DNA from: a virus
DNA length: 64,000 nt
IMG/VR virus record: IMGVR_UViG_3300017782_000001
Reading direction: 5' to 3' (one strand)
The translations under genes and the position numbers were made by a program. Under the pieces are notes generated by a model. That model searched no databases, had not been told where the DNA came from, and saw nothing but the letters and a program-made list of their open reading frames with translations. How positions within the stretch are numbered: position 1 is the stretch's first letter; each line of letters begins with the position of its first letter. Below, piece by piece: positions 1 through 64,000 of the stretch.

Positions 1-591
1 AACATGCAGATAACTCGATAGCATGTACTTATTCTTCTTTGTTACAGGCCAGCCGCGATGCGGAAACATCCACCACGGAGGGAAGATCACCAAGCGACCA
101 GCCTTCGGTTCAATCTTCCAACTAGAAGAAAGGTCTGGATCAAACTCTGTCCACCCCTCATTCTCATTCGTTGAGAGATAGATGAACATAGCGAGCTCTC
201 GTTTACATGTATCTACTTTTGAAGAATCAACGTGAGTATCGAAACGATCTGTACCATTAGCTAAATAGCGTTTAATTCTTAAAGACTCGAGATACTCAGG
301 TACATTGATATGTGTACCGGCATCTCCAAGATCTTCCGCATAAGCATCAACCGTATTTTGGAAAAGGATTGTGAGCTTATTAAAGAGCGGATGATCTGGA
401 GTGTCGGTATTCATATTGACCTGATGCCAGTTAGGATAACCTCTACGTTCCATTCGGTGTTTATCAGTAATAGTCGAGTCGCAAAGATCGATCAGAGTAT
501 TACAATCCTCTAGAGGGAGCACGTCGTCCACAACTCTAACGTACCTCTCGAGCAGTAATTTTCGCGTGAGAATTTTTTTTTCTAAGTCCAT
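1..591 (-). CDS. 2OG-Fe(II) oxygenase (3' end runs off window)
   Basis: Not in ORF track; my translation from ATG at 591 gives MDLEKK...RFDTHVD...IEPKAGRLVIFPPWWMFPHRG...KYMLSSYLHV, with the HxD...H triad of phage prolyl-hydroxylase-like enzymes. Confidence 0.85.
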   Translation of the reverse strand, partial: MDLEKKILTRKLLLERYVRVVDDVLPLEDCNTLIDLCDSTITDKHRMERRGYPNWHQVNMNTDTPDHPLFNKLTILFQNTVDAYAEDLGDAGTHINVPEYLESLRIKRYLANGTDRFDTHVDSSKVDTCKRELAMFIYLSTNENEGWTEFDPDLSSSWKIEPKAGRLVIFPPWWMFPHRGWPVTKKNKYMLSSYLHV

Positions 592-695
592 AGGGAAACC
601 TTTTCTCGCATTCTGATACTCTCTAAAAATAGCCACGACCCCTAAAGCACCGGTCCAGCTATCCAGTCATTACGTTCTATTACTAGTGGGGTGGT

Positions 696-794
696 CTATA
701 GCTTAGTAGCTATACACTCCTGTACAGTCCCGAAGAATTCAGGAAACAGGTACATCGCACCAACACCTAGTATAATACCAATGATAATATTCAT
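696..794 (-). CDS. small membrane protein (32 aa)
   Basis: Manual translation MNIIIGIILGVGAMYLFPEFFGTVQECIATKL; starts 2 nt after upstream stop. Confidence 0.55.
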   Translation of the reverse strand: MNIIIGIILGVGAMYLFPEFFGTVQECIATKL

Positions 795-796
795 GA

Positions 797-1063
797 TTAG
801 TTCCAACCTTCTTCAGATTCGTAATTCTTTTGATCAGCAAGACGATCACCATAGTGCTCAGCGAGATACTTCTCACCATCTGTATAGTGATTGTGGTTCT
901 CATCAAGAGATGTAAGATAAGCGTCATTGCCTGCAGCCTTACGACTACGCTCTGTGGTGTTGCTCCATTTGCGAGCATCCATAGCAGCCTTGTTAGCACG
1001 CTTCTTAGCTACGAACCGAATGAGTTCTAATCTATCGGCCATTTGTTTTTCAGTCATTTTCAT
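797..1063 (-). CDS. hypothetical early protein
   Basis: ORF directly behind early promoter and conserved leader/RBS. Confidence 0.75.
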   Translation of the reverse strand: MKMTEKQMADRLELIRFVAKKRANKAAMDARKWSNTTERSRKAAGNDAYLTSLDENHNHYTDGEKYLAEHYGDRLADQKNYESEEGWN

Positions 1064-1069
1064 AATGTA

Positions 1070-1140
1070 TTTCCTTTTCCATTTTATAGATCTATTCTAC
1101 CATAGTTTGTACCGATTGTACAGGAAAAAGTGCAATTAAA
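1070..1140 (-). promoter_or_regulatory. early promoter, class I (conserved leader + upstream TGCA)
   Basis: TGTACA-17-TAGAAT with TG extension, then AGATCTATAAAATGGAAAAGGAAA. Confidence 0.8.
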
Positions 1141-1210
1141 TATCCTTTGTTTTCAATGGCTTGTGATTTTTTTTAATAATAGTATATCCCTGCCCCTCAC
1201 TACCTCTATT

Positions 1211-1240
1211 ATTATACCATAGAATGCCCTCTGTGTACAC
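1211..1240 (-). promoter_or_regulatory. early promoter
   Basis: GTGTACA-17-TATAAT with TGG extension. Confidence 0.75.
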
Positions 1241-1309
1241 TACTTTATTTCTTTTTTGCTCTCAGTGCGGTCAGTAGGTCCACTGTGTCCATCCCTTTCC
1301 GAACGGTAT

Positions 1310-1981
1310 TCACCGAATTTCGAGTACTTTTGCTATACAGGAGCCTATGCACGGTCTGTATATGTAACCACTCTGTTCTATAGCTCGATGGACTTCAGAG
1401 TCAAGCCAATAGTTGTTTACATCTTGAATGTATTTCTCGTTAGTGTCATGTGAGAGTATTTCATCTATTTCTGGATGCTGATATGCTATTGGCCAATCGA
1501 GATCATGTTTTAGCTGTTCTAGATAGCTATGCTTATACAAATAGAGTAGCTCTAGACTAATAAATGTACGGTTATGTAGATGTTGAAAGGCATCGAGAGC
1601 CATTGGTGTAGTATGTTTCTTCCTTACTCGTTGCTGTTGATACTGCAATATGTTACTATCTCTACCTAGTATAGCAACAGATACTTCACAATATTGACTA
1701 GCAATTTCAATAAACTTTTCATATTTTGGTATATGAGGCTGTTTATTGTTAACGTAAGGGCAACTAATCGATGTTACGTAGTGTTCTTTTTGTGTCCAAT
1801 CAAACTCGTGTAGTAGCTCTGGATCAGTCCAATACTTTGCAAATGGTTCATGATGATGTCCTTCCCAATATGTATTGAGTAGGCTTTTCCATCCGAACAC
1901 CTTGTCGTGAAGTGCAAATATTTTACTGAAGAGATGATTGCCGCTGCCTTGCGGACCAGTGAGTATGAGTAGTCTTGCCAT
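1310..1981 (-). CDS. P-loop/sulfotransferase-like protein
   Basis: N-terminal LILTGPQGSGNH loop. Confidence 0.5.
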   Translation of the reverse strand: MARLLILTGPQGSGNHLFSKIFALHDKVFGWKSLLNTYWEGHHHEPFAKYWTDPELLHEFDWTQKEHYVTSISCPYVNNKQPHIPKYEKFIEIASQYCEVSVAILGRDSNILQYQQQRVRKKHTTPMALDAFQHLHNRTFISLELLYLYKHSYLEQLKHDLDWPIAYQHPEIDEILSHDTNEKYIQDVNNYWLDSEVHRAIEQSGYIYRPCIGSCIAKVLEIR

Positions 1982-1984
1982 ATG

Positions 1985-2254
1985 TTACCAAGTCTTATGC
2001 ATAATTTCTATCTGAATAAAGCCGTCTTTTTTCGTCAAGCCTGCTACAGTACCGTGTAGAGCTGGATGTATTTGATTAAGATCTGTATTAATCTCGATCC
2101 AAGGGCCTCCGGGAGGATTATACATTTCAAGAACATTCCACTCAGATACTCTCGATTCGCCTATATCTAGACAACCTGTCCATATATAGCCTTCATCATT
2201 TTCTTCAAAGCCTTGTGTATCCTCATGACGATTTTTAACTGTTATTTTCTGCAT
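1985..2254 (-). CDS. hypothetical protein
   Basis: ORF tightly packed in operon. Confidence 0.65.
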   Translation of the reverse strand: MQKITVKNRHEDTQGFEENDEGYIWTGCLDIGESRVSEWNVLEMYNPPGGPWIEINTDLNQIHPALHGTVAGLTKKDGFIQIEIMHKTW

Positions 2255-2991
2255 TATATCTCGAATATGTTAAGTGGGTTGGCGTTTTCTAGTATTTCTC
2301 TAGTGCGGTCTGTCTTAAGACCAGTCATTTGTAGCACTGGCCTTGGATAACTACTGGCATTGGAAGTGCAGTGTGGAACATTCTTCCAGTCAAATACATG
2401 TACTTCTCCAGCACGCCACTTATCGTACATGCAGTTTCCATACATGTAAAAGTGTCCTGGTCGCCAATCATCTAACATGATAGTGATACGTACAACACGT
2501 TCTGGATCCTCTGGACATCTATCCCAAAGCTTGTCAATATGCATGTTAAACATTTGGCCGGTCATTTGTACATGTGCTTGCCACTTTACCAAGCTTACAC
2601 CGTCTGATGTTAGCTGAAAGTAATCCATCATTTTATAGAATGTAGGATATTGATCCCATATGCCAAAGCTATTCTTGTTAGTAAGCATTAATCCTTTTGG
2701 ATCGCCGCCTGCCTGAGCAATATCATACTCTTCTTGAGTAAGCATTTCAGGATCTTTTTTCTTTTCAGCAAAGTGTTTACGTGTTGCCCAGTTCACAGGA
2801 TGACATGATTGTACAAGTCGATCACGTTCTTCTTTCCAATCGCCTTCAAACCTGCCTATTACATCAAAGTAATCGCCAGGCTTGTCCTGTATTTTATCAT
2901 CAAAGTGATAGTCGCTATGTGCAACTGTCCAGTCCCAACTACTAGCATAGTTGTCTGGATTTTCTAAGGTTTTGTTCATTCCATCATCCAT
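2254..2991 (-). CDS. 2OG-Fe(II)/Asp-beta-hydroxylase-like dioxygenase
   Basis: MHID...W.AG.V..FDW...PH.T.N...R motif. Confidence 0.65.
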   Translation of the reverse strand: MDDGMNKTLENPDNYASSWDWTVAHSDYHFDDKIQDKPGDYFDVIGRFEGDWKEERDRLVQSCHPVNWATRKHFAEKKKDPEMLTQEEYDIAQAGGDPKGLMLTNKNSFGIWDQYPTFYKMMDYFQLTSDGVSLVKWQAHVQMTGQMFNMHIDKLWDRCPEDPERVVRITIMLDDWRPGHFYMYGNCMYDKWRAGEVHVFDWKNVPHCTSNASSYPRPVLQMTGLKTDRTREILENANPLNIFEI

Positions 2992-3413
2992 GTGTAAAAG
3001 ATATGATTTCCGTAACTAGCTGTTGGTCTCTTAGATTGTGCCCACCCTGGTGTTACATAGTCAGCATGATACCAGAGAGCGCCATCAACAAGATCGTCCA
3101 TAGTACCACTATATACCCCCCAAGATAGCATCCGTGCCTTCTCGTAAGCCTCTAAATCCTTTGGATTATCGGACTTTCCATCACAATACCAACTAAATTG
3201 ACACTTATGTCGTACTGGAATCATTTCACCAGTACCTTTCCAACTTGGTCGAGAAGGCCCTTGATATACTACTTCACATACATCATCAGGATAATCAGGA
3301 CTCTCAACACGATTCATTACAACTTGAGATACTGCAATCTGTCCTTTTGTAGGCTGATTGCGAGCTTCAAAATAGATGTTAAGGGCTAAGCATGTAATCG
3401 CTTCAAATACCAT
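2976..3413 (-). CDS. SleB-like cell wall hydrolase (Hydrolase_2)
   Basis: CLALNIYFEAR, V.NRV, CQFSWYCDG, YHADYV, GNHIFY. Confidence 0.92.
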   Translation of the reverse strand: MVFEAITCLALNIYFEARNQPTKGQIAVSQVVMNRVESPDYPDDVCEVVYQGPSRPSWKGTGEMIPVRHKCQFSWYCDGKSDNPKDLEAYEKARMLSWGVYSGTMDDLVDGALWYHADYVTPGWAQSKRPTASYGNHIFYTWMME

Positions 3414-3414
3414 G

Positions 3415-3792
3415 TTAGCCTCTCCTCATTCTAGCTATTTCTTCAGCGGCTGCTTGTGAGCTGATGGGGACAGCATTGGATTTATGCATTTGTCCAATAC
3501 CTTTAATAAGGGTTCCTGTGTATTGATTTGAGGATCTTTTGAGGCATGCACCAGGGATGACATCTGACGTCGGGATCGTGCTGCGGCGCGTTGTGGGATC
3601 GATGGACGGTACATATGGCTTCTTTTCTTTCTTTTGCTGCTTAATTTGAGTTGGATGAGCACCCATCTTACGTAACCAAGCATCATGCTTAGCCTGAGCA
3701 GCTTCCCAACCGGGCTTACGATTAGTCTTACGCTTCTTAGAATTAAGGCTTGTCATGCCTCTTACCAAATGCATCGTCATATTATACTCCAT
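3415..3792 (-). CDS. conserved phage hypothetical protein
   Basis: C-terminal YTGTLIKGIGQMHKSNAVPI; GGAG RBS; own promoter. Confidence 0.75.
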   Translation of the reverse strand: MEYNMTMHLVRGMTSLNSKKRKTNRKPGWEAAQAKHDAWLRKMGAHPTQIKQQKKEKKPYVPSIDPTTRRSTIPTSDVIPGACLKRSSNQYTGTLIKGIGQMHKSNAVPISSQAAAEEIARMRRG

Positions 3793-3810
3793 TATTCATT
3801 TTATAAGTAT

Positions 3811-3840
3811 ATTATATCACAATATCTGCTGGTTGTACAC
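3811..3840 (-). promoter_or_regulatory. early promoter
   Basis: GTGTACA-17-TATAAT. Confidence 0.7.
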
Positions 3841-4675
3841 CGTTTTTTCTCTTTTCTACCTCTTTTTTTACATCAATACGCTGGCCGGTTTCATAATCAT
3901 ATTGGAGATCCCAGTACTTTTTATGCTTTGTGTTAATACTTGTTGCTTCACGTTCGGTCTGATAAATGTCTTTAGAAAATCCAGATGTCAAATCAAGGTC
4001 TTTACCTAGCTGTATAGAGGCCATAATCTTACGTGCCATGATGTCATGATTTTCGAAACTAAGGTGATTAAGCCTTGGATCGACCTGATTATTACTACCC
4101 ATACACTTATTATATATCTTTTGACTACTGAATTCGTGGTAGCAAGGGATGCCTAAATTGCCTTTATTTTTAACGTATGGTGAATACGTATATGATTCAC
4201 TGTCCTCAAAGCCAGGTATAATAAAGGCTTTAGCTACATTCTTTTGCATGCAATTGAATGCAATAGTCTGACTGATAGTGTCAAGCGAGATTAAGCTAGT
4301 TATAGGATTTTCTAAATACTTTACATATTCGGCTATTGCATTAACTTCTTCTTGCTGTAATACTCTTTGCAAGCCTTGCATTCCTATATTTGCAAACTCT
4401 GGTAAATGCTCAAAGAACCACTTACGAAAAGGTGAAGTCGTAACTACTATAACATAGTCGCCTTCATTTATCCTATCAAGATTTTGTTTCCATCGATCAT
4501 ATATGAATTCATTAGAAGTACCGGCTTTGCCGTGCATATGCATTTCGTCTACATTTAATGCAGTTGCAACCTGTGCATACCAAGCTGCATGTGCTTCGCC
4601 CTTTTTGACTAGTTCAAGATAATCTTGATGAGGAGCTTCTACATAGGAGTCTCCATACACGTGTAGTTTAGGCAT
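3812..4675 (-). CDS. SGNH/GDSL-hydrolase-like protein
   Basis: VYGDSY block I, G.SN block II, late NHLS. Confidence 0.55.
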   Translation of the reverse strand: MPKLHVYGDSYVEAPHQDYLELVKKGEAHAAWYAQVATALNVDEMHMHGKAGTSNEFIYDRWKQNLDRINEGDYVIVVTTSPFRKWFFEHLPEFANIGMQGLQRVLQQEEVNAIAEYVKYLENPITSLISLDTISQTIAFNCMQKNVAKAFIIPGFEDSESYTYSPYVKNKGNLGIPCYHEFSSQKIYNKCMGSNNQVDPRLNHLSFENHDIMARKIMASIQLGKDLDLTSGFSKDIYQTEREATSINTKHKKYWDLQYDYETGQRIDVKKEVEKRKNGVQPADIVI

Positions 4676-4797
4676 TATTCGTCTCTTTCGTAAATAAAGG
4701 GATCTGCTTCGCGCATAGCTTTAGCTCTTTTACGATAAGCTATTTCCTTATTTATCTTCCAAAGAATCTTCCAAATTTTTTTACGCAACCACTGCAT
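4675..4797 (-). CDS. small basic protein (40 aa, ends DPFIYERDE)
   Basis: ATG at 4797 with GGAG RBS; TAATG coupling to next gene; longer ORF-track start overlaps tRNA. Confidence 0.65.
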   Translation of the reverse strand: MQWLRKKIWKILWKINKEIAYRKRAKAMREADPFIYERDE

Positions 4798-4813
4798 ACT
4801 TTGCTCCAAATAA

Positions 4814-4891
4814 TGGTCGGAGTGGTAGGATTCGAACCTACGATCTCTACGTCCCAAACGTAGCGCTTTAGCCAGGCTAAGCTACACTCCG
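4814..4891 (-). tRNA. tRNA-Pro(UGG)
   Basis: CGGAGTG acceptor, CTACG-TTTGGGA-CGTAG anticodon arm, GGTTCGAATCC T-arm, encoded CCA. Confidence 0.95.
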
Positions 4892-4988
4892 GCAGGTGGG
4901 TCTTTCTTGTGAAGGCGCCCTATAATTTCCTGCCAACGTCTTGTTTATAGTCGTTATTGGCCTAACCGCGTTATACCGCTCGACTTTT

Positions 4989-5066
4989 TGGCCCGTCCTG
5001 TAGGACTCGAACCTACGACCTACAGCTTAGAAGGCTGTTGCTCTAATCCAGCTGAGCTAAGGACGG
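4989..5066 (-). tRNA. tRNA-Arg(UCU)
   Basis: CCGTCCT/AGGACGG acceptor, ACAGC-CTTCTAA-GCTGT anticodon arm, GGTTCGAGTCC, encoded CCA. Confidence 0.95.
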
Positions 5067-5239
5067 ATCTTTTGGAGCTTTTGGGCTAGCTCCTCTATCT
5101 CCTGATCTAAGCCTTCTAAAGGATTGTCATGCCACTCAGACCTATTGGTCCTTTCAACAAGATCACCAGCATCAGGCTCAATCATATCGCTATCAACATA
5201 TTGAGTAGCGCCAGATTTAATAGCATTACGCTTTACCAT
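5057..5239 (-). CDS. hypothetical protein
   Basis: ORF in operon; last codons overlap tRNA-Arg 5' end. Confidence 0.55.
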   Translation of the reverse strand: MVKRNAIKSGATQYVDSDMIEPDAGDLVERTNRSEWHDNPLEGLDQEIEELAQKLQKIRP

Positions 5240-5412
5240 GTAAGTGGCTCACTAGTGTAGCTGTCATGATAGTCACCATTCGAATGAAACTTACGAGTCA
5301 CTGTTCTTTTATAGACACGCTTATTGTCTGCCACTACGTATGTTACAAACTCTTGTTGAATGACTCCATCGGTTGGAGCATCCATTGCAGTTTTCATTGG
5401 TCCTTCTTGCAT
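5233..5412 (-). CDS. hypothetical protein
   Basis: Start at 5412 (TAATG overlap) or 5397. Confidence 0.6.
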   Translation of the reverse strand: MQEGPMKTAMDAPTDGVIQQEFVTYVVADNKRVYKRTVTRKFHSNGDYHDSYTSEPLTW

Positions 5413-5687
5413 TATGCTGCCTCTAAAAGTGAGGCAGTCACATTCCAAACACCGTCTGATTCGGTCTTTACACGGATGTTCTTCTTAAGAACTTTGATAA
5501 TAGTGCCACTCATTGAGCCGCGTCTACCATTCCATTTTACTTTTTGACCAATGCTATAAGTCCTTGCAGCTGAATGTGCTTTAAGGTTACGAGCATCATT
5601 AAACATACGAGCAATTTCTTGCATTTGCTCATCAGATGCTTCTACAAACAAGGCTTGGATTTTTGACATTTGAGATTTATTTAACAT
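5412..5687 (-). CDS. hypothetical early protein (SH3/KOW-like C-terminus)
   Basis: Start MLNKS after conserved leader; GQKVKW...GTIIKV...W.V pattern. Confidence 0.7.
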   Translation of the reverse strand: MLNKSQMSKIQALFVEASDEQMQEIARMFNDARNLKAHSAARTYSIGQKVKWNGRRGSMSGTIIKVLKKNIRVKTESDGVWNVTASLLEAA

Positions 5688-5694
5688 GATTTTC

Positions 5695-5765
5695 TTTCCT
5701 TTTTCCATTTTATAGTACTATTATACCACAGTTCTTCTGAATTGTAAACCATTAAATGCACTTTT
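5695..5765 (-). promoter_or_regulatory. early promoter, class I
   Basis: GTTTACA-17-TATAAT, leader ATAAAATGGAAAAAGGAAAG, upstream TGCATTTAAT. Confidence 0.85.
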
Positions 5766-6951
5766 ATAGCACTTTTTTTAGTGCATCAACTAGATCATGC
5801 ATCATTGAATCTGTATGTAGAGGTGTAGGAGCTATCCTTAGCCTTTCCTCTCCTACAGGCACAGTAGGATAGTTGATTGGTTGAATGTATATGTTGTGAT
5901 CATTAAGTAGCATATCACTTATTTCTTTACACCGCACTGCATCTCGTACCATAACAGGAACAATATGAGTACATGCTGAATCGAGCACTTCGATGTTAAC
6001 TTCCTTTAACATACTCTTAAGCTTAAGTGCTCTTTCTTGGTGCTTTTCTCTTAAATTGTTATGATCCTTTAAGTACTTGATTGATGCAAGAGCCCCTGCA
6101 CATATAACAGGGCTACTGCTTGTGGTGAATATAAATCCACTAGCTACACTACGTATAGCATCTATTACCGTTCTATCTCCAGCAATATAACCACCTTGTA
6201 CACCATAGGCTTTACCTAATGTGCCGTTAATTATATCAACTCTAGTTTCACCTACCTTCTCAAGCATCCCCGCGCCTTGCTCGCCATATAACCCTACAGC
6301 ATGTACCTCATCAATGTACGTGACAGCGCTATATTTGTCCGCTAAGTTACATATTTCCACAATAGGTGATATATCACCATCCATACTATACACAGACTCA
6401 AATACAATGCAAGGAGTACTTCCTAAAGCTGCCTGCTCTTTTAACTCATATTCTAAATGACTTAGATTGTTATGTTGCCATATAATCTTATCAGCACCGC
6501 TGTGTTTGATGCCTGAAATAAGGGATGCATGGTTTTTGCTATCACTTAAGAATACAATGTCAGGAATGATTTGTTTTAGGCTTACTAAAGTCCATTCATT
6601 GGCGACATAAGCACTGGTGTATAATAGAGCTGACTCTTTGCTATGTAATTTTGCTAGCTCATGTTCTAATGCTACATGATAGTGACTTGTGCCGCCAATG
6701 TTTCTGGTGCCACCTGATCCACTTCCTGTTTGATCAAGCGCAGTATGCATCGCGTCTATAACAACCTTATGTTGACCCATACCAAGATAGTCATTAGAAC
6801 ACCAGTTTACTATGTTCTTAATGTTGTATGGGCCATACCAAATACTGTTAGGAAACTCTCCGCGCTCACGAACGATGTCGTTAAACACTCGATATTTACC
6901 TTCGTCTTTTAGACGTTGTACAGTATTTTCAAACGGTGTAAGGTTAATCAT
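5764..6951 (-). CDS. hemA: 5-aminolevulinate synthase
   Basis: [46 protein letters not shown] (PLP lysine), [18 protein letters not shown]. Confidence 0.95.
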
Positions 6952-7126
6952 CTGCTCTCAACAAGTGTGCCATATCAATTTCTAGGCGTTTAATTTTGTC
7001 AGAGAGCTCGTGGATAAGAGTTCGGTCAGATCTATGGTCGATACCGAGTCTTTTGTCTTCTTCCTGAGACTTTCGTAGCATATAGTCGTAATAACTTTCT
7101 CTTTTTTCTGATTGTAGAGTTCCCAT
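6944..7126 (-). CDS. hypothetical protein
   Basis: AGGAGG RBS; overlaps hemA start. Confidence 0.65.
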
Positions 7127-7467
7127 AATTCCTCCTGAAGTTTATACGCTTCTTGTTCATAAGGCCGGTCTAAATAGGGTAAAGTGTCATCCATCTCTAC
7201 CCTTCTCTCATACTGTCTAACATGAACCATTTCATGAAATACAGTTGTAATCAAGTCTGGATAGCTTTGTCCTTTTTTAACTTCAATCTCATACTCGCCT
7301 CCCGGTATGCCATGACAGTATCCGTCTGCATCTTTTAAGGATGTCAAATTAATAGTAACATCTAAATTTTGTTTACGAGGCATAAGTTTAGACAAAGCAA
7401 ACCAGAACGCATCCTCTACTTTGGAGCGCTCTGACTTTTTACCACCTGTAATATCCAACCAAATCAT
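6982..7467 (-). CDS. putative zinc metallopeptidase
   Basis: HEMVH (HExxH) plus downstream EQEAY; apparently leaderless. Confidence 0.7.
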   Translation of the reverse strand: MIWLDITGGKKSERSKVEDAFWFALSKLMPRKQNLDVTINLTSLKDADGYCHGIPGGEYEIEVKKGQSYPDLITTVFHEMVHVRQYERRVEMDDTLPYLDRPYEQEAYKLQEELWELYNQKKEKVITTICYESLRKKTKDSVSTIDLTELLSTSSLTKLNA

Positions 7468-7473
7468 AGTACT

Positions 7474-7503
7474 ATTATACCATACTATGACTAGATTGTA
7501 AAC
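7474..7503 (-). promoter_or_regulatory. early promoter (leaderless transcript)
   Basis: GTTTACA-17-TATAAT; ATG begins 6 nt after -10. Confidence 0.75.
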
Positions 7504-8096
7504 TACTTAGGGGTAATGATTTCAACATTTTCTGGTAATGTAATTTTAGGCTTGTCGTGTTTGTGATACACAAAGAATTGTGTTGATTTGAATTCTTTGA
7601 AAATACCTTCTGATATTGGCCTCCAATTGTTAGCCAATCTGTATGTATTTTCTGCATCTCTATTTGAAGGTAATACAAAGTCTGTTGTAGATATAAGATT
7701 AAAGTCGAAAATACTGTCGAATCCATATAAGTGAATCTCCTCAGCCTGCAGCTTATTTCCTGCGTAGTGAGTAGCCATGTGGCCACAGTTAAAGTCTGTA
7801 TAGTTTGACGCATATCTTGGTAAGTTCAAATAAAATTCTTTAATATTTTTAGCCGATTTTATATAAAAGTCTGAATGCATTTCAGTATATTTTTTAGGCC
7901 TAGCACCGCATACCCAGTCGTAACCAGAAAGATCAATCTCTCCTTTATGGATAGCTCTACACATCTTAAAGTCTACAATACATGTGGCATATACAAATGG
8001 AATTTCACGCGGTGGTAGATTACATGTAAGCTTTAATCCTTTTTGAGGAATGTAAAAGTTATGTGAATCACCGTTGCCTATAATATGGACTTTCAT
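7503..8096 (-). CDS. glycosyltransferase-like (sialyltransferase/MAF-like motifs)
   Basis: HIIGNGDS and IHLYGFD motifs. Confidence 0.5.
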   Translation of the reverse strand: MKVHIIGNGDSHNFYIPQKGLKLTCNLPPREIPFVYATCIVDFKMCRAIHKGEIDLSGYDWVCGARPKKYTEMHSDFYIKSAKNIKEFYLNLPRYASNYTDFNCGHMATHYAGNKLQAEEIHLYGFDSIFDFNLISTTDFVLPSNRDAENTYRLANNWRPISEGIFKEFKSTQFFVYHKHDKPKITLPENVEIITPK

Positions 8097-8800
8097 TTTT
8101 TCATTTGATCCCTGATCTCGTCTTTTCCTTTACCACCAGTCCAATGAATTGCTCTTAGATCTTTTGGTTTAGGCATTTTGTCTATAATCATCAATCGCAT
8201 AAAATTAAACTTTTGATGTAAATCTGTAATATATATTGCTTTCCTCAAAGGGTCCATCATAGCATGCAGTGTTTCTTGGTCACCTCTTTCAGGTTTTTCT
8301 TGTACTCTTTGAGCCCACTCATGTAAGATAGGTGGCTTTTCTCTAAAAGCTACAATACCACTATTATGCCAGTGTTGGCCAGTCCTCTTACTCCAAGGAG
8401 TATCTTCAACCATAGCCAACCTTTGTGGTTCAATGTAGTTAAAGATTTCAGTCATGTCACCTATTACTTGAAAGTCCGTGTCAATCCAACATACCTCTTT
8501 ATAAGGTGTACCAAGCATTGCACTTGGCTTAAAAAACCAGCCTTGAGTATTTGTTGATTTATCCATTTGGCCAATAGAATGAAACATCTTTGATGCTACT
8601 GCCCATTCCATCATTTCATCACTCATACCAAAATCAGCAAGTGATATTTTAGCATCAGGGTTATGCTTCTTAAAGCCTTCCATAAACCAAGGCAACATCC
8701 ATTCTGTATTCTTATCACATCCTGTTAAGAAGGCTCTATCAAATTCAGACAATTTTATAATCCTCATTATAATTGTGTTTAGCCAAACAGCCTCTTTCAA
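8093..8800 (-). CDS. GT-A glycosyltransferase (GT8-like)
   Basis: WFFKP, WIDTD, NSG, GDQE, IHWTG..K; true start probably ~8750. Confidence 0.75.
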   Translation of the reverse strand: MKEAVWLNTIIMRIIKLSEFDRAFLTGCDKNTEWMLPWFMEGFKKHNPDAKISLADFGMSDEMMEWAVASKMFHSIGQMDKSTNTQGWFFKPSAMLGTPYKEVCWIDTDFQVIGDMTEIFNYIEPQRLAMVEDTPWSKRTGQHWHNSGIVAFREKPPILHEWAQRVQEKPERGDQETLHAMMDPLRKAIYITDLHQKFNFMRLMIIDKMPKPKDLRAIHWTGGKGKDEIRDQMKK

Positions 8801-9410
8801 CCTGAATTGTGCTGAATGAATCTTTAGCCACGGCTACCCATGGATACCACTCTTCCAAAAACGGAAATCTTCTCTTATCAAGAAATACATCAGTAGGATT
8901 TGCACCATTTGTTCTAGCAAAACTAATAAGACTACGAGCTGCTGCTGGTTTAATCATATATGCATGAGCACCTGGAAAGTAATTCTTAGATGTTAATGGT
9001 CCACTGCCAATAAAAGCAGGTGTTCTAAACTGGCCATATGATGGCTTACCAATGTTAATCATTTGCTTATATGCAAATCCTTGAGTAAGTCTATCATCAA
9101 CAGGTCCCATAAGTACAGCATCGTGTTCAAATACTGCAACAGGCTTATTGGACTCAAGGCACTTTTCCCATAGACTAAAATGGCTTAAGAATGCTGCAGC
9201 ACAGTTTTCTGTTCGAGAGTAAACCTCATCCAAGTTAACTGTAGACACTCCCTTTTGTTGATTTAACACTTCGATTGGATTATCTGCTGGTGTCCAAGCA
9301 TGATATTCACTAATAGGAAATCCATACTTATTGCCTGACTGCTTACATCTTTCAGCAGCCTGCATGGATTGAACATTATCTTTTATACAAATTACATATG
9401 CTGAGGTCAT
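8745..9410 (-). CDS. glycosyltransferase family 25
   Basis: FLSHFSLW, VFEHDA, GAHAYMI. Confidence 0.8.
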   Translation of the reverse strand: MTSAYVICIKDNVQSMQAAERCKQSGNKYGFPISEYHAWTPADNPIEVLNQQKGVSTVNLDEVYSRTENCAAAFLSHFSLWEKCLESNKPVAVFEHDAVLMGPVDDRLTQGFAYKQMINIGKPSYGQFRTPAFIGSGPLTSKNYFPGAHAYMIKPAAARSLISFARTNGANPTDVFLDKRRFPFLEEWYPWVAVAKDSFSTIQVERGCLAKHNYNEDYKIV

Positions 9411-10102
9411 CTTGTTGTTGTAGACTCCATTGGTTGTATTGTGGTATAAAATTGAGTAGTTACACCTAGAAGTTTAATTAGTTGATAACACATTAATGCA
9501 TCGTTTGGCCAAATGCCCGTGTCTTTCATTGTTTCAATTAGCTGTTTTGCACCGTTTGGTTTAAGTATGTATGCACTATTTCCAGCCAATCCTTGAGGAA
9601 TATTAAACTCATCGATTCGAGGTACTGAAATGATGCTATCGGTTTCCCTCTGAATCATATCTTTATATGTACGAGCCTTACGAGTTGCACCGATTGGATC
9701 ATTAATTCCTACAATGGAAAACTTACTATCAATAATATATTGAGGATCAAGATGGCGTACAAATTTAGCATCATGCTCAAGAATCAGCATTGGCTCATTG
9801 GTTTCAATCACTTCTTTCCATAGTGTCCAATGTGACAAAAAGCATGCAATACGCTTTTCTGGTACTTCTGTAGGATATGCTGTAAGCTTTAGCCCTGTAC
9901 CAAAATCATTTCTTACACCTTCAAGAGGATATGTCCATTGGATCATATTTGAGTTCATAATATGAGGTACTTGCTCAGGTGTAATAGCATCAAAGGTTTC
10001 AATATCAAATGTATTGTGTAACTTTTTGCTGCTTTTAATACATGTAGCTGCGTTTAGCTCACTACCACTATGCCCTTTAAGGGTAATAATTTTTGCTTTC
10101 AT
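9407..10102 (-). CDS. glycosyltransferase family 25
   Basis: FDAITP, CFLSHWTLW, ILEHDA, GNSAYIL. Confidence 0.85.
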   Translation of the reverse strand: MKAKIITLKGHSGSELNAATCIKSSKKLHNTFDIETFDAITPEQVPHIMNSNMIQWTYPLEGVRNDFGTGLKLTAYPTEVPEKRIACFLSHWTLWKEVIETNEPMLILEHDAKFVRHLDPQYIIDSKFSIVGINDPIGATRKARTYKDMIQRETDSIISVPRIDEFNIPQGLAGNSAYILKPNGAKQLIETMKDTGIWPNDALMCYQLIKLLGVTTQFYTTIQPMESTTTR

Positions 10103-10719
10103 TAACTTAACTCAATAATATAAGAATCTGGTTGACCTGTCTTATCTCTTAAATCGTGCCTAGTAATCTTTTTATTACTATTAGCCAATGATTTAAGAAA
10201 CATTTCGTTATCCAATGCATTGTAAGCATGAGCATTTCTTTGTAACCACGGATGTGCTAGCTGCTTTGTAGTCATACTTTCGAGTGGCCATACATCTTCA
10301 ATAAAGTATGTACCTCCATCGTTAAGAAGAGGTAGACATGCATGTAAAGTTTTCATATTTGCAGCAGGTGTATGCATTGCATCATCAATAATAATATCAA
10401 ACTTAATGGCTCCCCATGTTGATCGTACACGTGGACCAATCGCCATGTTTTGAGAATCACCCCTCATAAGGTGTACTCTTTCTTGTCCATAGCATACTGT
10501 ATCAGGAATAGCTACTCTCTTAAACACATCTATGCCGTGGACTTGAGCATTAGGAAAATATTCAAGCAGCGCCATAGTTGAGGCTCCTTTGAATACACCA
10601 ATTTCGAGAATGTTAATTTCATCATCTTTATGTTTCTCAAACAGTGGCTCATACACCGTATCATACATGTGCTTTGCGGTTTTATCGCATTTATATTTGT
10701 CAAATAGCTTACCTAGCAT
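10102..10719 (-). CDS. class I SAM-dependent (sugar O-) methyltransferase
   Basis: ILEIGV, DIIIDDA.H, GGTYFIED. Confidence 0.85.
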   Translation of the reverse strand: MLGKLFDKYKCDKTAKHMYDTVYEPLFEKHKDDEINILEIGVFKGASTMALLEYFPNAQVHGIDVFKRVAIPDTVCYGQERVHLMRGDSQNMAIGPRVRSTWGAIKFDIIIDDAMHTPAANMKTLHACLPLLNDGGTYFIEDVWPLESMTTKQLAHPWLQRNAHAYNALDNEMFLKSLANSNKKITRHDLRDKTGQPDSYIIELS

Positions 10720-10734
10720 TATATAGTCTTCCTA

Positions 10735-11136
10735 TCATTTCTTAAAATTTACTGAATGTTGTCGGCCTTCATATGTAAAGACGATAGTGCTGTGGCTATA
10801 TACTTCACGTCGTTCTTCTTCGTATCGTGTTTCAGTTCTACACTGTGGGCCTTGATTTTTATTTCTTTCAGTATTATATACACCGCCAAGAAAAGCACCA
10901 AGAGCACCGCCATTATTTTCTCCAGGAATATTGTTGCCAATAGCTCCACCTACAATAGCGCCTTCAAGAAAGTTCTGAACTTCAGATTTATTGTTGCCGC
11001 CTCCTTGTGTACACACCTCAACAGTGTACGGTTTTTGAACAATTACACTTTTGTAGTGATCAGTAATCGCTTCGGCTATTGCAGGAGTGCAACCAGATAT
11101 TCCTATCATGCAAGCGGCAGTAAGTAAATGTTTCAT
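10735..11136 (-). CDS. glycine-zipper exported/membrane protein
   Basis: Signal peptide MKHLLTAACMIG; GAIVGGAIG...GALGAFLGG. Confidence 0.75.
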   Translation of the reverse strand: MKHLLTAACMIGISGCTPAIAEAITDHYKSVIVQKPYTVEVCTQGGGNNKSEVQNFLEGAIVGGAIGNNIPGENNGGALGAFLGGVYNTERNKNQGPQCRTETRYEEERREVYSHSTIVFTYEGRQHSVNFKK

Positions 11137-11137
11137 T

Positions 11138-11821
11138 TTAAGACCTTTCCCAGAAGTTTTTTTGTGCAGAAGTATCAAAGTCAAATCCAAAATAGTCAAC
11201 GTCAGCTTTGTACCAATCACCTATAATCTGAATAGTTTGAGGCGTGTACATATCTTTGTAACTACCTTTATTTAGTGCAGTTACATTTCTAGCTCTTGAC
11301 ATATTTTGCAAATCAAAATAATCAATAAGATCGTTACTTAAGTTTTCAAGTCGTAAGCAATCGCAGCGTACATTACCTTGCTCATCGGTAATGTGATCCA
11401 TAGCAGGATACCAGCCTCTAACAGCACGATGCCACATATATTCTTCTTCACCCCACTTAAACCTTTCATCCAAAAATGCTTCGAATGAAGATGTATTAGC
11501 ATATCGACTAGACTCTTTTTGCTCTACCTCAATGACCTTTTTAGCAAAGAAATACCTTGAAACTACACGATCCCAGGGGTTACGAATTACAGCAAATGCT
11601 GGATTTGACTCACGGTAATCTTCATTAAGATCTCGCCATCGAGCATGCTCGTTACCGTGATGATCACCAGTTTTTGCCATTTGTTCATGTAGGCCTTTTG
11701 TATATGCCTTTGACTTATGACGGTCAGGAGAATTAACTAATATTTTATCTCTTAATTGTGTGCTATGCCGAATAGTCATACCAGCATTTTTAGGGATATG
11801 TACGAAGATAGTTTTAGACAT
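11138..11821 (-). CDS. carbohydrate sulfotransferase (Sulfotransfer_2)
   Basis: HIPKNAG 5'-PSB and RNPWDRVVSRY 3'-PB motifs. Confidence 0.88.
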   Translation of the reverse strand: MSKTIFVHIPKNAGMTIRHSTQLRDKILVNSPDRHKSKAYTKGLHEQMAKTGDHHGNEHARWRDLNEDYRESNPAFAVIRNPWDRVVSRYFFAKKVIEVEQKESSRYANTSSFEAFLDERFKWGEEEYMWHRAVRGWYPAMDHITDEQGNVRCDCLRLENLSNDLIDYFDLQNMSRARNVTALNKGSYKDMYTPQTIQIIGDWYKADVDYFGFDFDTSAQKNFWERS

Positions 11822-12590
11822 GTTTCATTAGTTCCTCTACGTTCTCGCCTTTTTGAGGTAGCTTATCTTTCAAAAAGAAATGTACAAAGTGGCATTGCGT
11901 GATATTAGTGTTGGCTGTAAACAGACCGTTCCATTTCCAGTCCATATTTTTTACTTTTACACGTGATGATTTCATAAAGTAATTCAAAAGCGTTTGATCT
12001 GTCGACCATTTCCACGGACCAACACCATCAACAAAATCCTTAAATTGCGGTTGAGTAATCCAGTCTTTCGGTGACATACCTTTAAGATGCTTTTGAAAGC
12101 CTTTATTCATTACCATCATACCCATGTTAAAGAATTCGTAGCCAAATCTGTTTGGCATAAAATCTACTTTACCATGAAGCTTACCATATTGCATTTGCGA
12201 ATAGTTTATAATTTTTCTTGCGTATTGCTCTGTAATTGGCATATCGCGTTCAGCAACACCACCAAAATCAAATTCAGGTGGTAGCTCATTAAAAATGTTT
12301 GGAGAGCCTGGTCTAATCCATATGTCGGAGTCTATGATAGCTACTTGATCATAATCATCAAAGTATTCAAAGGCCACTTCCTTTTCAAAAATTGGAAGAT
12401 AGCCTAGTCTATCAACAGCCTCTTTACTACGACCAGTATTAAACGGATCAGGTCTTACCATTAGTTTAGGCTTAGTAAGTATAACATGATCTATATCATG
12501 CTCTTTACAGTATGCCGCTACTGAATTTGTGCAGTGGTCATATAGCGCAGATTTTTTACCTACGTAAACCTGAAATATAAGCTGTTTCAA
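11814..12590 (-). CDS. GT-A glycosyltransferase
   Basis: IIDSD, FNMG, DQTLLN, FVHF. Confidence 0.8.
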   Translation of the reverse strand: MKQLIFQVYVGKKSALYDHCTNSVAAYCKEHDIDHVILTKPKLMVRPDPFNTGRSKEAVDRLGYLPIFEKEVAFEYFDDYDQVAIIDSDIWIRPGSPNIFNELPPEFDFGGVAERDMPITEQYARKIINYSQMQYGKLHGKVDFMPNRFGYEFFNMGMMVMNKGFQKHLKGMSPKDWITQPQFKDFVDGVGPWKWSTDQTLLNYFMKSSRVKVKNMDWKWNGLFTANTNITQCHFVHFFLKDKLPQKGENVEELMKHV

Positions 12591-12838
12591 GCTTCAACAC
12601 CTTTCTGCTGCAGTTTTTCCATCTGTTCAAAAACAGATTCTGCCGGTGCACAATAAATTTGATCCACTGGCTGACCGTCGTAATGAGATCTAGCAATATT
12701 TACAATAAGGAACTCATTCACTTCAACAAATGCTTTGCATGTTGTAGGGTTTGGAAAAGGGTAACCTACAAATGCATACATATCTGTGTGTTGCGATGGT
12801 GACGTATTCAGCATCGCTACGACGATCAGCCATTTCAT
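12587..12838 (-). CDS. hypothetical exported protein
   Basis: GGAG RBS, hydrophobic N-terminus, two Cys. Confidence 0.6.
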   Translation of the reverse strand: MKWLIVVAMLNTSPSQHTDMYAFVGYPFPNPTTCKAFVEVNEFLIVNIARSHYDGQPVDQIYCAPAESVFEQMEKLQQKGVEA

Positions 12839-12848
12839 ATCTTATCTC

Positions 12849-13403
12849 CTATAAGGTATTTTTATATATCTCTATAGCTTTAGGTAGTTCTTGATCTAAG
12901 AGATATTCATTATAGTCATCTTTATCTGTTTGGAACCGGATACCAATACCGCCATGATCAATCCATTTTTTAATGTTGTCAGGCTTATCGTCGATAAGAA
13001 TGTTTGGTGTACCTTTAAGTTTACACCTAGCATACTTATGTTTGTTACTGGTAAAGATAAGATTTTCCATATCTTGTGGCATCCAACCATGATCTTGTAG
13101 CCAAACTCGCTTCCAATAAGCTGAGTTCATTGTATCGTTACGAAGAGGAGATGAACAGATACCCCAACCCATACCAGCCTGTTGAGCCATAAATTGAGTT
13201 TCTCTGATAATAGCCTTTGAAATATTATAACCATTTTCATCCCAAAACACTGGTAACTTATTAAAGAAGTCAGTGTTATGTAAATCCATTAAAGATTTTT
13301 CTTTTTCTTTAATAGACTTCCAGTGAACGGCACCGCAGCTATCAGCCCAGAGACCGAAGAAGTCTGCAATAACGCCGTCCATGTCTAAATATATGTTAGC
13401 CAT
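12849..13403 (-). CDS. HAD 5'(3')-deoxyribonucleotidase
   Basis: YLDMDGV, K..W, LIDD. Confidence 0.85.
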   Translation of the reverse strand: MANIYLDMDGVIADFFGLWADSCGAVHWKSIKEKEKSLMDLHNTDFFNKLPVFWDENGYNISKAIIRETQFMAQQAGMGWGICSSPLRNDTMNSAYWKRVWLQDHGWMPQDMENLIFTSNKHKYARCKLKGTPNILIDDKPDNIKKWIDHGGIGIRFQTDKDDYNEYLLDQELPKAIEIYKNTL

Positions 13404-13654
13404 TATTTGTTCCTCCAAGCTTCAATTGTTGATCTATAAGATGATGGTGAAAGCTTTTCCCATACATCAAGAGGAGCAAGACCTTGCTGACGTAACTCTT
13501 TATAGTAATTTACAGTAAGCTTATTGTTGATCAAGAATTTCTTGAACTTGGCTTTAGTAAATGGACCTTTTGAGTACTTAAATCGAGCCACAATTTCACC
13601 ATCATATCTTAGATATTCTGAGTCGTTTGTGAATTTTTCTTTATAATAAAACAT
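13403..13654 (-). CDS. hypothetical early protein
   Basis: Start MFYYK after conserved leader. Confidence 0.7.
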   Translation of the reverse strand: MFYYKEKFTNDSEYLRYDGEIVARFKYSKGPFTKAKFKKFLINNKLTVNYYKELRQQGLAPLDVWEKLSPSSYRSTIEAWRNK

Positions 13655-13660
13655 TTTTCT

Positions 13661-13730
13661 TTTCCTTTTCCATTTTATAGTACTATTATACCACAGTTTT
13701 AATGGTTTGTACACCATTAAATGCATTTTA
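13661..13730 (-). promoter_or_regulatory. early promoter, class I
   Basis: GTGTACA-17-TATAAT, leader ATAAAATGGAAAAGGAAAAG, upstream AAATGCATTT. Confidence 0.85.
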
Positions 13731-13770
13731 ATTGAAAAAGGTTTCTAACAAAATCAATGGCTTATGATTT

Positions 13771-14439
13771 TTATCCAAATAATTTTCTTGTTTGGTACTC
13801 TTTAATCGTATCTTCTAGCAATTTAATGTGATTATCGCGGTGTTCTTTGAATATTAAAGGCCTTTCATAATCAACATCCATTATAACAACAGTATTTGTA
13901 ATAGGCATACCTGTACGTTCTTCCCACATGACAGCGTATCCTGCCATCTGTGCAAAGTAATTAGATATGTTTTTCTTTTGCTTAATTCTTTTAGATGTCT
14001 TAAAATCAATAATTGAAGGTACACCATCAAACATGGCTACACAATCAACTCGACCAGCAACGCCAAGATGTCTACTATACAATGGAACTTCTAGTCCGTA
14101 TATAGTAGACAATCTGTCGTCTAAAATTGGCTTAAGGTTATTAAGACTATGCTGAATATGTGGTAAAAAGTCGGTAGTATCTTCATTCCTTAAATATCGT
14201 TCAACAATACTATGTACAGCAGTACCGCGATTAGAAGCTCTAAAACCAATGCGATTGGCCTCCTCTTCTCCCACTCGTTTTCGCCATGCCCTAATAGCAT
14301 CCTCACTAAGGATCGAAAGTACCGTCGTAATAGAAGGATATTTAGCTCCATCAGGAGCAGTATAGGTCCGCCCCTTTTTGGTAGTATTTGCTGATAAATC
14401 TTCATAGCCTAAATCAACTGGCTGATAGTCAAATTTCAT
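13771..14439 (-). CDS. PD-(D/E)xK exonuclease
   Basis: YPSITTVL, RGTAVH, E..L, GRVD, IIDFKTS, Q...Y. Confidence 0.85.
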   Translation of the reverse strand: MKFDYQPVDLGYEDLSANTTKKGRTYTAPDGAKYPSITTVLSILSEDAIRAWRKRVGEEEANRIGFRASNRGTAVHSIVERYLRNEDTTDFLPHIQHSLNNLKPILDDRLSTIYGLEVPLYSRHLGVAGRVDCVAMFDGVPSIIDFKTSKRIKQKKNISNYFAQMAGYAVMWEERTGMPITNTVVIMDVDYERPLIFKEHRDNHIKLLEDTIKEYQTRKLFG

Positions 14440-14573
14440 AATAAATCTCAGGTTTTATGTGTATTTTTGATACATGTAATATGCGTGTTGTTCTTCAGTC
14501 ATTTTAGGAGGCTTATTAGGCTTTCTAGCTGTTGGGCCTTTTCTCCAGCGTGGCTGCAACTTTTCAAGCTGTC

Positions 14574-15131
14574 TTATTGATGCCCAGTTTTTTTTTGATC
14601 GTCTGGATTAATCATAACTTCACAATCACGCCATACATGATTAACGCGGTTTGTCCAACCTTTTCCAAACGTTTCCCAGTGGTCTAAACCTTTTAGGAAT
14701 TCAATTCTTTTACTAAGAAGTCTGTCTACACATTCCAGTGTGCCATATTCTTCACAAAAATCGTTAATAGCTTGGATCGTATTTGGACCAATACCACCAT
14801 CGACTGTTGTACCAACTACTTCTTGAATATGTCTACCAGCTCTACCACCGCCACTATTTACAGCATAATCAAACACTGCATAATCAAGACCGTGAGGCAA
14901 ATCGTTTCCTCTGACAAGATTCCAATAGTTTGTACGATATAGCTCTGTGACATCTGCCACAGTTAATGCACGCATTTCATCTACCGTTACTTTTGTACCG
15001 GTAAAATCTTCCCATACTCGTTTTGTAACTCCTAAATTTGTAACACCACCTGGATCTTTAGGATGATCTACAAATCCACCTTCTGATCTTAACATTCTTT
15101 CGAGTGATAGATCGAAATTTTCTGCTGCCAT
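14574..15131 (-). CDS. GH108 lysozyme/endolysin
   Basis: EGGFVDHPKDPGGVTNLGVT, FDYAVNSG, DGGIGP, FGKGWTNR. Confidence 0.92.
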   Translation of the reverse strand: MAAENFDLSLERMLRSEGGFVDHPKDPGGVTNLGVTKRVWEDFTGTKVTVDEMRALTVADVTELYRTNYWNLVRGNDLPHGLDYAVFDYAVNSGGGRAGRHIQEVVGTTVDGGIGPNTIQAINDFCEEYGTLECVDRLLSKRIEFLKGLDHWETFGKGWTNRVNHVWRDCEVMINPDDQKKTGHQ

Positions 15132-15141
15132 TGATTTCCTC

Positions 15142-15837
15142 CTAATAGCCTAACATTTCTTTTGTCATAATATAGTCACGAACAAAATCGGATCTCACAA
15201 TGTCATCCCACCCAAAGTTAATGACACTAAAGTTATTCAGTCTTTCTACAATATTGAGGAATTGAAGGATCCCATCCTTTTCATCCTTATACTTAAAATC
15301 TGTTTGACGGTAATCACCAGAGAATATTATTCTACAGTTATTACCTACACGAGTGATGATCGAATCAAGCTCGTGGAAGTTCATATTTTGCATTTCATCA
15401 ACAATGATTATTGAGTTATCATATGTGATACCACGAATAAATGATGTTGACTCAAACTCAACAAGCTTACTATTTATAAGCTTGTTATAGGCTGCAACGT
15501 CGCCAACTAATTCAGAAAAAATAGCTTTGTATGGCGCCGAAAATACGTCCTTTTTTTCATCTGCAGAACCAGGCAAGAATCCCATTTCTCTTACAGGTAC
15601 TACAGATCTAACAATTACTAGCCTTTGGTATTCTTTTTCAAGTACAGCCTCAAGGCCTAGGTAACAAGCAATAAACGTTTTACCTGTACCAGCGCTACCA
15701 GATAACACTAAATTATCACCTTCATCCCAAGAAGCAAATGCTATTTCTTGATTTGCAGTGATTGGGTCAAAGTCATATAAATCAGTGATCTTTACGTTAG
15801 CTCCTCCATTAGAGCCTCTGCCATCGCGTGCCTTCAT
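15142..15837 (-). CDS. phoH: PhoH family ATPase
   Basis: GSAGTGKT, GFLPG, RGITY, DEMQN, TRVG, GDYRQTD, DIVRS. Confidence 0.95.
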   Translation of the reverse strand: MKARDGRGSNGGANVKITDLYDFDPITANQEIAFASWDEGDNLVLSGSAGTGKTFIACYLGLEAVLEKEYQRLVIVRSVVPVREMGFLPGSADEKKDVFSAPYKAIFSELVGDVAAYNKLINSKLVEFESTSFIRGITYDNSIIIVDEMQNMNFHELDSIITRVGNNCRIIFSGDYRQTDFKYKDEKDGILQFLNIVERLNNFSVINFGWDDIVRSDFVRDYIMTKEMLGY

Positions 15838-15844
15838 ATTTTCC

Positions 15845-16084
15845 TCAATACGTTTTAATATTGTCGGTGCCAGCACCGTTATTATTTTTAATATTTTTCA
15901 AATGCTGTCGCCAGTCTTCACTGGTTTTGGCTAAAGTTTCTTTAGCCTGAGATACCATACCAACCGTAGTTAGCTTACGCTGTAAGCTAGGATTGTCTTT
16001 TACAAAGGCATCGTATTCAGCCATTTTTATCGTATGAGTTTCAGTGCCACCTGTAACAGTGTTGAGGAAATCATAATTAGGCAT
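15845..16084 (-). CDS. FmdB-like small protein
   Basis: MPNYDF start, position upstream of phoH as in T4-like phages. Confidence 0.55.
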   Translation of the reverse strand: MPNYDFLNTVTGGTETHTIKMAEYDAFVKDNPSLQRKLTTVGMVSQAKETLAKTSEDWRQHLKNIKNNNGAGTDNIKTY

Positions 16085-16110
16085 ACATCTTATCTCCAAA
16101 ATCTATAATA

Positions 16111-16686
16111 TTATATATATGCATTTACATTATACTTAAACCAAGATGGAACATCACGCTTAGTCCATACCATTTTGAAGCGATCCTGCTTGGTTTGATA
16201 AAATGCTTGATATGCTTTGACTGGATCGCCAAGAGCAATACATTCAGGATTTGATTTCATTGCAAGTTTGAATTCTGTCAACTTGTTTTTCTGTGGCATA
16301 TTCACTGGCATAATACTAAGGATGTCACGTAGAACTCTATCGGTTTTATGAGTTTTACCATAGCGATACGTATACTCGTCGCATAGTGCAAGAAAGTGTT
16401 CGTAGTGCCATTTATAGTTTTCGGAAGATTCCATAGACCATACGGTACAAGGATGAGCAGTATGTACTGCATTATAGAGTGTGGTTTCGTAATGCTTATT
16501 TTCCATACGCCAGTATTTGACCATAGTCTTACCAGATTTAGATGGACGTTTTTCCATAGTACCATCAAGCATTCGATGAGTCGTGGAAAGCATTTGACCA
16601 CTTTCCACGATCATTTTAGGTACGTGTTTGTCGCATTGTTGCTGTGCAGCCTCAATAGGACAAGTGGATAAAATAAACAAATTCAT
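16111..16686 (-). CDS. pyrimidine-dimer DNA glycosylase/endonuclease V-like
   Basis: DKHVPKMIVESGQML, HPCTVW, EYTYRYGKTH. Confidence 0.75.
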   Translation of the reverse strand: MNLFILSTCPIEAAQQQCDKHVPKMIVESGQMLSTTHRMLDGTMEKRPSKSGKTMVKYWRMENKHYETTLYNAVHTAHPCTVWSMESSENYKWHYEHFLALCDEYTYRYGKTHKTDRVLRDILSIMPVNMPQKNKLTEFKLAMKSNPECIALGDPVKAYQAFYQTKQDRFKMVWTKRDVPSWFKYNVNAYI

Positions 16687-16714
16687 AATATAGCTCCAAT
16701 TTCAATTATAGTTA

Positions 16715-16744
16715 ATTATACCACAGTTAGGCTTATTTGTAAAC
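16715..16744 (-). promoter_or_regulatory. early promoter
   Basis: GTTTACA-17-TATAAT. Confidence 0.75.
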
Positions 16745-16752
16745 CTTTAATT

Positions 16753-16911
16753 TTAGCATGCCATCGCTCCTTCAAGATAGGTTTTAAGGTATTCTTTCTT
16801 CTCATGAATTTTTTTAAGAAGATCGGTTTTTCCTTTCTTTTTGAGTTTTTGTTCGTATGTCTCTAGATTTTCAATATCTGTTCTTAAACGTTCGAACTGA
16901 ATAACTGGCAT
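16753..16911 (-). CDS. small hypothetical protein (52 aa)
   Basis: AGGAG RBS; MPVIQFERLRTDIENLETYEQKLKKKG... Confidence 0.65.
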   Translation of the reverse strand: MPVIQFERLRTDIENLETYEQKLKKKGKTDLLKKIHEKKEYLKTYLEGAMAC

Positions 16912-16926
16912 ATTAACTCCTTAAAG

Positions 16927-16962
16927 TAAAAAAGCACCTGCCTCCTGTTGAAGGTGGGTGCT
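16927..16962 (-). terminator. putative intrinsic terminator
   Basis: AGCACC...GGTGCT imperfect hairpin followed by T-run. Confidence 0.5.
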
Positions 16963-16995
16963 TCGATAATGGTTTAGGTTTGACACGCTACTAAT

Positions 16996-17409
16996 CTATT
17001 CAGGTGTACATAATCCTGGAAATGCCTCATCTACAACTGCTCGACTGATACCATTAATTGGTGTTTTGTTAATCATGCTTATGACTAGCTCCGCGTCGCT
17101 TGGATCACAACCTTCTAAGACTTCAATGAACATTCTTTCTCGTTTGGCCTTTAACATATCTGGACCGCCTACAACAAAATACCTGAACTTTTTATTTTCT
17201 CGTTGGAGATTTGCAGGTGCTGCGTGGGCAGGTGCAGGGGTATATGGTGGGCTTCCACTTGGAAGATTCCATTTAATCTTTTGGTCGTATGTTCCTCTTA
17301 GGACATCCCTAAGAGCCGGGGTGTTGTTCTCTTTGAGAACTTGTATTTTTTCTGCTTTAGTTCTTTTTTTAGAAGCAGATTCAATAATCTCATATATCAG
17401 CATAGCCAT
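16996..17409 (-). CDS. conserved T4-like hypothetical protein downstream of rnh
   Basis: W.LP.G.PPY, KRE..FI..LEG. Confidence 0.75.
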   Translation of the reverse strand: MAMLIYEIIESASKKRTKAEKIQVLKENNTPALRDVLRGTYDQKIKWNLPSGSPPYTPAPAHAAPANLQRENKKFRYFVVGGPDMLKAKRERMFIEVLEGCDPSDAELVISMINKTPINGISRAVVDEAFPGLCTPE

Positions 17410-18266
17410 TATGAAATAAACTCCTCTATAGATTCTAGTAGATTTTTCATTCGTTTGTCTACAAAGTAAGGAAAGACTTTACCTTTATTATCACAAGGGT
17501 CCTGTTCCTTAAATGTATTTATAATTTTTTCTACTACAGGCTTAGGTGTTTCCTTAAGGTCGATAAGTTGCTTATTACGGCAATAGTTACGATACCATGA
17601 AGCAGCATATAATAGCTCACCATCTTCAAGGTCAACCATAATAGCTTCTTTCTTTTTCTTAGTTAAAGGTGTTTGTCTACGACCTTCAACAAAGCAATCA
17701 TCGTCTGATAGTACATTAGGTACACCATCAGAACCATCGCCAGATAAGATCAAATTCATAAGCTGTAGCCTAGGATTTTCTTCTACAATAAACTTTTTAG
17801 TCATAGGAGAATACTGCTTGACATTAGACATTGTTTGAAGCTGAGCAAAATCTTTATCTGCTGATATAATCATAACAGGCTCATACTGGCCAAACTCTTG
17901 AGTATTGTAGGCAATGTGAGCGATAGCATCATCAGCTTCGCATTCACCAACATGTACTACCTTATAAGGAAAGTTTTCTTTAATGTCTTCGCGGACATCA
18001 TTGATAATACGAAAGATTTCATTCCAATCAAGACTAGAAGCATCGCGGTTTTTACGACGGCTAGCCTTATACTGAGGATATACTTCTTTACGCCAGTTTT
18101 GCCAACCATCAGCTACAATTACTACTTCTCCGTATTCTTTTTTGAACCTTTTACGGTACATACGGATAGAGTTGAGGATCATATGACGAATTAGATTTTC
18201 ATCAATGTCCAATCTTTGAGTGATGATGTTGCCAATAGCAATAGCATTGTAATCAATTAAAATCAT
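17409..18266 (-). CDS. rnh: T4-like RNase H (5'-3' exonuclease)
   Basis: MILID, YKASR, EADD, SADKDFAQL, GDGSDGVPN. Confidence 0.93.
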   Translation of the reverse strand: MILIDYNAIAIGNIITQRLDIDENLIRHMILNSIRMYRKRFKKEYGEVVIVADGWQNWRKEVYPQYKASRRKNRDASSLDWNEIFRIINDVREDIKENFPYKVVHVGECEADDAIAHIAYNTQEFGQYEPVMIISADKDFAQLQTMSNVKQYSPMTKKFIVEENPRLQLMNLILSGDGSDGVPNVLSDDDCFVEGRRQTPLTKKKKEAIMVDLEDGELLYAASWYRNYCRNKQLIDLKETPKPVVEKIINTFKEQDPCDNKGKVFPYFVDKRMKNLLESIEEFIS

Positions 18267-18487
18267 TATATAACTCGTTTGTAGGTTATTTTTGAGTGTG
18301 AAATATCAAGTTGGTCACATAATTCCATAATGAAATGTTTGTTATGTGATGCGAATTCGCAGAGGTGGTTTCCACCGCCCGGTCCGTTTGTTTTGAATTT
18401 TGATAAAACGCATCCGTGGGTTGTTGCGAAAAGTTTGATTTCCGGTTTAGTTGAATTGTAATTGATGTCAGTTTCGATTTTATACAT
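18266..18487 (-). CDS. hypothetical early protein
   Basis: Behind class I promoter; GPGGGN motif. Confidence 0.7.
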   Translation of the reverse strand: MYKIETDINYNSTKPEIKLFATTHGCVLSKFKTNGPGGGNHLCEFASHNKHFIMELCDQLDISHSKITYKRVI

Positions 18488-18490
18488 TTG

Positions 18491-18555
18491 TTTCCTTTTC
18501 CATTTTATAGTAATATTATACCACAGTTTTATTGAAAAGTAAACTAAAAAGTGCG
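18491..18555 (-). promoter_or_regulatory. early promoter, class I
   Basis: GTTTAC-TATAAT, leader ATAAAATGGAAAAGGAAA. Confidence 0.8.
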
Positions 18556-18741
18556 TTGATTAGAGATTTTTTTCTCGACCTCTTTGATATGCTTGCACTT
18601 TGAATATGCAATGCAATTACACTCAAATCCGTAGTTGACCATTTCGACATGATATGTATCTCCCTTACTTCCTATTATAGGCCAGCGAACACCAACAAAT
18701 GGATGACCTTTAGTTTCAATTACTTCTGACTGATGCGCCAT
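18544..18741 (-). CDS. SWIM zinc-finger protein
   Basis: GSKGDTY.V...CNC...CKH. Confidence 0.75.
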   Translation of the reverse strand: MAHQSEVIETKGHPFVGVRWPIIGSKGDTYHVEMVNYGFECNCIAYSKCKHIKEVEKKISNQRTF

Positions 18742-18962
18742 GATTTAACAGCTCCCTTTACCATTGAAGGATACTTACCAAGATATGTGCCTGCATTAAG
18801 ATCGTCTTTTGTAACTAAGTGTTTATGCATATGCTCGACACTATCATAATTCTTAAGCAGCCACTTACCAAGTTCATCAAATTCAGCATCTGTAATAAGA
18901 GCATCATCTTCTACATAGTAAGCATATGCACACATGAGATATTTGGCTATAGGGTTCTTCAT
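18720..18962 (-). CDS. stand-alone NAD-ligase N-terminal (Ia)-like domain
   Basis: YAYYVEDDALITDAEFDEL resembles LigA YY..D.P.ISD.EYD.L. Confidence 0.65.
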   Translation of the reverse strand: MKNPIAKYLMCAYAYYVEDDALITDAEFDELGKWLLKNYDSVEHMHKHLVTKDDLNAGTYLGKYPSMVKGAVKSWRISQK

Positions 18963-19138
18963 TAGAAGCGTATAGATGCTAATGCTGCATCTATCTCTTC
19001 AATTTCATAGCCAAGCTCTTGGGCTACACTCATTTGAATAGACTTAGGTGACCAATATTTCAGGTAATCCTGTTCACAAAATTCAACAATTTCTTTCCAG
19101 ATAGGAAGGGGGATATTTCTAGCTTCAAACTTTTGCAT
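18962..19138 (-). CDS. small early protein (58 aa)
   Basis: MQKFEARNIPLPIWKE...; behind class I promoter; TAATG coupling. Confidence 0.7.
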   Translation of the reverse strand: MQKFEARNIPLPIWKEIVEFCEQDYLKYWSPKSIQMSVAQELGYEIEEIDAALASIRF

Positions 19139-19145
19139 AATTTAG

Positions 19146-19225
19146 TTCCTTTTCCATTTTATAGATCTATTATACCATAGTTTTTATAAAAAGTAAAGGA
19201 AAAAATGCATTTAATTGCATTTAAT
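19146..19225 (-). promoter_or_regulatory. early promoter, class I
   Basis: CTTTAC-TATAAT, conserved leader, two upstream TGCA boxes. Confidence 0.8.
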
Positions 19226-19230
19226 TTCAA

Positions 19231-19917
19231 TTAAAATGATTCTTTTGGCCGGTAAAATGAAATAAGTGAGTATCTTAATCCTTCACCTTCTCCCATAATG
19301 GTGCCGTGAAATAGCTTTCCGTTGTAAACATATAGCGAATTATACTCACATTCAAGTGTATGGTAGTGCTCGTAGTCATCACCTGACCAAAAGTTTTGCC
19401 AATTAACTATTTTGTTTCTATCTGTTTTTTGATCGGCTTTAATATATCTAGAGTCATATACACCTTTATATGTGTATAGGCCTGTGCCTTCTGTCCAATT
19501 ACAGAGCCATAAATTAAACACCATATCATGATCAGCATGAGGATGCCAGCTTCCATCCCAACACTTAGTGTTAGGTGATACTACGTTTGATGCAGTAATA
19601 AACGATGTAGGGCTATGTGGCTCTTCAACAGAATTAATAGCATCAGCAATTTTGGCGTATGCTTTAACTAAAGGTGCCACATCAATAGGTGTAAAGTTTT
19701 GCCTGCCTCCTGGAGTGTACGTATAATCAGGTGGAGCAAGTACAGGCCAATTTTGTAAATATTCTATTGCAGCTTCAGGATCTACAAATATATTTTTAAT
19801 TTTGAAATACGTTTGATCTTGAACAACATGTTCTTCAAGTTCTATATTTTCATTTATTTTAAGAGCTGTGTTAACTGTATTTCTAGTTACATACTTAAAG
19901 CTTGACATGTTTGGCAT
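19231..19917 (-). CDS. 2OG-Fe(II) oxygenase-like protein
   Basis: PHAD...YN....Y.G.LFHG...R. Confidence 0.6.
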   Translation of the reverse strand: MPNMSSFKYVTRNTVNTALKINENIELEEHVVQDQTYFKIKNIFVDPEAAIEYLQNWPVLAPPDYTYTPGGRQNFTPIDVAPLVKAYAKIADAINSVEEPHSPTSFITASNVVSPNTKCWDGSWHPHADHDMVFNLWLCNWTEGTGLYTYKGVYDSRYIKADQKTDRNKIVNWQNFWSGDDYEHYHTLECEYNSLYVYNGKLFHGTIMGEGEGLRYSLISFYRPKESF

Positions 19918-20299
19918 GTATTTTACATCCTATAAATTCATTATAATATTCTTCAGAAAATAATACATTTCTGTCGAATTGCTCTTTCGCTTCAAAATAA
20001 GACATTTCACCTTTAGTCTTACATAGTCTTAAAATTTCTTTGGAGAAATTGTTATTACCTTTTTCTTCGATGAGGTTTTGAACTGTAACGGAGGATCCGT
20101 AGTAGGTTCTCCAATCAGACTCAACACGAGTTTTGACTCGCCTTTTACGGGTTTTCGTGATAGGCAAAGTCTTGGGCTTCCAGAAATTCTTTTTGCCAAT
20201 GTATTTTTTACCAGTGTCTATTTCTGTAATTAAGTAAACGAAACCCTGATATTCTTCTGGGGTTTCGTCAAATATTTGTTCATTGTATAACCATGTCAT
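19895..20299 (-). CDS. GIY-YIG endonuclease
   Basis: GFVYLIT...KYIGKK, YYGSS, E...YYN. Confidence 0.85.
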   Translation of the reverse strand: MTWLYNEQIFDETPEEYQGFVYLITEIDTGKKYIGKKNFWKPKTLPITKTRKRRVKTRVESDWRTYYGSSVTVQNLIEEKGNNNFSKEILRLCKTKGEMSYFEAKEQFDRNVLFSEEYYNEFIGCKIHAKHVKL

Positions 20300-20411
20300 A
20301 CAATTATATATTACTAGTCTTTGTGGCCACCGAGGTATTTAGGAGGCTTATTCTTTGACTCCATTTTTTCAATTAATTTTTTGAAATACTCTCGGATCTT
20401 TTTAAGCACAA

Positions 20412-20564
20412 CTAGTATTCCTCTTCCTCAAATTCTAGCTTTTCTTCTAATAGTGTAGCAATCGCTCGTCTTCCACAACACGGACAAAACGATACGTCTA
20501 CATCAGCCTGTACACTAGACTCTTCTTCACATTCATCGCACTCAATACGCCATTCTTTTATCAT
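20412..20564 (-). CDS. small Zn-ribbon protein (50 aa)
   Basis: MIKEWRIECDECEE...FCPCCG; ATGA overlap with nrdB stop. Confidence 0.75.
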   Translation of the reverse strand: MIKEWRIECDECEEESSVQADVDVSFCPCCGRRAIATLLEEKLEFEEEEY

Positions 20565-21526
20565 GCAGCTTCATCTTCCCAGCCCCAATCGCCTTCCATT
20601 CCATTTACAGAATATTCGGTGACACGCTTTTCAAAGAAGTTATCGTGAGAAGCACCATTAAGTACCCAATCTAACCAAGGAAGTGGATTGTCTTTTTGCT
20701 TAAATACTGGCTTCATACCAAGCTGTAGTAATCTACGGTCTGCAATATGACGAATATAGTCTTTTACCTCTTGCTTAGTTAAGCCTTGAATTTCAGCTGA
20801 ACCGTTGAATGCTAAATCAATAAAGTTATCTTCAAGTCTTACAGCATTTTTTGACATTTCATAAATTTTAGATTTAAGTTCATCATTCACAACTCTAGGA
20901 TGCTCTTCACAAAACTCGCGGAATAACTTAGCATTGCCTTGTACGTGCATTGTTTCATCGCGTATAGACCATTCTACAATAGTGCCCATACCCTTCATCT
21001 TACCGAACCGTTGGAAGTTGAGAAGCATAACAAAAGATGCAAACAGTGACATACCTTCATTAAATACAGATTGTGCTAAAACTAGTGCAAGGCCAGTTTG
21101 CGTATTAATATTACCTTGAGACATAAAATCTAGTTTATCAGCCATCTCAGAATATTCTAAGAAAGAATGAAACTCTTCATCTGGCAAGCCAAGTGTATCA
21201 TTCAACAAAGCATATGCTCTTTGGTGTACACCTTCACGATTAGCAAATGATGATAACATATTACGTATTTCGTTATTCTTAAATCTTGGAATCATCATTT
21301 CATGGTAGTTTTCACCAACCTGAACGTCAGACTGTGTAAACAACCGAAGGACTTGAGTAATAAAATCTTTTTCTTCAGTTGTTAATTTTGTTTTCCAATC
21401 TTGGACGTCTTCTGATAATTCAGCCTCATCTTCCACCCAATGGATTTCTTCATGTTTCTTTGTAAGTTCCACTGCCCATGGATAGAGAAATGGTCTGTAT
21501 GTTTTTGATTGTTCTAGTAGTGACAT
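20561..21526 (-). CDS. nrdB: ribonucleotide reductase class Ia beta subunit
   Basis: EGVHQRAY, EGMSLFASF, RDETMH, NFFEKRVTEY. Confidence 0.96.
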   Translation of the reverse strand: MSLLEQSKTYRPFLYPWAVELTKKHEEIHWVEDEAELSEDVQDWKTKLTTEEKDFITQVLRLFTQSDVQVGENYHEMMIPRFKNNEIRNMLSSFANREGVHQRAYALLNDTLGLPDEEFHSFLEYSEMADKLDFMSQGNINTQTGLALVLAQSVFNEGMSLFASFVMLLNFQRFGKMKGMGTIVEWSIRDETMHVQGNAKLFREFCEEHPRVVNDELKSKIYEMSKNAVRLEDNFIDLAFNGSAEIQGLTKQEVKDYIRHIADRRLLQLGMKPVFKQKDNPLPWLDWVLNGASHDNFFEKRVTEYSVNGMEGDWGWEDEAA

Positions 21527-23512
21527 TTAACCCTCGCATGCTCGGCATTCATCGCCGGTTTCTATTGACATAGGCTGATTAAGAAAAGCCATAAGCTCAT
21601 CATATCCACCTACATAATTTCCTGTTACATATATTTGTGGAACTGTTTTTACTTTTCTGCCTGTAACTTCAGCAGCAGTTTTACCTAATTCCATAAGATT
21701 AATATAATCAAAAGGAATTCCTCTTAATTCCAATTCTTCTTTTGCTTTTGCGCAATATGGACAATCATCTTTTCCATATACGATTGTTCTATCATCTTCT
21801 TGTAGAGCTACACGTTCTACTTTATCAGAGACCGTCTCAGCTCTTTGTTTAGCTTCTGTCCGAAGATAATAAAGTCCTTTAAGTCCTTCTTTCCACGCTT
21901 TAAGGTGGACTCTATTGACATATGATTTTTCTGCCCCAGCTGGGAAAAACAGGTTGACACTTTGTCCTTGACAAATGTACTTCTGTCTGTCTGCTGCATG
22001 TTGCACGACCCAGTTTTGATCGAGCTCGTCAGCTGTCTTAAAGATTGCCTTTTCTCCTTCGGTAAGCTCCGGTAAATGCTGAACAGAACCTTTTTTCGTA
22101 ATGATTGAAGTCCATGTACTTTCATTGTTGATACCATACCTTTCAAGTACTTCTTCTAAGTATTTGTTTTTGACAAGGAAGCTTCCTGCTCTTGTTCTGT
22201 GTGTGTATGCATTTGCTTTAAGTGGTTCGATACTTGGTGATGTTGACAAAATAATTCCACTACTTGCGTTAGGTGCGATAGCCATAAGGTGTGAGTGCCG
22301 TAAACCGGTAGATGTGCCATCTGGGTATTCTCCTCTTTGTTCCGCAAGTCTTTTACTTTGTGTAACTGCTCTTTCTTTAATTGTACTAAAGACTACATCG
22401 TTTATTTCTTGTGCTTTTTCTGATTCCCAAGAAACTCCGTGTCTGTGTAAGAGTGAGTGGAACCCCATTGCTCCGAGCCCAATTGACCTTTCTCGTTCGG
22501 CACTATACTTTGCTCTTGATATAGAGTCTGGTGCAAATTCAATAAAGTATTCGAGCACGTTGTCAAGCATAGTGATAATATCTTCGACAATAGTGGTACC
22601 TTTCCACTCATCGAAATACTCCAAGTTAAGAGACGACAAACAGCAGACAGCGGTGCGATCTGCAGATGTAGGTAAATGAATTTCGTTACAAAGATTAGAT
22701 CCATGAATTTTTAACCCTAAGTCTTTTAGACTTTGTGGTAGATATGAGTTAGCCGTATCAATAAAATTTAGATATGGCTCTCCAGTACGGAACCGCACTT
22801 CAAGGATTCTTTCCCATAGCTTCCGCGCGTTTACTTCGTCAGTAGCTTCACCTGTAGCAGGATCACGTAAGTCAAACATTTTACCTTGACTTACAGCTGC
22901 CATAAACTCATCTGTAATATTAATGGCGTTATGTAAGTTTAATGCTTTACGTTGTACATCGCCTGTAGGGATACGTAAATTTAAGAACTCAACAATGTCT
23001 GGATGAGACACATCCATATAAGCAGCATAAGAACCTTTACGTGTCTTACCTTGGCGATATGCAATCATATCAGCATCAACGGTATGCAAAAACGGAATAG
23101 GTCCTGGTGCCTTATCAGATACAGCACGTATGTCAGACCAATGACCACCTACACCACCACCAAATACTGATAACCAACGTAGCTCAGAACTGTGGCTAAT
23201 TAGCCCTTCAAGTGTGTCTGGTACATATGTTAAAAAACAAGAGATAGGCAAACCTTTATCTTTTTTTGTTCCATTAGGGGCATTAGATAAAACAGGTGAT
23301 GCAAACATAAACCACTTATTACTTACATAATGATATAGACGATCTGCTAAATCTTCATCTAGCTTACCGTGAAAAGTTGACCAAGCTTCTGCTGCTCGAG
23401 CATATGCTTCTTGCGGCGATTTTTCACTGTCGCGCATGTAAAAGTCTTTAAGCATTCCTACAGCGTAACCTGCTAATAGCGAATCACGCTTTTTATCTAT
23501 TTTAATTTTCAT
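21527..23512 (-). CDS. nrdA: ribonucleotide reductase alpha subunit with internal glutaredoxin domain
   Basis: ISCF, SNLCNEI, CCLSS, APNASS, LYYLR; then CPYC...TVPQI...GGYDEL; terminal CRAC. Confidence 0.96.
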   Translation of the reverse strand: MKIKIDKKRDSLLAGYAVGMLKDFYMRDSEKSPQEAYARAAEAWSTFHGKLDEDLADRLYHYVSNKWFMFASPVLSNAPNGTKKDKGLPISCFLTYVPDTLEGLISHSSELRWLSVFGGGVGGHWSDIRAVSDKAPGPIPFLHTVDADMIAYRQGKTRKGSYAAYMDVSHPDIVEFLNLRIPTGDVQRKALNLHNAINITDEFMAAVSQGKMFDLRDPATGEATDEVNARKLWERILEVRFRTGEPYLNFIDTANSYLPQSLKDLGLKIHGSNLCNEIHLPTSADRTAVCCLSSLNLEYFDEWKGTTIVEDIITMLDNVLEYFIEFAPDSISRAKYSAERERSIGLGAMGFHSLLHRHGVSWESEKAQEINDVVFSTIKERAVTQSKRLAEQRGEYPDGTSTGLRHSHLMAIAPNASSGIILSTSPSIEPLKANAYTHRTRAGSFLVKNKYLEEVLERYGINNESTWTSIITKKGSVQHLPELTEGEKAIFKTADELDQNWVVQHAADRQKYICQGQSVNLFFPAGAEKSYVNRVHLKAWKEGLKGLYYLRTEAKQRAETVSDKVERVALQEDDRTIVYGKDDCPYCAKAKEELELRGIPFDYINLMELGKTAAEVTGRKVKTVPQIYVTGNYVGGYDELMAFLNQPMSIETGDECRACEG

Positions 23513-23583
23513 AAAAGTAATAGCCTTTATACGGACTAGAGAATTCTGTCCGGTTGCCTTTGATTTTTTAATTTGATAGTACT

Positions 23584-23613
23584 ATTATATATCAAAACGC
23601 TGTATTTGTACAC
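23584..23613 (-). promoter_or_regulatory. early promoter for nrdAB
   Basis: GTGTACA-17-TATAAT. Confidence 0.7.
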
Positions 23614-23645
23614 CATTAATTTAACGGTATATCAGCATTTTAGAC

Positions 23646-23678
23646 AAAAAAATAGTGGCACTTTTAGCCACTATTTTT
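23646..23678 (-). terminator. intrinsic terminator (end of late block)
   Basis: ATAGTGGC/GCCACTAT stem flanked by A and T runs. Confidence 0.8.
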
Positions 23679-23683
23679 AGCTA

Positions 23684-23890
23684 TTATTTGAAATATTTGC
23701 TAATCATTTCCAATCTGTCGTCTGCTTCGGCTAGTTTACATAGCTCTGCATTAACAGCTTCTACTACATCAGAGTGTTCTCCAATACCAGCAGGATTTGT
23801 TAGATATATCATAATATTTGTCTTATGGATTTCAATATCGCCTTGGGCTGATGTCATGGCGGCGTTGATAATTTGTTCGTCTATTTTCAT
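23684..23890 (-). CDS. hypothetical protein
   Basis: NPAGIGEH motif; ATGA coupling. Confidence 0.7.
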   Translation of the reverse strand: MKIDEQIINAAMTSAQGDIEIHKTNIMIYLTNPAGIGEHSDVVEAVNAELCKLAEADDRLEMISKYFK

Positions 23891-24348
23891 TTTTTACTTC
23901 TCGCTTTCTCAACTGCGCGGCTACCAAACCAAAAGGAAATAATAGCAGCAAATATTGCCTTTGTGTCTTCATCCCACAAAAGCTGTATGGCTTGGTCAAA
24001 TGGAGTACCCATTTCCAAAGCATTCATTAATAATGTAATTTCAATAGTAGCAAACAATGCAAAAAATGCATAAGTAATCACTGGTCTAACTGATTTTTGT
24101 AGTACAGATGTCCAACCGGTTGATTGCATAATTGCTGTGTCATGTGCAATAAGTCGCTGATGCTCATTATCAGCAGCCTGCTTATCAAACATCTTCATGT
24201 CATAATCATAGCCTTCTTTACGAAGCTCTGCATGAAGCCGCATCTTATCTAATTCTAATTTATTGTTCTGCTTTGACTTAAAATGATCCATAACTGCTGG
24301 CGCGGCAGAACCCGCAAAGCCTAGTAGTGATCCTAATAGTGATAACAT
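23887..24348 (-). CDS. holin-like membrane protein
   Basis: N-terminal hydrophobic helix, SVRPVITY, two TMs, FWFGSR. Confidence 0.6.
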   Translation of the reverse strand: MLSLLGSLLGFAGSAAPAVMDHFKSKQNNKLELDKMRLHAELRKEGYDYDMKMFDKQAADNEHQRLIAHDTAIMQSTGWTSVLQKSVRPVITYAFFALFATIEITLLMNALEMGTPFDQAIQLLWDEDTKAIFAAIISFWFGSRAVEKARSKK

Positions 24349-24530
24349 TATTTTTTCCCTAGCGCTCTCTTGTACATTTTCTCAACATGATACTTAGAAC
24401 GCCTATCCATTTTTTTAGGTTTCATTGTAGGTGGCAGAGAAACACCGCCTTGAGCAACAGAATTTGCTGGAGCATCTTCTTTTTGTAATGCTTCTCTATA
24501 TAGGTCGAAAAATGATTTGAATTTTATCAT
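24348..24530 (-). CDS. small putative internal virion protein
   Basis: MIKFKSFFD start; EDAPANSV. Confidence 0.55.
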   Translation of the reverse strand: MIKFKSFFDLYREALQKEDAPANSVAQGGVSLPPTMKPKKMDRRSKYHVEKMYKRALGKK

Positions 24531-25093
24531 TTGATTAATTCTCCAGCAGTAACGTATATTGCTTGATTTGTGTTTATATGTGTAACTTCATATATGTCAA
24601 TACCAAAAACATCACCAACAGGATAAGAATTTTCTGCAACAGTAATCTTATCGTTTTTTCTTACTACTTCTTCAGCAGTAGAATTTAAGACTTTAGAACC
24701 CTTAACTTTGTACACTCCAGGAGACATCATCTTATCTTCTAATACAAACCACATATTACTTTCGGCTAAAAAATCAGTGAGTTCTAAACCTGATTTTTTA
24801 ACAACTTCAAGTAGCTGATCTTCTGACATATGAAGATGCTCTTTTATTAAGTATAACATAGCAGCATAAGAACCAAGTCTATTGCCTGGAATTAGCTTCT
24901 TAATATTATACACAAGCCTATGAAAATATGTATAGACAGATTTTTCTTTCCCGTCTGTAGGCTTACGTAGTTTTTTCCCATCTTTATCGATGAGGCCCAT
25001 TTCAAAAGCTTTTGTTTTTTCAAACGGTGTAACTAAAAGCTTCAAAAATCTAAAGGTATAGACTAGATCGCCGGCTCTTGTAAGTAAACTCAT
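24527..25093 (-). CDS. conserved T4-like hypothetical protein
   Basis: YTFRFLKLLVTPF...GLIDKDG. Confidence 0.75.
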   Translation of the reverse strand: MSLLTRAGDLVYTFRFLKLLVTPFEKTKAFEMGLIDKDGKKLRKPTDGKEKSVYTYFHRLVYNIKKLIPGNRLGSYAAMLYLIKEHLHMSEDQLLEVVKKSGLELTDFLAESNMWFVLEDKMMSPGVYKVKGSKVLNSTAEEVVRKNDKITVAENSYPVGDVFGIDIYEVTHINTNQAIYVTAGELIK

Positions 25094-25452
25094 ATCTTTC
25101 TCAACACCTCTACCACGTATGGATCCAGATTAATTCCAGCAAGATCTTCTGACGTAATGTACTTTAGGTACACTAAAAAAGGTTTTACTACGGGCCAGTG
25201 TTTTCCTTCTAGTTTTAGTCCTAATATTTTAACACCTGCTTCAATACCAAAAACATTATGAACCACGACTATATGATTCATAATAAGTCTTTCAGCTAGA
25301 TCTCCAGTTTCAATATAACGATTAACTAATCGTTTAATATATTTGAAACGTTTTAAGTCTTCTTCAAATTCGTCGGTAGTTGCACCGACTTTATTATAAT
25401 AGTTTTGTGCTGCAAATAGCAACAAGTTTTTATCAGTTAATTCAAAAATCAT
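25090..25452 (-). CDS. conserved T4-like hypothetical protein
   Basis: FEEDLKRFKYIKRL...RLIMNH...NVFG. Confidence 0.75.
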   Translation of the reverse strand: MIFELTDKNLLLFAAQNYYNKVGATTDEFEEDLKRFKYIKRLVNRYIETGDLAERLIMNHIVVVHNVFGIEAGVKILGLKLEGKHWPVVKPFLVYLKYITSEDLAGINLDPYVVEVLRKI

Positions 25453-25486
25453 GATGTACTTCTATAAGTGGATTATAACTTATATA

Positions 25487-25816
25487 TTACTTGTACATGT
25501 CCGTTACTTCTTGAATTTCTTCGATTTCATCAATTAAGTCAGACTTACTTTTACGTCTGTCAAGCTCAACACCATGTTGTCTACCTAATGCTTCTAGCTG
25601 AAGCTTAGTCATATCTTCAAGGGCTGTATCGCCAACTGGAGCTTCATTTAGCATTGTCATAGCAGGCTTAACAACCTGTTCTACAACAGGAGCTGTTGTC
25701 ACACCATTCCATACATCGATTTGAGATTGCGAAATCTTTTGAGATTTAAGCAACTCGCCTGAGTTCGGGTCTACCCAACCGCGGGTAGTTGGAACTGCGC
25801 CTTTTGGACCTTTCAT
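25487..25816 (-). CDS. hypothetical protein with Rho-N/SAP-like C-terminus
   Basis: LEDMTKLQLEALGR.HGVELDRRKSKSDLI. Confidence 0.6.
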   Translation of the reverse strand: MKGPKGAVPTTRGWVDPNSGELLKSQKISQSQIDVWNGVTTAPVVEQVVKPAMTMLNEAPVGDTALEDMTKLQLEALGRQHGVELDRRKSKSDLIDEIEEIQEVTDMYK

Positions 25817-26721
25817 TATTTTTTCTCCGTCGGTTTATTAATAATTGATTTATCTCCAGCACCGTTATCACCTTTACGGGCTTTTCCGTTTGGACCTTTT
25901 TTACCAGCTTGAGCTGCATCATTATGACCTTTTGCTTCAGTGTCATCTACATTATTTTTTACATACTCTGCATCTTTCATCATGTCCATTGCGCCTTTTG
26001 ACGATTTAGACTTATCTAGCATGCCTTCTGGATCTGTAGCTTTGGATTTTCGGTCTTTATCGTCAGTTAAGAATTTTTCCTTAAATGCTCTAAATGACAG
26101 CGCTTCTTTTCTAGCTTTAGCTGTTGCTACATCTGCTTTAGCTTTTTTCAGATCAGCACCTGCATCCTTTTTACGGTTAATATCAGCAGCCTTTTTCTTC
26201 ATTTTAGCTGCTTTGTTTTGAGCAGCATCTGCTCTACCGGCTGAACCAAGTCTAAAGTTTCCTTGCTTATTGATTACAGTCTTTTTAGCAAGGTTGCCAA
26301 CGCCTTTAGCAATTGTGCCAAGGATTTCATTCATTTCAGCTTCTTTCATATCCACAGGATATTTTTTACCTGCAAATACAAAATCTTTTTTGCCATCTTT
26401 TTTAGCCATTTTGGCTGCATGAATAAACTGGCCTTTGTCATCATCTAATGTTTCTTTATCATCATCATCTTCGCCGTCGATTGATTTACCAATAGCTTTA
26501 CGCTTTTTATGAAGGTACTTGTCAGTGCTATCAGTATCTCCATCGTTGTCAAGATCTGTATCTTTACGATCTTTGAATTTTTTCTTAGCCGCTTTAGGGT
26601 CAACTTTATCCATGCCTTCGCCATCATCAGACTTGTCGTTTGACGCATCTTCTTTTTTAGCGGCAGCTTCTCGGACCTGCTGTAAAGCCAAGCCCATACG
26701 TTTAATTTCTTCTAGGTTCAT
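25816..26721 (-). CDS. Lys/Asp-rich putative internal virion protein
   Basis: Highly charged; DLDNDGDTDSTD loop; internal LSFRAFKE. Confidence 0.65.
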   Translation of the reverse strand: MNLEEIKRMGLALQQVREAAAKKEDASNDKSDDGEGMDKVDPKAAKKKFKDRKDTDLDNDGDTDSTDKYLHKKRKAIGKSIDGEDDDDKETLDDDKGQFIHAAKMAKKDGKKDFVFAGKKYPVDMKEAEMNEILGTIAKGVGNLAKKTVINKQGNFRLGSAGRADAAQNKAAKMKKKAADINRKKDAGADLKKAKADVATAKARKEALSFRAFKEKFLTDDKDRKSKATDPEGMLDKSKSSKGAMDMMKDAEYVKNNVDDTEAKGHNDAAQAGKKGPNGKARKGDNGAGDKSIINKPTEKK

Positions 26722-26736
26722 TACCTTCTCCTTTAG

Positions 26737-27015
26737 TTACATCCACATATGGGCTACATATGTGCCAATTCCTGCAATAGCTGCAGCGTATACAATCTTA
26801 TTTATAAGAGAAACTGTACGATGATTTTCATCGACCTTTTTCTCTATAGAATCCAATTTAGCAGAAAGGCGATTAATCCTTTCATACATTTTTTCATGAT
26901 CATCTTGCAGCGACGTTATTTTTTCTTCGGCACGAGCCATAGAAACCATAGCATCAGCTAGCTTATCAATCTTTTCTTCAATGCGATCAAGCCGCGAGGT
27001 ATTTGTATCTGCCAT
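26737..27015 (-). CDS. coiled-coil protein with C-terminal TM
   Basis: Heptads then IVYAAAIAGIGTYVA. Confidence 0.7.
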   Translation of the reverse strand: MADTNTSRLDRIEEKIDKLADAMVSMARAEEKITSLQDDHEKMYERINRLSAKLDSIEKKVDENHRTVSLINKIVYAAAIAGIGTYVAHMWM

Positions 27016-27026
27016 TAGAAATCCTA

Positions 27027-27410
27027 TTAATTATCTACTGCTGCACCAGCTCGCCATTGATAGCACGACCAATAACCTGCTGTAGTTTTATCTTTTTTCT
27101 GATCACAATTATGTCTAGCACGAAAACTTGCTCTTGCACCTGCATCATCGCGATTAATGCTCATATTTGGATCACCAAATCTTACGACTACAACTTTACC
27201 TTTTGCGTTTTTTACATACACCTTGAATTTTTTATTAGGATTTTCACTAGTACGAATAGGATCGTTTAGCTTTACTTTTTTCCCTTGGTATTCAGCCGCT
27301 TCAATAATATGATCATATAGTTCTTCTTCGCCGCTAGCTCCTTCACACTGCTGACAACAGGCCGGTGTACCGCAATTAGTATGTTCAAAGAAATTCTTAA
27401 ATTTTTTCAT
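27027..27410 (-). CDS. putative internal virion protein
   Basis: MKKFKNFFE start; KKFKVYV...FGDP...SFRARHNC...GYWSC domain. Confidence 0.7.
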   Translation of the reverse strand: MKKFKNFFEHTNCGTPACCQQCEGASGEEELYDHIIEAAEYQGKKVKLNDPIRTSENPNKKFKVYVKNAKGKVVVVRFGDPNMSINRDDAGARASFRARHNCDQKKDKTTAGYWSCYQWRAGAAVDN

Positions 27411-27411
27411 G

Positions 27412-27762
27412 TTATCCGCCAAATTCATGCCCTGCGACACGCTTCATTTGAGTGTTAAATTGAGCCTGTGAAGGCTTTTCTTTATATAACTTAATAGAGA
27501 TTTCAGGACGTTCTTTTCCTTTAATTCTCCAATTCAAACCTTTTGCTTTATGCTCAGGATCAGTTGTTTTTACTACACGACGCTTGTAACCTGCTTCCCA
27601 AGTTTCGCTTTTTTTTTCTTCTACGTCTTCGCCTCGAGCGCTAGCAAAAGCAGCTTTAGTAGGCGCGCCTTTTGACCCAGGCTTCCTCATAGGTCTACCT
27701 TCTTTACGTTTTTTATGAATGTTAGCCCAGAGGCTTTCAGTAAAAGATTTGAAATTTAACAT
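27412..27762 (-). CDS. putative internal virion protein
   Basis: MLNFKSFTE start; basic. Confidence 0.7.
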   Translation of the reverse strand: MLNFKSFTESLWANIHKKRKEGRPMRKPGSKGAPTKAAFASARGEDVEEKKSETWEAGYKRRVVKTTDPEHKAKGLNWRIKGKERPEISIKLYKEKPSQAQFNTQMKRVAGHEFGG

Positions 27763-28193
27763 TACTTTCCTGCGCCTTTATACATTTTGAGTGCTTTACT
27801 AAAATCTTTATTCTTCATCATCCGCTTTGATTCAGGGTGATTAGGATTATCATGAGCCATCCGAACACCGTCATCATCTACCTTTTTAGCTTTTACAAAT
27901 TTTTGATATGCTGACATTTTCTTTGAGTCAATTTCTCTTGCTTCAGTTTGAGCTCTCATTGACCGGACTTTTTTGCCTCTCTTAAACTTAGAAGAGTCGC
28001 CTCTGTCTAGCATACCAGCAACATTATCGCCGGGATCATCTTTACCGTGATAGCCTTGAGCTTTACCCGGCTTAAGCTTTTTAATCTTTCCACCCTTTTT
28101 CTTAAAGTCTGCAATGGCTTTATCGTGAGCAGCCTTTTCTTTTGGTGACATAGCTTCTTCGATGTCTTCTCTAATTTGATCAAATGTTTTCAT
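27762..28193 (-). CDS. putative internal virion protein
   Basis: MKTFDQIRE start; basic. Confidence 0.7.
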   Translation of the reverse strand: MKTFDQIREDIEEAMSPKEKAAHDKAIADFKKKGGKIKKLKPGKAQGYHGKDDPGDNVAGMLDRGDSSKFKRGKKVRSMRAQTEAREIDSKKMSAYQKFVKAKKVDDDGVRMAHDNPNHPESKRMMKNKDFSKALKMYKGAGK

Positions 28194-28197
28194 TTGT

Positions 28198-28599
28198 TTA
28201 TACCTTTGCTGCTAGATCTTTGTCAGCACCACCCCACGTGCCTTTAGATTTAGTTATGAATGAGTTGACACGAGCAAAGGCCCATTGTTGAGGTGTTGTT
28301 CCTGGACGGTGACCTGTTTTCCAAGCAGCCATTCCACGATTATAAACTTTTTTTAGAATTCCTAGAGGCATACCAGACTTTTCAGCCTTATTCTTTAGTC
28401 CTTCTGATTCAGTAATATAATCTCTAAATTTGACTGTTACTGATTCTTTTGTTACTTTAGTTTTAGGTGTTAGCGTTTTGACTTTAAGCATAGACTTAAT
28501 ACCAAGCTTACGGAAAGCTTTAAGCTTTGCTTCCTTTTCGGTGCGAGCATCGACTGTCTCTACACCTTCGCCATCAACTTCAACTCTATACTTTGGCAT
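28198..28599 (-). CDS. putative internal virion protein
   Basis: Internal KFRDYITE, then VYNRGMAAW.TGHRPG...WAFARVNSF. Confidence 0.7.
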   Translation of the reverse strand: MPKYRVEVDGEGVETVDARTEKEAKLKAFRKLGIKSMLKVKTLTPKTKVTKESVTVKFRDYITESEGLKNKAEKSGMPLGILKKVYNRGMAAWKTGHRPGTTPQQWAFARVNSFITKSKGTWGGADKDLAAKV

Positions 28600-29657
28600 T
28601 AGTCATCTCCGAACATTGCTTTGAATCTTTTAGTGTGTTTACTTGGCTTAGTTTTAGCTGTCGCATCTCCAGGTGCTGGCTTATATGCTGATGGATCATC
28701 ATCATCTTTTTTAGCACCTTTCTTAAAATGAGAATCTCTTGCCTTTTTCGTAGCTTTTGTTTTTATACCACTATAATAAGCTTTAGGCTGTGTGCCGTCT
28801 TTGTCTTTAATATCTGGATCTTGAGGTGAGCTGGTTTTTTCAAGAAGCTCAATTGCATCTAGCCATTTACGTGTTGTTTTACCTGCACTTTCAACAATAA
28901 CATAATTAGTTCCTAGAACCTTTACTTCTGCTACTTCATCAGTACTCTTTATAACTACAGTATCACCAACTTCAAAAAGCTGGCCTTTGACATATGCTTC
29001 ACGTGTTTCAGAAACTGTTTCAAGCTGTATATGATTTTCATATACGTTTTGCTCTTTAAGGCCAATACCTTTACGAACAGCATTATATACAGCCTTAGCA
29101 TCTGAGTTAGAAAGCTTCTTAGGCATATATTGAGCAAAGCTAGTAAAGTCACCTTTTTCAGCAAATCCACGAAGCTTTGTACCAGATACGCCATCAACAC
29201 CTTTAGAATCTGGATCTCTTTTACCTGCGTTTAGTACACTAATTTTTTCAAAATTATAAAAACCGTGTTTACCTTTTTTTCCATTATATTTGTTAAGAGT
29301 AATATCATACTCTCTAATACGATCAGAACCTGCAACAATTACTACACGACGAAAACCTTCATTGTAAAAAGCAGTCATTGCTTGAAATAATGTCTTAAGC
29401 TTTTTATCTAGAATGATTTGACGAGCGTGAGATGGAAATCCTTTACGAGCAAGCTTTACTTTTTGCGCAAATGGAATAGGGTTTTTATCTTTATCTTCTG
29501 TTTGAGTAAGATAAACTCTGTATGGATTATTTCCAGCCTTAGCTTTTAAGAAGTCCAGAAGCTTCTCATGACCTGCAGTTGGCGGATTCATCCGTCCCCA
29601 TACAAAATATAGAGTCTTTTCTTCTTCAACTAAAAATTGGCTAAAGCTATTAATCAT
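28599..29657 (-). CDS. HIGH-family nucleotidyltransferase (cytidyltransferase-like)
   Basis: GRMNPPTAGH, NP, GSDR, SGTKLR; MINSFSQFLVE start. Confidence 0.85.
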   Translation of the reverse strand: MINSFSQFLVEEEKTLYFVWGRMNPPTAGHEKLLDFLKAKAGNNPYRVYLTQTEDKDKNPIPFAQKVKLARKGFPSHARQIILDKKLKTLFQAMTAFYNEGFRRVVIVAGSDRIREYDITLNKYNGKKGKHGFYNFEKISVLNAGKRDPDSKGVDGVSGTKLRGFAEKGDFTSFAQYMPKKLSNSDAKAVYNAVRKGIGLKEQNVYENHIQLETVSETREAYVKGQLFEVGDTVVIKSTDEVAEVKVLGTNYVIVESAGKTTRKWLDAIELLEKTSSPQDPDIKDKDGTQPKAYYSGIKTKATKKARDSHFKKGAKKDDDDPSAYKPAPGDATAKTKPSKHTKRFKAMFGDD

Positions 29658-30025
29658 GTCCTGCGATCCGCTCTTCTCTTCGGTGCCATCATTTTTCTTG
29701 CAGATGTGCTTATGCGTCGCTGGATAGTATTGTTACCCATTCTTCTTTCCAAGCCTTTTTTACGAGCAACTGAAACGGAACTTCTACTTTTACCGCCGGA
29801 AAGTTTCTTAAAAAGGTCTGAGCGTGCTTGTCTACGAGCTCGGTTCTTAATACGACCAGAGTCAGCCCTTTTACGAGATTGTATTTTACGAGATCTTGCT
29901 AGCTTAAAACGATTTTTCTTCATAGAACGAGCTAATGACCGTCGGCCTTGAATAGACAAGCCTTTTTCAATTAGTTCTTCGTCAGTAAGCTCAATAGCTT
30001 CTATATAGCTTTCGAATGTTAACAT
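29654..30025 (-). CDS. Arg-rich putative internal virion protein
   Basis: MLTFESYIE start then very basic. Confidence 0.7.
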   Translation of the reverse strand: MLTFESYIEAIELTDEELIEKGLSIQGRRSLARSMKKNRFKLARSRKIQSRKRADSGRIKNRARRQARSDLFKKLSGGKSRSSVSVARKKGLERRMGNNTIQRRISTSARKMMAPKRRADRRT

Positions 30026-31252
30026 CTATTGCCCCGGCTTTTCCCATCCTTTTAATATATCCGGCGAAAAGTTGTTGGTAGAAAATTCCATTCTATCAAC
30101 AATCTTAACCGCATCACCACCAAGTTTGTCAATGGCCACATATCCTTCAGCGCCAGTGACTTTGAAACCTTTACGAGTCTTTACAAATGTATCAATATTG
30201 TGGACCCTTTGTAGTATATTTATAAGTTTTAGTTTTGCAAGAACGATGGTTCTTTGTAATTCAAACATCATTTCTAAATTTTTTTTGTTTTGAGAAGAGA
30301 AAAATACAAGAAGAGAATCTGCTACAGCCTTTTGAGCAGCTTTACCTTTATCGGTTTTTCTTTTATCTGCTTCTTTTTTATACTTATCTTCAATAAATTT
30401 TATTAGTGCTGCTACTCTTTTCCTAGGATCAGGTGGAATTTGTCCTTTACGAACATAGCTATTTCCGTGAGTTTCAATATTTTTTGCAAGATCTTGATTT
30501 TTTTCAAGTTGTCTTAATGTTGATCCTGAAATTTTATTGAAAAGTTTTCCTGCCTGTGACAAGTATGCACTGACTTCTTTAGTATCTGACTTTGACATAG
30601 TTGCTTTGCTTAAATCTCTAAGCATTGCATCCTGTGACCATACAGCTTTACTGGTTTTTAACTTTGAAACATCTACTCCATAAGAAGCTTTCATAGATTC
30701 AAATGTTTTGCCTTTATATGTGGTGTGCCATACGATTCCAATTTTTGCTGACTTGACTTCCTTGGCCATTTGAGTACCAGCCGGTACTGCATAAACAATC
30801 GTATTAGGGTGGAAAGTGACATATGATTTTCCGCTAATTTTTTTAGTTTTAACATCCCCTGGACCATATAAAAAGTCTCCTTGTATTACACCCTTAATTC
30901 CTAAAGAAGGTAAAAGCTTTAGTGCAATTTTAAGCTTATCAGACAAATCACCTGAAGTGTCAGCATCAACATCAGCAGCAGTCTTATAGACTTTAGGATT
31001 GACGTTGAAGATACCCTTTTTTGCGACAAAGAATTTGCCATCTCGTGGATCAACACCAGCAAAAATGGCAGGAGCGCCATCCCACTTAGTAGAGATTTTT
31101 CCAGCATGTTCTCCTCCTAGCATATCTCTTAAAGATCTTAATGCAAGAATAGCTTGACGAGTACCATTTACACCACCATAAATTACTTTGTCCTCAATAT
31201 GAGTCATGTGAGTATTTTTATTTTCTGTAATATATGATGAAAACGTGTCCAT
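30026..31252 (-). CDS. ligase-fold (KxDG) nucleotidyltransferase-like protein
   Basis: TKWDGA, QGDFL, EGYV, VKIV match ATP-dependent ligase motifs I, III, IV, V; MDTFSSYITE start. Confidence 0.6.
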   Translation of the reverse strand: MDTFSSYITENKNTHMTHIEDKVIYGGVNGTRQAILALRSLRDMLGGEHAGKISTKWDGAPAIFAGVDPRDGKFFVAKKGIFNVNPKVYKTAADVDADTSGDLSDKLKIALKLLPSLGIKGVIQGDFLYGPGDVKTKKISGKSYVTFHPNTIVYAVPAGTQMAKEVKSAKIGIVWHTTYKGKTFESMKASYGVDVSKLKTSKAVWSQDAMLRDLSKATMSKSDTKEVSAYLSQAGKLFNKISGSTLRQLEKNQDLAKNIETHGNSYVRKGQIPPDPRKRVAALIKFIEDKYKKEADKRKTDKGKAAQKAVADSLLVFFSSQNKKNLEMMFELQRTIVLAKLKLINILQRVHNIDTFVKTRKGFKVTGAEGYVAIDKLGGDAVKIVDRMEFSTNNFSPDILKGWEKPGQ

Positions 31253-32223
31253 TATATCTCTTTCGTATTTCTCGTAATTTTAGCCATTGGAAAAATACCA
31301 ATCCTAGAATTTTGTAAAATTAATGAACCATATGTACCCTTGCGCTTATTGTATCGAGCAACAAGAATTGCCTCATAAGGTCCTTTAGGAGTTTGTCCTA
31401 CTATTCCTTTATGAGTTGAAGTGATAATATATGCTCCACCTTTTTTCTTAAACTGCATTGTTCCTTGGTGAAATTCATCTACGTTATTTACATCTACGCT
31501 TTTTGATCCTGCTTTAATACCATAAACAGATTTTTGAATAAGATCGTTTGACTTAATTTTTCTATAATACGTATCTCCTGAGCCTAGGCCTCCAGGATGC
31601 TTTGCGATTACGTCTTTCATAAAGCTTTCTATTTCTTTACTTCCTTTAAGATCTGTAACACCGCCGTATTGTTGAAAGTCTTTTGCTGTTCTACCTGCTT
31701 TATGAGATATATGAGCAACCATATCGCCCTTTAGATTTACAATAGCAAAATCTGACTTTGGATCTCTACCTCCTGGGTTAGGAGTACTAATTATTCCAGC
31801 GCATTCTACGGTACGTTTACCGACCTTCAACATAATAGTTGGCTGCGCTTCTTTTGTTAAAACTTTATTGAGTGCGGTTGTTGCTAGCTTTAATGCAGCA
31901 TTTTCTGCCGCTACTCCAGATCCTTTACCTTTACCACCAAACTCTCCTGTTTTAAGAAAGTCTTTAGGATAGTTAACATATCCACCGCTTTGAACTTTAA
32001 GCTTTTTACTAAAGCCTTTTGTGTTCATTCCAGCAGCTACATCGTCATATTCAGATTTATCAATCTTTGTTTGTTTACCGTTTGCTAATGCAAAGTCTTC
32101 ACCTGTTTTTATTTTCATAACAAACAATTCACCACGCGACCTGTCTTTTGTAAGATCAGTGTGCTTAAGTACGTTAAATTGTTGCATAACCTTTTCCATT
32201 AAAAAACGTTTGAAGCTTATCAT
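31252..32223 (-). CDS. putative PD-(D/E)xK nuclease-like virion protein
   Basis: AAE...PKSDF...ISHK; MISFKRFLME start. Confidence 0.5.
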   Translation of the reverse strand: MISFKRFLMEKVMQQFNVLKHTDLTKDRSRGELFVMKIKTGEDFALANGKQTKIDKSEYDDVAAGMNTKGFSKKLKVQSGGYVNYPKDFLKTGEFGGKGKGSGVAAENAALKLATTALNKVLTKEAQPTIMLKVGKRTVECAGIISTPNPGGRDPKSDFAIVNLKGDMVAHISHKAGRTAKDFQQYGGVTDLKGSKEIESFMKDVIAKHPGGLGSGDTYYRKIKSNDLIQKSVYGIKAGSKSVDVNNVDEFHQGTMQFKKKGGAYIITSTHKGIVGQTPKGPYEAILVARYNKRKGTYGSLILQNSRIGIFPMAKITRNTKEI

Positions 32224-32250
32224 GCCACTCTCTTTTTTTTATCCTTGTTC

Positions 32251-32258
32251 TATTTATA
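32251..32258 (-). promoter_or_regulatory. T4-type late promoter
   Basis: TATAAATA directly after a terminator and ahead of the 23.7-32.2 kb block. Confidence 0.8.
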
Positions 32259-32259
32259 T

Positions 32260-32286
32260 AAAAACAAAGGGGAGCATGTGCCCCCC
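32260..32286 (-). terminator. intrinsic terminator
   Basis: GGGGGGC-ACAT-GCTCCCC then TTTGTTTTT. Confidence 0.85.
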
Positions 32287-32340
32287 TATGTCCTATAAGC
32301 CTCGCGTTGGAAAAGGAAAGGAAAATAACGCTTGCTTATA
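32260..32340 (-). ncRNA. candidate antisense sRNA targeting the conserved early leader/RBS
   Basis: TATAAGC-aa-GCGTT-[ATTTTCCTTTCCTTTTCC]-AACGC-gag-GCTTATA hairpin plus terminator; loop complementary to TGGAAAAGGAAA leaders. Confidence 0.65.
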
Positions 32341-32348
32341 TATTTGTA

Positions 32349-32669
32349 TTATCGTCTTTCGTATATAAAAGCCTTTAAGACACTAGCATTTTTAATGCCG
32401 CCGACAATATTTCCAAAGTAGTCATATGACACTTCACCTTTTGAGTTACAGAATCTGTAATGTGGATGAACCGCTTTCATTTTTTTATATGGTTTACGTC
32501 CACGAATAACAACACGATATCGTTTGTCACTTTTGCTTTGTTTCAACCAACCATTAAATCGAGAAACCATATGTCTCACCATTTCTAGATCTTTCATATC
32601 AGCGTCGCTATCACGACTAAAGGTACCTATAAAAGAATCTGTTGGATAACGTGGGGCTTGAATTCCCAT
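32349..32669 (-). CDS. hypothetical early protein
   Basis: AGGAG RBS, own promoter. Confidence 0.7.
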   Translation of the reverse strand: MGIQAPRYPTDSFIGTFSRDSDADMKDLEMVRHMVSRFNGWLKQSKSDKRYRVVIRGRKPYKKMKAVHPHYRFCNSKGEVSYDYFGNIVGGIKNASVLKAFIYERR

Positions 32670-32700
32670 TACTATAACTCCTTTTTCAATTGGTAGATCT

Positions 32701-32730
32701 ATTATACCATAGATCTACCTCATTGTAAAC
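32701..32730 (-). promoter_or_regulatory. early promoter
   Basis: GTTTACA-17-TATAAT-AGATCTA, variant leader TTGAAAAAGGAG. Confidence 0.8.
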
Positions 32731-32734
32731 CAAT

Positions 32735-33682
32735 TTATGCACTCATTGCGTATTCTACTGCTTTTTCTGCAGCTTTAACTTTACGTAGTTGGTTGAAACC
32801 AAACCACTGTGAGTGCAATCTATTTTCAGCATTTCGTCCTTGGACATGATCAGTAATAAATGTTACTGAATTAAATGCCTGCCACCAAGTGCCTTCACCA
32901 TACTCTGCACCTGGCTGAGTTTCTAAGACAGAAAGTGCTTGCTTAGCCGAGCGAGAGATTGTGTCAACATTGATTGAGTCAACTTGACCTGAAGTACGAG
33001 GAAACACTTCATTAAGAAAAGCGATATAGTTATCACTTGTCATTTTCTTCGAAGCTAAGAACTGAGCCATTTCTTTGTATTTTGCAAACTTTTCATGTGC
33101 AAGGCCTAGAGTTTGTTTTACACTTTCAGCATCAAATGCTGTGCGGTGACCAACTTTAACTGAACGATCAGCCTTTGACTCAAGTGACATAGTAAGTGTG
33201 TTGTTACATACTACACGGATAGGAGTAAAGCGAATGTCAATTGACTTGCCATATTGATGAGGATTAGAAAAAAGAAGATATGAATCAACTTTATCATCAC
33301 CAAACAAATCAAAAGACTCTTTGACTTTAGCCAAAGCCCATACCATTTGACCACCTTTAAGTGATCCAGCAGTATGCATTTCCATATCACCAGACATGCA
33401 ATATTCTGAGAAGAAATTAAATGCATCGTCATTTTGAACTGGATTCCAGTTTTCGCCAACATTAGTCAAAATTTTCTTGTTATCTTCTCTAACAAGAGAC
33501 TTTAGACCAGTAAGTGTTTTTTCACCATCAATCTCAATAAATGAGTCAAGCTCGCGAACTTTCCAATTTAGTCCAGCTTTTTCTTGCATTTGCTGAGGAG
33601 TAAGATCGTTTGATACAGGAACTCCTAGTCCATGCCACGGAACCTGACCGGCATACGCCATTGTTTCTACTTGATGTGCCAT
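32735..33682 (-). CDS. DUF932 / phage-plasmid TIGR03299-like protein
   Basis: PWHGLG, PVQN, TAGSLKGG, TPIRVVCNNTL, TWWQAFNSVT. Confidence 0.85.
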   Translation of the reverse strand: MAHQVETMAYAGQVPWHGLGVPVSNDLTPQQMQEKAGLNWKVRELDSFIEIDGEKTLTGLKSLVREDNKKILTNVGENWNPVQNDDAFNFFSEYCMSGDMEMHTAGSLKGGQMVWALAKVKESFDLFGDDKVDSYLLFSNPHQYGKSIDIRFTPIRVVCNNTLTMSLESKADRSVKVGHRTAFDAESVKQTLGLAHEKFAKYKEMAQFLASKKMTSDNYIAFLNEVFPRTSGQVDSINVDTISRSAKQALSVLETQPGAEYGEGTWWQAFNSVTFITDHVQGRNAENRLHSQWFGFNQLRKVKAAEKAVEYAMSA

Positions 33683-33716
33683 AATATATGTCTCCTTAAG
33701 ACTGTGTTTTGGAAAG

Positions 33717-33804
33717 CTTTGCAGTGACTCTTAATCTTAAAAAACTTTGCAGTGACTCTTAATCCTAACCTTTCGGCTCCAGTAAATTTTCTCCAGTAAA
33801 CTTT
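33717..33804. repeat. two direct-repeat pairs in 5' leader
   Basis: ctttgcagtgactcttaatc at 33717 and 33745; ctccagtaaa(t/c)ttt at 33777 and 33791. Confidence 0.9.
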
Positions 33805-33880
33805 TCCTTTTCCATTTTATAGATCTATTATACCATAGTTCTTTTCAATTGTACACCATTAAATGCAATTAAATGCATTT
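33803..33880 (-). promoter_or_regulatory. early promoter, class I
   Basis: GTGTACA-17-TATAAT, conserved leader, tandem TGCA boxes. Confidence 0.85.
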
Positions 33881-33892
33881 TTTTTCATTTTT

Positions 33893-34432
33893 TTACAATT
33901 TTTTTCTTAGTGATTCAAATTTTCTAATCTGTCTTTCATAAAAATTACCCATTTGTAACTTTAACTCAAAGAACCAATCATCTTTAGTGCCTTCAAAGTA
34001 ATTAATACCTTTATCGGTTTTTACCAATTGAAGTTGACCTAAGCCAAGGTTTTGAATAGAAAGATGATGCCAATCAATTGACTCTATAGGTCGATATTCA
34101 ATATTGACTATTTGAGCAGTTTCACCATCAACAGGATTAACTACATAATCAATGAATAGGTATGCTATTTCAGTATTTCTATTTTTTGATAATCTATCTA
34201 CTGAAATAAGATTAGGCATACTAAATTCACGACCAATGTCGCGGGTTTTAACGTCAACCAATACACCTTTGAACGTTACATCTTCAATAGTACGCACGCT
34301 TTTTGGTGCAATACCACCTTGTTCAATAAGTTGATTAACCACATCGTTTTCTATGATATCCGCAATAGCTCGTTGACCTGAGTTATGAGGAACATCGTAC
34401 ATTTTGTACTCAATGTTTGCTTGTATTTCCAT
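33893..34432 (-). CDS. type II restriction-endonuclease-like PD-(D/E)xK protein
   Basis: RTIED...VDVKTR...MPNLIS resembles the HincII/EcoRV-type core. Confidence 0.65.
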   Translation of the reverse strand: MEIQANIEYKMYDVPHNSGQRAIADIIENDVVNQLIEQGGIAPKSVRTIEDVTFKGVLVDVKTRDIGREFSMPNLISVDRLSKNRNTEIAYLFIDYVVNPVDGETAQIVNIEYRPIESIDWHHLSIQNLGLGQLQLVKTDKGINYFEGTKDDWFFELKLQMGNFYERQIRKFESLRKKL

Positions 34433-34459
34433 TAAATTTCCTTTTCCATAATATAAAGT

Positions 34460-34645
34460 GGGGCGGTTAGCCTGACATCTATCCTCCTCGACCGGTTGGT
34501 CCGCCCCTTGAGAAGGATAGGGTACATTCTATTTAAGATTACGGTTCCCTGAGTCGTACCAGACTTGTAAACCTCTGAGACTGTCGATCTTATTAGTGAT
34601 CTCCCTTATTCAGCCTCTCAATCTTTACCTTCGCTATGTCATAAT
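34460..34645 (-). ncRNA. candidate structured RNA with 3' H-type pseudoknot
   Basis: GC-rich non-coding leader with several stems; interleaved 11-bp and 7-bp helices. Confidence 0.5.
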
Positions 34646-34651
34646 ATTTAC

Positions 34652-34720
34652 TTCCTTTTCCATTTTATAGATCTATTATACACTATTTCTTTTGAATTGT
34701 AAAGGAAAAAGTGTATTTTT
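34652..34720 (-). promoter_or_regulatory. early promoter, class I
   Basis: CTTTACA-TATAAT, leader ATAAAATGGAAAAGGAAG. Confidence 0.8.
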
Positions 34721-34723
34721 TTT

Positions 34724-34996
34724 TTAATTAAATGCGATTAAACTTAATAAGAGACTATTTAGTGCGAATCCGATCGCATTAGATACAATGTAAAGAGTAT
34801 CTTTAGCATATATAGCTCTTATCAAGAAGAGTACTAATCCAAGCCATATTAGAAGTATGAAGTTCAATGGCGGGAGATCAGTTGAATATCCCATAATGTA
34901 TCCGATTGATGTCGGAGCCGTTGCACCGTGGATTAGAATCATTCCAACCCAACCGCAGGTTTCTGAAACATTTATTTTTTTTATTTTATTAATCAT
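34724..34996 (-). CDS. small 3-TM membrane protein (PQ-loop/SemiSWEET-like size)
   Basis: Three hydrophobic helices; behind class I promoter. Confidence 0.65.
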   Translation of the reverse strand: MINKIKKINVSETCGWVGMILIHGATAPTSIGYIMGYSTDLPPLNFILLIWLGLVLFLIRAIYAKDTLYIVSNAIGFALNSLLLSLIAFN

Positions 34997-35000
34997 AGAA

Positions 35001-35085
35001 TTTCCTTTCTTTTCCATTTTATAGTACTATTATACACCATTTCTTCTGAAAAGTAAAGGAAAAAATGCAAAAAAGTGCATTTTTA
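35001..35085 (-). promoter_or_regulatory. early promoter, class I
   Basis: CTTTAC-TATAAT, leader ATAAAATGGAAAAGAAAGGAAA, two TGCA boxes. Confidence 0.8.
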
Positions 35086-35105
35086 TATTCAACAAAAACA
35101 ATGGC

Positions 35106-35708
35106 TTAGCAAAAAAGTTCAAAAATAAATTTTTTTTGCCAGCGCCAAGTTAATCGTGGCTGAATAAATTTGTCAAAGGGGATGTTATGTTTTTTACAAA
35201 CCTTTAGTTGGATTGCTTTATCTTCTGGAGTCATTAATGAGGTGTCTGTATATGAGTCACCTACCTGTGAAACTCTTAAACCATTTCTTTCACCTAATCC
35301 CCAAACTTCATCAAAGGAAATCTTTTTTGGATCAGCGTGTGCTACGATAGTGCCATGATCGTTTAGCATTCGTGACATCATTGCAACTTGAGGTTGAGGA
35401 TCAGTATACTGAAGTGGACCGAAGTTTAGAATCCAGTCAGCTTTTCTTCTTAAAAGAAATTCAGCGTTGTGAAGGTCATCGACGATGTCTACGTTTGGAT
35501 GAGATACAAGATCAATACCAATTAAATTTGGAACGTGTTCTTTGAATACATTTCCACCACAGCCTAAGTCAACTACAAGATCAGGCTTTGTATTAGCTAT
35601 TTCTTTAGCTAAGTTTAATCCAGATAATTGTCTGTAGAGTGCTAGGTTTCTTTTTTCAAGTTCATCAGAAGATGAGTACCTTGCAATTATTTGTTCTTTT
35701 TCCACCAC
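35106..35708 (-). CDS. class I SAM methyltransferase
   Basis: VVDLGCG.N...NLIGID. Confidence 0.75.
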   Translation of the reverse strand: MVEKEQIIARYSSSDELEKRNLALYRQLSGLNLAKEIANTKPDLVVDLGCGGNVFKEHVPNLIGIDLVSHPNVDIVDDLHNAEFLLRRKADWILNFGPLQYTDPQPQVAMMSRMLNDHGTIVAHADPKKISFDEVWGLGERNGLRVSQVGDSYTDTSLMTPEDKAIQLKVCKKHNIPFDKFIQPRLTWRWQKKFIFELFC

Positions 35709-36667
35709 CAGTTCAACCTTGGTCGTACTCCATCAGAAAGTTCTGTGGAGTATAATGGGCTTTGTAATCTTCTAAATTTTTCGTTTAGACATTTAATATG
35801 AATGTCATGAAATTGTTCACTTGGTTCTTGTGGATCAATCATGTCACCTTTGTCATGATTCCTATTAATCCAACGATTCCACTCATCAACGGTAGTAGTT
35901 TTTTCGTCGTATCTTCCGATGTATGAGTTAAGTATAGGCCATGTTAGCTGCTTTAGATCTGTCCATTCTGTGATAATAGGCTGTTTCATTTCAGGTACAG
36001 AAAGATTGTAAGGACATAATTCAAGATTAGCTGCGTCTCCAAATTCTTTAATTTTTGCGCGGGTCCAAGGGTAATGAATCATACCTCTTCTATTAAACTG
36101 TTTTTCATCTGATATACGTCCTGGTCTGGCATGGCAACAAATCAATCCATCAGGTCTTAAAACTCTAGCACATTCAAAAATAAGCTCTAATATTTCATCT
36201 TCAGTACCAAAGTTAAAAGGACCAACACATCTAATACCATCGATTGTTTCACTTTTTAGAGATTGTAAATATTCTAAAACGTCCATTACAATGTCTGCAT
36301 TGTTATACCAAGGAAGCAAGTCAATACCTATCATATTATTGATATGCTCTTTCATAATGTTATTTCCACAACCTAAGTCTAATACAACATTACATTTCTT
36401 TTCATTAAAAACACTTACGCAAGCAAATCCTGATCCAGTCTTAGCGTGACTTGTTACTCTAATAACCTCAGACCAATCATTGCTAAAGTGATCCTTTAGT
36501 TTTTCAAGTCTCCATTCTCTTGTAGAGTTAGCTACATATTCAGGATCGTATCTATCACCATCACCAATTTGATCAGCTCTTTTAGAGTATCTTATTTTTT
36601 GCTTTTGTGTTAGCTCAACCGGTTTTGAAATCGGTCCGGCTCGTGTTACTTCTTCTGCCATATCCAA
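35687..36667 (-). CDS. class I SAM methyltransferase
   Basis: VLDLGCG.N...IGID, RVLRPDG. Confidence 0.8.
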   Translation of the reverse strand: MDMAEEVTRAGPISKPVELTQKQKIRYSKRADQIGDGDRYDPEYVANSTREWRLEKLKDHFSNDWSEVIRVTSHAKTGSGFACVSVFNEKKCNVVLDLGCGNNIMKEHINNMIGIDLLPWYNNADIVMDVLEYLQSLKSETIDGIRCVGPFNFGTEDEILELIFECARVLRPDGLICCHARPGRISDEKQFNRRGMIHYPWTRAKIKEFGDAANLELCPYNLSVPEMKQPIITEWTDLKQLTWPILNSYIGRYDEKTTTVDEWNRWINRNHDKGDMIDPQEPSEQFHDIHIKCLNEKFRRLQSPLYSTELSDGVRPRLNWWWKKNK

Positions 36668-37323
36668 AAAATCCTTTCACGAGTTTTACCATTTTTGACA
36701 GGATCTCTTAAGTAAAATCTTTCATTTTCCTCTACTTTAGAAGCATAGGTATAATCAATTACTGGATCTAAATAGTATTCTAGGTTATGAGCTTTACTAA
36801 ATGCATGCGTTGTTTCAAACGACCAAGGGTATAGTTCTGCTCCTGCTTTGTATCCGTTAAATGGTTTACACAAACAAGCAATTTTTCCATTAGACTTTAC
36901 AAGGTGCTTCATTTGCTCAATCATAGTATGTATAGTTTCAGTGTTGTGGTGGTGTAAAACACCAATAGCCAATATCCAATCAAAAGTATTTTCTTTGAAT
37001 ATATCATAAGCACCTTGAAGGTCAGTGTTTATGTCAGGGCTTCCCCATGTTCCTGGCTCAACGCCTATGACATTTTTTAATCTATTTTTGAAAGGGTTGT
37101 TTCCGCATCCAACATCTAAAACAAAAACACCGGATCCATCCTTCTTAATTTCTTTAAGTAGGAATTCACCAGTGAATTTTCTTGTGTCGTAAGTAAATTT
37201 TCCTACGTACTCATCGTATCCTAACTCTTTACGGGTATATGTAGCCTTCCAATCAGAGTCTCTTTCTTCTATAGATTTGTTCCACCAATCAGAAAGTTCA
37301 AACTGGCCAGTAATATCAATCAT
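36646..37323 (-). CDS. class I SAM methyltransferase
   Basis: VLDVGCG.N, FDWILAIGVLHH. Confidence 0.8.
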   Translation of the reverse strand: MIDITGQFELSDWWNKSIEERDSDWKATYTRKELGYDEYVGKFTYDTRKFTGEFLLKEIKKDGSGVFVLDVGCGNNPFKNRLKNVIGVEPGTWGSPDINTDLQGAYDIFKENTFDWILAIGVLHHHNTETIHTMIEQMKHLVKSNGKIACLCKPFNGYKAGAELYPWSFETTHAFSKAHNLEYYLDPVIDYTYASKVEENERFYLRDPVKNGKTRERIFWIWQKK

Positions 37324-38248
37324 ATATGTTTTCCGTCATTAACTCATAAAAAGGCTTCATATCAATTTCTTTAATGATTTTCATTTTCTTTACATTAAAT
37401 TTTCCAGTGCCTTCATTTTCCATTATATCTTTTACTTTGAATGTTGCTTGAAAAAGCCTGTAGTCACTGTAAGCTCCACACGCAACCCATTCCCTTAGAA
37501 CCCAAGCCATATTAGCTACAGCCATTCCTGTATTAGTTGCTGGATCAAGAGGTACGTGTTCACCATTTTGGTCTTCTGCATCAAATTCTTTACCTACTTC
37601 ATAGGTAATCTTAGGGTGATAAATTCCTCTCGCATCTGCAGCAGTAAGTTTGTATCCAGTAACCTCAACATCGTCATCCAAGTACTCATACTGTAATGCT
37701 TCATCATGAAAAAAGTTAGGAGCATTTGACCATGAGAAATTTGCGTTGCGTGTATTCATGCCGCGCATTTTATTTAACTTAAATTCACCATACATAAAGT
37801 CTGCACCTCTTGCATTTACTTTACGCATATCATTATATTCCCACCTAGATCTAGGTGCATCAAGCTTTTCAATATTAGTAGTAACCATGTTGCAAGAATA
37901 GAATGTAATTTCAGGTGCAAATGAATATCTTACCGCACCTTCTCTTAAATTACATTTAATAAATTCTGCTGCATCCAATTGGCATCTTTCGAAAAGCACA
38001 GATCTTAGACCGCATTGCTTAAAAGTTGCACCTCTTAAATCTGATCCTGTAAAATCACATTCGTCTAAAACGAGCTTTTCGAAAGTCCACCCTCTAAAAT
38101 CTTGATATCTAAAATCACAATTTCTAAATTTTAATTTACCATCGCCTGTTTTGCGATCGTGTTGAGTTATCGTTAAATTTTCTCGCTCTGCTAACAGTTC
38201 TTGTAAGCTACGATCAAATTTTAATTTTCCGTTTCTTGTATAAATCAT
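37316..38248 (-). CDS. pentapeptide-repeat protein with C-terminal phage domain
   Basis: CDFTG SDLRG ATFKQ CGLRS... repeats; GYK...YEVGK C-domain. Confidence 0.85.
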   Translation of the reverse strand: MIYTRNGKLKFDRSLQELLAERENLTITQHDRKTGDGKLKFRNCDFRYQDFRGWTFEKLVLDECDFTGSDLRGATFKQCGLRSVLFERCQLDAAEFIKCNLREGAVRYSFAPEITFYSCNMVTTNIEKLDAPRSRWEYNDMRKVNARGADFMYGEFKLNKMRGMNTRNANFSWSNAPNFFHDEALQYEYLDDDVEVTGYKLTAADARGIYHPKITYEVGKEFDAEDQNGEHVPLDPATNTGMAVANMAWVLREWVACGAYSDYRLFQATFKVKDIMENEGTGKFNVKKMKIIKEIDMKPFYELMTENIYD

Positions 38249-38257
38249 TTTTGCCTC

Positions 38258-39772
38258 TTAGCTATACGTTGTTAATGATTTATCTCGCATAGTTCCATAA
38301 CCTACTAGGCCTACAGCGAGAATTAAGCAGGCAGTCATGATTGGGTGCATTCCCCATATTGGGTTTATTATATAATTACCTTCCCAAAAATATAGCGCTT
38401 GCATTTGATATAAACCTGCTTCTAATCTTTCTGCTAAGAAAAACGCAATCAAAAATGCCGGTCTACTAAATTCATATCTTCTCATATACCACCCTAAAAT
38501 ACTAAAGATGGTAAGCATAATCAGATCTTCGTACATTGTAGAATAATATCTAGCTGCTAGTACAGACCAAATAGTTAAAGCTGCCATAACAGGAACCCAA
38601 TAAATTGGCTTAATGTAAACTACTTTTGAAACTTGTCTAGCAAATATAAGAAGTACAACGCCTGAAATAGCTGTGCCAAGCATATATCCCCAATACAAAT
38701 GATGAGTAAATTCTGTATCCTCAATCACCTGCATTGATCCCATTTCAAATCCTACATATAAAAACAATGCCATGATGATAGCAACGCCGCGATTGCCTGG
38801 GATACCAAATAAAAACGCAGGAAGTATAGCTCCAGCTTTGCCGGAATTGTTTGCGCCTTCACTTCCTATTACACCTTTGATATTACCTTTACCAAATGGA
38901 ATTGTTTCTTTTCTACATATTGCTGTAGTTGCAGTATAAGCAGACCAGTCTCCAATGCCTCCTCCAGTTCCGGGTAAGACTCCAACTATAAACCCAATTA
39001 ATGAACCTTGCAAAGCAATGTACCAGTTTTTACCAGTATCAACTATGCCTTGCCATGTTTGCTTAGCGTGTTCTTTGCTGTTTATATGTTCATATTCATT
39101 CTTTTTAGTTAGAACATAAATCATTTCTGGTATAGCAAATAGACCGGCGGTTACAATAACAATTGACACACCATCAACTAGATATTCTATTCCGCCGGTC
39201 CACCTTGGGGTAGAATAAATATCATATCCGACAAGTCCTACGAATATTCCAAGGGCCAAAGCTACTAAGCATCTCAATGTATGCTTAGTCGTAATTAAAG
39301 TAATTAGTGAAAATGATAATATAATCATTCCAAATATTTCTGGAATGCCAACATAAGAACTAATTAATTCGTACATTGGAAATAAGGCAAATCCTATAAT
39401 ACCAAACAACAATCCTCCTAGCGTTGAAGTAGTGATTGCTGCTGACAATGCATAGCTAGCTTTCCCTTGTTTTGCTAAAGGAAATCCATCTACCATTGTA
39501 GCTGCAGTTCCATCAGCACCAGGGATGCCAATAAGAACTGAAGCAAACGAATCTCCAATTGAGCATGACACTAGTACAGCCATAGCAAACAGAACAAAAA
39601 GATATTCTGCACCAGGCGTATCAAACAGCTGAGCCAAACCAAATAACATAATTAATGCTTTGGCTGGACCAGCTGAAGGTATGAGTCCAATTATAGACCC
39701 ATACAGTACTCCTATTGTCACGATAATCCCCCACTGCATATACAGTGGGAGAGTTACTAGAGATTCGATCAT
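38258..39772 (-). CDS. tctA: tripartite tricarboxylate transporter large permease
   Basis: IGIPG...ATMVDGFPLAKQG, GLFAIPE, GVLPGTG, EGANNS, GIPG. Confidence 0.92.
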   Translation of the reverse strand: MIESLVTLPLYMQWGIIVTIGVLYGSIIGLIPSAGPAKALIMLFGLAQLFDTPGAEYLFVLFAMAVLVSCSIGDSFASVLIGIPGADGTAATMVDGFPLAKQGKASYALSAAITTSTLGGLLFGIIGFALFPMYELISSYVGIPEIFGMIILSFSLITLITTKHTLRCLVALALGIFVGLVGYDIYSTPRWTGGIEYLVDGVSIVIVTAGLFAIPEMIYVLTKKNEYEHINSKEHAKQTWQGIVDTGKNWYIALQGSLIGFIVGVLPGTGGGIGDWSAYTATTAICRKETIPFGKGNIKGVIGSEGANNSGKAGAILPAFLFGIPGNRGVAIIMALFLYVGFEMGSMQVIEDTEFTHHLYWGYMLGTAISGVVLLIFARQVSKVVYIKPIYWVPVMAALTIWSVLAARYYSTMYEDLIMLTIFSILGWYMRRYEFSRPAFLIAFFLAERLEAGLYQMQALYFWEGNYIINPIWGMHPIMTACLILAVGLVGYGTMRDKSLTTYS

Positions 39773-39776
39773 TAGA

Positions 39777-40829
39777 TTAGTCTTTTACGTCGTACTTAAA
39801 CCAAACTTTAGCAATTCTTTTTAGATCCGCTTCTGCCTGAGGTGTTTTAAGAGACGTAATATAGCTAGTGTGAGCTTGTGCATCTACACCGTCAATCCAT
39901 GGATAGTTACCTAAACGCTCTTGCAATTTTGCTAGAGATTCAGGGTTGTTAATCATTTTATTAACAGCCTCACGAATATCATCTAAGTATGGATTATCTT
40001 TATGAGTAAACAGCGTCTTTTGCAATCCATCACGGTAACCTTGGTTAAGCAAATAAGCATCATACACTGGACCTGAAGGTGCTACACCATGTGTTGCTTC
40101 ATACACAACTTCAAAAGTACCTTGGTCAGCTGGATTATTTGGATCTCCGTACTTGCCGTTTACTGCATCAACAATACCATGTGAATACCATACTACATGA
40201 GTACCGGCATCGTATTGACGTGAGGATGCTGCTAAAGCAGAAGCCATTGTATCACGGCTACCTTGTAGTAGCTGATCATTAAATGCCTTTCTACGCATAC
40301 CACCTTTTTTGAATCCGCCGACTAAACGCATTTCAGTATTTACGCATGTAAGAAAGTCATCAACCGTAGTGGTACGTTTTGGACCACATTCTAGCATACC
40401 AACTGAAAGCCAATCTGGACCAAAGCCTGATCCACCATCAAGTGGAAAAGTCATTACACCTTTACGATTAGCTACCTTTGAAATCCACATAGAAGAATTC
40501 ATAATTACTACTGGTGTGTAGTCAGCGTAATCAAAATCTCCTACATCTTCGATAAGGAATGCTTCACCATTACCACCATGTGTAATAAGAATCGTAGATT
40601 TATCTGTGCCTGAATAGGCCTTTAAGGATTTTTTACCACGAGCACCAGAAACAAATCTTGGTACTAGTGTATGATCAGTATATTTCTGCAGCTCTTTAAC
40701 TGTGGTGTCGCCCCATAGGGTTGTACCTTGTGCGCCAGGCTGTGAGGGATACTGAACCTCGAGAGTTTCAGCAAATGCTGAAAAGGAAAATGCTGCTGCA
40801 GTGAACAGCGAGATAATTAAGGTTTTCAT
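39777..40829 (-). CDS. tctC: TctC/Bug-like periplasmic binding protein
   Basis: Signal peptide, P..PG..T N-terminal loop, adjacent to tctA. Confidence 0.65.
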   Translation of the reverse strand: MKTLIISLFTAAAFSFSAFAETLEVQYPSQPGAQGTTLWGDTTVKELQKYTDHTLVPRFVSGARGKKSLKAYSGTDKSTILITHGGNGEAFLIEDVGDFDYADYTPVVIMNSSMWISKVANRKGVMTFPLDGGSGFGPDWLSVGMLECGPKRTTTVDDFLTCVNTEMRLVGGFKKGGMRRKAFNDQLLQGSRDTMASALAASSRQYDAGTHVVWYSHGIVDAVNGKYGDPNNPADQGTFEVVYEATHGVAPSGPVYDAYLLNQGYRDGLQKTLFTHKDNPYLDDIREAVNKMINNPESLAKLQERLGNYPWIDGVDAQAHTSYITSLKTPQAEADLKRIAKVWFKYDVKD

Positions 40830-40842
40830 TCATTCTACTCCA

Positions 40843-41487
40843 TTAAGTAATTTTATTCACGGTAATGTAAACATCATCATGATTCTTAGTAAATTCTTCC
40901 GCAGCCTCAGGATCAAACCCAGGTATCTCAAGGAATGAAGTTTTAGGTTCGTATAAACTCCACTTAAACTTCATTTTCTCTGCGAACTGTTTTATATATT
41001 CATCCTCTTCTATCAATCTTTTTTTCATTGTAGTAGAGTTTTCATACATTTCATTATATGACGGATAGACATCATCATCAAAAGACATGATTGCATTCCA
41101 CCATAGAAAGCTTTGTAGTGGCTTACGTTTAAGTAATACCATATAGTCGTTTTTGAAATTATCGTAAATGAATTGCAGGTTATCGTACCTTGCAAACGCG
41201 TGAGATTTTATTACTCGAATACCTTCACCAGCAAATTCTTTAGATATTTCTTCAAGTATGTTATCTTTGCCAATTTTGGCGAGGTCAGTCCAGGACTCGC
41301 CGCAGCCTTGCCCTGGACCCCAATAACTACCTCTATGCCCGTTGAACGTATAACCTTTTTCATTGTGTTTATGAAAATGTAAACGTTCTTCAGATTCGTC
41401 TGATCTATTCACAGGAAGCGAGTGCCTCATGTGAATATCAATGCCACTCCACTTAGATCCGGGTATTCCACAAAACCAGATATCCAT
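40843..41487 (-). CDS. sulfotransferase/P-loop-like protein
   Basis: CGIPGSKWS, KSH.F, R.P..S..WW. Confidence 0.5.
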   Translation of the reverse strand: MDIWFCGIPGSKWSGIDIHMRHSLPVNRSDESEERLHFHKHNEKGYTFNGHRGSYWGPGQGCGESWTDLAKIGKDNILEEISKEFAGEGIRVIKSHAFARYDNLQFIYDNFKNDYMVLLKRKPLQSFLWWNAIMSFDDDVYPSYNEMYENSTTMKKRLIEEDEYIKQFAEKMKFKWSLYEPKTSFLEIPGFDPEAAEEFTKNHDDVYITVNKIT

Positions 41488-41490
41488 TAT

Positions 41491-41520
41491 ATTATACCAT
41501 AATAATTAAAGGATGTAAAC
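41491..41520 (-). promoter_or_regulatory. early promoter
   Basis: GTTTACA-17-TATAAT. Confidence 0.7.
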
Positions 41521-41521
41521 C

Positions 41522-42388
41522 CTATGCAAAAGAAAAGTTATCAATCGCCATTTCGTCTGATGCGTCATGCTTCTTAAAAGCACCTCTTACTACTGGTTTC
41601 CAGTTAGCAGAAGCATCTTTTAATTCTACCCAAGCTTTACCCATCGCAGACATTTTTTCGTCTGATGCATCAAAGCCGTAGAATTCTGAGCATCTTTCCG
41701 CGCCTGATTTAACAGCAGCAGTACCTTGACAATTAATCCAGAACATACGTTCCATCATTTTTGGCAGTACAGCCATTACTGCGTCTTGCGCTTCTTGATT
41801 TTTATCGCACTCTTTCATAAGTGTTTTAGCACCAATCATTGAATGGAAATGCTCGTCCTTTGCAATCTTAGCATAGGATGTGGAAACAACTTCATCATCA
41901 ATTGATGTTGCCATTGCGTTCCATACTCTTGATGCACGACCTTCAGCAACGTACTGATAAACAGCCGCCATTACTGGATTAGTATCGCCACCAATTTCGT
42001 CAAACAAAGAAGCACCTTTTGACTTCACGTTTGCTTTATCCATTTGCCAAGCGTATTCTTGCTCTAGCTCTTCGTTAGTAAATTTTTCTCCGCGGAGATA
42101 TTCAATGACGTTACGAACCATATCATAGTGCTTAGCTTCGTCATAGACTTGCTTTGACAAAAGCTTAAGATGATTGGGATCAGTTGACGCTGGCTTTTCA
42201 ACAAGTGTCTTACCAATTTCTACAATGTTCATACGTTCATTAAACATACGTCTCTTAAAATTAAAGATTGCTTCATCCAAATCTGGATCGTTACGAAAGT
42301 AAGCCTGTGTTTGTTCTTCAGAACTCTTGAACAGAGGCTCAATGTAATCTGCAACCTTTTTTACAAATTCCTTACCGGTCAATGCCAT
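41522..42388 (-). CDS. ferritin-like diiron protein
   Basis: NE...DEAKH...EGRA...DEHFH carboxylate-bridged diiron pattern. Confidence 0.75.
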   Translation of the reverse strand: MALTGKEFVKKVADYIEPLFKSSEEQTQAYFRNDPDLDEAIFNFKRRMFNERMNIVEIGKTLVEKPASTDPNHLKLLSKQVYDEAKHYDMVRNVIEYLRGEKFTNEELEQEYAWQMDKANVKSKGASLFDEIGGDTNPVMAAVYQYVAEGRASRVWNAMATSIDDEVVSTSYAKIAKDEHFHSMIGAKTLMKECDKNQEAQDAVMAVLPKMMERMFWINCQGTAAVKSGAERCSEFYGFDASDEKMSAMGKAWVELKDASANWKPVVRGAFKKHDASDEMAIDNFSFA

Positions 42389-42389
42389 G

Positions 42390-42944
42390 TTATGCTCCTA
42401 AAAGTGTTTTAATCTCGTCTGGTATCCAGTGATCTTTCTCTCGTTCCGGATGCCAAACAACTGCTGCAACATTATCTAAAATCCAAGATTCTACATAATT
42501 ATCTTCGTCTGTCACAAGAACCTCAGAATGCTCTGGAGGTTCAACAATCGCAGACCCGTGAAAAGAATTCACTGTTCTGCTATGTCTATATTTATACATT
42601 ATAGAATGTCTAGTGCGTCGATGACCTGTAACATCAATCATCTTTCCGTTAAACAAGTGAGTCAATAAAAATGCTCCATGACATACACCTATAACGGGTT
42701 TGTTTAGTTCCTTAAAGCAGCCTACTGCGTATATTTCTACTCTTAATCTTTCTGGATTATCATCTCCTCCAGTTAAAATAAGAGCATCATTTGCTTCAGC
42801 CAGCTTTTCAATATTTTGATTATTGTTATTTAGTAAGGCTGTAATGTCATGGTCTTTAAGCCAATCATAAAAGCCTCTCTCAATACAATCATGTAAGTAC
42901 CCACCTGAGCTTTCTAAAGTTCTAGTAGATACTAGATACTGCAA
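42390..42944 (-). CDS. class I glutamine amidotransferase (peptidase C26)
   Basis: LTGGD, GVCHG, NSFH, WHPE. Confidence 0.88.
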   Translation of the reverse strand: MQYLVSTRTLESSGGYLHDCIERGFYDWLKDHDITALLNNNNQNIEKLAEANDALILTGGDDNPERLRVEIYAVGCFKELNKPVIGVCHGAFLLTHLFNGKMIDVTGHRRTRHSIMYKYRHSRTVNSFHGSAIVEPPEHSEVLVTDEDNYVESWILDNVAAVVWHPEREKDHWIPDEIKTLLGA

Positions 42945-43609
42945 GATTCTTTTCCTTTATACAGTACAGGAAATAGAGTGTGATCAGATGGTTTTATTAA
43001 ATACTCATGATATGTATTATTATTAGGCAAATGTTTTTCTAATTCTGGCCAATTTGCTTTAATCCACTGAGGCGCTTCAGCTACTGGATAATTCATTTTC
43101 AAATCGTTTTCTCTAATAAACTTTTCCATGCAAGCGTTTTCAATCATGATTTGCCTACGCATGTTTTGAGAGTTACTATACCAGTTATAGTTAGGATATT
43201 CAATATCCCACCCACCAGATTCAAGCCACCAGTTCAAAGATTGAATAGGCTCTCTCATCATCATTAAGATGTCTACCTCAGGTAAATTTTCTTTAATCCA
43301 ATCTAATTGATATGCAAACCAATGACACCTAACAAATCTAACTTTGTGTTCTGGTTGTGGCTTAGAATATGATCTTTCAATTTCATTCATCACCGCGTCT
43401 GGTCCCATCAAATGCATAACGTCAAACATCTCTCCATAGTTATGATATGGACCATAAAATCTATGGTAATGCTCAGTGCTATTTTCTGGATTATCTTGGT
43501 TGTGCTGTAACCAGGATGATTGATCTACTATTGGAGAATTATCTCTAATGATCCATTCAAGCCTTCCCCACCTAGATCCAGGCACACCAGTTAAAAATAC
43601 AGTTTTCAA
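42932..43609 (-). CDS. paralog of 40843-41487 (sulfotransferase/P-loop-like)
   Basis: TGVPGSRWG, RCHWF, R.P..S..WW, YP.Y. Confidence 0.5.
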   Translation of the reverse strand: MKTVFLTGVPGSRWGRLEWIIRDNSPIVDQSSWLQHNQDNPENSTEHYHRFYGPYHNYGEMFDVMHLMGPDAVMNEIERSYSKPQPEHKVRFVRCHWFAYQLDWIKENLPEVDILMMMREPIQSLNWWLESGGWDIEYPNYNWYSNSQNMRRQIMIENACMEKFIRENDLKMNYPVAEAPQWIKANWPELEKHLPNNNTYHEYLIKPSDHTLFPVLYKGKESCSI

Positions 43610-43623
43610 TTTTTACTCCTCAA

Positions 43624-43812
43624 TTATAAAGATACTGAACCTACAGGTTTACAAATGTAATCAACCGTATCCCAAGATCCATCTACTGGCACTTTTATAT
43701 ATTCTGCAAGCATAGTTTCACACTCAGCTTTAGTATCAAACCATTGTACGTCTTGATCTAAGCAAGTTGAACCAGCACAAACTGTCAGCAATATATGCCA
43801 AATTATTTGCAT
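43624..43812 (-). CDS. small Cys-containing hypothetical protein
   Basis: Four Cys, hydrophobic N-terminus. Confidence 0.6.
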   Translation of the reverse strand: MQIIWHILLTVCAGSTCLDQDVQWFDTKAECETMLAEYIKVPVDGSWDTVDYICKPVGSVSL

Positions 43813-43815
43813 GTC

Positions 43816-44340
43816 TTAAATTTTCACCCACTCAACGTAATTTCTATCGTTCCGTTTGCCGTGATCATAAATCCATTTTTCTAATCTAAAATTATACTTA
43901 TGACAAAAATGAATATTTTTCATTATGTTCCAACTATAAAAAGGTATAGCTTCAGATCCTTCCCAAGGATGATCATTGCCATTAGGATTTTGACGCCAAT
44001 GCACAGTTTGTCCAGGCTTTACCATATCACCAAGCTTTTTCATGTATTTGTCAATATGATATTCTGTACCAAAATTAATACTTCCTAAGATAAAGTATCT
44101 ATCAAAGTCCTGCTTAGGTACAAAGTCTTCCCAAGATACTACTTCATCTGTATTTGTTTCAATATAGGGATCAATTCCATACAAGTTAGGGAAGTGTTCT
44201 TTAAGCCAATTATGACCACATCCAATATCTAAAATACGTTCATTTTTATCTATGGTTTTTACTAGCCATTTATATGACCATTCATATTGTCTTGTGTTGG
44301 CTTTCCAATTATTAGCCCAATAATTTTTTATTTCACTCAT
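43816..44340 (-). CDS. class I SAM methyltransferase
   Basis: ILDIGCG.N...NLYGIDP, GSINFG. Confidence 0.8.
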   Translation of the reverse strand: MSEIKNYWANNWKANTRQYEWSYKWLVKTIDKNERILDIGCGHNWLKEHFPNLYGIDPYIETNTDEVVSWEDFVPKQDFDRYFILGSINFGTEYHIDKYMKKLGDMVKPGQTVHWRQNPNGNDHPWEGSEAIPFYSWNIMKNIHFCHKYNFRLEKWIYDHGKRNDRNYVEWVKI

Positions 44341-44728
44341 ATGTCGATGCACCCATTTTATCTAAATTTTTATGTGTATTTTTAACAACCTTTTGATTAG
44401 GCATAATAGAAGAAAGCAAGAAAAACTTAAATATAGTTTTTGAATCTTCTTCAGGATTTCCAGTTAAAAACTGATCAATACAATAGCAGTTGTCGATATG
44501 TTTAACATCTTCTAAATGTTTAGTACCAATCACAACACAGTTTTGTATTTCGTTATCGCCAATTAATCCCCATACATAATTTCTTAAGCCTGGGTCGCTT
44601 GGATATTTTCCATCAGCAGTAACTACAATATATCCTAAATCGAATTTATATATTTCTTTTAAGATGAATTCTGCAGCCTCACCGGTTTCTACGTATAGAA
44701 CATTTTGCATATAAAAAGGATGTTTCAT
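44333..44728 (-). CDS. hypothetical protein
   Basis: ORF tightly packed in operon. Confidence 0.6.
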   Translation of the reverse strand: MKHPFYMQNVLYVETGEAAEFILKEIYKFDLGYIVVTADGKYPSDPGLRNYVWGLIGDNEIQNCVVIGTKHLEDVKHIDNCYCIDQFLTGNPEEDSKTIFKFFLLSSIMPNQKVVKNTHKNLDKMGASTYE

Positions 44729-44729
44729 A

Positions 44730-45176
44730 TTACTCCAATCTCTTGCGCATATAGCAATTAGGTCCGAACTCTACACCTTCAGTAAAAAATTCGCTTACTT
44801 GAACAAATCCAAAATTCTTATATGCAAACAGTGAGTTTTTTCTTGCCATAGTCCAAAGCATATTACAATTTTCACTTAAAGCTTGCTCTTCCAATTCTTC
44901 CATTAACAAAGTAGATATACCTTTTCCCCTATGTTCTTCATCAACTCTTACACCTCTAAGTCTATATTGATATACACTAGATCTGTAGCCGGATATTACA
45001 CCTACTAATTCTTCTTTATCGTAACATCCAAAATATGATGGATTGCTCGCTAAAATCGATTCATCTACTCCACCTAGGTATACAGAAGCATTAACAGGTA
45101 AAATGTTTTTCTTTCCTGGCCAAAGTAATTTCCACTTAGGTAAAATTTCTTCAAATGTTATTTTGGATATTTTCAT
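44730..45176 (-). CDS. GNAT acetyltransferase
   Basis: V.EEHRGKGIST, AYKNFGF. Confidence 0.9.
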   Translation of the reverse strand: MKISKITFEEILPKWKLLWPGKKNILPVNASVYLGGVDESILASNPSYFGCYDKEELVGVISGYRSSVYQYRLRGVRVDEEHRGKGISTLLMEELEEQALSENCNMLWTMARKNSLFAYKNFGFVQVSEFFTEGVEFGPNCYMRKRLE

Positions 45177-45177
45177 A

Positions 45178-46422
45178 TTATTTGTTAATGGACATGCCTA
45201 TGCTTTTATATTTCCAACTTATATCTGTTCCACCAATCTGTAATGCTAATTCTTTTAGGTGTTCTTTTTTAATTTTATATTTTTGAGGGTATGACAACCA
45301 TTGGTGAAAAATATCTGAATCTGCATACATATTAAACCAAGTGTTTTTATTGTCCTGCGACTCACACCAAAGTCTATATGAGCCATGTTCTTGTAAAAAC
45401 AATCTGTATATTTTGTCTTCACCTTCAAGTCTATTCCATTTTTTAGTCCAATATTCTAAAAGATAATCGTAACCTTCGCCACTATATTCTTTATCAAATC
45501 CTCTCATCATACGTTCTTTAAGAAATGACGAGTTAACAGAAACCCAAAATTTTATTATATCCTCTACATTAGGTTTATGTATATTAGTAATATATGAAAA
45601 CAAAAGCTGATCTTTAGGAGTGTGTGCACTTAGTTCGCCGCTGTAAGCTCTAGTTCCTTTTCCTCTTACGGCCTCTTGCTTTACATTAAATGTACCATCT
45701 CTCCAAAAATCATGATTGAATTGATTAGTAATATATTTTTTTCTTCCTTCAATTTCATACTTTTCAATATTCCAACCATGCTTAGTAAACTCTTCGCAAG
45801 CTTTAATATCCACCATGTTTCTTACATTTTCACTATGGACTTTTACTAAACGAGGATTCTTATTGTATTTACGTAAAACTTCTGCAACCAAATAAGAATC
45901 TTTACCTCCACTAAATGCTACAACTGGATCTGATTCTGTAATTCTATTAGCAAAATTACTAACGTATGTTTTTAATAATTGATAGTCTGGTTCAACTGTA
46001 GGAGTATTCATGGAATCATGATACATGTAAGAACCAACTTCAGTTACGTAATGATCTGGTTCGACTCTCTTAATAGACTCATACGGTGTAAAAGGACCAA
46101 CAGTATGAGTCTTAAGTAATTCTATTTGAGAGTGCCACACAGTATCAAGAGTGTTGTTTTCCCTAACCTTTCTGATTTGATCAAAGGAAGATGTGACGGA
46201 GTCTTGATTATAGTACAAGTTTGTTGTGCACAAGTGATCACACATAAAAAAGTATTTTTTATCTTTTATATAGACATAGGCAAATTGACCTTTTGGTATA
46301 AAGTCAATGCCATTTTCAATAAAACCTATAACTTCTAGGTCCGTATAGTTTGAATAACCATACGCCCAGAAATTTTTATATTCTCTGAATTGTCTTTTAG
46401 GATTAGTGTTTAGAAACTTCAT
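45178..46422 (-). CDS. asparagine-synthetase-like PP-loop protein
   Basis: GQFAYV...DH....LYY (Ntn-like), FSGGKDS; no N-terminal Cys. Confidence 0.65.
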   Translation of the reverse strand: MKFLNTNPKRQFREYKNFWAYGYSNYTDLEVIGFIENGIDFIPKGQFAYVYIKDKKYFFMCDHLCTTNLYYNQDSVTSSFDQIRKVRENNTLDTVWHSQIELLKTHTVGPFTPYESIKRVEPDHYVTEVGSYMYHDSMNTPTVEPDYQLLKTYVSNFANRITESDPVVAFSGGKDSYLVAEVLRKYNKNPRLVKVHSENVRNMVDIKACEEFTKHGWNIEKYEIEGRKKYITNQFNHDFWRDGTFNVKQEAVRGKGTRAYSGELSAHTPKDQLLFSYITNIHKPNVEDIIKFWVSVNSSFLKERMMRGFDKEYSGEGYDYLLEYWTKKWNRLEGEDKIYRLFLQEHGSYRLWCESQDNKNTWFNMYADSDIFHQWLSYPQKYKIKKEHLKELALQIGGTDISWKYKSIGMSINK

Positions 46423-46425
46423 CCA

Positions 46426-47514
46426 TCATGCTGCCTTTTCAAATTGTAGGGGATTCATTGGATTAACTCCAAGCATATTTCCCCATTCAGAATAATAATG
46501 TCTCATACCAACTTCATCATGTATAGTTCTATTTTCATGTCTACCATGAAGAATGTTTCTTGCCTCAGTACCTTCTCTCATTGTAGTACCTTGACCTGCA
46601 ACACCAATCAAATCTTCATGTAGGTTACGACCAAATGGTCCCCAAATAGAATTGTGATGTTTGATTCTTGTTTGTCTTTCCTCTGGAGTATCTTTACGTA
46701 GACCATAACCACGAAATTCAATCAGAACTTTATTAGGTCCAAGTGGTGTTACTGAGTCTGAACGATACGCGGAACCCCGTAAGTTGAAATTAAACCCTGG
46801 GAAGAGGTCGACCATGTACCACTGGTTGGGCGGCAGATTGGGAAAAGATAACTCCCCTCTATCCTCAAACCCGTCATACTCTTCATAGTTAACAGTAAAG
46901 CTAGACACGTTAACGTGGCCATTATCAAAAGCAATATTCTTTCTAGCGAAATATTCATCATTAAATCCACTCACTCTATTAAAGTAGTGCATGAAGTCGT
47001 GATAGAATTCACTGTTAGTATCATGCCACAATTTATAGTTAGTATCAATCACAGCTTTGTGATAGTGAAAGACTTCCATTTCTTCTGTATCAATAGCATC
47101 AGCGATACAATCAAATGCACCTGCTGTCCATTCATCTACACTTTGTGTAGGATTAGAATTCAATGTTGTCCATACCATTCCACCATGCCTGACTTCAGTG
47201 TGCAGAGGAGTATAGTCATCCATTAAGAATTGAACTCTTGTCATTGATCCAGACGGAGTACTAAACTTCCCAGGATTCAAGTATGTTTTAATATTGTCGC
47301 CGTTATTAATTGCTATAACGTTTTGTCCAGCAATCTGAGTTGTCCTAAAGTTACCTGCTTCTGGAAGCTCAGATTTGTGACACATAGGTACCCACACTTT
47401 TGAAAAGATTTCTTCTTGTTCGCGTAGATAGATGCTATGATCGTTATAACATTCGCTAGAGATGTATTCTATATTCGGGGACTCTAACCACTTCTTATGA
47501 TTTCTCGGTGCCAT
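46426..47514 (-). CDS. ring-hydroxylating oxygenase alpha-subunit-like, lacking Rieske ligands
   Basis: E.E.IF...W...H.SELP..G.F; NYK....SEFYH...H; ED; no CxH/CxxH. Confidence 0.8.
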   Translation of the reverse strand: MAPRNHKKWLESPNIEYISSECYNDHSIYLREQEEIFSKVWVPMCHKSELPEAGNFRTTQIAGQNVIAINNGDNIKTYLNPGKFSTPSGSMTRVQFLMDDYTPLHTEVRHGGMVWTTLNSNPTQSVDEWTAGAFDCIADAIDTEEMEVFHYHKAVIDTNYKLWHDTNSEFYHDFMHYFNRVSGFNDEYFARKNIAFDNGHVNVSSFTVNYEEYDGFEDRGELSFPNLPPNQWYMVDLFPGFNFNLRGSAYRSDSVTPLGPNKVLIEFRGYGLRKDTPEERQTRIKHHNSIWGPFGRNLHEDLIGVAGQGTTMREGTEARNILHGRHENRTIHDEVGMRHYYSEWGNMLGVNPMNPLQFEKAA

Positions 47515-47532
47515 ATAGCTCTCCTTAAATAA

Positions 47533-47858
47533 GTTGCCGGATTCTGTTTCGAGGCTCCGGCGGGCCCAGAGATTATGCCGCTAGGCGCATCTCAGGAGCA
47601 AAGTTATCGTTTGCATTTACGTTTTTGATTCTCCACTGCCTTCTTGTATCTGTCGATCCTATTTCGCCCCCATCATAATAAGTCTTGCATGCCGCGGTGA
47701 ATAATTGTTTATGCAAATATATTCAACGCAAAATTTTCTAAATTGCCAAAGTAGTACTTCGTCCATTATTACCTCAAGACTTATTATGGTGGAGGCGGCG
47801 GGTACTGCCCCCGCGTCCAGCCTACATCCATCCAGTTTCACTGAATCATTTTTATTTA
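47533..47858 (-). ncRNA. ssrA: two-piece (circularly permuted) tmRNA, tag ANDNFAPEMRLAA
   Basis: Acceptor piece ends CGCCTCCACCA at 47787; coding piece starts GGGGGCG at 47671 (G3.U70 pair); tag ORF 47614-47573; outer ends approximate. Confidence 0.93.
47659..47766 (-). CDS. possible 35-aa peptide starting inside the tmRNA intervening segment
   Basis: GAGGT-aata-ATG; MDEVLLWQFRKFCVEYICINNYSPRHARLIMMGAK. Confidence 0.4.
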   Translation of the reverse strand: MDEVLLWQFRKFCVEYICINNYSPRHARLIMMGAK

Positions 47859-47895
47859 TACTAGTATTATACCATACTTTTTTTTGAATGTAAAC
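47853..47895 (-). promoter_or_regulatory. nested early and late promoters for tmRNA
   Basis: GTTTACA-17-TATAAT (47895-47866) and TATAAATA (47860-47853). Confidence 0.75.
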
Positions 47896-47904
47896 CGCTA
47901 ATTT

Positions 47905-47912
47905 TATAAATA
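47905..47912 (+). promoter_or_regulatory. T4-type late promoter
   Basis: TATAAATA 26 nt upstream of plus-strand operon start. Confidence 0.8.
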
Positions 47913-47938
47913 GTAATAGAAAATCAATGGAGAAAAAC

Positions 47939-48496
47939 ATGCGCAACTTTCTCGCGGTTGCTTTTTTTGTAATGATTGCCGTGACCCAGGCAAGCGCGCA
48001 AACTACTTCAAATGTTAATACAGATTCAAAGTCTAATTCAACTGTAAATACAGATGCTAATTCTAAGACTATTGTTATCTCGCCACCACCTTCGGCTATT
48101 AGTCCAAGTATTGGCTCGTCATCATCTGATCTCTGTTTATCTGGAGTCTCAGGTGCTGTTCAGACTCAGATCCTTGGTGTATCTACTGGGGAAATGGTCC
48201 GCGATGAAAATTGCGAAAGATTAAAAATATCTAAAACCCTATATGATATGGGTATGAAAGTGGCTGCGGTGTCAGTCCTTTGTCAGGATCGTAGAGTATT
48301 TGATGCAATGGAAATGGCAGGCACTCCTTGTCCATTCTTAGGTGAAATTGGTGACAAAGCAACTGACGGTTGGAAAGATAACCCAGGTCGCATACCACCA
48401 GCTGAAGTAGTGGAGACAAAGGATGACGTTCAAGAACGTAATGCAAAGATTGGCGCTGGTATCGGTGGCCTTGCTTTGCTCCTACTCTTACTCTAA
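47939..48496 (+). CDS. exported Cys-containing protein with C-terminal TM anchor
   Basis: Signal peptide ending ASA; SPPPSAISP; four Cys; C-terminal IGAGIGGLALLLLL. Confidence 0.8.
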   Translation: MRNFLAVAFFVMIAVTQASAQTTSNVNTDSKSNSTVNTDANSKTIVISPPPSAISPSIGSSSSDLCLSGVSGAVQTQILGVSTGEMVRDENCERLKISKTLYDMGMKVAAVSVLCQDRRVFDAMEMAGTPCPFLGEIGDKATDGWKDNPGRIPPAEVVETKDDVQERNAKIGAGIGGLALLLLLL

Positions 48497-50246
48497 CGCG
48501 CAGGTTTCAACCGGCACTCCAATATGCTCGACAGATGGAACTACTAATCCTTTGAATAGTAGCGTTAATGGCACGTGTATTGATCCCGTAGATAACACTA
48601 TTAAACCTATTGGCAATCAAGGCGACTTTGGAACAGGTGGTCATAGCACTGGTAATTCTCATAATCAGAAATATGTGTACTCCACACATGATGAGTACAT
48701 TATGCACTTTTCATATACTCCTGACACTTGGATTTCTAACTTTGCTATTAATCAAGCTCTTGCAGGTGCAGGGTTTGATATTACAGGTTATGTAGCAGAA
48801 TGGCAATGGAAAAATGAAAACACTAATACAGTAAACGGTGTTTGTAATGCACAAAAAGTAAATGGTGATTGTTTAGACGATTTGATAATTACAATTGACG
48901 CATATGCAAGTGGCGTTAATATCTATAGCGATGAATGGGATTACAGCCAGTCAAAATCAAATGGCTGGACGCTTGAAGAAGTTGTAAGCTTTACTCCACA
49001 AGCATTAATTCCGGGAACCCATATCGATGAAATAGAAGTTACCATATACGGTGTGGATAACGGGTTCTGGCAAGGTATGTATGGACCTAAGGTAATGAAC
49101 TTTGGTGGTTCATTAATTCTTCAGCCTGATGGGTGTACACTAAATGGTGCTATTTCAGATCCTAGCTGTCCAGGATATGCTGCAGCATTGTTTAACCAAC
49201 AGTGTACTGCTAACCCACTATTTGATCCTAGCTGTAAAGGATACTCAACTGCAAATCAAAATTTAATTTGCAATCAAAATCCTGCAAGTGATCCAAGCTG
49301 CCCAGACTATTATATCGCAAATTGTAATTTAGATGCTTTATACGATCCAGGATGTTCTGGATATGCAGACGCATACTTTGATGAACAGTGTTCTATGGAT
49401 GCGCAATATAGCGATCAATGTATCGGATTTGTCGATTTGTCTATTGACGATGATGCAGTTGAAATATATGACCCAGTAGTAGAAAACGTTTTAGAACAAG
49501 AATATAGTGAACCTATTTACGCTGCAGATATTCCAACCTTTGAATTTGAATACGTAGAAGAAAACGTTCAAGAAGAACCAGATACTGCATCTTATGGTGA
49601 CGAATTTGAAGTATTAGACGATGACATTGAAGCAGAAATTGCTGCTTTAGAAGCTGAAGGCGAAAACGGAGACGGTGAATTAAATTTAGAAGATGACATT
49701 GAAAACGAAATTACACAATTGGAAGAATCAACAAAGGAAGCAGATGCAGAAGATCCTCGTAATGGTGGTAGAGGAAAGAATATGGAGGATGACATTGAAG
49801 CAGAGCTCGCGCAATTGGAGAAAGAGTCGGATACCGAAGAAGGGAAGTCAGAGTCCACGAATGACGATGAATTACAAGTGTCCGATAATACTAATAGGCC
49901 CGACGGAGTGGTCAAACCCAGTGGAAAAAAAGACACACGGAAAGCCATACCTAACAAGACTACTTCAAGGCGGGACAAAATGCGGATGCTCATCGCACAA
50001 AAAGCAATAGAAACTACTAGGGAATTAGAAAACGCTATTAGTTTTGAGCAATCACTGGACATACAACGTAGACTACTTGCATTGATTAGTTATGTTCCAG
50101 ATTTTAAGAATGAATATGGTAAAAAAGAAATCAATCAAGTTAACTTTTATCCACCAAAACCAGTAGTTGATCATGCATATGCCAGATGGTTCTTAAATGA
50201 TCCTACCTTTGGTGCAATGGAAGATTCACAATACAATTTTAATTAG
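48441..50246 (+). CDS. large exported protein with Cys-rich repeats and acidic coiled region
   Basis: Signal peptide; five C..DPxC.GY-like repeats; three DDIE.E...LE repeats. Confidence 0.8.
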   Translation: MQRLALVSVALLCSYSYSNAQVSTGTPICSTDGTTNPLNSSVNGTCIDPVDNTIKPIGNQGDFGTGGHSTGNSHNQKYVYSTHDEYIMHFSYTPDTWISNFAINQALAGAGFDITGYVAEWQWKNENTNTVNGVCNAQKVNGDCLDDLIITIDAYASGVNIYSDEWDYSQSKSNGWTLEEVVSFTPQALIPGTHIDEIEVTIYGVDNGFWQGMYGPKVMNFGGSLILQPDGCTLNGAISDPSCPGYAAALFNQQCTANPLFDPSCKGYSTANQNLICNQNPASDPSCPDYYIANCNLDALYDPGCSGYADAYFDEQCSMDAQYSDQCIGFVDLSIDDDAVEIYDPVVENVLEQEYSEPIYAADIPTFEFEYVEENVQEEPDTASYGDEFEVLDDDIEAEIAALEAEGENGDGELNLEDDIENEITQLEESTKEADAEDPRNGGRGKNMEDDIEAELAQLEKESDTEEGKSESTNDDELQVSDNTNRPDGVVKPSGKKDTRKAIPNKTTSRRDKMRMLIAQKAIETTRELENAISFEQSLDIQRRLLALISYVPDFKNEYGKKEINQVNFYPPKPVVDHAYARWFLNDPTFGAMEDSQYNFN

Positions 50247-50255
50247 GAGCAAAAC

Positions 50256-50801
50256 ATGGCTGAAATAGAATACGGCGGAATCAAAGTAGGAGGCAGTAAG
50301 CTCCTATTAGTATTGCCACTTATTGGAACATTAGGCGGAGGTCTCTGGGGAGGCTTTGAGTTCTATAAAGATTATACGGATATGAAAGAACAAATCCAAA
50401 ACTACGTAGCACCTGACTTATCAGAGTTTGATAAGAACCTTGCAGTACTACATGAAGAAATGAAAATAACAAGAGAAGAAGTTGTTATTATTCGTGATGC
50501 GATTGGTGAACAGGTAGACTTTATGCGAGATACTAAGCATGACTTACGAGGTGACTTAGTTCGTATGGAAAAAATCTTAGATAAGGTTGAGAATGATATC
50601 GATAAAGTAGAAGATGAAGCTCAAAATCTCATGGACAGAACTAAATCAGACGCAAGAGCTATGATCGAAGATGCTAACAATCGTTTCAACGATAAAGTAT
50701 CTGGCATGGAAGGTTATGTCAAAAGAGAACTAAATTCACTTGAAGAAGATCTTAATAGAAAACTTCAAAAATCTTTAGATAACCCACTCGCCAATAGGTA
50801 A
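50256..50801 (+). CDS. N-terminally anchored coiled-coil protein
   Basis: TM then long heptad helix ending DNPLA; AGGAG RBS. Confidence 0.8.
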   Translation: MAEIEYGGIKVGGSKLLLVLPLIGTLGGGLWGGFEFYKDYTDMKEQIQNYVAPDLSEFDKNLAVLHEEMKITREEVVIIRDAIGEQVDFMRDTKHDLRGDLVRMEKILDKVENDIDKVEDEAQNLMDRTKSDARAMIEDANNRFNDKVSGMEGYVKRELNSLEEDLNRKLQKSLDNPLANR

Positions 50802-50806
50802 AGACA

Positions 50807-51178
50807 ATGGTAGAAAAAAAATTAGAACCAGGATCTAAATATAACCATTTAGATAAAGATGGTGATGGTATTGTAACTGATGAGGAAATGATGATGGAAG
50901 CAAAAATGATTGAGCTAGAAGATAAACGAAGTGATATGGAAAATGAAGATAAAAAGCAAGACGCACAAAGAAACATGGCGTGGTTTGCTTTATGGGGAAT
51001 GCTACTATATCCTATAGTTGTTGTTTCTGCAACATTGGCTGGTTTAGACAAAGCAGCCTCTATCTTAGGTGATATGGCTGCTGTCTATTTCGTATCAGTT
51101 GCTGCTATCGTGGCAGCATTCTATGGTAAAGAAGCTATAGAAAAAAGAAGTAAACCTGCTCCTCCTAAAAAGTTTTAG
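50807..51178 (+). CDS. EF-hand plus 2-TM membrane protein (holin-like)
   Basis: DKDGDGIVTDEE loop, two TMs, basic tail. Confidence 0.7.
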   Translation: MVEKKLEPGSKYNHLDKDGDGIVTDEEMMMEAKMIELEDKRSDMENEDKKQDAQRNMAWFALWGMLLYPIVVVSATLAGLDKAASILGDMAAVYFVSVAAIVAAFYGKEAIEKRSKPAPPKKF

Positions 51179-51567
51179 GAAGTAGATCTATCATGCATAG
51201 CTAATGCAATAATTCCATAATGAACAACTTTAAGAAGGTCTGCTCGGTTTAGACCTTCTTTTTTTCCATATCGCTGAGAGTACTTAAGTACATTACCTAA
51301 AGCGAATCCCATACCATGACCACAGTCTTCAATGATCTGTGTAGCTTGATACTTGCCTTGTGAGTAATGAGCATCGTATGTTCCGTCAATATAAGTCTTA
51401 ATTTCTTTTAGAAGATCACCTTCATTAAAAGCGTATTCAGGATCTGGACCTACGAGATTAATAATATAGTCTTGATCAGTCGCAAACTCTTCAGTTGATG
51501 AATCAAAGTTAAATTTGATTTGACGATATTCGTCTTCCACCGCAGCGCCAGTGTATTTAATTGTCAT
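51175..51567 (-). CDS. DUF3310-like (T7 gp1.7-like) protein
   Basis: HY...GF.LGNVLKY..RYGKK...DL.K..HY. Confidence 0.75.
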   Translation of the reverse strand: MTIKYTGAAVEDEYRQIKFNFDSSTEEFATDQDYIINLVGPDPEYAFNEGDLLKEIKTYIDGTYDAHYSQGKYQATQIIEDCGHGMGFALGNVLKYSQRYGKKEGLNRADLLKVVHYGIIALAMHDRSTS

Positions 51568-52222
51568 TCGTGTACTCCATAATATTAGGGAAAATTTTAC
51601 TAATTGCTTCTGCGCAAGCTATAGCCAATTCAATGTGTTCTTTTTGAGTTCCATTAGCAGAACGCAAATCAATGTAATGAATCCAGCTTCGCAGAGTTCC
51701 ATTAACATACATGCGAGACATGGTACAACCTTCTGGTAATACCGCTCTTGCTTGTTCTTTTGCAATGCCATTATCAATTGCCCATTTATAAACTTCAAGA
51801 GATTTACTAATAACCTCCTGCTGATGAATATCCCACTGGTCTTGGATATGTAACGGTGCTGCATCAATCGAGTTCTGACGATTCTTTGGATCTTGCAATC
51901 GAGCTCCACGTTTAACAAATAAAAGATCCTGTGTAGGATCAGCATATCGCTGGCTAAACTCTTGAAATGAGAATGAACGGTGACGTAAGAGTTGACGACC
52001 AATATCTCGTGTAGTTTCAATCTCTAGGCAAGCAGACACCATTTCGAAAGGCGACCAATGTTTGTGTTGTGCAAGATAATGTAGCAATTTTGTCGACGTT
52101 TCCTCGTTAATTTGGTTTGAGGGATTCGAGACACGGGCGCAATAAGCGATAAGTTCTTGGACATCGTTACCGACATGTAAATTCTCCGTTGTTTGCGAGT
52201 AGCTAATTAATCTAGCGTTCAT
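51557..52222 (-). CDS. thyX: flavin-dependent thymidylate synthase
   Basis: HWSPFE, RHRSFSFQEFSQRY, EQARAVLP. Confidence 0.96.
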   Translation of the reverse strand: MNARLISYSQTTENLHVGNDVQELIAYCARVSNPSNQINEETSTKLLHYLAQHKHWSPFEMVSACLEIETTRDIGRQLLRHRSFSFQEFSQRYADPTQDLLFVKRGARLQDPKNRQNSIDAAPLHIQDQWDIHQQEVISKSLEVYKWAIDNGIAKEQARAVLPEGCTMSRMYVNGTLRSWIHYIDLRSANGTQKEHIELAIACAEAISKIFPNIMEYTNDN

Positions 52223-53135
52223 AGTGAGACCTTTTATAATATTCATCTAAGTTTTCTATTTTATTGTAATGATCAAGTGCTTTTTCGAAAATTAGCCTTT
52301 GACCTTTTTTATCCGGATGAGGATCAAATAAATCAGGATGATGTTTAGTTTTTGTTGTAACCATTATGTTTTCATGGTATCCTAAAACATTCACATTTTT
52401 TCTAAAGCCATTTTTAATATCATCTTTATAAAACTCGTGAAGTTTATTTGGTGTAAGTCTACGAGGTACATACGAAAACATACCATTAAAGTCATACGTT
52501 GTAGAACATAATATATTTTTATTTATGTATTTAATATTAGATTTTTTTTCTACATATGGTTTTAAGAATTGATTTGAAAATCTTTTGCCAATATAGTTAT
52601 ATCTAAAATATCCATTAAACTCTGGCACTAGTTGCATAATAATTAATTTAATATTTCGTCTATCACAAACATCGTGTAAAGCTAAAATGTAAGATACAGT
52701 TTCATCAATAAAATATGGAATATTGTAATGGTCAATATAAGAATATCCTGCTAAGTCATCTATTTTCAATTCTTCAATATTTTTCCCTACTTCAGCAAGA
52801 TACCTGCCATCAAAATTATCTGGTAATTGATGGTGAGTTGCTACGTTCATAAATTTAAGAGTTTTGCCGGCAGTATTACTGATACTGTCTTCTCTCATAT
52901 ATTTCTTTTTAACAAACTCAAATCTATCCCACCCAGTTAATCCTAAAACAACAGTGTCAATTTCAGGATTTTTCTGTAACTCAGACATAGTAATTCTAAA
53001 AATATACTTATTACCTACACCTTCCATACCTTTATTGATGAGAGGTTTATTTAATTCTTTTGACAAGTGTTCTGGCCAAGGAACATCTCCTTCGTACCTT
53101 TTACACGTAAAACTGCAGCCAACTGCTAACAACAT
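52212..53135 (-). CDS. SGNH-hydrolase-like protein
   Basis: AVGCSFT, WP, N.G..G.GN, DPHP. Confidence 0.55.
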   Translation of the reverse strand: MLLAVGCSFTCKRYEGDVPWPEHLSKELNKPLINKGMEGVGNKYIFRITMSELQKNPEIDTVVLGLTGWDRFEFVKKKYMREDSISNTAGKTLKFMNVATHHQLPDNFDGRYLAEVGKNIEELKIDDLAGYSYIDHYNIPYFIDETVSYILALHDVCDRRNIKLIIMQLVPEFNGYFRYNYIGKRFSNQFLKPYVEKKSNIKYINKNILCSTTYDFNGMFSYVPRRLTPNKLHEFYKDDIKNGFRKNVNVLGYHENIMVTTKTKHHPDLFDPHPDKKGQRLIFEKALDHYNKIENLDEYYKRSHYER

Positions 53136-53233
53136 TAGTCATCATCCGATTCATAAATAAAATCATGAACTTTGTTTTTATTTCTAAAAATATACCACCG
53201 GGTTTTAATAGTTAGCCACAATTTTTTGATCAC
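53135..53233 (-). CDS. small basic protein (32 aa, ends DFIYESDDD)
   Basis: GTGA overlap with helicase stop, TAATG overlap with next gene. Confidence 0.6.
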   Translation of the reverse strand: MIKKLWLTIKTRWYIFRNKNKVHDFIYESDDD

Positions 53234-54603
53234 AGCTTAAACCCTTGAAATTTTTCTGCACTAACACGTTCAGCAGTAGCAGATTTATCAAACACCGGTG
53301 TATCGTCCATTAGTGTTTGCTCACCTTCTTCAACATCATACAATCTCATTTTAGCTCGATCTACTCCAATTACAAACCGCTTGTATTTTGTTGGATCATT
53401 ATATCTATTCTTAAGCTGTTTGACCATGAGTTGACCTTGTTGCTCCAACTCTTCAGTTGAAATAATAGCAAACATTAGATCGGCCGTTGCGGGTAATCCA
53501 AAAGACTCACTTGTATCTTCAAGCCCAACATCCGAGTTACTAAAACCAGAACGAGTCGTTTGCGTTGCAGAGAAGACCGGTACGTTGAACTCGACCGCAA
53601 GGCCACGTAACTCTTCAGCAACTGCTTTAATGTAGGTGTATGAATTGATCGATCCTCCCATGCCTTTCATTCTAGAACTTGAACAAATATTTAGATAATC
53701 AATAAAGATAATATCAGGTTCAAATGCACGCTTTAGCTTAAGCTCATTTAATAGCGCGCGGAAATGGCCAGCATGAGCTGAGCCAGTAGGATATTCTTTA
53801 ACAATTAACTTACCATTTGTTTTAGTTGATAGGTCTGCCACTTTAGTAGAAAACTGATCCTTAGTCATTTTATCTAGCTGATCAATTGGAACGTTAAGTA
53901 AATTAGCATCAATACGTTCAGCAATTCTTTCTTCAGCCATTTCCATCGTAATATAAAGAACATTACGACCTTCTACCAAAGCGCCACTAGCAACATGACA
54001 CATGAATAAAGACTTGCCAACACCAGTACCTGCAAGGGCAATGTTAAGTGTTTTATTTGGTACACCACCTTTTGTAATTTTATTGAGATATTCAAGATCA
54101 AACGGTATGCGATCTTCTTCTTTGTTATAAAATTCCCAACGTTCTTCAGCTTGTTCAACATAGTCGTGACCTACATTTGTATCAAAGGCAACACCAAGTG
54201 CTTTAGTAAGTAAATCTGGTAATGATCCTTTTGTTAATGATTCGTGTTTTCCATCGATGATAGAAATTGATTCCATGATTGCTATATGCAATGCACGATC
54301 TTGACACCATTTTTCTGTTGAATCAATTAGCCATGTTTCATCAACTGTGTCACCATCAAACAAGGTTTGAGCAACATCCATAGCCATGGAATATTGCTCA
54401 CCTTGAATGTCTGACTCAGTAATTTCAACTAAGAAACTTTCTCGTGTTGGAAGCTTATTATACTTTGCAACATACTTTCCAGCTTCTTTGAACAGATTTC
54501 TATACGGCCCCTCAAAATAATCAGGTTTAACGAAAGGCAATACTTTACGCATATACTTTTCATCGGTCAATAGGTTTCGTAATATGGTCTGTTCTATTTT
54601 CAA
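53230..54603 (-). CDS. 41: T4 gp41-like replicative DNA helicase
   Basis: AGTGVGKS, ITMEMAEE, IDYL, ATQTTR, SESFGLPATAD, KNRY. Confidence 0.96.
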   Translation of the reverse strand: MKIEQTILRNLLTDEKYMRKVLPFVKPDYFEGPYRNLFKEAGKYVAKYNKLPTRESFLVEITESDIQGEQYSMAMDVAQTLFDGDTVDETWLIDSTEKWCQDRALHIAIMESISIIDGKHESLTKGSLPDLLTKALGVAFDTNVGHDYVEQAEERWEFYNKEEDRIPFDLEYLNKITKGGVPNKTLNIALAGTGVGKSLFMCHVASGALVEGRNVLYITMEMAEERIAERIDANLLNVPIDQLDKMTKDQFSTKVADLSTKTNGKLIVKEYPTGSAHAGHFRALLNELKLKRAFEPDIIFIDYLNICSSSRMKGMGGSINSYTYIKAVAEELRGLAVEFNVPVFSATQTTRSGFSNSDVGLEDTSESFGLPATADLMFAIISTEELEQQGQLMVKQLKNRYNDPTKYKRFVIGVDRAKMRLYDVEEGEQTLMDDTPVFDKSATAERVSAEKFQGFKL

Positions 54604-55031
54604 TCGAGTAATCCTTTTGCTCGTAAATCTGCACGAATTTTAGTAGCAGAAATGTTATGAATTTCATTGCCAAGATCATGTTCAGTAAAGGTGTAACCAA
54701 CTCCACGTCCATAACTAATATCAACAATGTTTGGTACTACCATTATAACATAATCGTCACCACAAGTAAACCCCTCTTCTCCAAGATTTTTTACAATATT
54801 ATCTTGAACTTGAAGAATATCAAAAGGATTATCATCTTGCCCAGGCACACGAGAATTAGCTTCACGTTTTTCTGGTACTTGCCTAATCATAATACAAACT
54901 TGGCCAGTTATAGCAAAACATCTTTTGAATAATTCTGTATGACCAGCGTGCCAAGGTTGCCATCTACCAAGCATTTGTACTGTAGGATTTAATTTATCAA
55001 ATCTACCATTTGAGTTAACATATTCTGACAT
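54600..55031 (-). CDS. small HIGH-family nucleotidyltransferase
   Basis: GRWQPWHAGH, NP, ISATKIR. Confidence 0.8.
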   Translation of the reverse strand: MSEYVNSNGRFDKLNPTVQMLGRWQPWHAGHTELFKRCFAITGQVCIMIRQVPEKREANSRVPGQDDNPFDILQVQDNIVKNLGEEGFTCGDDYVIMVVPNIVDISYGRGVGYTFTEHDLGNEIHNISATKIRADLRAKGLLD

Positions 55032-55034
55032 ATT

Positions 55035-55535
55035 CTACTCCTTATTTTTAAGAAAGTTAGGAACAAAATCGCTATCACCAAATACTTGTGCTAAGCCACT
55101 ATCGTTGTACTGAGGAATTTCAATATTCTTTGCAAACTCTTCTATTTCTTTATCAGACATATAAGAAGTTACTTCATAATAAGCTCCTGCTTCAGTACCA
55201 TTTGGTTTTTCAAACATTTTATTTGTGTCGTCATACCTACCTTCATCAAGAGTGTTTACCCAGATTAAAACATCAGCATCAAAAATATTACGTGTTTCTA
55301 CTAAGGGGCAAACAAAGTCACATATAACTGTACGTTCTTCTCCGTCTTCAAAGTCTGCAATGTTACGCATTCTTTCTGCTTGGCGCAGTCTTGCTTGAGG
55401 ACTAAAGTCCCAATCGTTAGCCATACCTCTAACTTTATCTGCGTTATACCACGCACATTCGGGTAAAGCTTTTTGCAGTCTTTCGCTTAGCCAAGTTTTA
55501 CCAGCACCCGGCAAGCCCATTACTAGAATTTTCAT
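55035..55535 (-). CDS. cysC: adenylylsulfate kinase-like
   Basis: GLPGAGKT, AD.VR, DFS...R..Q, FVCP, FEKP. Confidence 0.75.
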   Translation of the reverse strand: MKILVMGLPGAGKTWLSERLQKALPECAWYNADKVRGMANDWDFSPQARLRQAERMRNIADFEDGEERTVICDFVCPLVETRNIFDADVLIWVNTLDEGRYDDTNKMFEKPNGTEAGAYYEVTSYMSDKEIEEFAKNIEIPQYNDSGLAQVFGDSDFVPNFLKNKE

Positions 55536-55846
55536 TTTCTCTCCGTTAAAATTACTTCGTCTTTTGTTAAAGCGTTTTCCAAAATATCATGTAGAATAGA
55601 TCCACACTCATCTTGAAAAGGAACGTAGTCAGGAGTTAAATCTTTATCCGGACTACTTGCGATTGTAAAGTTAAAGTGCAATGCACCTTCTTTACCATCA
55701 ACAGAAATGTTGCCATATCTAACAACTGTTTCTGAAAATTCTCCAGTTAGAATACGAATATCCCATGCTTGTTCTGCATCCGGTAATTCAGATGCAGGAA
55801 TGATTTCGTAATCAAGGCCTTCTGATTTTTTATCTAAATTAATCAT
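55532..55846 (-). CDS. gp40-like protein
   Basis: Position between uvsX and 41; no strong motif. Confidence 0.5.
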   Translation of the reverse strand: MINLDKKSEGLDYEIIPASELPDAEQAWDIRILTGEFSETVVRYGNISVDGKEGALHFNFTIASSPDKDLTPDYVPFQDECGSILHDILENALTKDEVILTERK

Positions 55847-56894
55847 TTGCTTCTTCTACAATTTCATCCATAGAAACAATTGATTCTGAACCAATTGCAT
55901 ATTGTTTATTTACAAAATCTTTGAAGTCAGTTTCTTCTAAAATTGGTTTCCAAAATTCTGCTTTTAGAGTATCTTTTTCTCTGACCTTGGCATCCATAAG
56001 CTCGCCAGTGCTACGGTCAACGTGACAGTACCAACCATTAGAAGGCTTAGCAACATAGTTACCAGCAAGACCAACGGCGAGCAAACCACTATAAGGCTCA
56101 ACCCCACCTTCCCAAGAAACTGAGATAGGAATTTTTGATTTTTCTTTAACATAACGGCTTTTCTCCACATTAATTACGAAGTGATAGCCTTTAATTTCTG
56201 TACCTACTTTATTTTGTTGGCGACCAAGAATCCAAATATTATCGGCTGAATAATATATGCCAGTACCACCAGAAACAATTGCTTTAGGGAACAAACCAAT
56301 TTCTTGATATGTATGATTAACGGCTAGTAATGGAATATTTTTCATATTAAGATATGGTGTACACATACGAAACAAACCTTTAAGGGCTTTAGCACGTGTC
56401 ATATCTGCTACTGATTTTTCATTTAGTGCATCTTCCATTTCTTTTTTAGATGCTAGGTTACCAATTGAATCAATAACAACAATAACCTTATCGCTTCTGT
56501 CAATATTTTCGAGCTGATGTATTAAATCAAACTTCAGTTCTTCCACATTTGTAATTGGAGTATGTAGTACACGATTGGTATCAATACCAAATTGAGTAAA
56601 GTAACTCTGAGGACTACCAAACTCAGAATCATAAAAAAGCATAACAGCATCTTTATGTTGCTTTAGATATGCTCCAGCCATAAGCAAAGCAAATGACGTT
56701 TTGAAATGTTTAGATGGACCGGCAAGTACAGTAAGTCCTGGAGCTAAACCTCCATCAATAGAACCAGACAAAGCAACGTTAACCATAGGTACGTCTGTTG
56801 GTGTCATATCTTTTTCAGTAAAAAATTTAGATTCAGCCAAAATTTCTGTATGACCAAGTCGTGAGTTTTTCTTAAGCTTGTCCATTACTGACAT
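55839..56894 (-). CDS. uvsX: RecA-like recombinase UvsX
   Basis: AGPSKHFKT, YDSEFG, DSIGNLAS, NHTY, GGTG. Confidence 0.96.
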   Translation of the reverse strand: MSVMDKLKKNSRLGHTEILAESKFFTEKDMTPTDVPMVNVALSGSIDGGLAPGLTVLAGPSKHFKTSFALLMAGAYLKQHKDAVMLFYDSEFGSPQSYFTQFGIDTNRVLHTPITNVEELKFDLIHQLENIDRSDKVIVVIDSIGNLASKKEMEDALNEKSVADMTRAKALKGLFRMCTPYLNMKNIPLLAVNHTYQEIGLFPKAIVSGGTGIYYSADNIWILGRQQNKVGTEIKGYHFVINVEKSRYVKEKSKIPISVSWEGGVEPYSGLLAVGLAGNYVAKPSNGWYCHVDRSTGELMDAKVREKDTLKAEFWKPILEETDFKDFVNKQYAIGSESIVSMDEIVEEAND

Positions 56895-56925
56895 GCATAT
56901 CTCCTATTAATCGATTGTAAGTATT

Positions 56926-56955
56926 ATTATACCATAGTTTTGCTGGTATGTACAC
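56926..56955 (-). promoter_or_regulatory. early promoter
   Basis: GTGTACA-17-TATAAT. Confidence 0.75.
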
Positions 56956-56963
56956 CATTAAAT

Positions 56964-57563
56964 TTATTTTCTAACATACGCATCTATGCCATAAGCCATT
57001 ACAATATTACTATTATGGCGTTCCATATAGTCCACCTGGTCCATTGTAATCTCGCCTTTGTCTAGCTTTGCTTTAATACCTTTATCCAAATATCGATGCC
57101 ACTTCATTGGTACGATATTAATGTTATGAATCATTGCTAGTGGTGTATTTCCTTGATTAAGTCTTGACATTTCTATACAGGTATCTCTATGAAACATGTT
57201 AAATGTTTCTGCCATAATAGGTAACTTATGAGAAGGGTCTTCCCAATAATGATCATGTCTTACATGTGGTATTTCTATTTTAACAAAGCATCCATCTTTA
57301 CCACACCTATATATTTCTTTCATACATTCAATAAATTGTTCGTAATCAAGATGTTCTAAAATATGATAAGCATGAATTTCATCAAAGTAATCATCAGGGA
57401 AATCCCATTGCTGTGAAATGTCCATAACCTTATCAGGGTTACACGTAGAAGTGATGTCTACGTTTATCATTCCTTTGATTTTTTGAGTGCTACACCCTAA
57501 ATTAATTTTAACTAATTCAGGTGGTTTATCATTTAGCCACATTTCATGCCTCCATTCTGCCAT
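56964..57563 (-). CDS. SAM methyltransferase (type 11-like)
   Basis: INLGC, NVD, HILEHL, DPSH. Confidence 0.8.
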   Translation of the reverse strand: MAEWRHEMWLNDKPPELVKINLGCSTQKIKGMINVDITSTCNPDKVMDISQQWDFPDDYFDEIHAYHILEHLDYEQFIECMKEIYRCGKDGCFVKIEIPHVRHDHYWEDPSHKLPIMAETFNMFHRDTCIEMSRLNQGNTPLAMIHNINIVPMKWHRYLDKGIKAKLDKGEITMDQVDYMERHNSNIVMAYGIDAYVRK

Positions 57564-57564
57564 A

Positions 57565-58755
57565 CTACATAAAGACTTCTAATGTGTTAGGCTCAGATTC
57601 ATACCAAAAGGTTTGTGATTTATTGTCTTGAATTGCAAAGTTAGATCCAACCAATTCAATATCATCTTCAACAAATCTTTTAACGTTTGCAGCCATGTCA
57701 GATGCTGTTGTAACTGGAACATTCTGACAAATCATATTTAGATTTTTTACTCCGCCAACCAATTGAAAGTCTTTAGGCATTTTCATAATATCTAAACATT
57801 CTCTAATTGACAAATATCTATCAGCATCTGGGTGTGTAAGCATAATAGGCATATGACCTACAAAGGCTCCAATGTAATCCTTTGGGATTTCAGTAGTCTT
57901 ACGCATAATGTTACCACCTGCTTTTAACTTATCTCCCATACGAATACATTTTTGAGAATGACTTTCGTATCCTTCTTTTATCATCCACTTAGACATATCA
58001 TAATAGTTACCACCGTTATCTTCAAAGTAATGAAGAACATTAGTAGTTTTTTCTATTCTTTTAGCAAATTCTATATGATCAATTCCACCTAACATTTCTT
58101 TTAAGATGAATTGATAAAAAGGATTGTCTGAAGGCTTTTCCTTTTGCACAATGATTTTAGACATAGGATCTTCATCATTTCTTGCAGAAGATCTAATTTG
58201 GTCTTCAATCTTCATATGTGGTCTTTTATAAAATTCGAATTTAGGTACAGCCTTTCCTTTCCAAAAGAAAAAGAATGCTCTATCACGAATTTGACTTAAT
58301 CCATGAAGCAATGATTTTGTTTTATACAAACTAAACGTGTATCCATTGTCTTTGGCGAGTTGTCTTAATTGTTTTACAACAGGCTCACCCATTTTAGATG
58401 CAAGTCTTGGTGCATTCTCACCCCACAATACTTTAGGTTGTACATTTTCAAGAACGTATTGAGAAGATTTAATCATCCAGTCGTTATGTTCGTGATCAGA
58501 GCGTGAACTAACACTAAGACTAGACAAACCTGCGCAAGGACAAACAGAATTGACCACGTCCACTTTAGAAGCGGTATGAGATACTTCATCAAGTTTATAG
58601 TAAGGAATACGATTCCCATAATGATTAAGAAGTTGGCTATCATTTGCTTCAAATCCCGAGTATGATAAAACGTATTCGGGTTCATTACCAAACACGTTTT
58701 CCATAGCAAAAGTTTCACCGCCTATGAGCGGAACAATACTTGCATAACTAGTCAT
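57565..58755 (-). CDS. C5-cytosine DNA methyltransferase-like protein
   Basis: CPCAGLS (motif IV), ENAP (VI), Q.R.R (VIII), R.LS.RE (IX), NVP (X); motif I divergent (PLIGG). Confidence 0.75.
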   Translation of the reverse strand: MTSYASIVPLIGGETFAMENVFGNEPEYVLSYSGFEANDSQLLNHYGNRIPYYKLDEVSHTASKVDVVNSVCPCAGLSSLSVSSRSDHEHNDWMIKSSQYVLENVQPKVLWGENAPRLASKMGEPVVKQLRQLAKDNGYTFSLYKTKSLLHGLSQIRDRAFFFFWKGKAVPKFEFYKRPHMKIEDQIRSSARNDEDPMSKIIVQKEKPSDNPFYQFILKEMLGGIDHIEFAKRIEKTTNVLHYFEDNGGNYYDMSKWMIKEGYESHSQKCIRMGDKLKAGGNIMRKTTEIPKDYIGAFVGHMPIMLTHPDADRYLSIRECLDIMKMPKDFQLVGGVKNLNMICQNVPVTTASDMAANVKRFVEDDIELVGSNFAIQDNKSQTFWYESEPNTLEVFM

Positions 58756-59584
58756 AATTTACATTCTGTTCTTTCTCTCTAGAATCCTTTTCATACGTTG
58801 ACCTAATTTTATTATTGGCTGTAATAACGTCTTTAAGGATAGAGAATTCTGGATCAAAGTATGATAAAGCTTTTGTATCTTTAGGGAAACAAGCACCACC
58901 AAAACCGCGCTTCCCATCAAAGCCAGGTACAATAGTGTGGCTATGACCAATCCTAGGATCATTGGCAATAGCAGAAATAATCCGGTTATAATTTCCATGG
59001 CCGTTAACAGTATCGTAAAACTGATTGAACCAGAGGACTTTTGTAGCGAGGAAACTGTTGATTCCATATTTGATAAGGCTTGCTTCAGCAATTGACACAT
59101 GGAAGACAGGACATGGACGGCAAAGCGAACAGGTTTCGAAAAGCTCTTCGATGAATCTACAAGTGCCTGGGTCACCACCGAATACGTGCATTTTAGGATT
59201 AATAAAGTCTTCATTTGCATTTTTTTCAGTAAGGAATTCAGGGTTATAAACAATTCTATCTCTAGCTAAATTTGCTAGCTCCATCATAATATCAGGAGTC
59301 ACTGTAGATTTAACTACAACAAAACCTTTTGTCTTATCTATTAGTTCTTTAACTACCTTTGTAACAATACTTGCATCGATTTTTCCGTCATCTGACATTG
59401 GTGTAGGTACTGCAACAAAAGTAACATCAGGATCAAATTTTGTTAAGTCGTCTATAGTTGTATCAATATTAGGATCTACAATAAACTTCTTTACATCACG
59501 TTGACTAAAGCCATAGTCAACAGCTTTACCTACAAAGCCGTGACCAACAATGCCAATCAAAGGAGTTCTAGTATGATTAAACAT
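58748..59584 (-). CDS. ugd: UDP-glucose 6-dehydrogenase (short form)
   Basis: GHGFVG, VPTP, KSTV, NPEFL, K...N...A, GFGGACFPKD. Confidence 0.9.
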   Translation of the reverse strand: MFNHTRTPLIGIVGHGFVGKAVDYGFSQRDVKKFIVDPNIDTTIDDLTKFDPDVTFVAVPTPMSDDGKIDASIVTKVVKELIDKTKGFVVVKSTVTPDIMMELANLARDRIVYNPEFLTEKNANEDFINPKMHVFGGDPGTCRFIEELFETCSLCRPCPVFHVSIAEASLIKYGINSFLATKVLWFNQFYDTVNGHGNYNRIISAIANDPRIGHSHTIVPGFDGKRGFGGACFPKDTKALSYFDPEFSILKDVITANNKIRSTYEKDSREKEQNVNYD

Positions 59585-60546
59585 TAATTGACTCCATAAT
59601 ATTTTTTGTACCATGTAATAAATTGACTTACACCTTCTTTAATAGAAGTAGTAGGTTTATATCCAAGTTTTTGAATTTTAGTTGTATCTGACCAAGTTTC
59701 AGGAGTATCGGCAGGATGCGCTGGTGTAAGATTTCTTTCAGCTTTACGTCCAAGATTTTTTTCAATCTCATCTACAAACTCAACCAATTCTACTTGCTCA
59801 CCATAACCAATACAGAAAACTTCATGGTCAACTTCTTGATTATCATTAAGAATATTTTCAGCTACAATCTTAACGCCTTGTACAATATCATCAACGTAAG
59901 TAAAGTCTCGTTTCATATCACCATAGTTGTATAGATCAATAGGCGTACCTGCTACAATACCATCAGCAAACTTAAACAGTGCCATATCTGGTCGACCATA
60001 AGGACCATAGACAGTAAAGAAGCGAAGACCAGCAGATTTTACAACAGTGCTGTGTGCAAACTGACATTCGTTTACATACTTAGACCAACCATACGGATTG
60101 TTTTGTAGGGCTGGACGATCATCTTCATTCCACGGCAAAGGCTGGCCATGCATGACACATGAGCTTGATGCGTATACAATCGGAACTTTATTTCTTTCAG
60201 CGCCTTCAATAAGACGTTGTGTACCTGAAATATTAGTATCAATATATGGCTGTGGTTCTGCCATTGCATGTCGTGGATTTGCATATGCTGCAAGGTGAAT
60301 CACTAAGTCTACATTTTTTAAGATACTATGAAAATTTACATTTTCAATATTACCAACAATTATATTTTCTGGATCTAATCCATTAGCAATAAGTAAAGCT
60401 TCTCTATCATGCTTAAGCTTTGGATCGTAGTAATTGTTAAAGTTGTCAATACCGCTAACGTGATAACCTGCATCCATTAACTTTTTTGCTGTGTGGTATC
60501 CAATCATTCCGGCAATACCGGTTATAAAAATCTTTTTAGGTTTCAT
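59584..60546 (-). CDS. UDP-glucuronate 4-epimerase-like SDR
   Basis: TGIAGMIG, YASSS, Y..SK, RFFTVYGPYGRPDMA, RDFTYVDD. Confidence 0.88.
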   Translation of the reverse strand: MKPKKIFITGIAGMIGYHTAKKLMDAGYHVSGIDNFNNYYDPKLKHDREALLIANGLDPENIIVGNIENVNFHSILKNVDLVIHLAAYANPRHAMAEPQPYIDTNISGTQRLIEGAERNKVPIVYASSSCVMHGQPLPWNEDDRPALQNNPYGWSKYVNECQFAHSTVVKSAGLRFFTVYGPYGRPDMALFKFADGIVAGTPIDLYNYGDMKRDFTYVDDIVQGVKIVAENILNDNQEVDHEVFCIGYGEQVELVEFVDEIEKNLGRKAERNLTPAHPADTPETWSDTTKIQKLGYKPTTSIKEGVSQFITWYKKYYGVN

Positions 60547-61772
60547 ACGAAAAACTCCTCTAGTCCCTGTGATTGATTGTCTGGTGTTTTGTCAATTTTA
60601 TTGAATATATCAGGGAATGACACATCCGGTCCATTGTGCGATGCATAATATTCATAAGCCATTTCACGCCATTCGTCACGCATTACATTATCTTTTCTAA
60701 GCTTATTTATGATTTCAATAGTTTCTGTCCAATCGCTACCTACTTCGCCTGCCCATATCGTACCAGTGTTTTTATCTGCAGTAAGCCTATTGCCAGTTTG
60801 CAAGTGTGTACAATGATCACCAAAAGCTTTTCTAAAAATTGGAACTACACCAACAGCAGCAATTTCTAAGTGAGTAAATTCAATAAAGTTTTGAATGTAT
60901 TCAGGTTGAAGAGTTGTCAACTGAAAACCAAAGCCACAGCGTGACATACGTTCTAGCATTTCAGCATGTTTGAATGCACCGAAAACATAAGCTTTTCCAC
61001 CGGGTGATGTTTGAACATCAAAGTCTTCTGCCATTTCGTGGAATTCAAATTTTTCGCGGATATCAACAAACTGAATTGATTTTTCCATTCCTTCTAATGT
61101 ATACAAAGGATCAGGCAAACTTTTCTGCAAGTCGAACATAACATCGAAACCTTTCCAGTATGCAGACCTGCCAATCCATTTCAAGTGATTAGGATCTTGA
61201 TCTTCAATAGGTTTCCAATATTGTTTACGAATGCTTTCTACATTAACACCATTACAAAAGCTATATGAACTAGCTTTAGCACCAAGATTTCTACAGTAAT
61301 CCATAAAAGGACTTTTAGTAGAATATGATAGAATAACGTTTGCAGATTTGATAACGTCATCAAGTAAAGCATTACGCTTGATTGACATCATTTTGTGATC
61401 GTGTTGAATCATAACTTTTTTAGTCGTGATTCCATTAATCAACTTACCAAAGTTTTCAATACAATCATCAGGGTGACCTTTAGAAGGTAGTGAACCAATA
61501 AGTACTACATCAGCATTATTGCAATCTTCAACAATTAATTCAGTGCCGCAGATCGTATCACCACGAGCAGGTTTATTACCCCACTTCCACTGTTTAATAT
61601 TTTCATCTAAATAATGAGATGCGGCACGTGTCCACTTTTTATCACTAGGTGCATAGACTGTATAATCCCACCCCTGTTTTAGTGCCCAGTCTTTTAGTTC
61701 GAGTGTAAATCGAGTTACGCCGCAGCCTTCAATGCCGCGGCCTAAAATATGTACAACTTTCATACTTTTCAC
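60543..61772 (-). CDS. agt: T4 alpha-glucosyltransferase-like DNA glycosyltransferase (GT-B)
   Basis: N-terminus GRGIEGCGVTRF...DW...DKKWTR matches T4 a-gt RGLEGCGVTKF; QHDH, IGR...WKG, EFTHLE. Confidence 0.82.
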   Translation of the reverse strand: MKSMKVVHILGRGIEGCGVTRFTLELKDWALKQGWDYTVYAPSDKKWTRAASHYLDENIKQWKWGNKPARGDTICGTELIVEDCNNADVVLIGSLPSKGHPDDCIENFGKLINGITTKKVMIQHDHKMMSIKRNALLDDVIKSANVILSYSTKSPFMDYCRNLGAKASSYSFCNGVNVESIRKQYWKPIEDQDPNHLKWIGRSAYWKGFDVMFDLQKSLPDPLYTLEGMEKSIQFVDIREKFEFHEMAEDFDVQTSPGGKAYVFGAFKHAEMLERMSRCGFGFQLTTLQPEYIQNFIEFTHLEIAAVGVVPIFRKAFGDHCTHLQTGNRLTADKNTGTIWAGEVGSDWTETIEIINKLRKDNVMRDEWREMAYEYYASHNGPDVSFPDIFNKIDKTPDNQSQGLEEFFV

Positions 61773-61792
61773 CTGTCTTTATTATAATAGTT

Positions 61793-61822
61793 ATTATATC
61801 ATATATATGAGGGTTTGTACAC
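61793..61822 (-). promoter_or_regulatory. early promoter for agt operon
   Basis: GTGTACA-17-TATAAT. Confidence 0.7.
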
Positions 61823-61829
61823 CAAAAAA

Positions 61830-62324
61830 TTAATCTTTTTTCGGTTTAAGCTTAACAACGTTATCGTTAGATGGTCCGTCATCCAAATCAACAAATTCAT
61901 ATACTATACCTGCTTCGTCAAACATTTCAAATGTTAAGCTTGCAGAGTTTTTCCAATCATCTGGAATAACCTGATCAACCATTACTACTCGTTCAATGCC
62001 TACTTGGATAATACCCTTAGCACAATCGCTACAAACAGGTAAACCATATACGTATAGTGTTGAACCAGCAAGAGATACACCATTCCATGATGAATTATAT
62101 ATGACATTCATTTCTGCATGAACTACATATTTGTACTTTGTTGGTCTATCATTATATCTTTCAGGAAAATCTTCAATGTCTCGTGGAAAGCCGTTATATC
62201 CTTGAGATAAAACTTCACCGTTATGACCAACAGCTACTGCACCAATTTTTCTTGAAGGATCTTTAGACCATGAAGCAATATGCTTAGCCAATTCAAGATA
62301 ACGTTTATCCCACTTATCATACAT
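61830..62324 (-). CDS. cd: dCMP deaminase
   Basis: SKDP...GA, GYNG, HAEMN, VCSDC. Confidence 0.92.
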   Translation of the reverse strand: MYDKWDKRYLELAKHIASWSKDPSRKIGAVAVGHNGEVLSQGYNGFPRDIEDFPERYNDRPTKYKYVVHAEMNVIYNSSWNGVSLAGSTLYVYGLPVCSDCAKGIIQVGIERVVMVDQVIPDDWKNSASLTFEMFDEAGIVYEFVDLDDGPSNDNVVKLKPKKD

Positions 62325-62668
62325 TACGATTTACCACCTGATGTTTTACGTTTAATATCATTGTGATTGAATTCAGCCCAATACAATTCAAAAGCAACGC
62401 CGTCTTCAATTCCAACAAATTGGTGATAGAGACCAGGCTTTACTTTTGTAAAATCGCCAGGATACAAAATAGTTTCATCAACTAATCCTTGATCTGCTTG
62501 CCATACTCTAATCAGCATAGTGCCTGACTCTACATAAAAGCCATTCCACTTAAATTCATGCTTATGTTCTGAACATTGCATTCCTGCTTTATATTCAATT
62601 CGATGGAACTCACATGCACCGTTTGCTTCAACTAATTCTGTTTGACCCCAAACTTTTCCTGCAATCAT
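62324..62668 (-). CDS. cupin (mannose-6-P isomerase-like)
   Basis: KVWG, CSEHKH..K.NGFYV.SG, PG.YHQF. Confidence 0.8.
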   Translation of the reverse strand: MIAGKVWGQTELVEANGACEFHRIEYKAGMQCSEHKHEFKWNGFYVESGTMLIRVWQADQGLVDETILYPGDFTKVKPGLYHQFVGIEDGVAFELYWAEFNHNDIKRKTSGGKS

Positions 62669-63366
62669 GACTTTACCAATTCAAAATGTTTTTCATAAAC
62701 ATGCAAGTTTTGTACTTGCCATGTTATACTACCAACTTTCATATCTTTACGATAGTCTGCGTCAGCAGCACTCATCATGTATTCATAGTTGTATGCTCGA
62801 GTTAATTCTTCTAAAACATACTGCTGCCAAGCATAGTCATTCTTGTATCCGAACACAACATCGTTTGAGCGCATTTGGACCACAGCGTGGATTGAGCCAT
62901 CGCGTAAATAATAAGTGACAGCATTAGTACATATAAAATCATTTTTATCATGTGCATTAAACTCTGACCAAATTGAAGGGCGATTATAAATCATAGAAGC
63001 ACGACGGCTATCCATATTATATAGCAATTCATTTAGAGCATTATCGAATTGACGATAATATGTGTCACTAAAAATTAGTTGACCATAGTTACTATTAATT
63101 TCACCATGCGAGTTTGCTGCGTACTGCCATGCTTTAGGTGGCTCATCACCATAAGGAATGTCATTAATGTTTGTTGAGCAACCAATGTACCAATCGATTT
63201 CTGCATCAATATAGTCTTGATTAGGCGTGCCGAAAATAGCAGGCTCATCTGCAACAAAGCAAGCGCCAAGCATTTCAATAGTTTTTTGACCGGTTCGATC
63301 TACAGTAAACCTTTCACCTTTAAGTGCGTCTATAAAAAACTCACGAATATCACTTACGCTTTGCAT
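62665..63366 (-). CDS. 42: dCMP hydroxymethylase (T4 gp42-like)
   Basis: NSNYG, DFICTN, MRSNDVVFGYKNDYAWQ (Asp at the dCMP-specificity site), NLHVY. Confidence 0.88.
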   Translation of the reverse strand: MQSVSDIREFFIDALKGERFTVDRTGQKTIEMLGACFVADEPAIFGTPNQDYIDAEIDWYIGCSTNINDIPYGDEPPKAWQYAANSHGEINSNYGQLIFSDTYYRQFDNALNELLYNMDSRRASMIYNRPSIWSEFNAHDKNDFICTNAVTYYLRDGSIHAVVQMRSNDVVFGYKNDYAWQQYVLEELTRAYNYEYMMSAADADYRKDMKVGSITWQVQNLHVYEKHFELVKS

Positions 63367-63766
63367 TACTTACTCTCCTTCTTAGACCACTAGTTGAAAA
63401 TCTGTGGTCACGCTTATTAAAATACAATTCAATATCTCGATGTTTACAAATATCTCTACCTGTAAAATCTTTATCTCGGTATTCTTCACCAAGAATTCTT
63501 ACATGGATAGTTTTCATTTGTAGAATATCTTCTAAGTCAGCTTCGTAGTAATAAGGTATGATTTCATCTACATATCTTACTGCAGCTAGCTGCGTGTGTC
63601 TTTCTACAATTGATTGGATAGGCGTGTTTTTAGTGTCACGATCTGCGGTTGGATCTATTTGCAAGGCGCAAATAAGATAATCACATTTAGACTTTGCTTC
63701 ACGTAGCATTTCAATATGGCCAGCGTGAAGCAAATCAAACGTTGATGCTGTAAGGCCTATCTTCAT
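63350..63766 (-). CDS. glycerol-3-phosphate cytidylyltransferase-like (TagD)
   Basis: FDLLHAGH, ER, YVDE, RDH.FSTS. Confidence 0.85.
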   Translation of the reverse strand: MKIGLTASTFDLLHAGHIEMLREAKSKCDYLICALQIDPTADRDTKNTPIQSIVERHTQLAAVRYVDEIIPYYYEADLEDILQMKTIHVRILGEEYRDKDFTGRDICKHRDIELYFNKRDHRFSTSGLRRRVSNAKRK

Positions 63767-64000
63767 TTCTTTGGCCTATTAAACATATCGTTATTAGGAT
63801 CCTGTCCATCCATTTCACCACGCATATATGATACAGCAAAAGACGCATAATTAATAAGATCCATAAACGTATCTTCAAGAGATTCGTGATTAGGTTCTTG
63901 ACCAGACTCAAGTAAAGAAGCAGCACGCATCATTTTACCATGCATGATATCGTAGATAGTATCTACACCTCGACGATAGTGCATAGCTTGCACTACGTTA
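63763..64000 (-). CDS. nucleotide-modification-associated all-alpha domain protein (5' end outside window)
   Basis: K..R....ESLEDTFMDLINYASF. Confidence 0.6.
   Translation of the reverse strand, partial: NVVQAMHYRRGVDTIYDIMHGKMMRAASLLESGQEPNHESLEDTFMDLINYASFAVSYMRGEMDGQDPNNDMFNRPKK

Follow-up and report, generated by a model that had tools for sequence, protein, structure and literature searches.

A conserved pyrimidine-loop hairpin at the 3' end of an early operon in T4-like marine phages is complementary to early-gene leaders and may repress them in trans

Results

The DNA analyzed here, termed the window, is the entire 64,000-nucleotide stretch of IMG/VR record IMGVR_UViG_3300017782_000001. 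It belongs to an uncultured marine T4-like myophage; the minus strand carries almost all of the genes, and late promoters of the form TATAAATA occur. Its ribonucleotide reductase shares 76% identity with the enzyme of Phage C48C1 and 65% with that of Methylophilales phage Melnitz. This phage and its kin are uncultured, abundant ocean viruses, and the OM43-infecting Melnitz phages belong to the same clade. The window also encodes a permuted two-piece alpha-type tmRNA (47532-47898, minus strand; Rfam RF01849, 97 bits, and RF04321, 93 bits), which suggests an alphaproteobacterial or OM43-type host. The accessible part of the paper on the Melnitz phages treats tmRNA at length and also mentions pelagimyophages (PMC9004378). 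Genes for tRNA-Pro(TGG) and tRNA-Arg(TCT) are found at 4814-4891 and 4989-5066, both on the minus strand. Among GenBank phages, no close DNA relatives were found for the locus described below by megablast, or for its promoter-leader cassette by blastn. The features of the locus are as follows.

33803-33855, minus strand: class I promoter (33855-33827) and leader (12/12 match) that open the DUF932 unit
32735-33682, minus strand: DUF932 gene (Pfam PF06067, 4.5e-41), upstream member of the early unit
32701-32729, minus strand: sigma-70-type early promoter (TTTACA, 17 nt, TGgTATAAT), from a promoter scan; 11/12 matches, extended -10
32349-32669, minus strand: 106-aa early gene with the hairpin in its 3' UTR, from the ORF list
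32294-32340, minus strand: hairpin 1, from sequence and fold; outer stem TATAAGC/GCTTATA, inner stem GCGTT/AACGC
32309-32326, minus strand: open 18-nt CU loop, ATTTTCCTTTCCTTTTCC (= AUUUUCCUUUCCUUUUCC), complementary to the class I leader and Shine-Dalgarno (SD) region
32260-32286, minus strand: intrinsic terminator, from a terminator scan and fold; GC hairpin GGGGGGCACATGCTCCCC (32286-32269) and U-tract (32268-32260)
32251-32258, minus strand: late promoter TATAAATA of the 323-aa gene (31252-32223); it follows the terminator and is not part of the RNA

Read on the minus strand from the stop codon of the 106-aa ORF (32351-32349) toward the late promoter, the sequence forms a two-tier hairpin at 32340-32294. 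Its left arm consists of TATAAGC (32340-32334), AA, and GCGTT (32331-32327), and its right arm of AACGC (32308-32304), GAG, and GCTTATA (32300-32294). A 7-nt linker, GGACATA, leads from the hairpin to the terminator (32286-32260), whose eight pairs (six of them GC), loop of four, and tail TTGTTTTTAT are those of an intrinsic terminator. The initial annotation had read this stem, loop, linker, and terminator from the letters, which are identical on the minus strand, and the open 18-nt loop that it described is also what RNAfold gives. The predicted energy is -31.2 kcal/mol (z = -5.65), a stability that not one of 200 shuffled sequences reaches. No other CU-loop hairpin lies on the gene-sense strand anywhere in the window. 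Searches of Rfam matched no family at the locus, either across the window at gathering scores or across 31900-35200 at E <= 1, and literature searches found no description of such a hairpin element.

The simplest origin for the RNA that carries the hairpin is an early mRNA, of which it would form the 3' end. With a hairpin that lies downstream of the stop codon and shares the intrinsic terminator of the mRNA, the locus has the architecture of a 3'-UTR-derived small RNA. The initial annotation had favored a late promoter, TACAAATA at 32348-32341, and had offered a 3'-UTR RNA from the 32701 promoter as the alternative; the alternative is the better fit, and the 32701 promoter is the simplest driver of the RNA. 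It is very improbable that TACAAATA gives rise to an independent late small RNA. The octamer adjoins the hairpin and differs from TATAAATA at a single position; however, the window has nine copies of it, most of them within genes or -35 boxes, and it has neither the consensus nor the conserved position of a late promoter. A start about 6 nt downstream of it would cut away part of the outer stem. Moreover, no such motif is present in the related contigs L016, L057, L194, and L196, where coding sequence enters the hairpin, which contains the stop codon of the upstream gene. Because TACAAATA is common in the window and absent from the relatives, the timing that the initial annotation had proposed, in which a late RNA shuts off early genes, is left without a basis. 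The late promoter TATAAATA at 32258-32251, which is conserved after the terminator in relatives, marks the early/late boundary. In L016 and L057, the DUF932 gene adjoins the 106-aa gene with no promoter in between.

For the 106-aa protein, Pfam, PHROGs, a PDB profile search, and Foldseek gave no match, nor did tblastn against GenBank phages; its AlphaFold model has a mean pLDDT of 68. It belongs to a family of basic proteins that is widespread in aquatic phage contigs, with conserved IG.F and RGR motifs and a C-terminal YIYRR. The 323-aa protein encoded beyond the late promoter has only distant, partial matches in GenBank phages.

The loop is complementary to a motif that recurs in the leaders of early genes. 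This motif, TGGAAAAGGAAA, is the core of the class I cassette described below. It is present in six exact copies in the window: five in leaders, all of them on the minus strand, and a single plus-strand copy, which is the complement of the loop; at one mismatch or fewer, there are 10 copies versus 0.93 expected. The leader sites named in the initial annotation are all present, and its statement that only one copy lies in the opposite orientation stands, the loop being the sole antisense copy of TGGAAAAGGAAA. In addition to the leader of the DUF932 unit, the sites in the window are the following.

13651-13693, minus strand: class I cassette of gene X, best predicted partner (17/18 nt)
1070-1081, minus strand: class I leader, 12/12 match
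18491-18502, minus strand: class I leader, 12/12 match
19145-19156, minus strand: class I leader, 11/12 match
34437-34448, minus strand: SD motif of a 179-aa gene without an adjacent promoter, 12/12 match
34651-34662, minus strand: class I leader before a mini-ORF and a structured stretch, 11/12 match
5690-5706, minus strand: variant class I leader TGGAAAAAGGAAAGAAAA, bulged duplex, from the duplex scan
35001-35015, minus strand: variant class I leader TGGAAAAGAAAGGAAA, bulged duplex, from the duplex scan

A class I cassette runs, in order, through an A/T-rich stem-loop, TKTACA, a 17-nt spacer, TGgTATAAT, agatCTATAAAATGGAAAAGGAA, a few bases, and ATG; alignable cassettes are found at 1102, 5728, 13693, 18523, 19177, and 33835. 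A 2010 paper on PeSL elements reportedly described promoter-terminator cassettes of T4-like phages as recombination substrates. As defined in the accessible part of a 2014 paper, PeSL cassettes of T4-like phages are repeated units of a stem-loop, a sigma-70-like promoter, an SD, and a start codon (PMC4122927), and the class I cassettes have all of these parts. An exact 19-mer of the leader occurs in 91 stretches of IMG/VR viral contigs and thus marks a whole clade. At the 179-aa gene, the full 12-nt motif serves as the SD without a cassette, which indicates that the motif is not merely a passenger of the promoter cassette.

Two of these sites bear further description. Gene X (13403-13651, minus strand) is an 82-aa early gene of unassigned function whose product starts MFYYKEKF. 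On the same strand, about 200 nt of non-coding sequence (34433-34642) lies between a class I leader with a two-codon mini-ORF, AUG-ACA-UAG, and the 179-aa gene. This stretch has the same form in two other lineages (L234:17939-18153; L171:2948-3162) and a shorter, different form in four contigs (L129:4800-4950). It has no Rfam match at E <= 1 and is probably an undescribed structured leader RNA.

Pairing between the loop and the leaders was examined by duplex and cofold calculations. When the whole window was scanned on both strands, class I leaders held most of the top ranks, in line with the expectation of the initial annotation that they would rank highest. Across 176 ORF starts, the mean duplex energy is -14.2 kcal/mol for class I start regions, compared with -5.5 +/- 3.3 kcal/mol for all other start regions (p = 0.0005). 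When the 80-mer is cofolded with the 60-70 nt at the 5' end of each mRNA, class I leaders, which have no structure of their own, gain -6.4 to -14.5 kcal/mol. The gain is far smaller for the controls, at -0.4 (proximal leader of the 106-aa gene itself), -0.9 (late gene), and -1.4 kcal/mol (ribonucleotide reductase gene). Shuffled loops score worse, with p <= 0.001 for simple shuffles in four lineages and p_min values of 0.027, 0.013, 0.005, and 0.012 for shuffles that keep the CC doublets, indicating that base order counts beyond composition. Both partners are of low complexity (purine versus pyrimidine, with GG/CC doublets), so the significance within a single lineage is modest under the strict null (W 0.03-0.07). 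These computations support the conclusion that the loop is selectively complementary to class I early leaders.

The same calculations bear on whether the loop acts within its own transcript. As part of a 3' UTR, it could fold onto the leader of its own operon and set the translation or stability of the DUF932/106-aa message. The units that end in the hairpin all begin with a class I leader (33835 in the window, 7935 in L057), and the leader of the 106-aa gene itself is of class I in L194 and L196. Such a mechanism is also documented for Staphylococcus aureus icaR (PMC3868564). However, in four lineages the leader of the hairpin's own operon is never the best partner, ranking 2/8, 5/7, 3/11, and 3/4; in L196, it pairs at -6.9 versus -17.1 for gene X. 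Within the window, the distal class I leader of the operon pairs with the loop at -14.4 kcal/mol, and the immediate leader, behind the 32709 promoter, gains only the -0.4 kcal/mol given above. Action in cis alone is unlikely, and pairing restricted to the hairpin's own leader is not supported; the proximal leader was rejected as a partner on the basis of its cofold gain.

A partner on the other side of the terminator is less probable still. In T4, the e, soc, 49, and I-TevI genes provide a documented precedent for masking of the ribosome-binding site of a late gene in early read-through transcripts (PMC3014915), and the hairpin is situated just upstream of a late promoter. Pairing of the loop with the late start ranges from -4.4 to -9.8 kcal/mol in five lineages, but it is no better than for shuffles, with fractions of shuffled loops at or below the observed value of 0.10-0.95. 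The cofold gain is -0.9 kcal/mol, and a strong terminator separates the loop from the late gene. An inhibitory leader of the T4 type was discarded as a candidate on these grounds, and we regard this possibility as hardly credible.

Relatives of the locus were collected through its flanking proteins. The same architecture is found at the same site in four other lineages (L016, L056/L057, L112/L194, and L196). In all five lineages, the module follows a homolog of the 106-aa protein with the C-terminus YIYRR and precedes TATAAATA, and in each (represented by the window, L016, L057, L194, and L196) an open pyrimidine loop of 18-22 nt stands directly against a terminator. The stems are unrelated in sequence, the loops are always CU-rich, and the fold z-scores range from -5.2 to -8.9. 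A descriptor that requires a hairpin loop with at least 12 consecutive C or U bases and an adjacent terminator has exactly five matches on both strands of 2.27 Mb of related DNA, namely these five hairpins. This stricter descriptor was used in place of a looser one (any CU-rich loop on a 5-bp stem), which returned mostly noise in antisense coding sequence. Conservation is established here by single-sequence folds and the descriptor scan, since MAFFT could not align the unrelated stems. The hairpin is a real, conserved, and uncatalogued RNA element.

A second, non-homologous CU-loop hairpin is found in a different early operon of a further lineage (L129:5374-5428, L136, L170, L171, and L188). 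Its stem has 15 bp and its loop, UCCUCCUCUUUCCUCUUUUCCAUGUA, has 26 nt; the hairpin is followed by an A-run without a U-tract. Across these five contigs, 3 of its 15 stem pairs are compensatory and none is broken, and the loop holds an exact 11-nt complement of a leader of its own phage, GGAAAGAGGAG.

The hairpin occurs together with class I leaders. Every contig that has the hairpin also has class I leaders, and both are missing from C48C1 (complete), G007 (99% complete), G006, L197, L198, and L202. These phages have early promoters with other leaders, and the last three are the closest by the 106-aa gene. In the more distant relatives L031:2815-2895/L034 and L036:1700-1785/L040, a 106-aa homolog is followed by a CU-rich stretch (..CUCUUACUUCCCCAACU.. 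or ..UUUUCCUCCCUCCCAACU..) without a clear hairpin, a terminator, a tRNA gene, and TATAAATA; no class I leaders were seen in these contigs.

These comparisons also bear on the possibility that the hairpin is a structural or historical element with no regulatory role, whether a 3'-end stabilizer, an aid to termination, or a recombination scar left by an inverted leader. The hairpin adjoins a terminator at the early/late boundary, and PeSL cassettes are known recombination substrates according to the accessible part of the 2014 paper (PMC4122927), as either version of this reading might suggest. However, a neutral loop of 18-22 nt would hardly stay near-pure pyrimidine through five lineages in which the stems have been fully replaced. 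The flanks of the loop show no match to the promoter-leader cassette, and a second hairpin of like kind arose at another site. We consider an element of this sort improbable.

The loops and leaders of different lineages were then compared. The leaders of gene X orthologs end in GGAAGGAAA in the L057 contig, GGAAAGAA in the L194 contig, and GGAAAAGAAA in the L196 contig and the window. The corresponding loops hold exact complements of 11-13 nt to these leaders, with a 17/18 match in the window, and the gene X leader is the best predicted loop partner in the window and in L196. When five loops were crossed with five leader sets and the scores double-centered, none of the 120 permutations scored better than the true assignment. 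Full complementarity to the invariant part of the leader, UGGAAAAGG, is confined to the loop of the window, which pairs well with the leaders of every lineage; the loops of L196 and L171 are not at their best on their own leader sets. Computation supports the view that loop and leaders vary together across lineages, within a sample of few independent lineages whose contigs are fragments; copying at the DNA level between leader and loop could mimic such co-variation. Co-variation of loop and leader in relatives is a check that the initial annotation had proposed.

The CU loop could be a site for a protein with a preference for unpaired pyrimidines (ribosomal protein S1, a cold-shock protein, and a phage factor are examples), and the loop's complementarity to the leaders would then be a by-product of SD-like facing anti-SD-like sequences. 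This reading would accommodate a loop whose composition is kept as its exact sequence drifts, and the basic 106-aa protein of unassigned function is always linked upstream. It does not explain the lineage-matched exact complements of 11-13 nt or the outcome of the permutation test on the diagonal (best of 120). Furthermore, non-pyrimidine positions of the leader pairing (..CCA/CCAU versus UGG/AUGG) are represented in the loops of the window, L016, and L129, and searches with the 106-aa protein turned up no RNA-binding fold. A protein site is rather unlikely. Neither it nor a purely structural element accounts for the matched loop-leader variation.

Discussion

T4-type phages are the textbook example of timed gene expression. 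Our computations describe the structure of an RNA element at the 3' end of one of their early units, its conservation, its uniqueness, its selective complementarity to early leaders, its lineage-matched variation, and its co-occurrence with those leaders. The interpretation that we favor, with a probability of roughly 45%, is that the hairpin RNA represses early-gene leaders in trans. From the sequences, we infer its expression, its pairing in vivo, the repressive sign of its effect, and its timing. Host sigma-70 RNA polymerase would most likely transcribe the element from the early promoters at 32729-32701 and 33855-33827, so that the RNA would exist as the 3' end of the DUF932/106-aa mRNAs and perhaps, after processing, as a small RNA derived from the 3' UTR. 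The open loop would pair with the unstructured, 5'-terminal, purine-rich leader and SD region (..AUGGAAAAGGAAA..) of class I cassettes, which precede about nine early genes, with gene X at 13651 as the foremost target. The resulting duplex would keep the 30S subunit from binding and lower the translation of class I genes as the RNA accumulates. Because the RNA would come from the same class of early promoter as its targets, an off-switch of this kind would need greater stability or processing of the RNA.

A broader version of trans repression is doubtful, though conceivable from the sequences. A single small RNA might act as a master brake on the entire early-gene class, with membership in the regulon conferred by the mobile PeSL cassette. 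Genes shuffled behind such a cassette would be enrolled automatically, and the loop and cassettes would co-evolve.

If repression in trans is correct, it would add an RNA layer to the protein-based early-gene shut-off of T4-type phages by RegA and RegB, as an RNA counterpart of those two proteins. It would also explain why the leader of the cassette, beyond the promoter alone, is so strongly conserved, and it would offer a simple, testable handle on regulation in uncultured ocean phages. If the element is merely a structural 3' end, it is a well-defined new RNA motif and no more. What is new here is the five-lineage architecture, the compensatory second hairpin, the lineage-matched loops, and the absence of the hairpin from relatives that lack the leader.

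Several known systems resemble the proposed one in part. The cuckoo/CcsR (alpha-r14) sRNAs of Alphaproteobacteria consist of two to four adjacent hairpins, each with CCUCCUCCC in its loop (PMC4615179). Like the element described here, they have hairpins with variable stems that display a pyrimidine-rich, anti-SD-like loop. The phage element differs in that it is a single hairpin with a terminator, has UUCC-type loops that vary by lineage, and lies in a phage 3' UTR; with one hairpin, no CCUCCUCCC in its loop, and no Rfam match, it is not assigned to this family. In the icaR mRNA of S. aureus, a pyrimidine-rich anti-SD motif in the 3' UTR pairs with the SD region of the same mRNA (PMC3868564). 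There, the motif acts on its own message, whereas the phage loop has better predicted partners than its own leader.

Within T4 itself, the RegA repressor and the RegB endonuclease silence many early mRNAs at their translation initiation regions, and a 2010 review notes the lack of any characterized trans-acting regulatory RNA in this phage (PMC3014915). The outcome proposed here, global silencing of early mRNAs, is alike, but the agents are proteins in T4 and would be an RNA in this clade. The proposed targets are cassettes of the PeSL kind found in T4-like phages, and the word "antisense" does not occur in the accessible part of the 2014 PeSL paper (PMC4122927).

A further parallel comes from other phages. 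The c4 antisense RNA of phages P1 and P7 (Rfam RF01695), attributed to Citron and Schuster in 1990, is said to block translation of phage mRNA near the ribosome-binding site. Like the proposed element, c4 is a phage RNA that is co-transcribed with phage genes and pairs near a ribosome-binding site. It differs in that c4 uses two short sites to control a single operon (icd-ant) in a temperate phage, whereas the loop described here would act in a lytic T4-like phage on a repeated leader shared by many unlinked genes; no match to RF01695 was obtained in Rfam, and the element is not placed in that family. By analogy, the hairpin RNA would work like both the anti-SD loop RNAs of the cuckoo/CcsR type and the c4 RNA of phages.

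Follow-up and report, generated by a model that had tools for sequence, protein, structure and literature searches.

Nine genes, all on the minus strand, lie between positions 56964 and 63766 of DNA from an uncultured marine T4-like phage; positions refer to the whole stretch that we analysed (64,000 nucleotides; the window). All of the genes named in the initial annotation were found where it had placed them, with strong scores. These included the two that it described as flanking gp42, a small cupin (62324..62668; PF07883 E 3e-6, barely at the cut-off; phrog_7851) and a small TagD-like putative cytidylyltransferase, which also resembles RfaE domain II (63350..63766; PF01467 E 6e-11). The list was incomplete, however, in that a dCMP deaminase (61830..62324; PF00383 E 9e-19) between the cupin and the glycosyltransferase gene had gone unnamed. 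The proposal of overlapping codons under one promoter held in its first part: in the run of genes that begins with the glycosyltransferase and ends with the small methyltransferase, the stop codon of each overlaps or abuts the start codon of the next. The promoter itself is a consensus match only (minus strand, 61793..61821; TGTACA-N17-TATAAT, extended TG), and the same motif, likewise a consensus match only, precedes uvsX at 56954-56926.

The hydroxymethylase has the features of a T4-type 5hm-dCMP synthase. The gene (62665..63366) encodes a protein that matches the T4 gp42 structures 1b49/1b5e over the full length (residues 3-231 against 7-225; E 3.6e-68; 52% identity by tblastn), whereas its match to the 'thymidylate synthase' chains 9iqu/9iqc, which we take to be the phage HY126 enzyme, has an E value of 3e-5. 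The catalytic Cys is in FICTN, aligned with FMCTN of T4. In the numbering of E. coli ThyA, there is an Asp at 177 (N177D; KND aligned with RND of T4) and another at 143 (L143D), three residues ahead of the Cys, and Asp169 is retained in RSND, as in T4. Asp in place of N177 gives dCMP specificity, an acidic residue at L143 provides access for water, and Asn at position 169 (D169N) marks 5-hydroxy-dCMP synthases (PMC13326640). All three marker residues thus support the predicted activity of a T4-type 5hm-dCMP synthase. An identity as a 5-hydroxy-dCMP synthase was ruled out because Asp169 is kept and the protein is far closer to T4 gp42. The arabinosyl-5-hydroxycytosine pathway of RB69, DLP3, and HY126 also uses a thymidylate synthase homologue to make a modified dCMP, together with phage-made nucleotide sugars and DNA glycosyltransferases (PMC13326640), but its synthases are D169N and its sugar genes differ from those in the window.

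The phage appears to keep a separate supply of dTMP. The initial annotation had assigned this to thyX, and ThyX is encoded on the minus strand outside the nine-gene region (51557..52246; PF02511 E 2.6e-44, scored in an IMG/VR record 99-100% identical to this stretch and then mapped to the open reading frame). In almost every related locus, the dCMP deaminase gene comes after gp42, and the enzyme is predicted to supply dUMP for ThyX. The gp42-type synthase with the same diagnostic residues, the deaminase, and an AGT-family transferase are also common to the glucosyl-hydroxymethylcytosine (hmC) system of the T-even phages (gp42, cd, a-gt, b-gt), in which td stands in place of ThyX.

The glycosyltransferase (60543..61763, most likely starting at the ATG at 61763) is a homologue of a-gt, as first annotated, and is predicted to transfer a sugar to hmC. 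This GT-B protein matches PF11440 at profile positions 1-353 of 355 (176.5 bits, where the cut-off is 25; E 1e-51) and phrog_2888 (E 3e-73), and is 33% identical to T2/T4 a-gt across 96% of the length. In an alignment of 33 sequences, 37 columns were invariant with T4 AGT, including the GRGxEGCGVT loop, D115/H116, R204, K209, E306, and E311 (T4 numbering). The gene is between gp42 and uvsX, the position of b-gt in T4, such that the T4 order 42, b-gt, uvsX, 40, 41 is mirrored by gp42, glycosyltransferase, uvsX, and gp41.

The donor used by this AGT was not apparent from its residues. The T-even AGT uses UDP-glucose. We found no column that convincingly separates AGTs linked to an epimerase (below) from the others, and the AGTs of epimerase-less loci are 66-70% identical to that in the window; among 25 fixed column differences between the two types, there was no convincing change in carboxylate binding. 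A Lys/Val column that seemed to track the epimerase was dropped, as Lys is also found in AGTs that have no epimerase nearby. These observations would fit a neutral hexosyl-hmC (e.g., glucosyl-hmC), made by the AGT from host UDP-hexose, with the uronic acids made by the epimerase and short Ugd going to another sink, such as glycans on virion proteins or the host surface. We consider this explanation somewhat unlikely.

The SDR downstream of the AGT gene (59584..60546; E 3e-40) has the diagnostic residues of a UDP-glucuronate 4-epimerase. Among solved structures, it is closest to 5u4q (E 1e-69), the Bacillus cereus UDP-glucuronic acid 4-epimerase (6zl6/6zld; E 3e-42, similar over the full length), and MoeE5, and two characterised UDP-glucuronic acid 4-epimerases are among the nearest. 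In the B. cereus enzyme, T126, S127, S128, and T178 form a network around the carboxylate and Arg185 holds the carboxylate of galacturonic acid (PMC12338863). The window protein, an extended SDR with a Tyr-x3-Lys catalytic pair, keeps the equivalents of all of these and of Y149 and K153 (SSS against TSS; FFTVYGPYGRPDMA against YFTVYGPRQRPDMA). This complete set of carboxylate-handling residues supports the activity predicted from the start for this SDR, which differs from the B. cereus enzyme in being phage-encoded and inside a DNA-modification operon.

The epimerase gene is coupled to DNA glycosylation. In the window, it overlaps the stop codon of the AGT gene by 4 nt, and this placement within the AGT operon argues against a separate fate for the uronic acids. 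We surveyed the neighbourhood of the epimerase in about 230 related IMG/VR loci, counting each distinct copy of the SDR for which the sequence extended far enough upstream. A DNA glycosyltransferase ended less than 400 nt upstream in 53 of the 57 copies: AGT type 2 in 43, AGT type 1 in seven, a BGT-like protein in two (AF2 model pLDDT 90; top PDB matches, T4 BGT), and TAGT in one (L050; E 8e-49). We base the coupling on this position directly behind four types of transferase, and the adjacency to AGT persists where Ugd is absent (L107, L110, L142, L151, L155, and others), both of which count against a neutral hexosyl-hmC. Two cases weigh against a uronic acid on the DNA. In L051, Ugd and the SDR are present and no glycosyltransferase gene adjoins them. 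In phage C48C1, the SDR and Ugd are likewise not next to a glycosyltransferase, and both gp42 and AGT are absent; the sole DNA-type glycosyltransferase of this phage is 14 kb away, grouped with a TET/JBP oxygenase and Galf mutase.

There is experimental precedent for such pairs. Pyle et al. described subclass II cytosine glycosylation clusters from metaviromes, in which a glycosyltransferase has a partner epimerase and depends on it for activity; for two of the clusters, the product was hexuronic-acid 5hmC (433 amu; bioRxiv 10.1101/2023.12.21.572611). This dependence, too, argues against a neutral hexose. The window shares with these clusters a DNA glycosyltransferase directly adjoining a sugar epimerase. 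The transferases of the clusters are GT-A enzymes (TAGT/JGT-like) and their 5hmC is made after replication by a C5-methyltransferase plus TET, whereas the window has a GT-B enzyme of the AGT family and its hmC would be made before replication by the gp42 homologue. The base had been put forward as a new kind in the initial annotation. It is not chemically new, since hexuronic-acid 5hmC was previously made from the metavirome GT-A and epimerase genes (Pyle et al. 2023).

The third gene of the operon encodes a short Ugd-like nucleotide-sugar 6-dehydrogenase. The open reading frame (58748..59614) allows 278-288 amino acids, with 278 from the likely start, the ATG at 59584, and shares 8 nt with the gene that follows. 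The protein contains the NAD-binding (PF03721) and central (PF00984) domains only and aligns with residues ~60-310 of Ugd structures of 400-450 amino acids. The catalytic Cys of GGxCxPKD is conserved (GFGGACFPKD, compared with GYGGSCFPKD of 4a7p), but the protein stops ~38 residues past it and the C-terminal UDP-binding domain (PF03720) is absent. The short form is common: there were 7108 clusters of homologues (E <= 1e-5), and the best 120 of these were 270-294 amino acids with the same two domains only. The assignment as UDP-glucose dehydrogenase thus stood for the catalytic centre and not for the whole enzyme. Because the UDP-binding domain is missing, synthesis of UDP-glucuronic acid by this Ugd is not assured. 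This weakens the first half of the proposed route from Ugd and the epimerase to UDP-glucuronic and then UDP-galacturonic acid, while the epimerase residues support the second.

Ugd and its usual neighbours are not confined to loci with hmC genes. The nucleotidyltransferase (phrog_7878 E 1e-32; matches to TIGR01518 and TIGR02199 far under their cut-offs) directly precedes short Ugd in many loci that have no hmC genes, and the cupin travels with the pair in such loci. Since the three are beside uvsX in many phages that have no gp42, AGT, or C5-methyltransferase-like gene, a specific role in the hmC pathway was not supported, and we regard them as an older trio. Their wide occurrence is again compatible with a neutral hexosyl-hmC, as is the interpretation of rfaE and Ugd in pelagimyophages as LPS-type auxiliary genes (PMC7029224).

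The trio also raises another route by which a uronic acid, or a sugar related to one, might be attached. Starting from a sugar phosphate, the three proteins could build a uronic acid linked to a nucleotide other than UDP; alternatively, Ugd could oxidise a sugar already bound to DNA. Either would suit a Ugd that has all of its catalytic residues and no UDP-binding domain. Also in favour are the nucleotidyltransferase that is nearly always ahead of Ugd in loci without hmC genes, and L051, in which the two genes come after a phosphomannomutase and two cupins. We find the two variants, taken together, improbable. The residue set of the SDR, and its identity in the 50% range to one entry of the UDP-glucuronic acid 4-epimerase group, indicate a UDP-linked substrate; we know of no precedent for Ugd acting on a DNA-bound sugar; and the hmC genes separate the members of the trio in this window.

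Based on these results, the best reading, which we hold with about even confidence, is that the genes form a module for pre-replicative cytosine hypermodification with galacturonosyl-hmC as the product. The gp42 homologue would convert dCMP to 5-hydroxymethyl-dCMP, the deaminase and ThyX would maintain dTMP, and hmC would be incorporated during replication. The AGT-family enzyme would then glycosylate hmC already in DNA, with UDP-galacturonic acid from the adjacent epimerase as donor; the precursor, UDP-glucuronic acid, would be made by the short Ugd, provided that this still accepts UDP-glucose, and otherwise by the host. T4 AGT is a configuration-retaining enzyme, and the product would most likely be alpha-linked if the same holds here. 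Galacturonosyl-hmC would be an anionic base, with a predicted nucleoside mass of 433 Da. Because a sugar transferase adjoins an enzyme predicted to make UDP-galacturonic acid, the phage DNA probably carries an acidic sugar. The uronic-acid-glycosylated hmC initially proposed thus gains from the hydroxymethylase, the epimerase residues, and the linkage of epimerase to glycosyltransferase, and loses from the domain gap in Ugd and the lack of a donor signature in AGT.

The protein annotated as C5-methyltransferase-like (57565..58755) has the fold and catalytic motifs of that family and an altered cofactor pocket. Its match to PF00145 (E 2e-15) begins only at profile position 58. The AF2 model (pLDDT 85) gave CmoX (8yf3) and M.HhaI as top fold matches. 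Catalytic motifs IV (PC), VI (EN, ENAP), and VIII (QxRxR) are all present and invariant, and the canonical SAM motifs I (FxGxG) and X (GN) are replaced by invariant PLIGG and CQNVP. CmoX, the DNA cytosine C5-carboxymethyltransferase of Synechococcus phage S-B43 (PMC12783734), was the best structural match (Foldseek E 1.5e-12), and both phage proteins are changed at the position of HhaI Asn304. We rejected a CmoX-type identity because the window protein has VCPC and no SPPC motif, and has Gln instead of Arg350, and because a search of five related records for CmoA (TIGR00740) gave no match. Of the genes that accompany gp42 in this phage group, this one is the most constant, with gp42 upstream in the same locus for 46 of 48 distinct copies; the T-even system has no such partner.

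This constancy, together with the intact catalytic residues, is what would be expected if only part of the cytosine were hmC, or the sugar step were minor, and this enzyme placed the main protective mark on the remaining cytosines. Also in keeping with partial hmC, and unlike the T-even phages, homology searches of the window plus five partial related records gave no gp56-type dCTPase and no gp1-type kinase; those records are, however, just 20-52% complete, and a gp56 homologue adjoins the C5-methyltransferase-like gene of a related phage, Pseudoalteromonas phage XG4. Another dCTPase could be encoded just upstream of the nine genes. The window edge cuts through a DUF1599 gene (nucleotide modification associated domain 1; PF07659 E 5e-7), leaving its 3' part at 63763 to ~64000 on the minus strand. 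In full, the gene encodes 108 amino acids (L003:7684-8010; PF07659 E 4e-7), and the domain also precedes gp42 in L056. It matches the C-terminal part of the phrog_18404 profile, the N-terminal part of which matches a MazG-like nucleotide pyrophosphohydrolase 2.3 kb upstream, outside the window, and the two partners could serve as dCTPase. We regard this alternative, with the main mark set by the C5-methyltransferase-like enzyme, as highly improbable, and continue to favour galacturonosyl-hmC.

The small class-I methyltransferase (56964..57563) is a lineage-specific addition, found among the related loci compared only in those with a UvsX at least 86% identical to that of the window. It scored under the cut-offs for PF13489 and PF13649, slightly above that for PF08241, and matched phrog_6636 (E 2e-14) and PDB 3dli (E 2e-6). 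That either methyltransferase further methylates the product, as first proposed, is a guess.

The stretch from gp42 and the deaminase to the C5-methyltransferase-like gene and uvsX is a hypervariable cassette slot. In favour of the hypermodification reading, other cassettes found in it contain hallmark genes of DNA hypermodification (TAGT, UDP-galactopyranose mutase, and a 5-hmdU DNA kinase domain), and in L050 TAGT occurs together with the epimerase and short Ugd.

An uncultured marine phage of the T4-like type carries, in its replication module, nine tightly packed minus-strand genes at 56964-63766, with UvsX (55839-56894) and the gp41 helicase (53230-54603) as neighbors. In the order of transcription, from 63766 down to 56964, they encode a small nucleotidyltransferase (63350-63766; PF01467), a thymidylate-synthase homologue that matches T4 dCMP hydroxymethylase (62665-63366), a small cupin (62324-62668; PF07883), a dCMP deaminase (61830-62324; PF00383), an AGT-family glycosyltransferase (60543-61763; PF11440, E 1e-51), an extended SDR epimerase (59584-60546; PF01370, E 3e-40), a Ugd-like dehydrogenase (58748-59614; PF03721 and PF00984), a C5-cytosine methyltransferase-like (C5MT-like) protein (57565-58755; PF00145), and a small class-I methyltransferase (56964-57563; weak matches). 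Profile and PHROG matches confirmed the gene set claimed in the initial annotation, to which the dCMP deaminase, left unnamed there, has to be added. The transferase gene was present as called, but its start is most likely the ATG at 61763, and the separate thyX was found at 51557-52246. From AGT through the small methyltransferase, successive genes overlap or abut, and the 57-nt spacer 5' of AGT contains TGTACA-N17-TATAAT. This promoter-like motif, with an extended TG, was found on the minus strand at 61793-61821 (AGT operon) and at 56926-56954 (uvsX), and may be an early or middle promoter type of the phage. The small methyltransferase was confined to the closest relatives, and no close relative was found at the DNA level among sequenced phage isolates. 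We conclude that the module is real, well defined, and from an abundant phage lineage.

The thymidylate-synthase homologue is, by every available sequence criterion, a predicted 5hm-dCMP synthase. It matched T4 dCMP hydroxymethylase structures over its full length (E 3.6e-68, 52% identity) and matched the 'thymidylate synthase' chains 9iqu/9iqc, which we take to be the 5-hydroxy-dCMP synthase of phage HY126, with an E value of only 3e-5. Some T4-like 'gp42' homologues produce 5-hydroxy-dCMP (2026 paper, PMC13326640), and in ThyA numbering, Asp177 selects dCMP, an acidic residue at 143 accompanies a non-methyl product, and Asn169 marks the 5-hydroxy enzymes (PMC13326640). The window enzyme has Asp/Asp/Asp at 177, 143, and 169, identical to T4. 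The assignment is based on the T4 match, this residue set, and the poor match to 9iqu/9iqc, and agrees with the gp42-type enzyme originally proposed. Retention of Asp169 ruled out an RB69-type 5-hydroxy-dCMP synthase.

No homologue of T4 gp56 or gp1 was found in the window, about 84 loci, or five related records, the records being fragments. Sequence past the window edge was taken from L003, an IMG/VR record that is 99-100% identical. Beyond the edge and directly 3' of the DNA polymerase is a MazG/PRA-PH-like nucleotide pyrophosphohydrolase (L003:4980-5408), and directly 5' of the nucleotidyltransferase is a DUF1599 protein (L003:7684-8010), encoded by the ORF that crosses the edge, beginning beyond it and ending inside the window. 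The two proteins match two parts of a single PHROG profile (phrog_18404), and the pair may be a candidate dCTPase in place of T4 gp56. Between uvsX and gp41 (54600-55535, minus strand) are two adjoining ORFs of 166 and 143 amino acids, with starts and stops 4 nt apart, that match the N- and C-terminal parts, respectively, of the PHROG 'kinase' family phrog_10255 (230 positions). The 166-aa ORF is a P-loop kinase (AAA_18 / APS kinase-like) and the 143-aa ORF has a faint nucleotidyltransferase match. Together they are a predicted split or two-part kinase that could act on a nucleotide or a sugar.

The glycosyltransferase occupies the site of the T4 DNA beta-glucosyltransferase. The AGT homologue, a full-length protein, shares 33% identity with T2/T4 a-gt, and 37 columns were invariant between it and T4 AGT in a 33-sequence alignment. 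The order hydroxymethylase, transferase, uvsX, gp41 in the window matches the T4 order 42, b-gt, uvsX, 40, 41, and the AGT, between gp42 and uvsX, is thus in the position of b-gt. Across the 33 AGTs aligned, which were taken from epimerase-containing and epimerase-free loci and included T4, we found no donor-specificity signature. Two closely related AGT groups, one with and one without the epimerase, had 25 fixed differences, mostly conservative. In one column (K119 in the window, V109 in T4), every AGT linked to an epimerase had Lys where the others had a hydrophobic residue; it was dropped as a marker of donor specificity because Lys was also found in two AGT groups without an epimerase or Ugd nearby.

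The neighboring SDR is probably a UDP-glucuronate 4-epimerase. Its best solved relatives were 5u4q (E 1e-69), which carries the label dTDP-glucose dehydratase in the PDB, the characterized UDP-glucuronic acid 4-epimerase of Bacillus cereus (E 3e-42), and MoeE5. In the B. cereus enzyme, a Thr/Ser network grips the carboxylate of GlcA and Arg185 alone grips that of GalA (PMC12338863). Equivalents of Thr126/Ser127/Ser128, Tyr149, Lys153, Thr178, and Arg185 were all kept in the SDR, and the label it had been given is well supported by this complete set and by the PDB relatives. Matches to ADP-heptose 6-epimerase and GalE NCBIfam models were far under their cut-offs, and the PDB comparison and the residues favor UDP-GlcA 4-epimerases over either.

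The epimerase was almost always found directly downstream from a DNA glycosyltransferase. Searches with AGT, short Ugd, SDR, and the C5MT-like protein gave about 230 IMG/VR loci, and we recorded for each locus which of the genes it had; these loci are mutually related and were chosen by similarity to the window, and the counts describe a lineage rather than independent events. Within this lineage, a DNA glycosyltransferase ended less than 400 nt upstream from 53 of the 57 distinct SDR copies that had enough upstream sequence, and two of the four exceptions had an AGT about 0.7 kb upstream. The transferase was AGT type 2 in 43 copies (only 33% identical to the AGT type of the window), AGT type 1 in seven, a 374-aa BGT-like protein in two, and a TET-associated GT-A glycosyltransferase (TAGT) in one (locus L050). 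For the 374-aa protein (locus L056), sequence and profile comparisons with AGT, BGT, Pfam, and the PDB gave no match. Its predicted BGT-like identity came from the fold search alone: in a search with the AF2 model (pLDDT 90), the six best PDB matches were all T4 beta-glucosyltransferase. The epimerase still accompanied AGT in loci without Ugd.

The interval from the deaminase to the C5MT-like gene was hypervariable between loci, and every alternative occupant was a hallmark DNA-hypermodification gene. Depending on the locus, this slot contained AGT alone; AGT, epimerase, and Ugd; a BGT-like protein, UDP-galactopyranose mutase, and TAGT; TAGT alone; or a myo-inositol-phosphate-synthase-like gene, a 5-hmdU DNA kinase-domain protein, and an FkbM methyltransferase. 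Based on these occupants, we assign the AGT and epimerase of the window to DNA chemistry and not to surface-glycan synthesis.

The dehydrogenase is a short form of Ugd that very likely oxidizes a primary alcohol to a carboxylate, as judged from its residues. It retains a glycine motif for NAD binding and the full catalytic residue set, including the GGxCxPKD cysteine, but the protein ends about 38 residues past that cysteine, with an 8-nt overlap with the next gene, and lacks the C-terminal UDP-binding domain of the 400-450-aa Ugd enzymes. The short form is not due to damage, since the best 120 of 7108 homologous clusters (E <= 1e-5) were equally short (270-294 aa) and had the same two domains.

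The short Ugd, nucleotidyltransferase, and cupin are not specific to hmC. In many loci without gp42, AGT, SDR, or C5MT, they form a trio directly 5' of uvsX. At one related locus (L051:6871-11775) we found a canonical thymidylate synthase, two cupins, a phosphomannomutase, a nucleotidyltransferase, a dCMP deaminase, a short Ugd, and then an SDR, and no transferase. This gene set hints that the trio is a pathway from a sugar-phosphate to a nucleotide-uronic-acid. In the pelagimyophage literature, rfaE and Ugd are classed as LPS-type auxiliary genes, and one group is described as having 'two thymidylate synthases and a dCMP deaminase' (PMC7029224), a description that fits the gene set of the window.

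We propose that 5hm-dCMP would be made before replication, as the sequence features of the hydroxymethylase suggest. Gene linkage and precedent point to subsequent steps in which hmC would enter the DNA and the AGT homologue would put a sugar on it, with UDP-galacturonic acid from the adjacent epimerase as donor and either the short Ugd or the host as the source of UDP-glucuronic acid. We regard galacturonosyl-hmC as an even prospect. Counted against it are the lack of a donor signature in AGT, the missing UDP-binding domain of Ugd, the failure to find gp56 and gp1, and locus L051, in which Ugd and SDR are present without an adjoining glycosyltransferase gene. Plain hexosyl-hmC in its place seems to us somewhat unlikely, given the linkage of epimerase and transferase. 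Phage C48C1 also has an SDR and Ugd without an adjacent glycosyltransferase and without gp42, AGT, or TAGT, but is only a weak counter-example because an operon with Tet/JBP, BGT-like, and UDP-galactopyranose mutase genes is 14 kb from its SDR and Ugd.

Galacturonosyl-hmC, the predicted product, has laboratory precedent. Metavirome clusters with a DNA glycosyltransferase beside a sugar epimerase have been reconstituted, with transferase activity that depended on the epimerase, and two of these clusters yielded hexuronic-acid 5hmC (433 amu) (Pyle et al., bioRxiv 10.1101/2023.12.21.572611). Uronic-acid hmC is therefore not chemically a new kind of base. Those clusters use GT-A transferases and make hmC with a C5-MTase and TET, whereas the window has a GT-B transferase of the AGT family and pre-replicative hmC; what is new here is the route and the phage group. 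If the prediction is true, the DNA packaged by these T4-like phages, an abundant ocean group, has an acidic sugar on cytosine. Such a base would alter the charge of the DNA, its sequencing and amplification in viromes, and its susceptibility to nucleases directed at modified cytosine. Earlier readings of pelagimyophage-like genomes, with 'two thymidylate synthases' and LPS-type auxiliary genes, would then be corrected as well. In public metagenomes, homologous clusters for the module genes number in the hundreds to thousands.

In these abundant ocean phages, nearly all hmC islands end with the C5MT-like protein. Of 48 distinct copies for which 7 kb of upstream sequence was available, 46 had gp42 upstream. 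Since hmC already has a substituent at C5, the reaction of the C5MT-like protein is of special interest, and this constant partner poses a defined problem in enzymology. The protein has a C5-methyltransferase fold (AF2 pLDDT 85) with CmoX, a phage DNA cytosine carboxymethyltransferase, and M.HhaI as best matches. The catalytic Cys, ENAP, and QxRxR were invariant, motif I is PLIGG, and motif X is CQNVP. It has Gln at the position of Asn304 in HhaI and Arg350 in CmoX; this Gln, the lack of an SPPC motif, and the lack of a CmoA match in five related records ruled out CmoX itself. SAM may still be used, as its ribose could be bound by an invariant Asn-Asp that follows strand 2. In a further reading, which we consider improbable, the enzyme, whose catalytic Cys/Glu/Arg set is intact and whose cofactor pocket is rebuilt in a conserved way, would do more than methylate cytosine: it would perform new chemistry on hmC or its sugar derivative, or transfer a non-methyl group, such that the virion base would be a further-tailored galacturonosyl-hmC. 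Homologues were found in phages of the S-TIM5 cyanophage group and also in Pseudoalteromonas phage vB_Psh_XG4. In the latter (L035:199-7549, unannotated), the C5MT-like gene (32% identity) is between homologues of gp42 (43%) and gp56 dCTPase (40%), all within 7.5 kb, and the XG4 genome gave no match to the AGT family. This isolate could be used to study the enzyme.

With its many alternative cassettes, the slot from gp42/deaminase to C5MT/uvsX amounts to a natural collection of enzymes for DNA glycosylation. Three loci (L193:4155-7998, L197:1227-5633, and L218:4185-8001) had a myo-inositol-1-phosphate-synthase-like gene and a 5-hmdU DNA kinase helical-domain protein, with an FkbM methyltransferase in addition in L197; this cassette looks like an undescribed kinase-based hypermodification of hmC. 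Another (L173:5121-8001) had a BGT-like protein, 35% identical by tblastn to the modelled L056 protein, with a UDP-galactopyranose mutase (Pfam) and an ORF of about 270 aa. In a further one (L221:7180-8004), a TET-associated GT-A glycosyltransferase (Pfam) of about 270 aa was alone, directly 5' of the C5MT-like gene, and two more loci (L230:4736-5551 and L185:1714-2526) had an ORF of about 270 aa at that position. In the C48C1 operon (L232:3584-7031, equivalent to OQ984149.1 49583-53030), three proteins annotated as hypothetical could be assigned as a Tet/JBP 2OG-Fe dioxygenase, a BGT-like DNA glycosyltransferase (profile E 4e-114), and a UDP-galactopyranose mutase. The three are predicted to form a post-replicative system for DNA glycosylation, in a sequenced phage genome of the Kyanoviridae (no host recorded) that lacks gp42.
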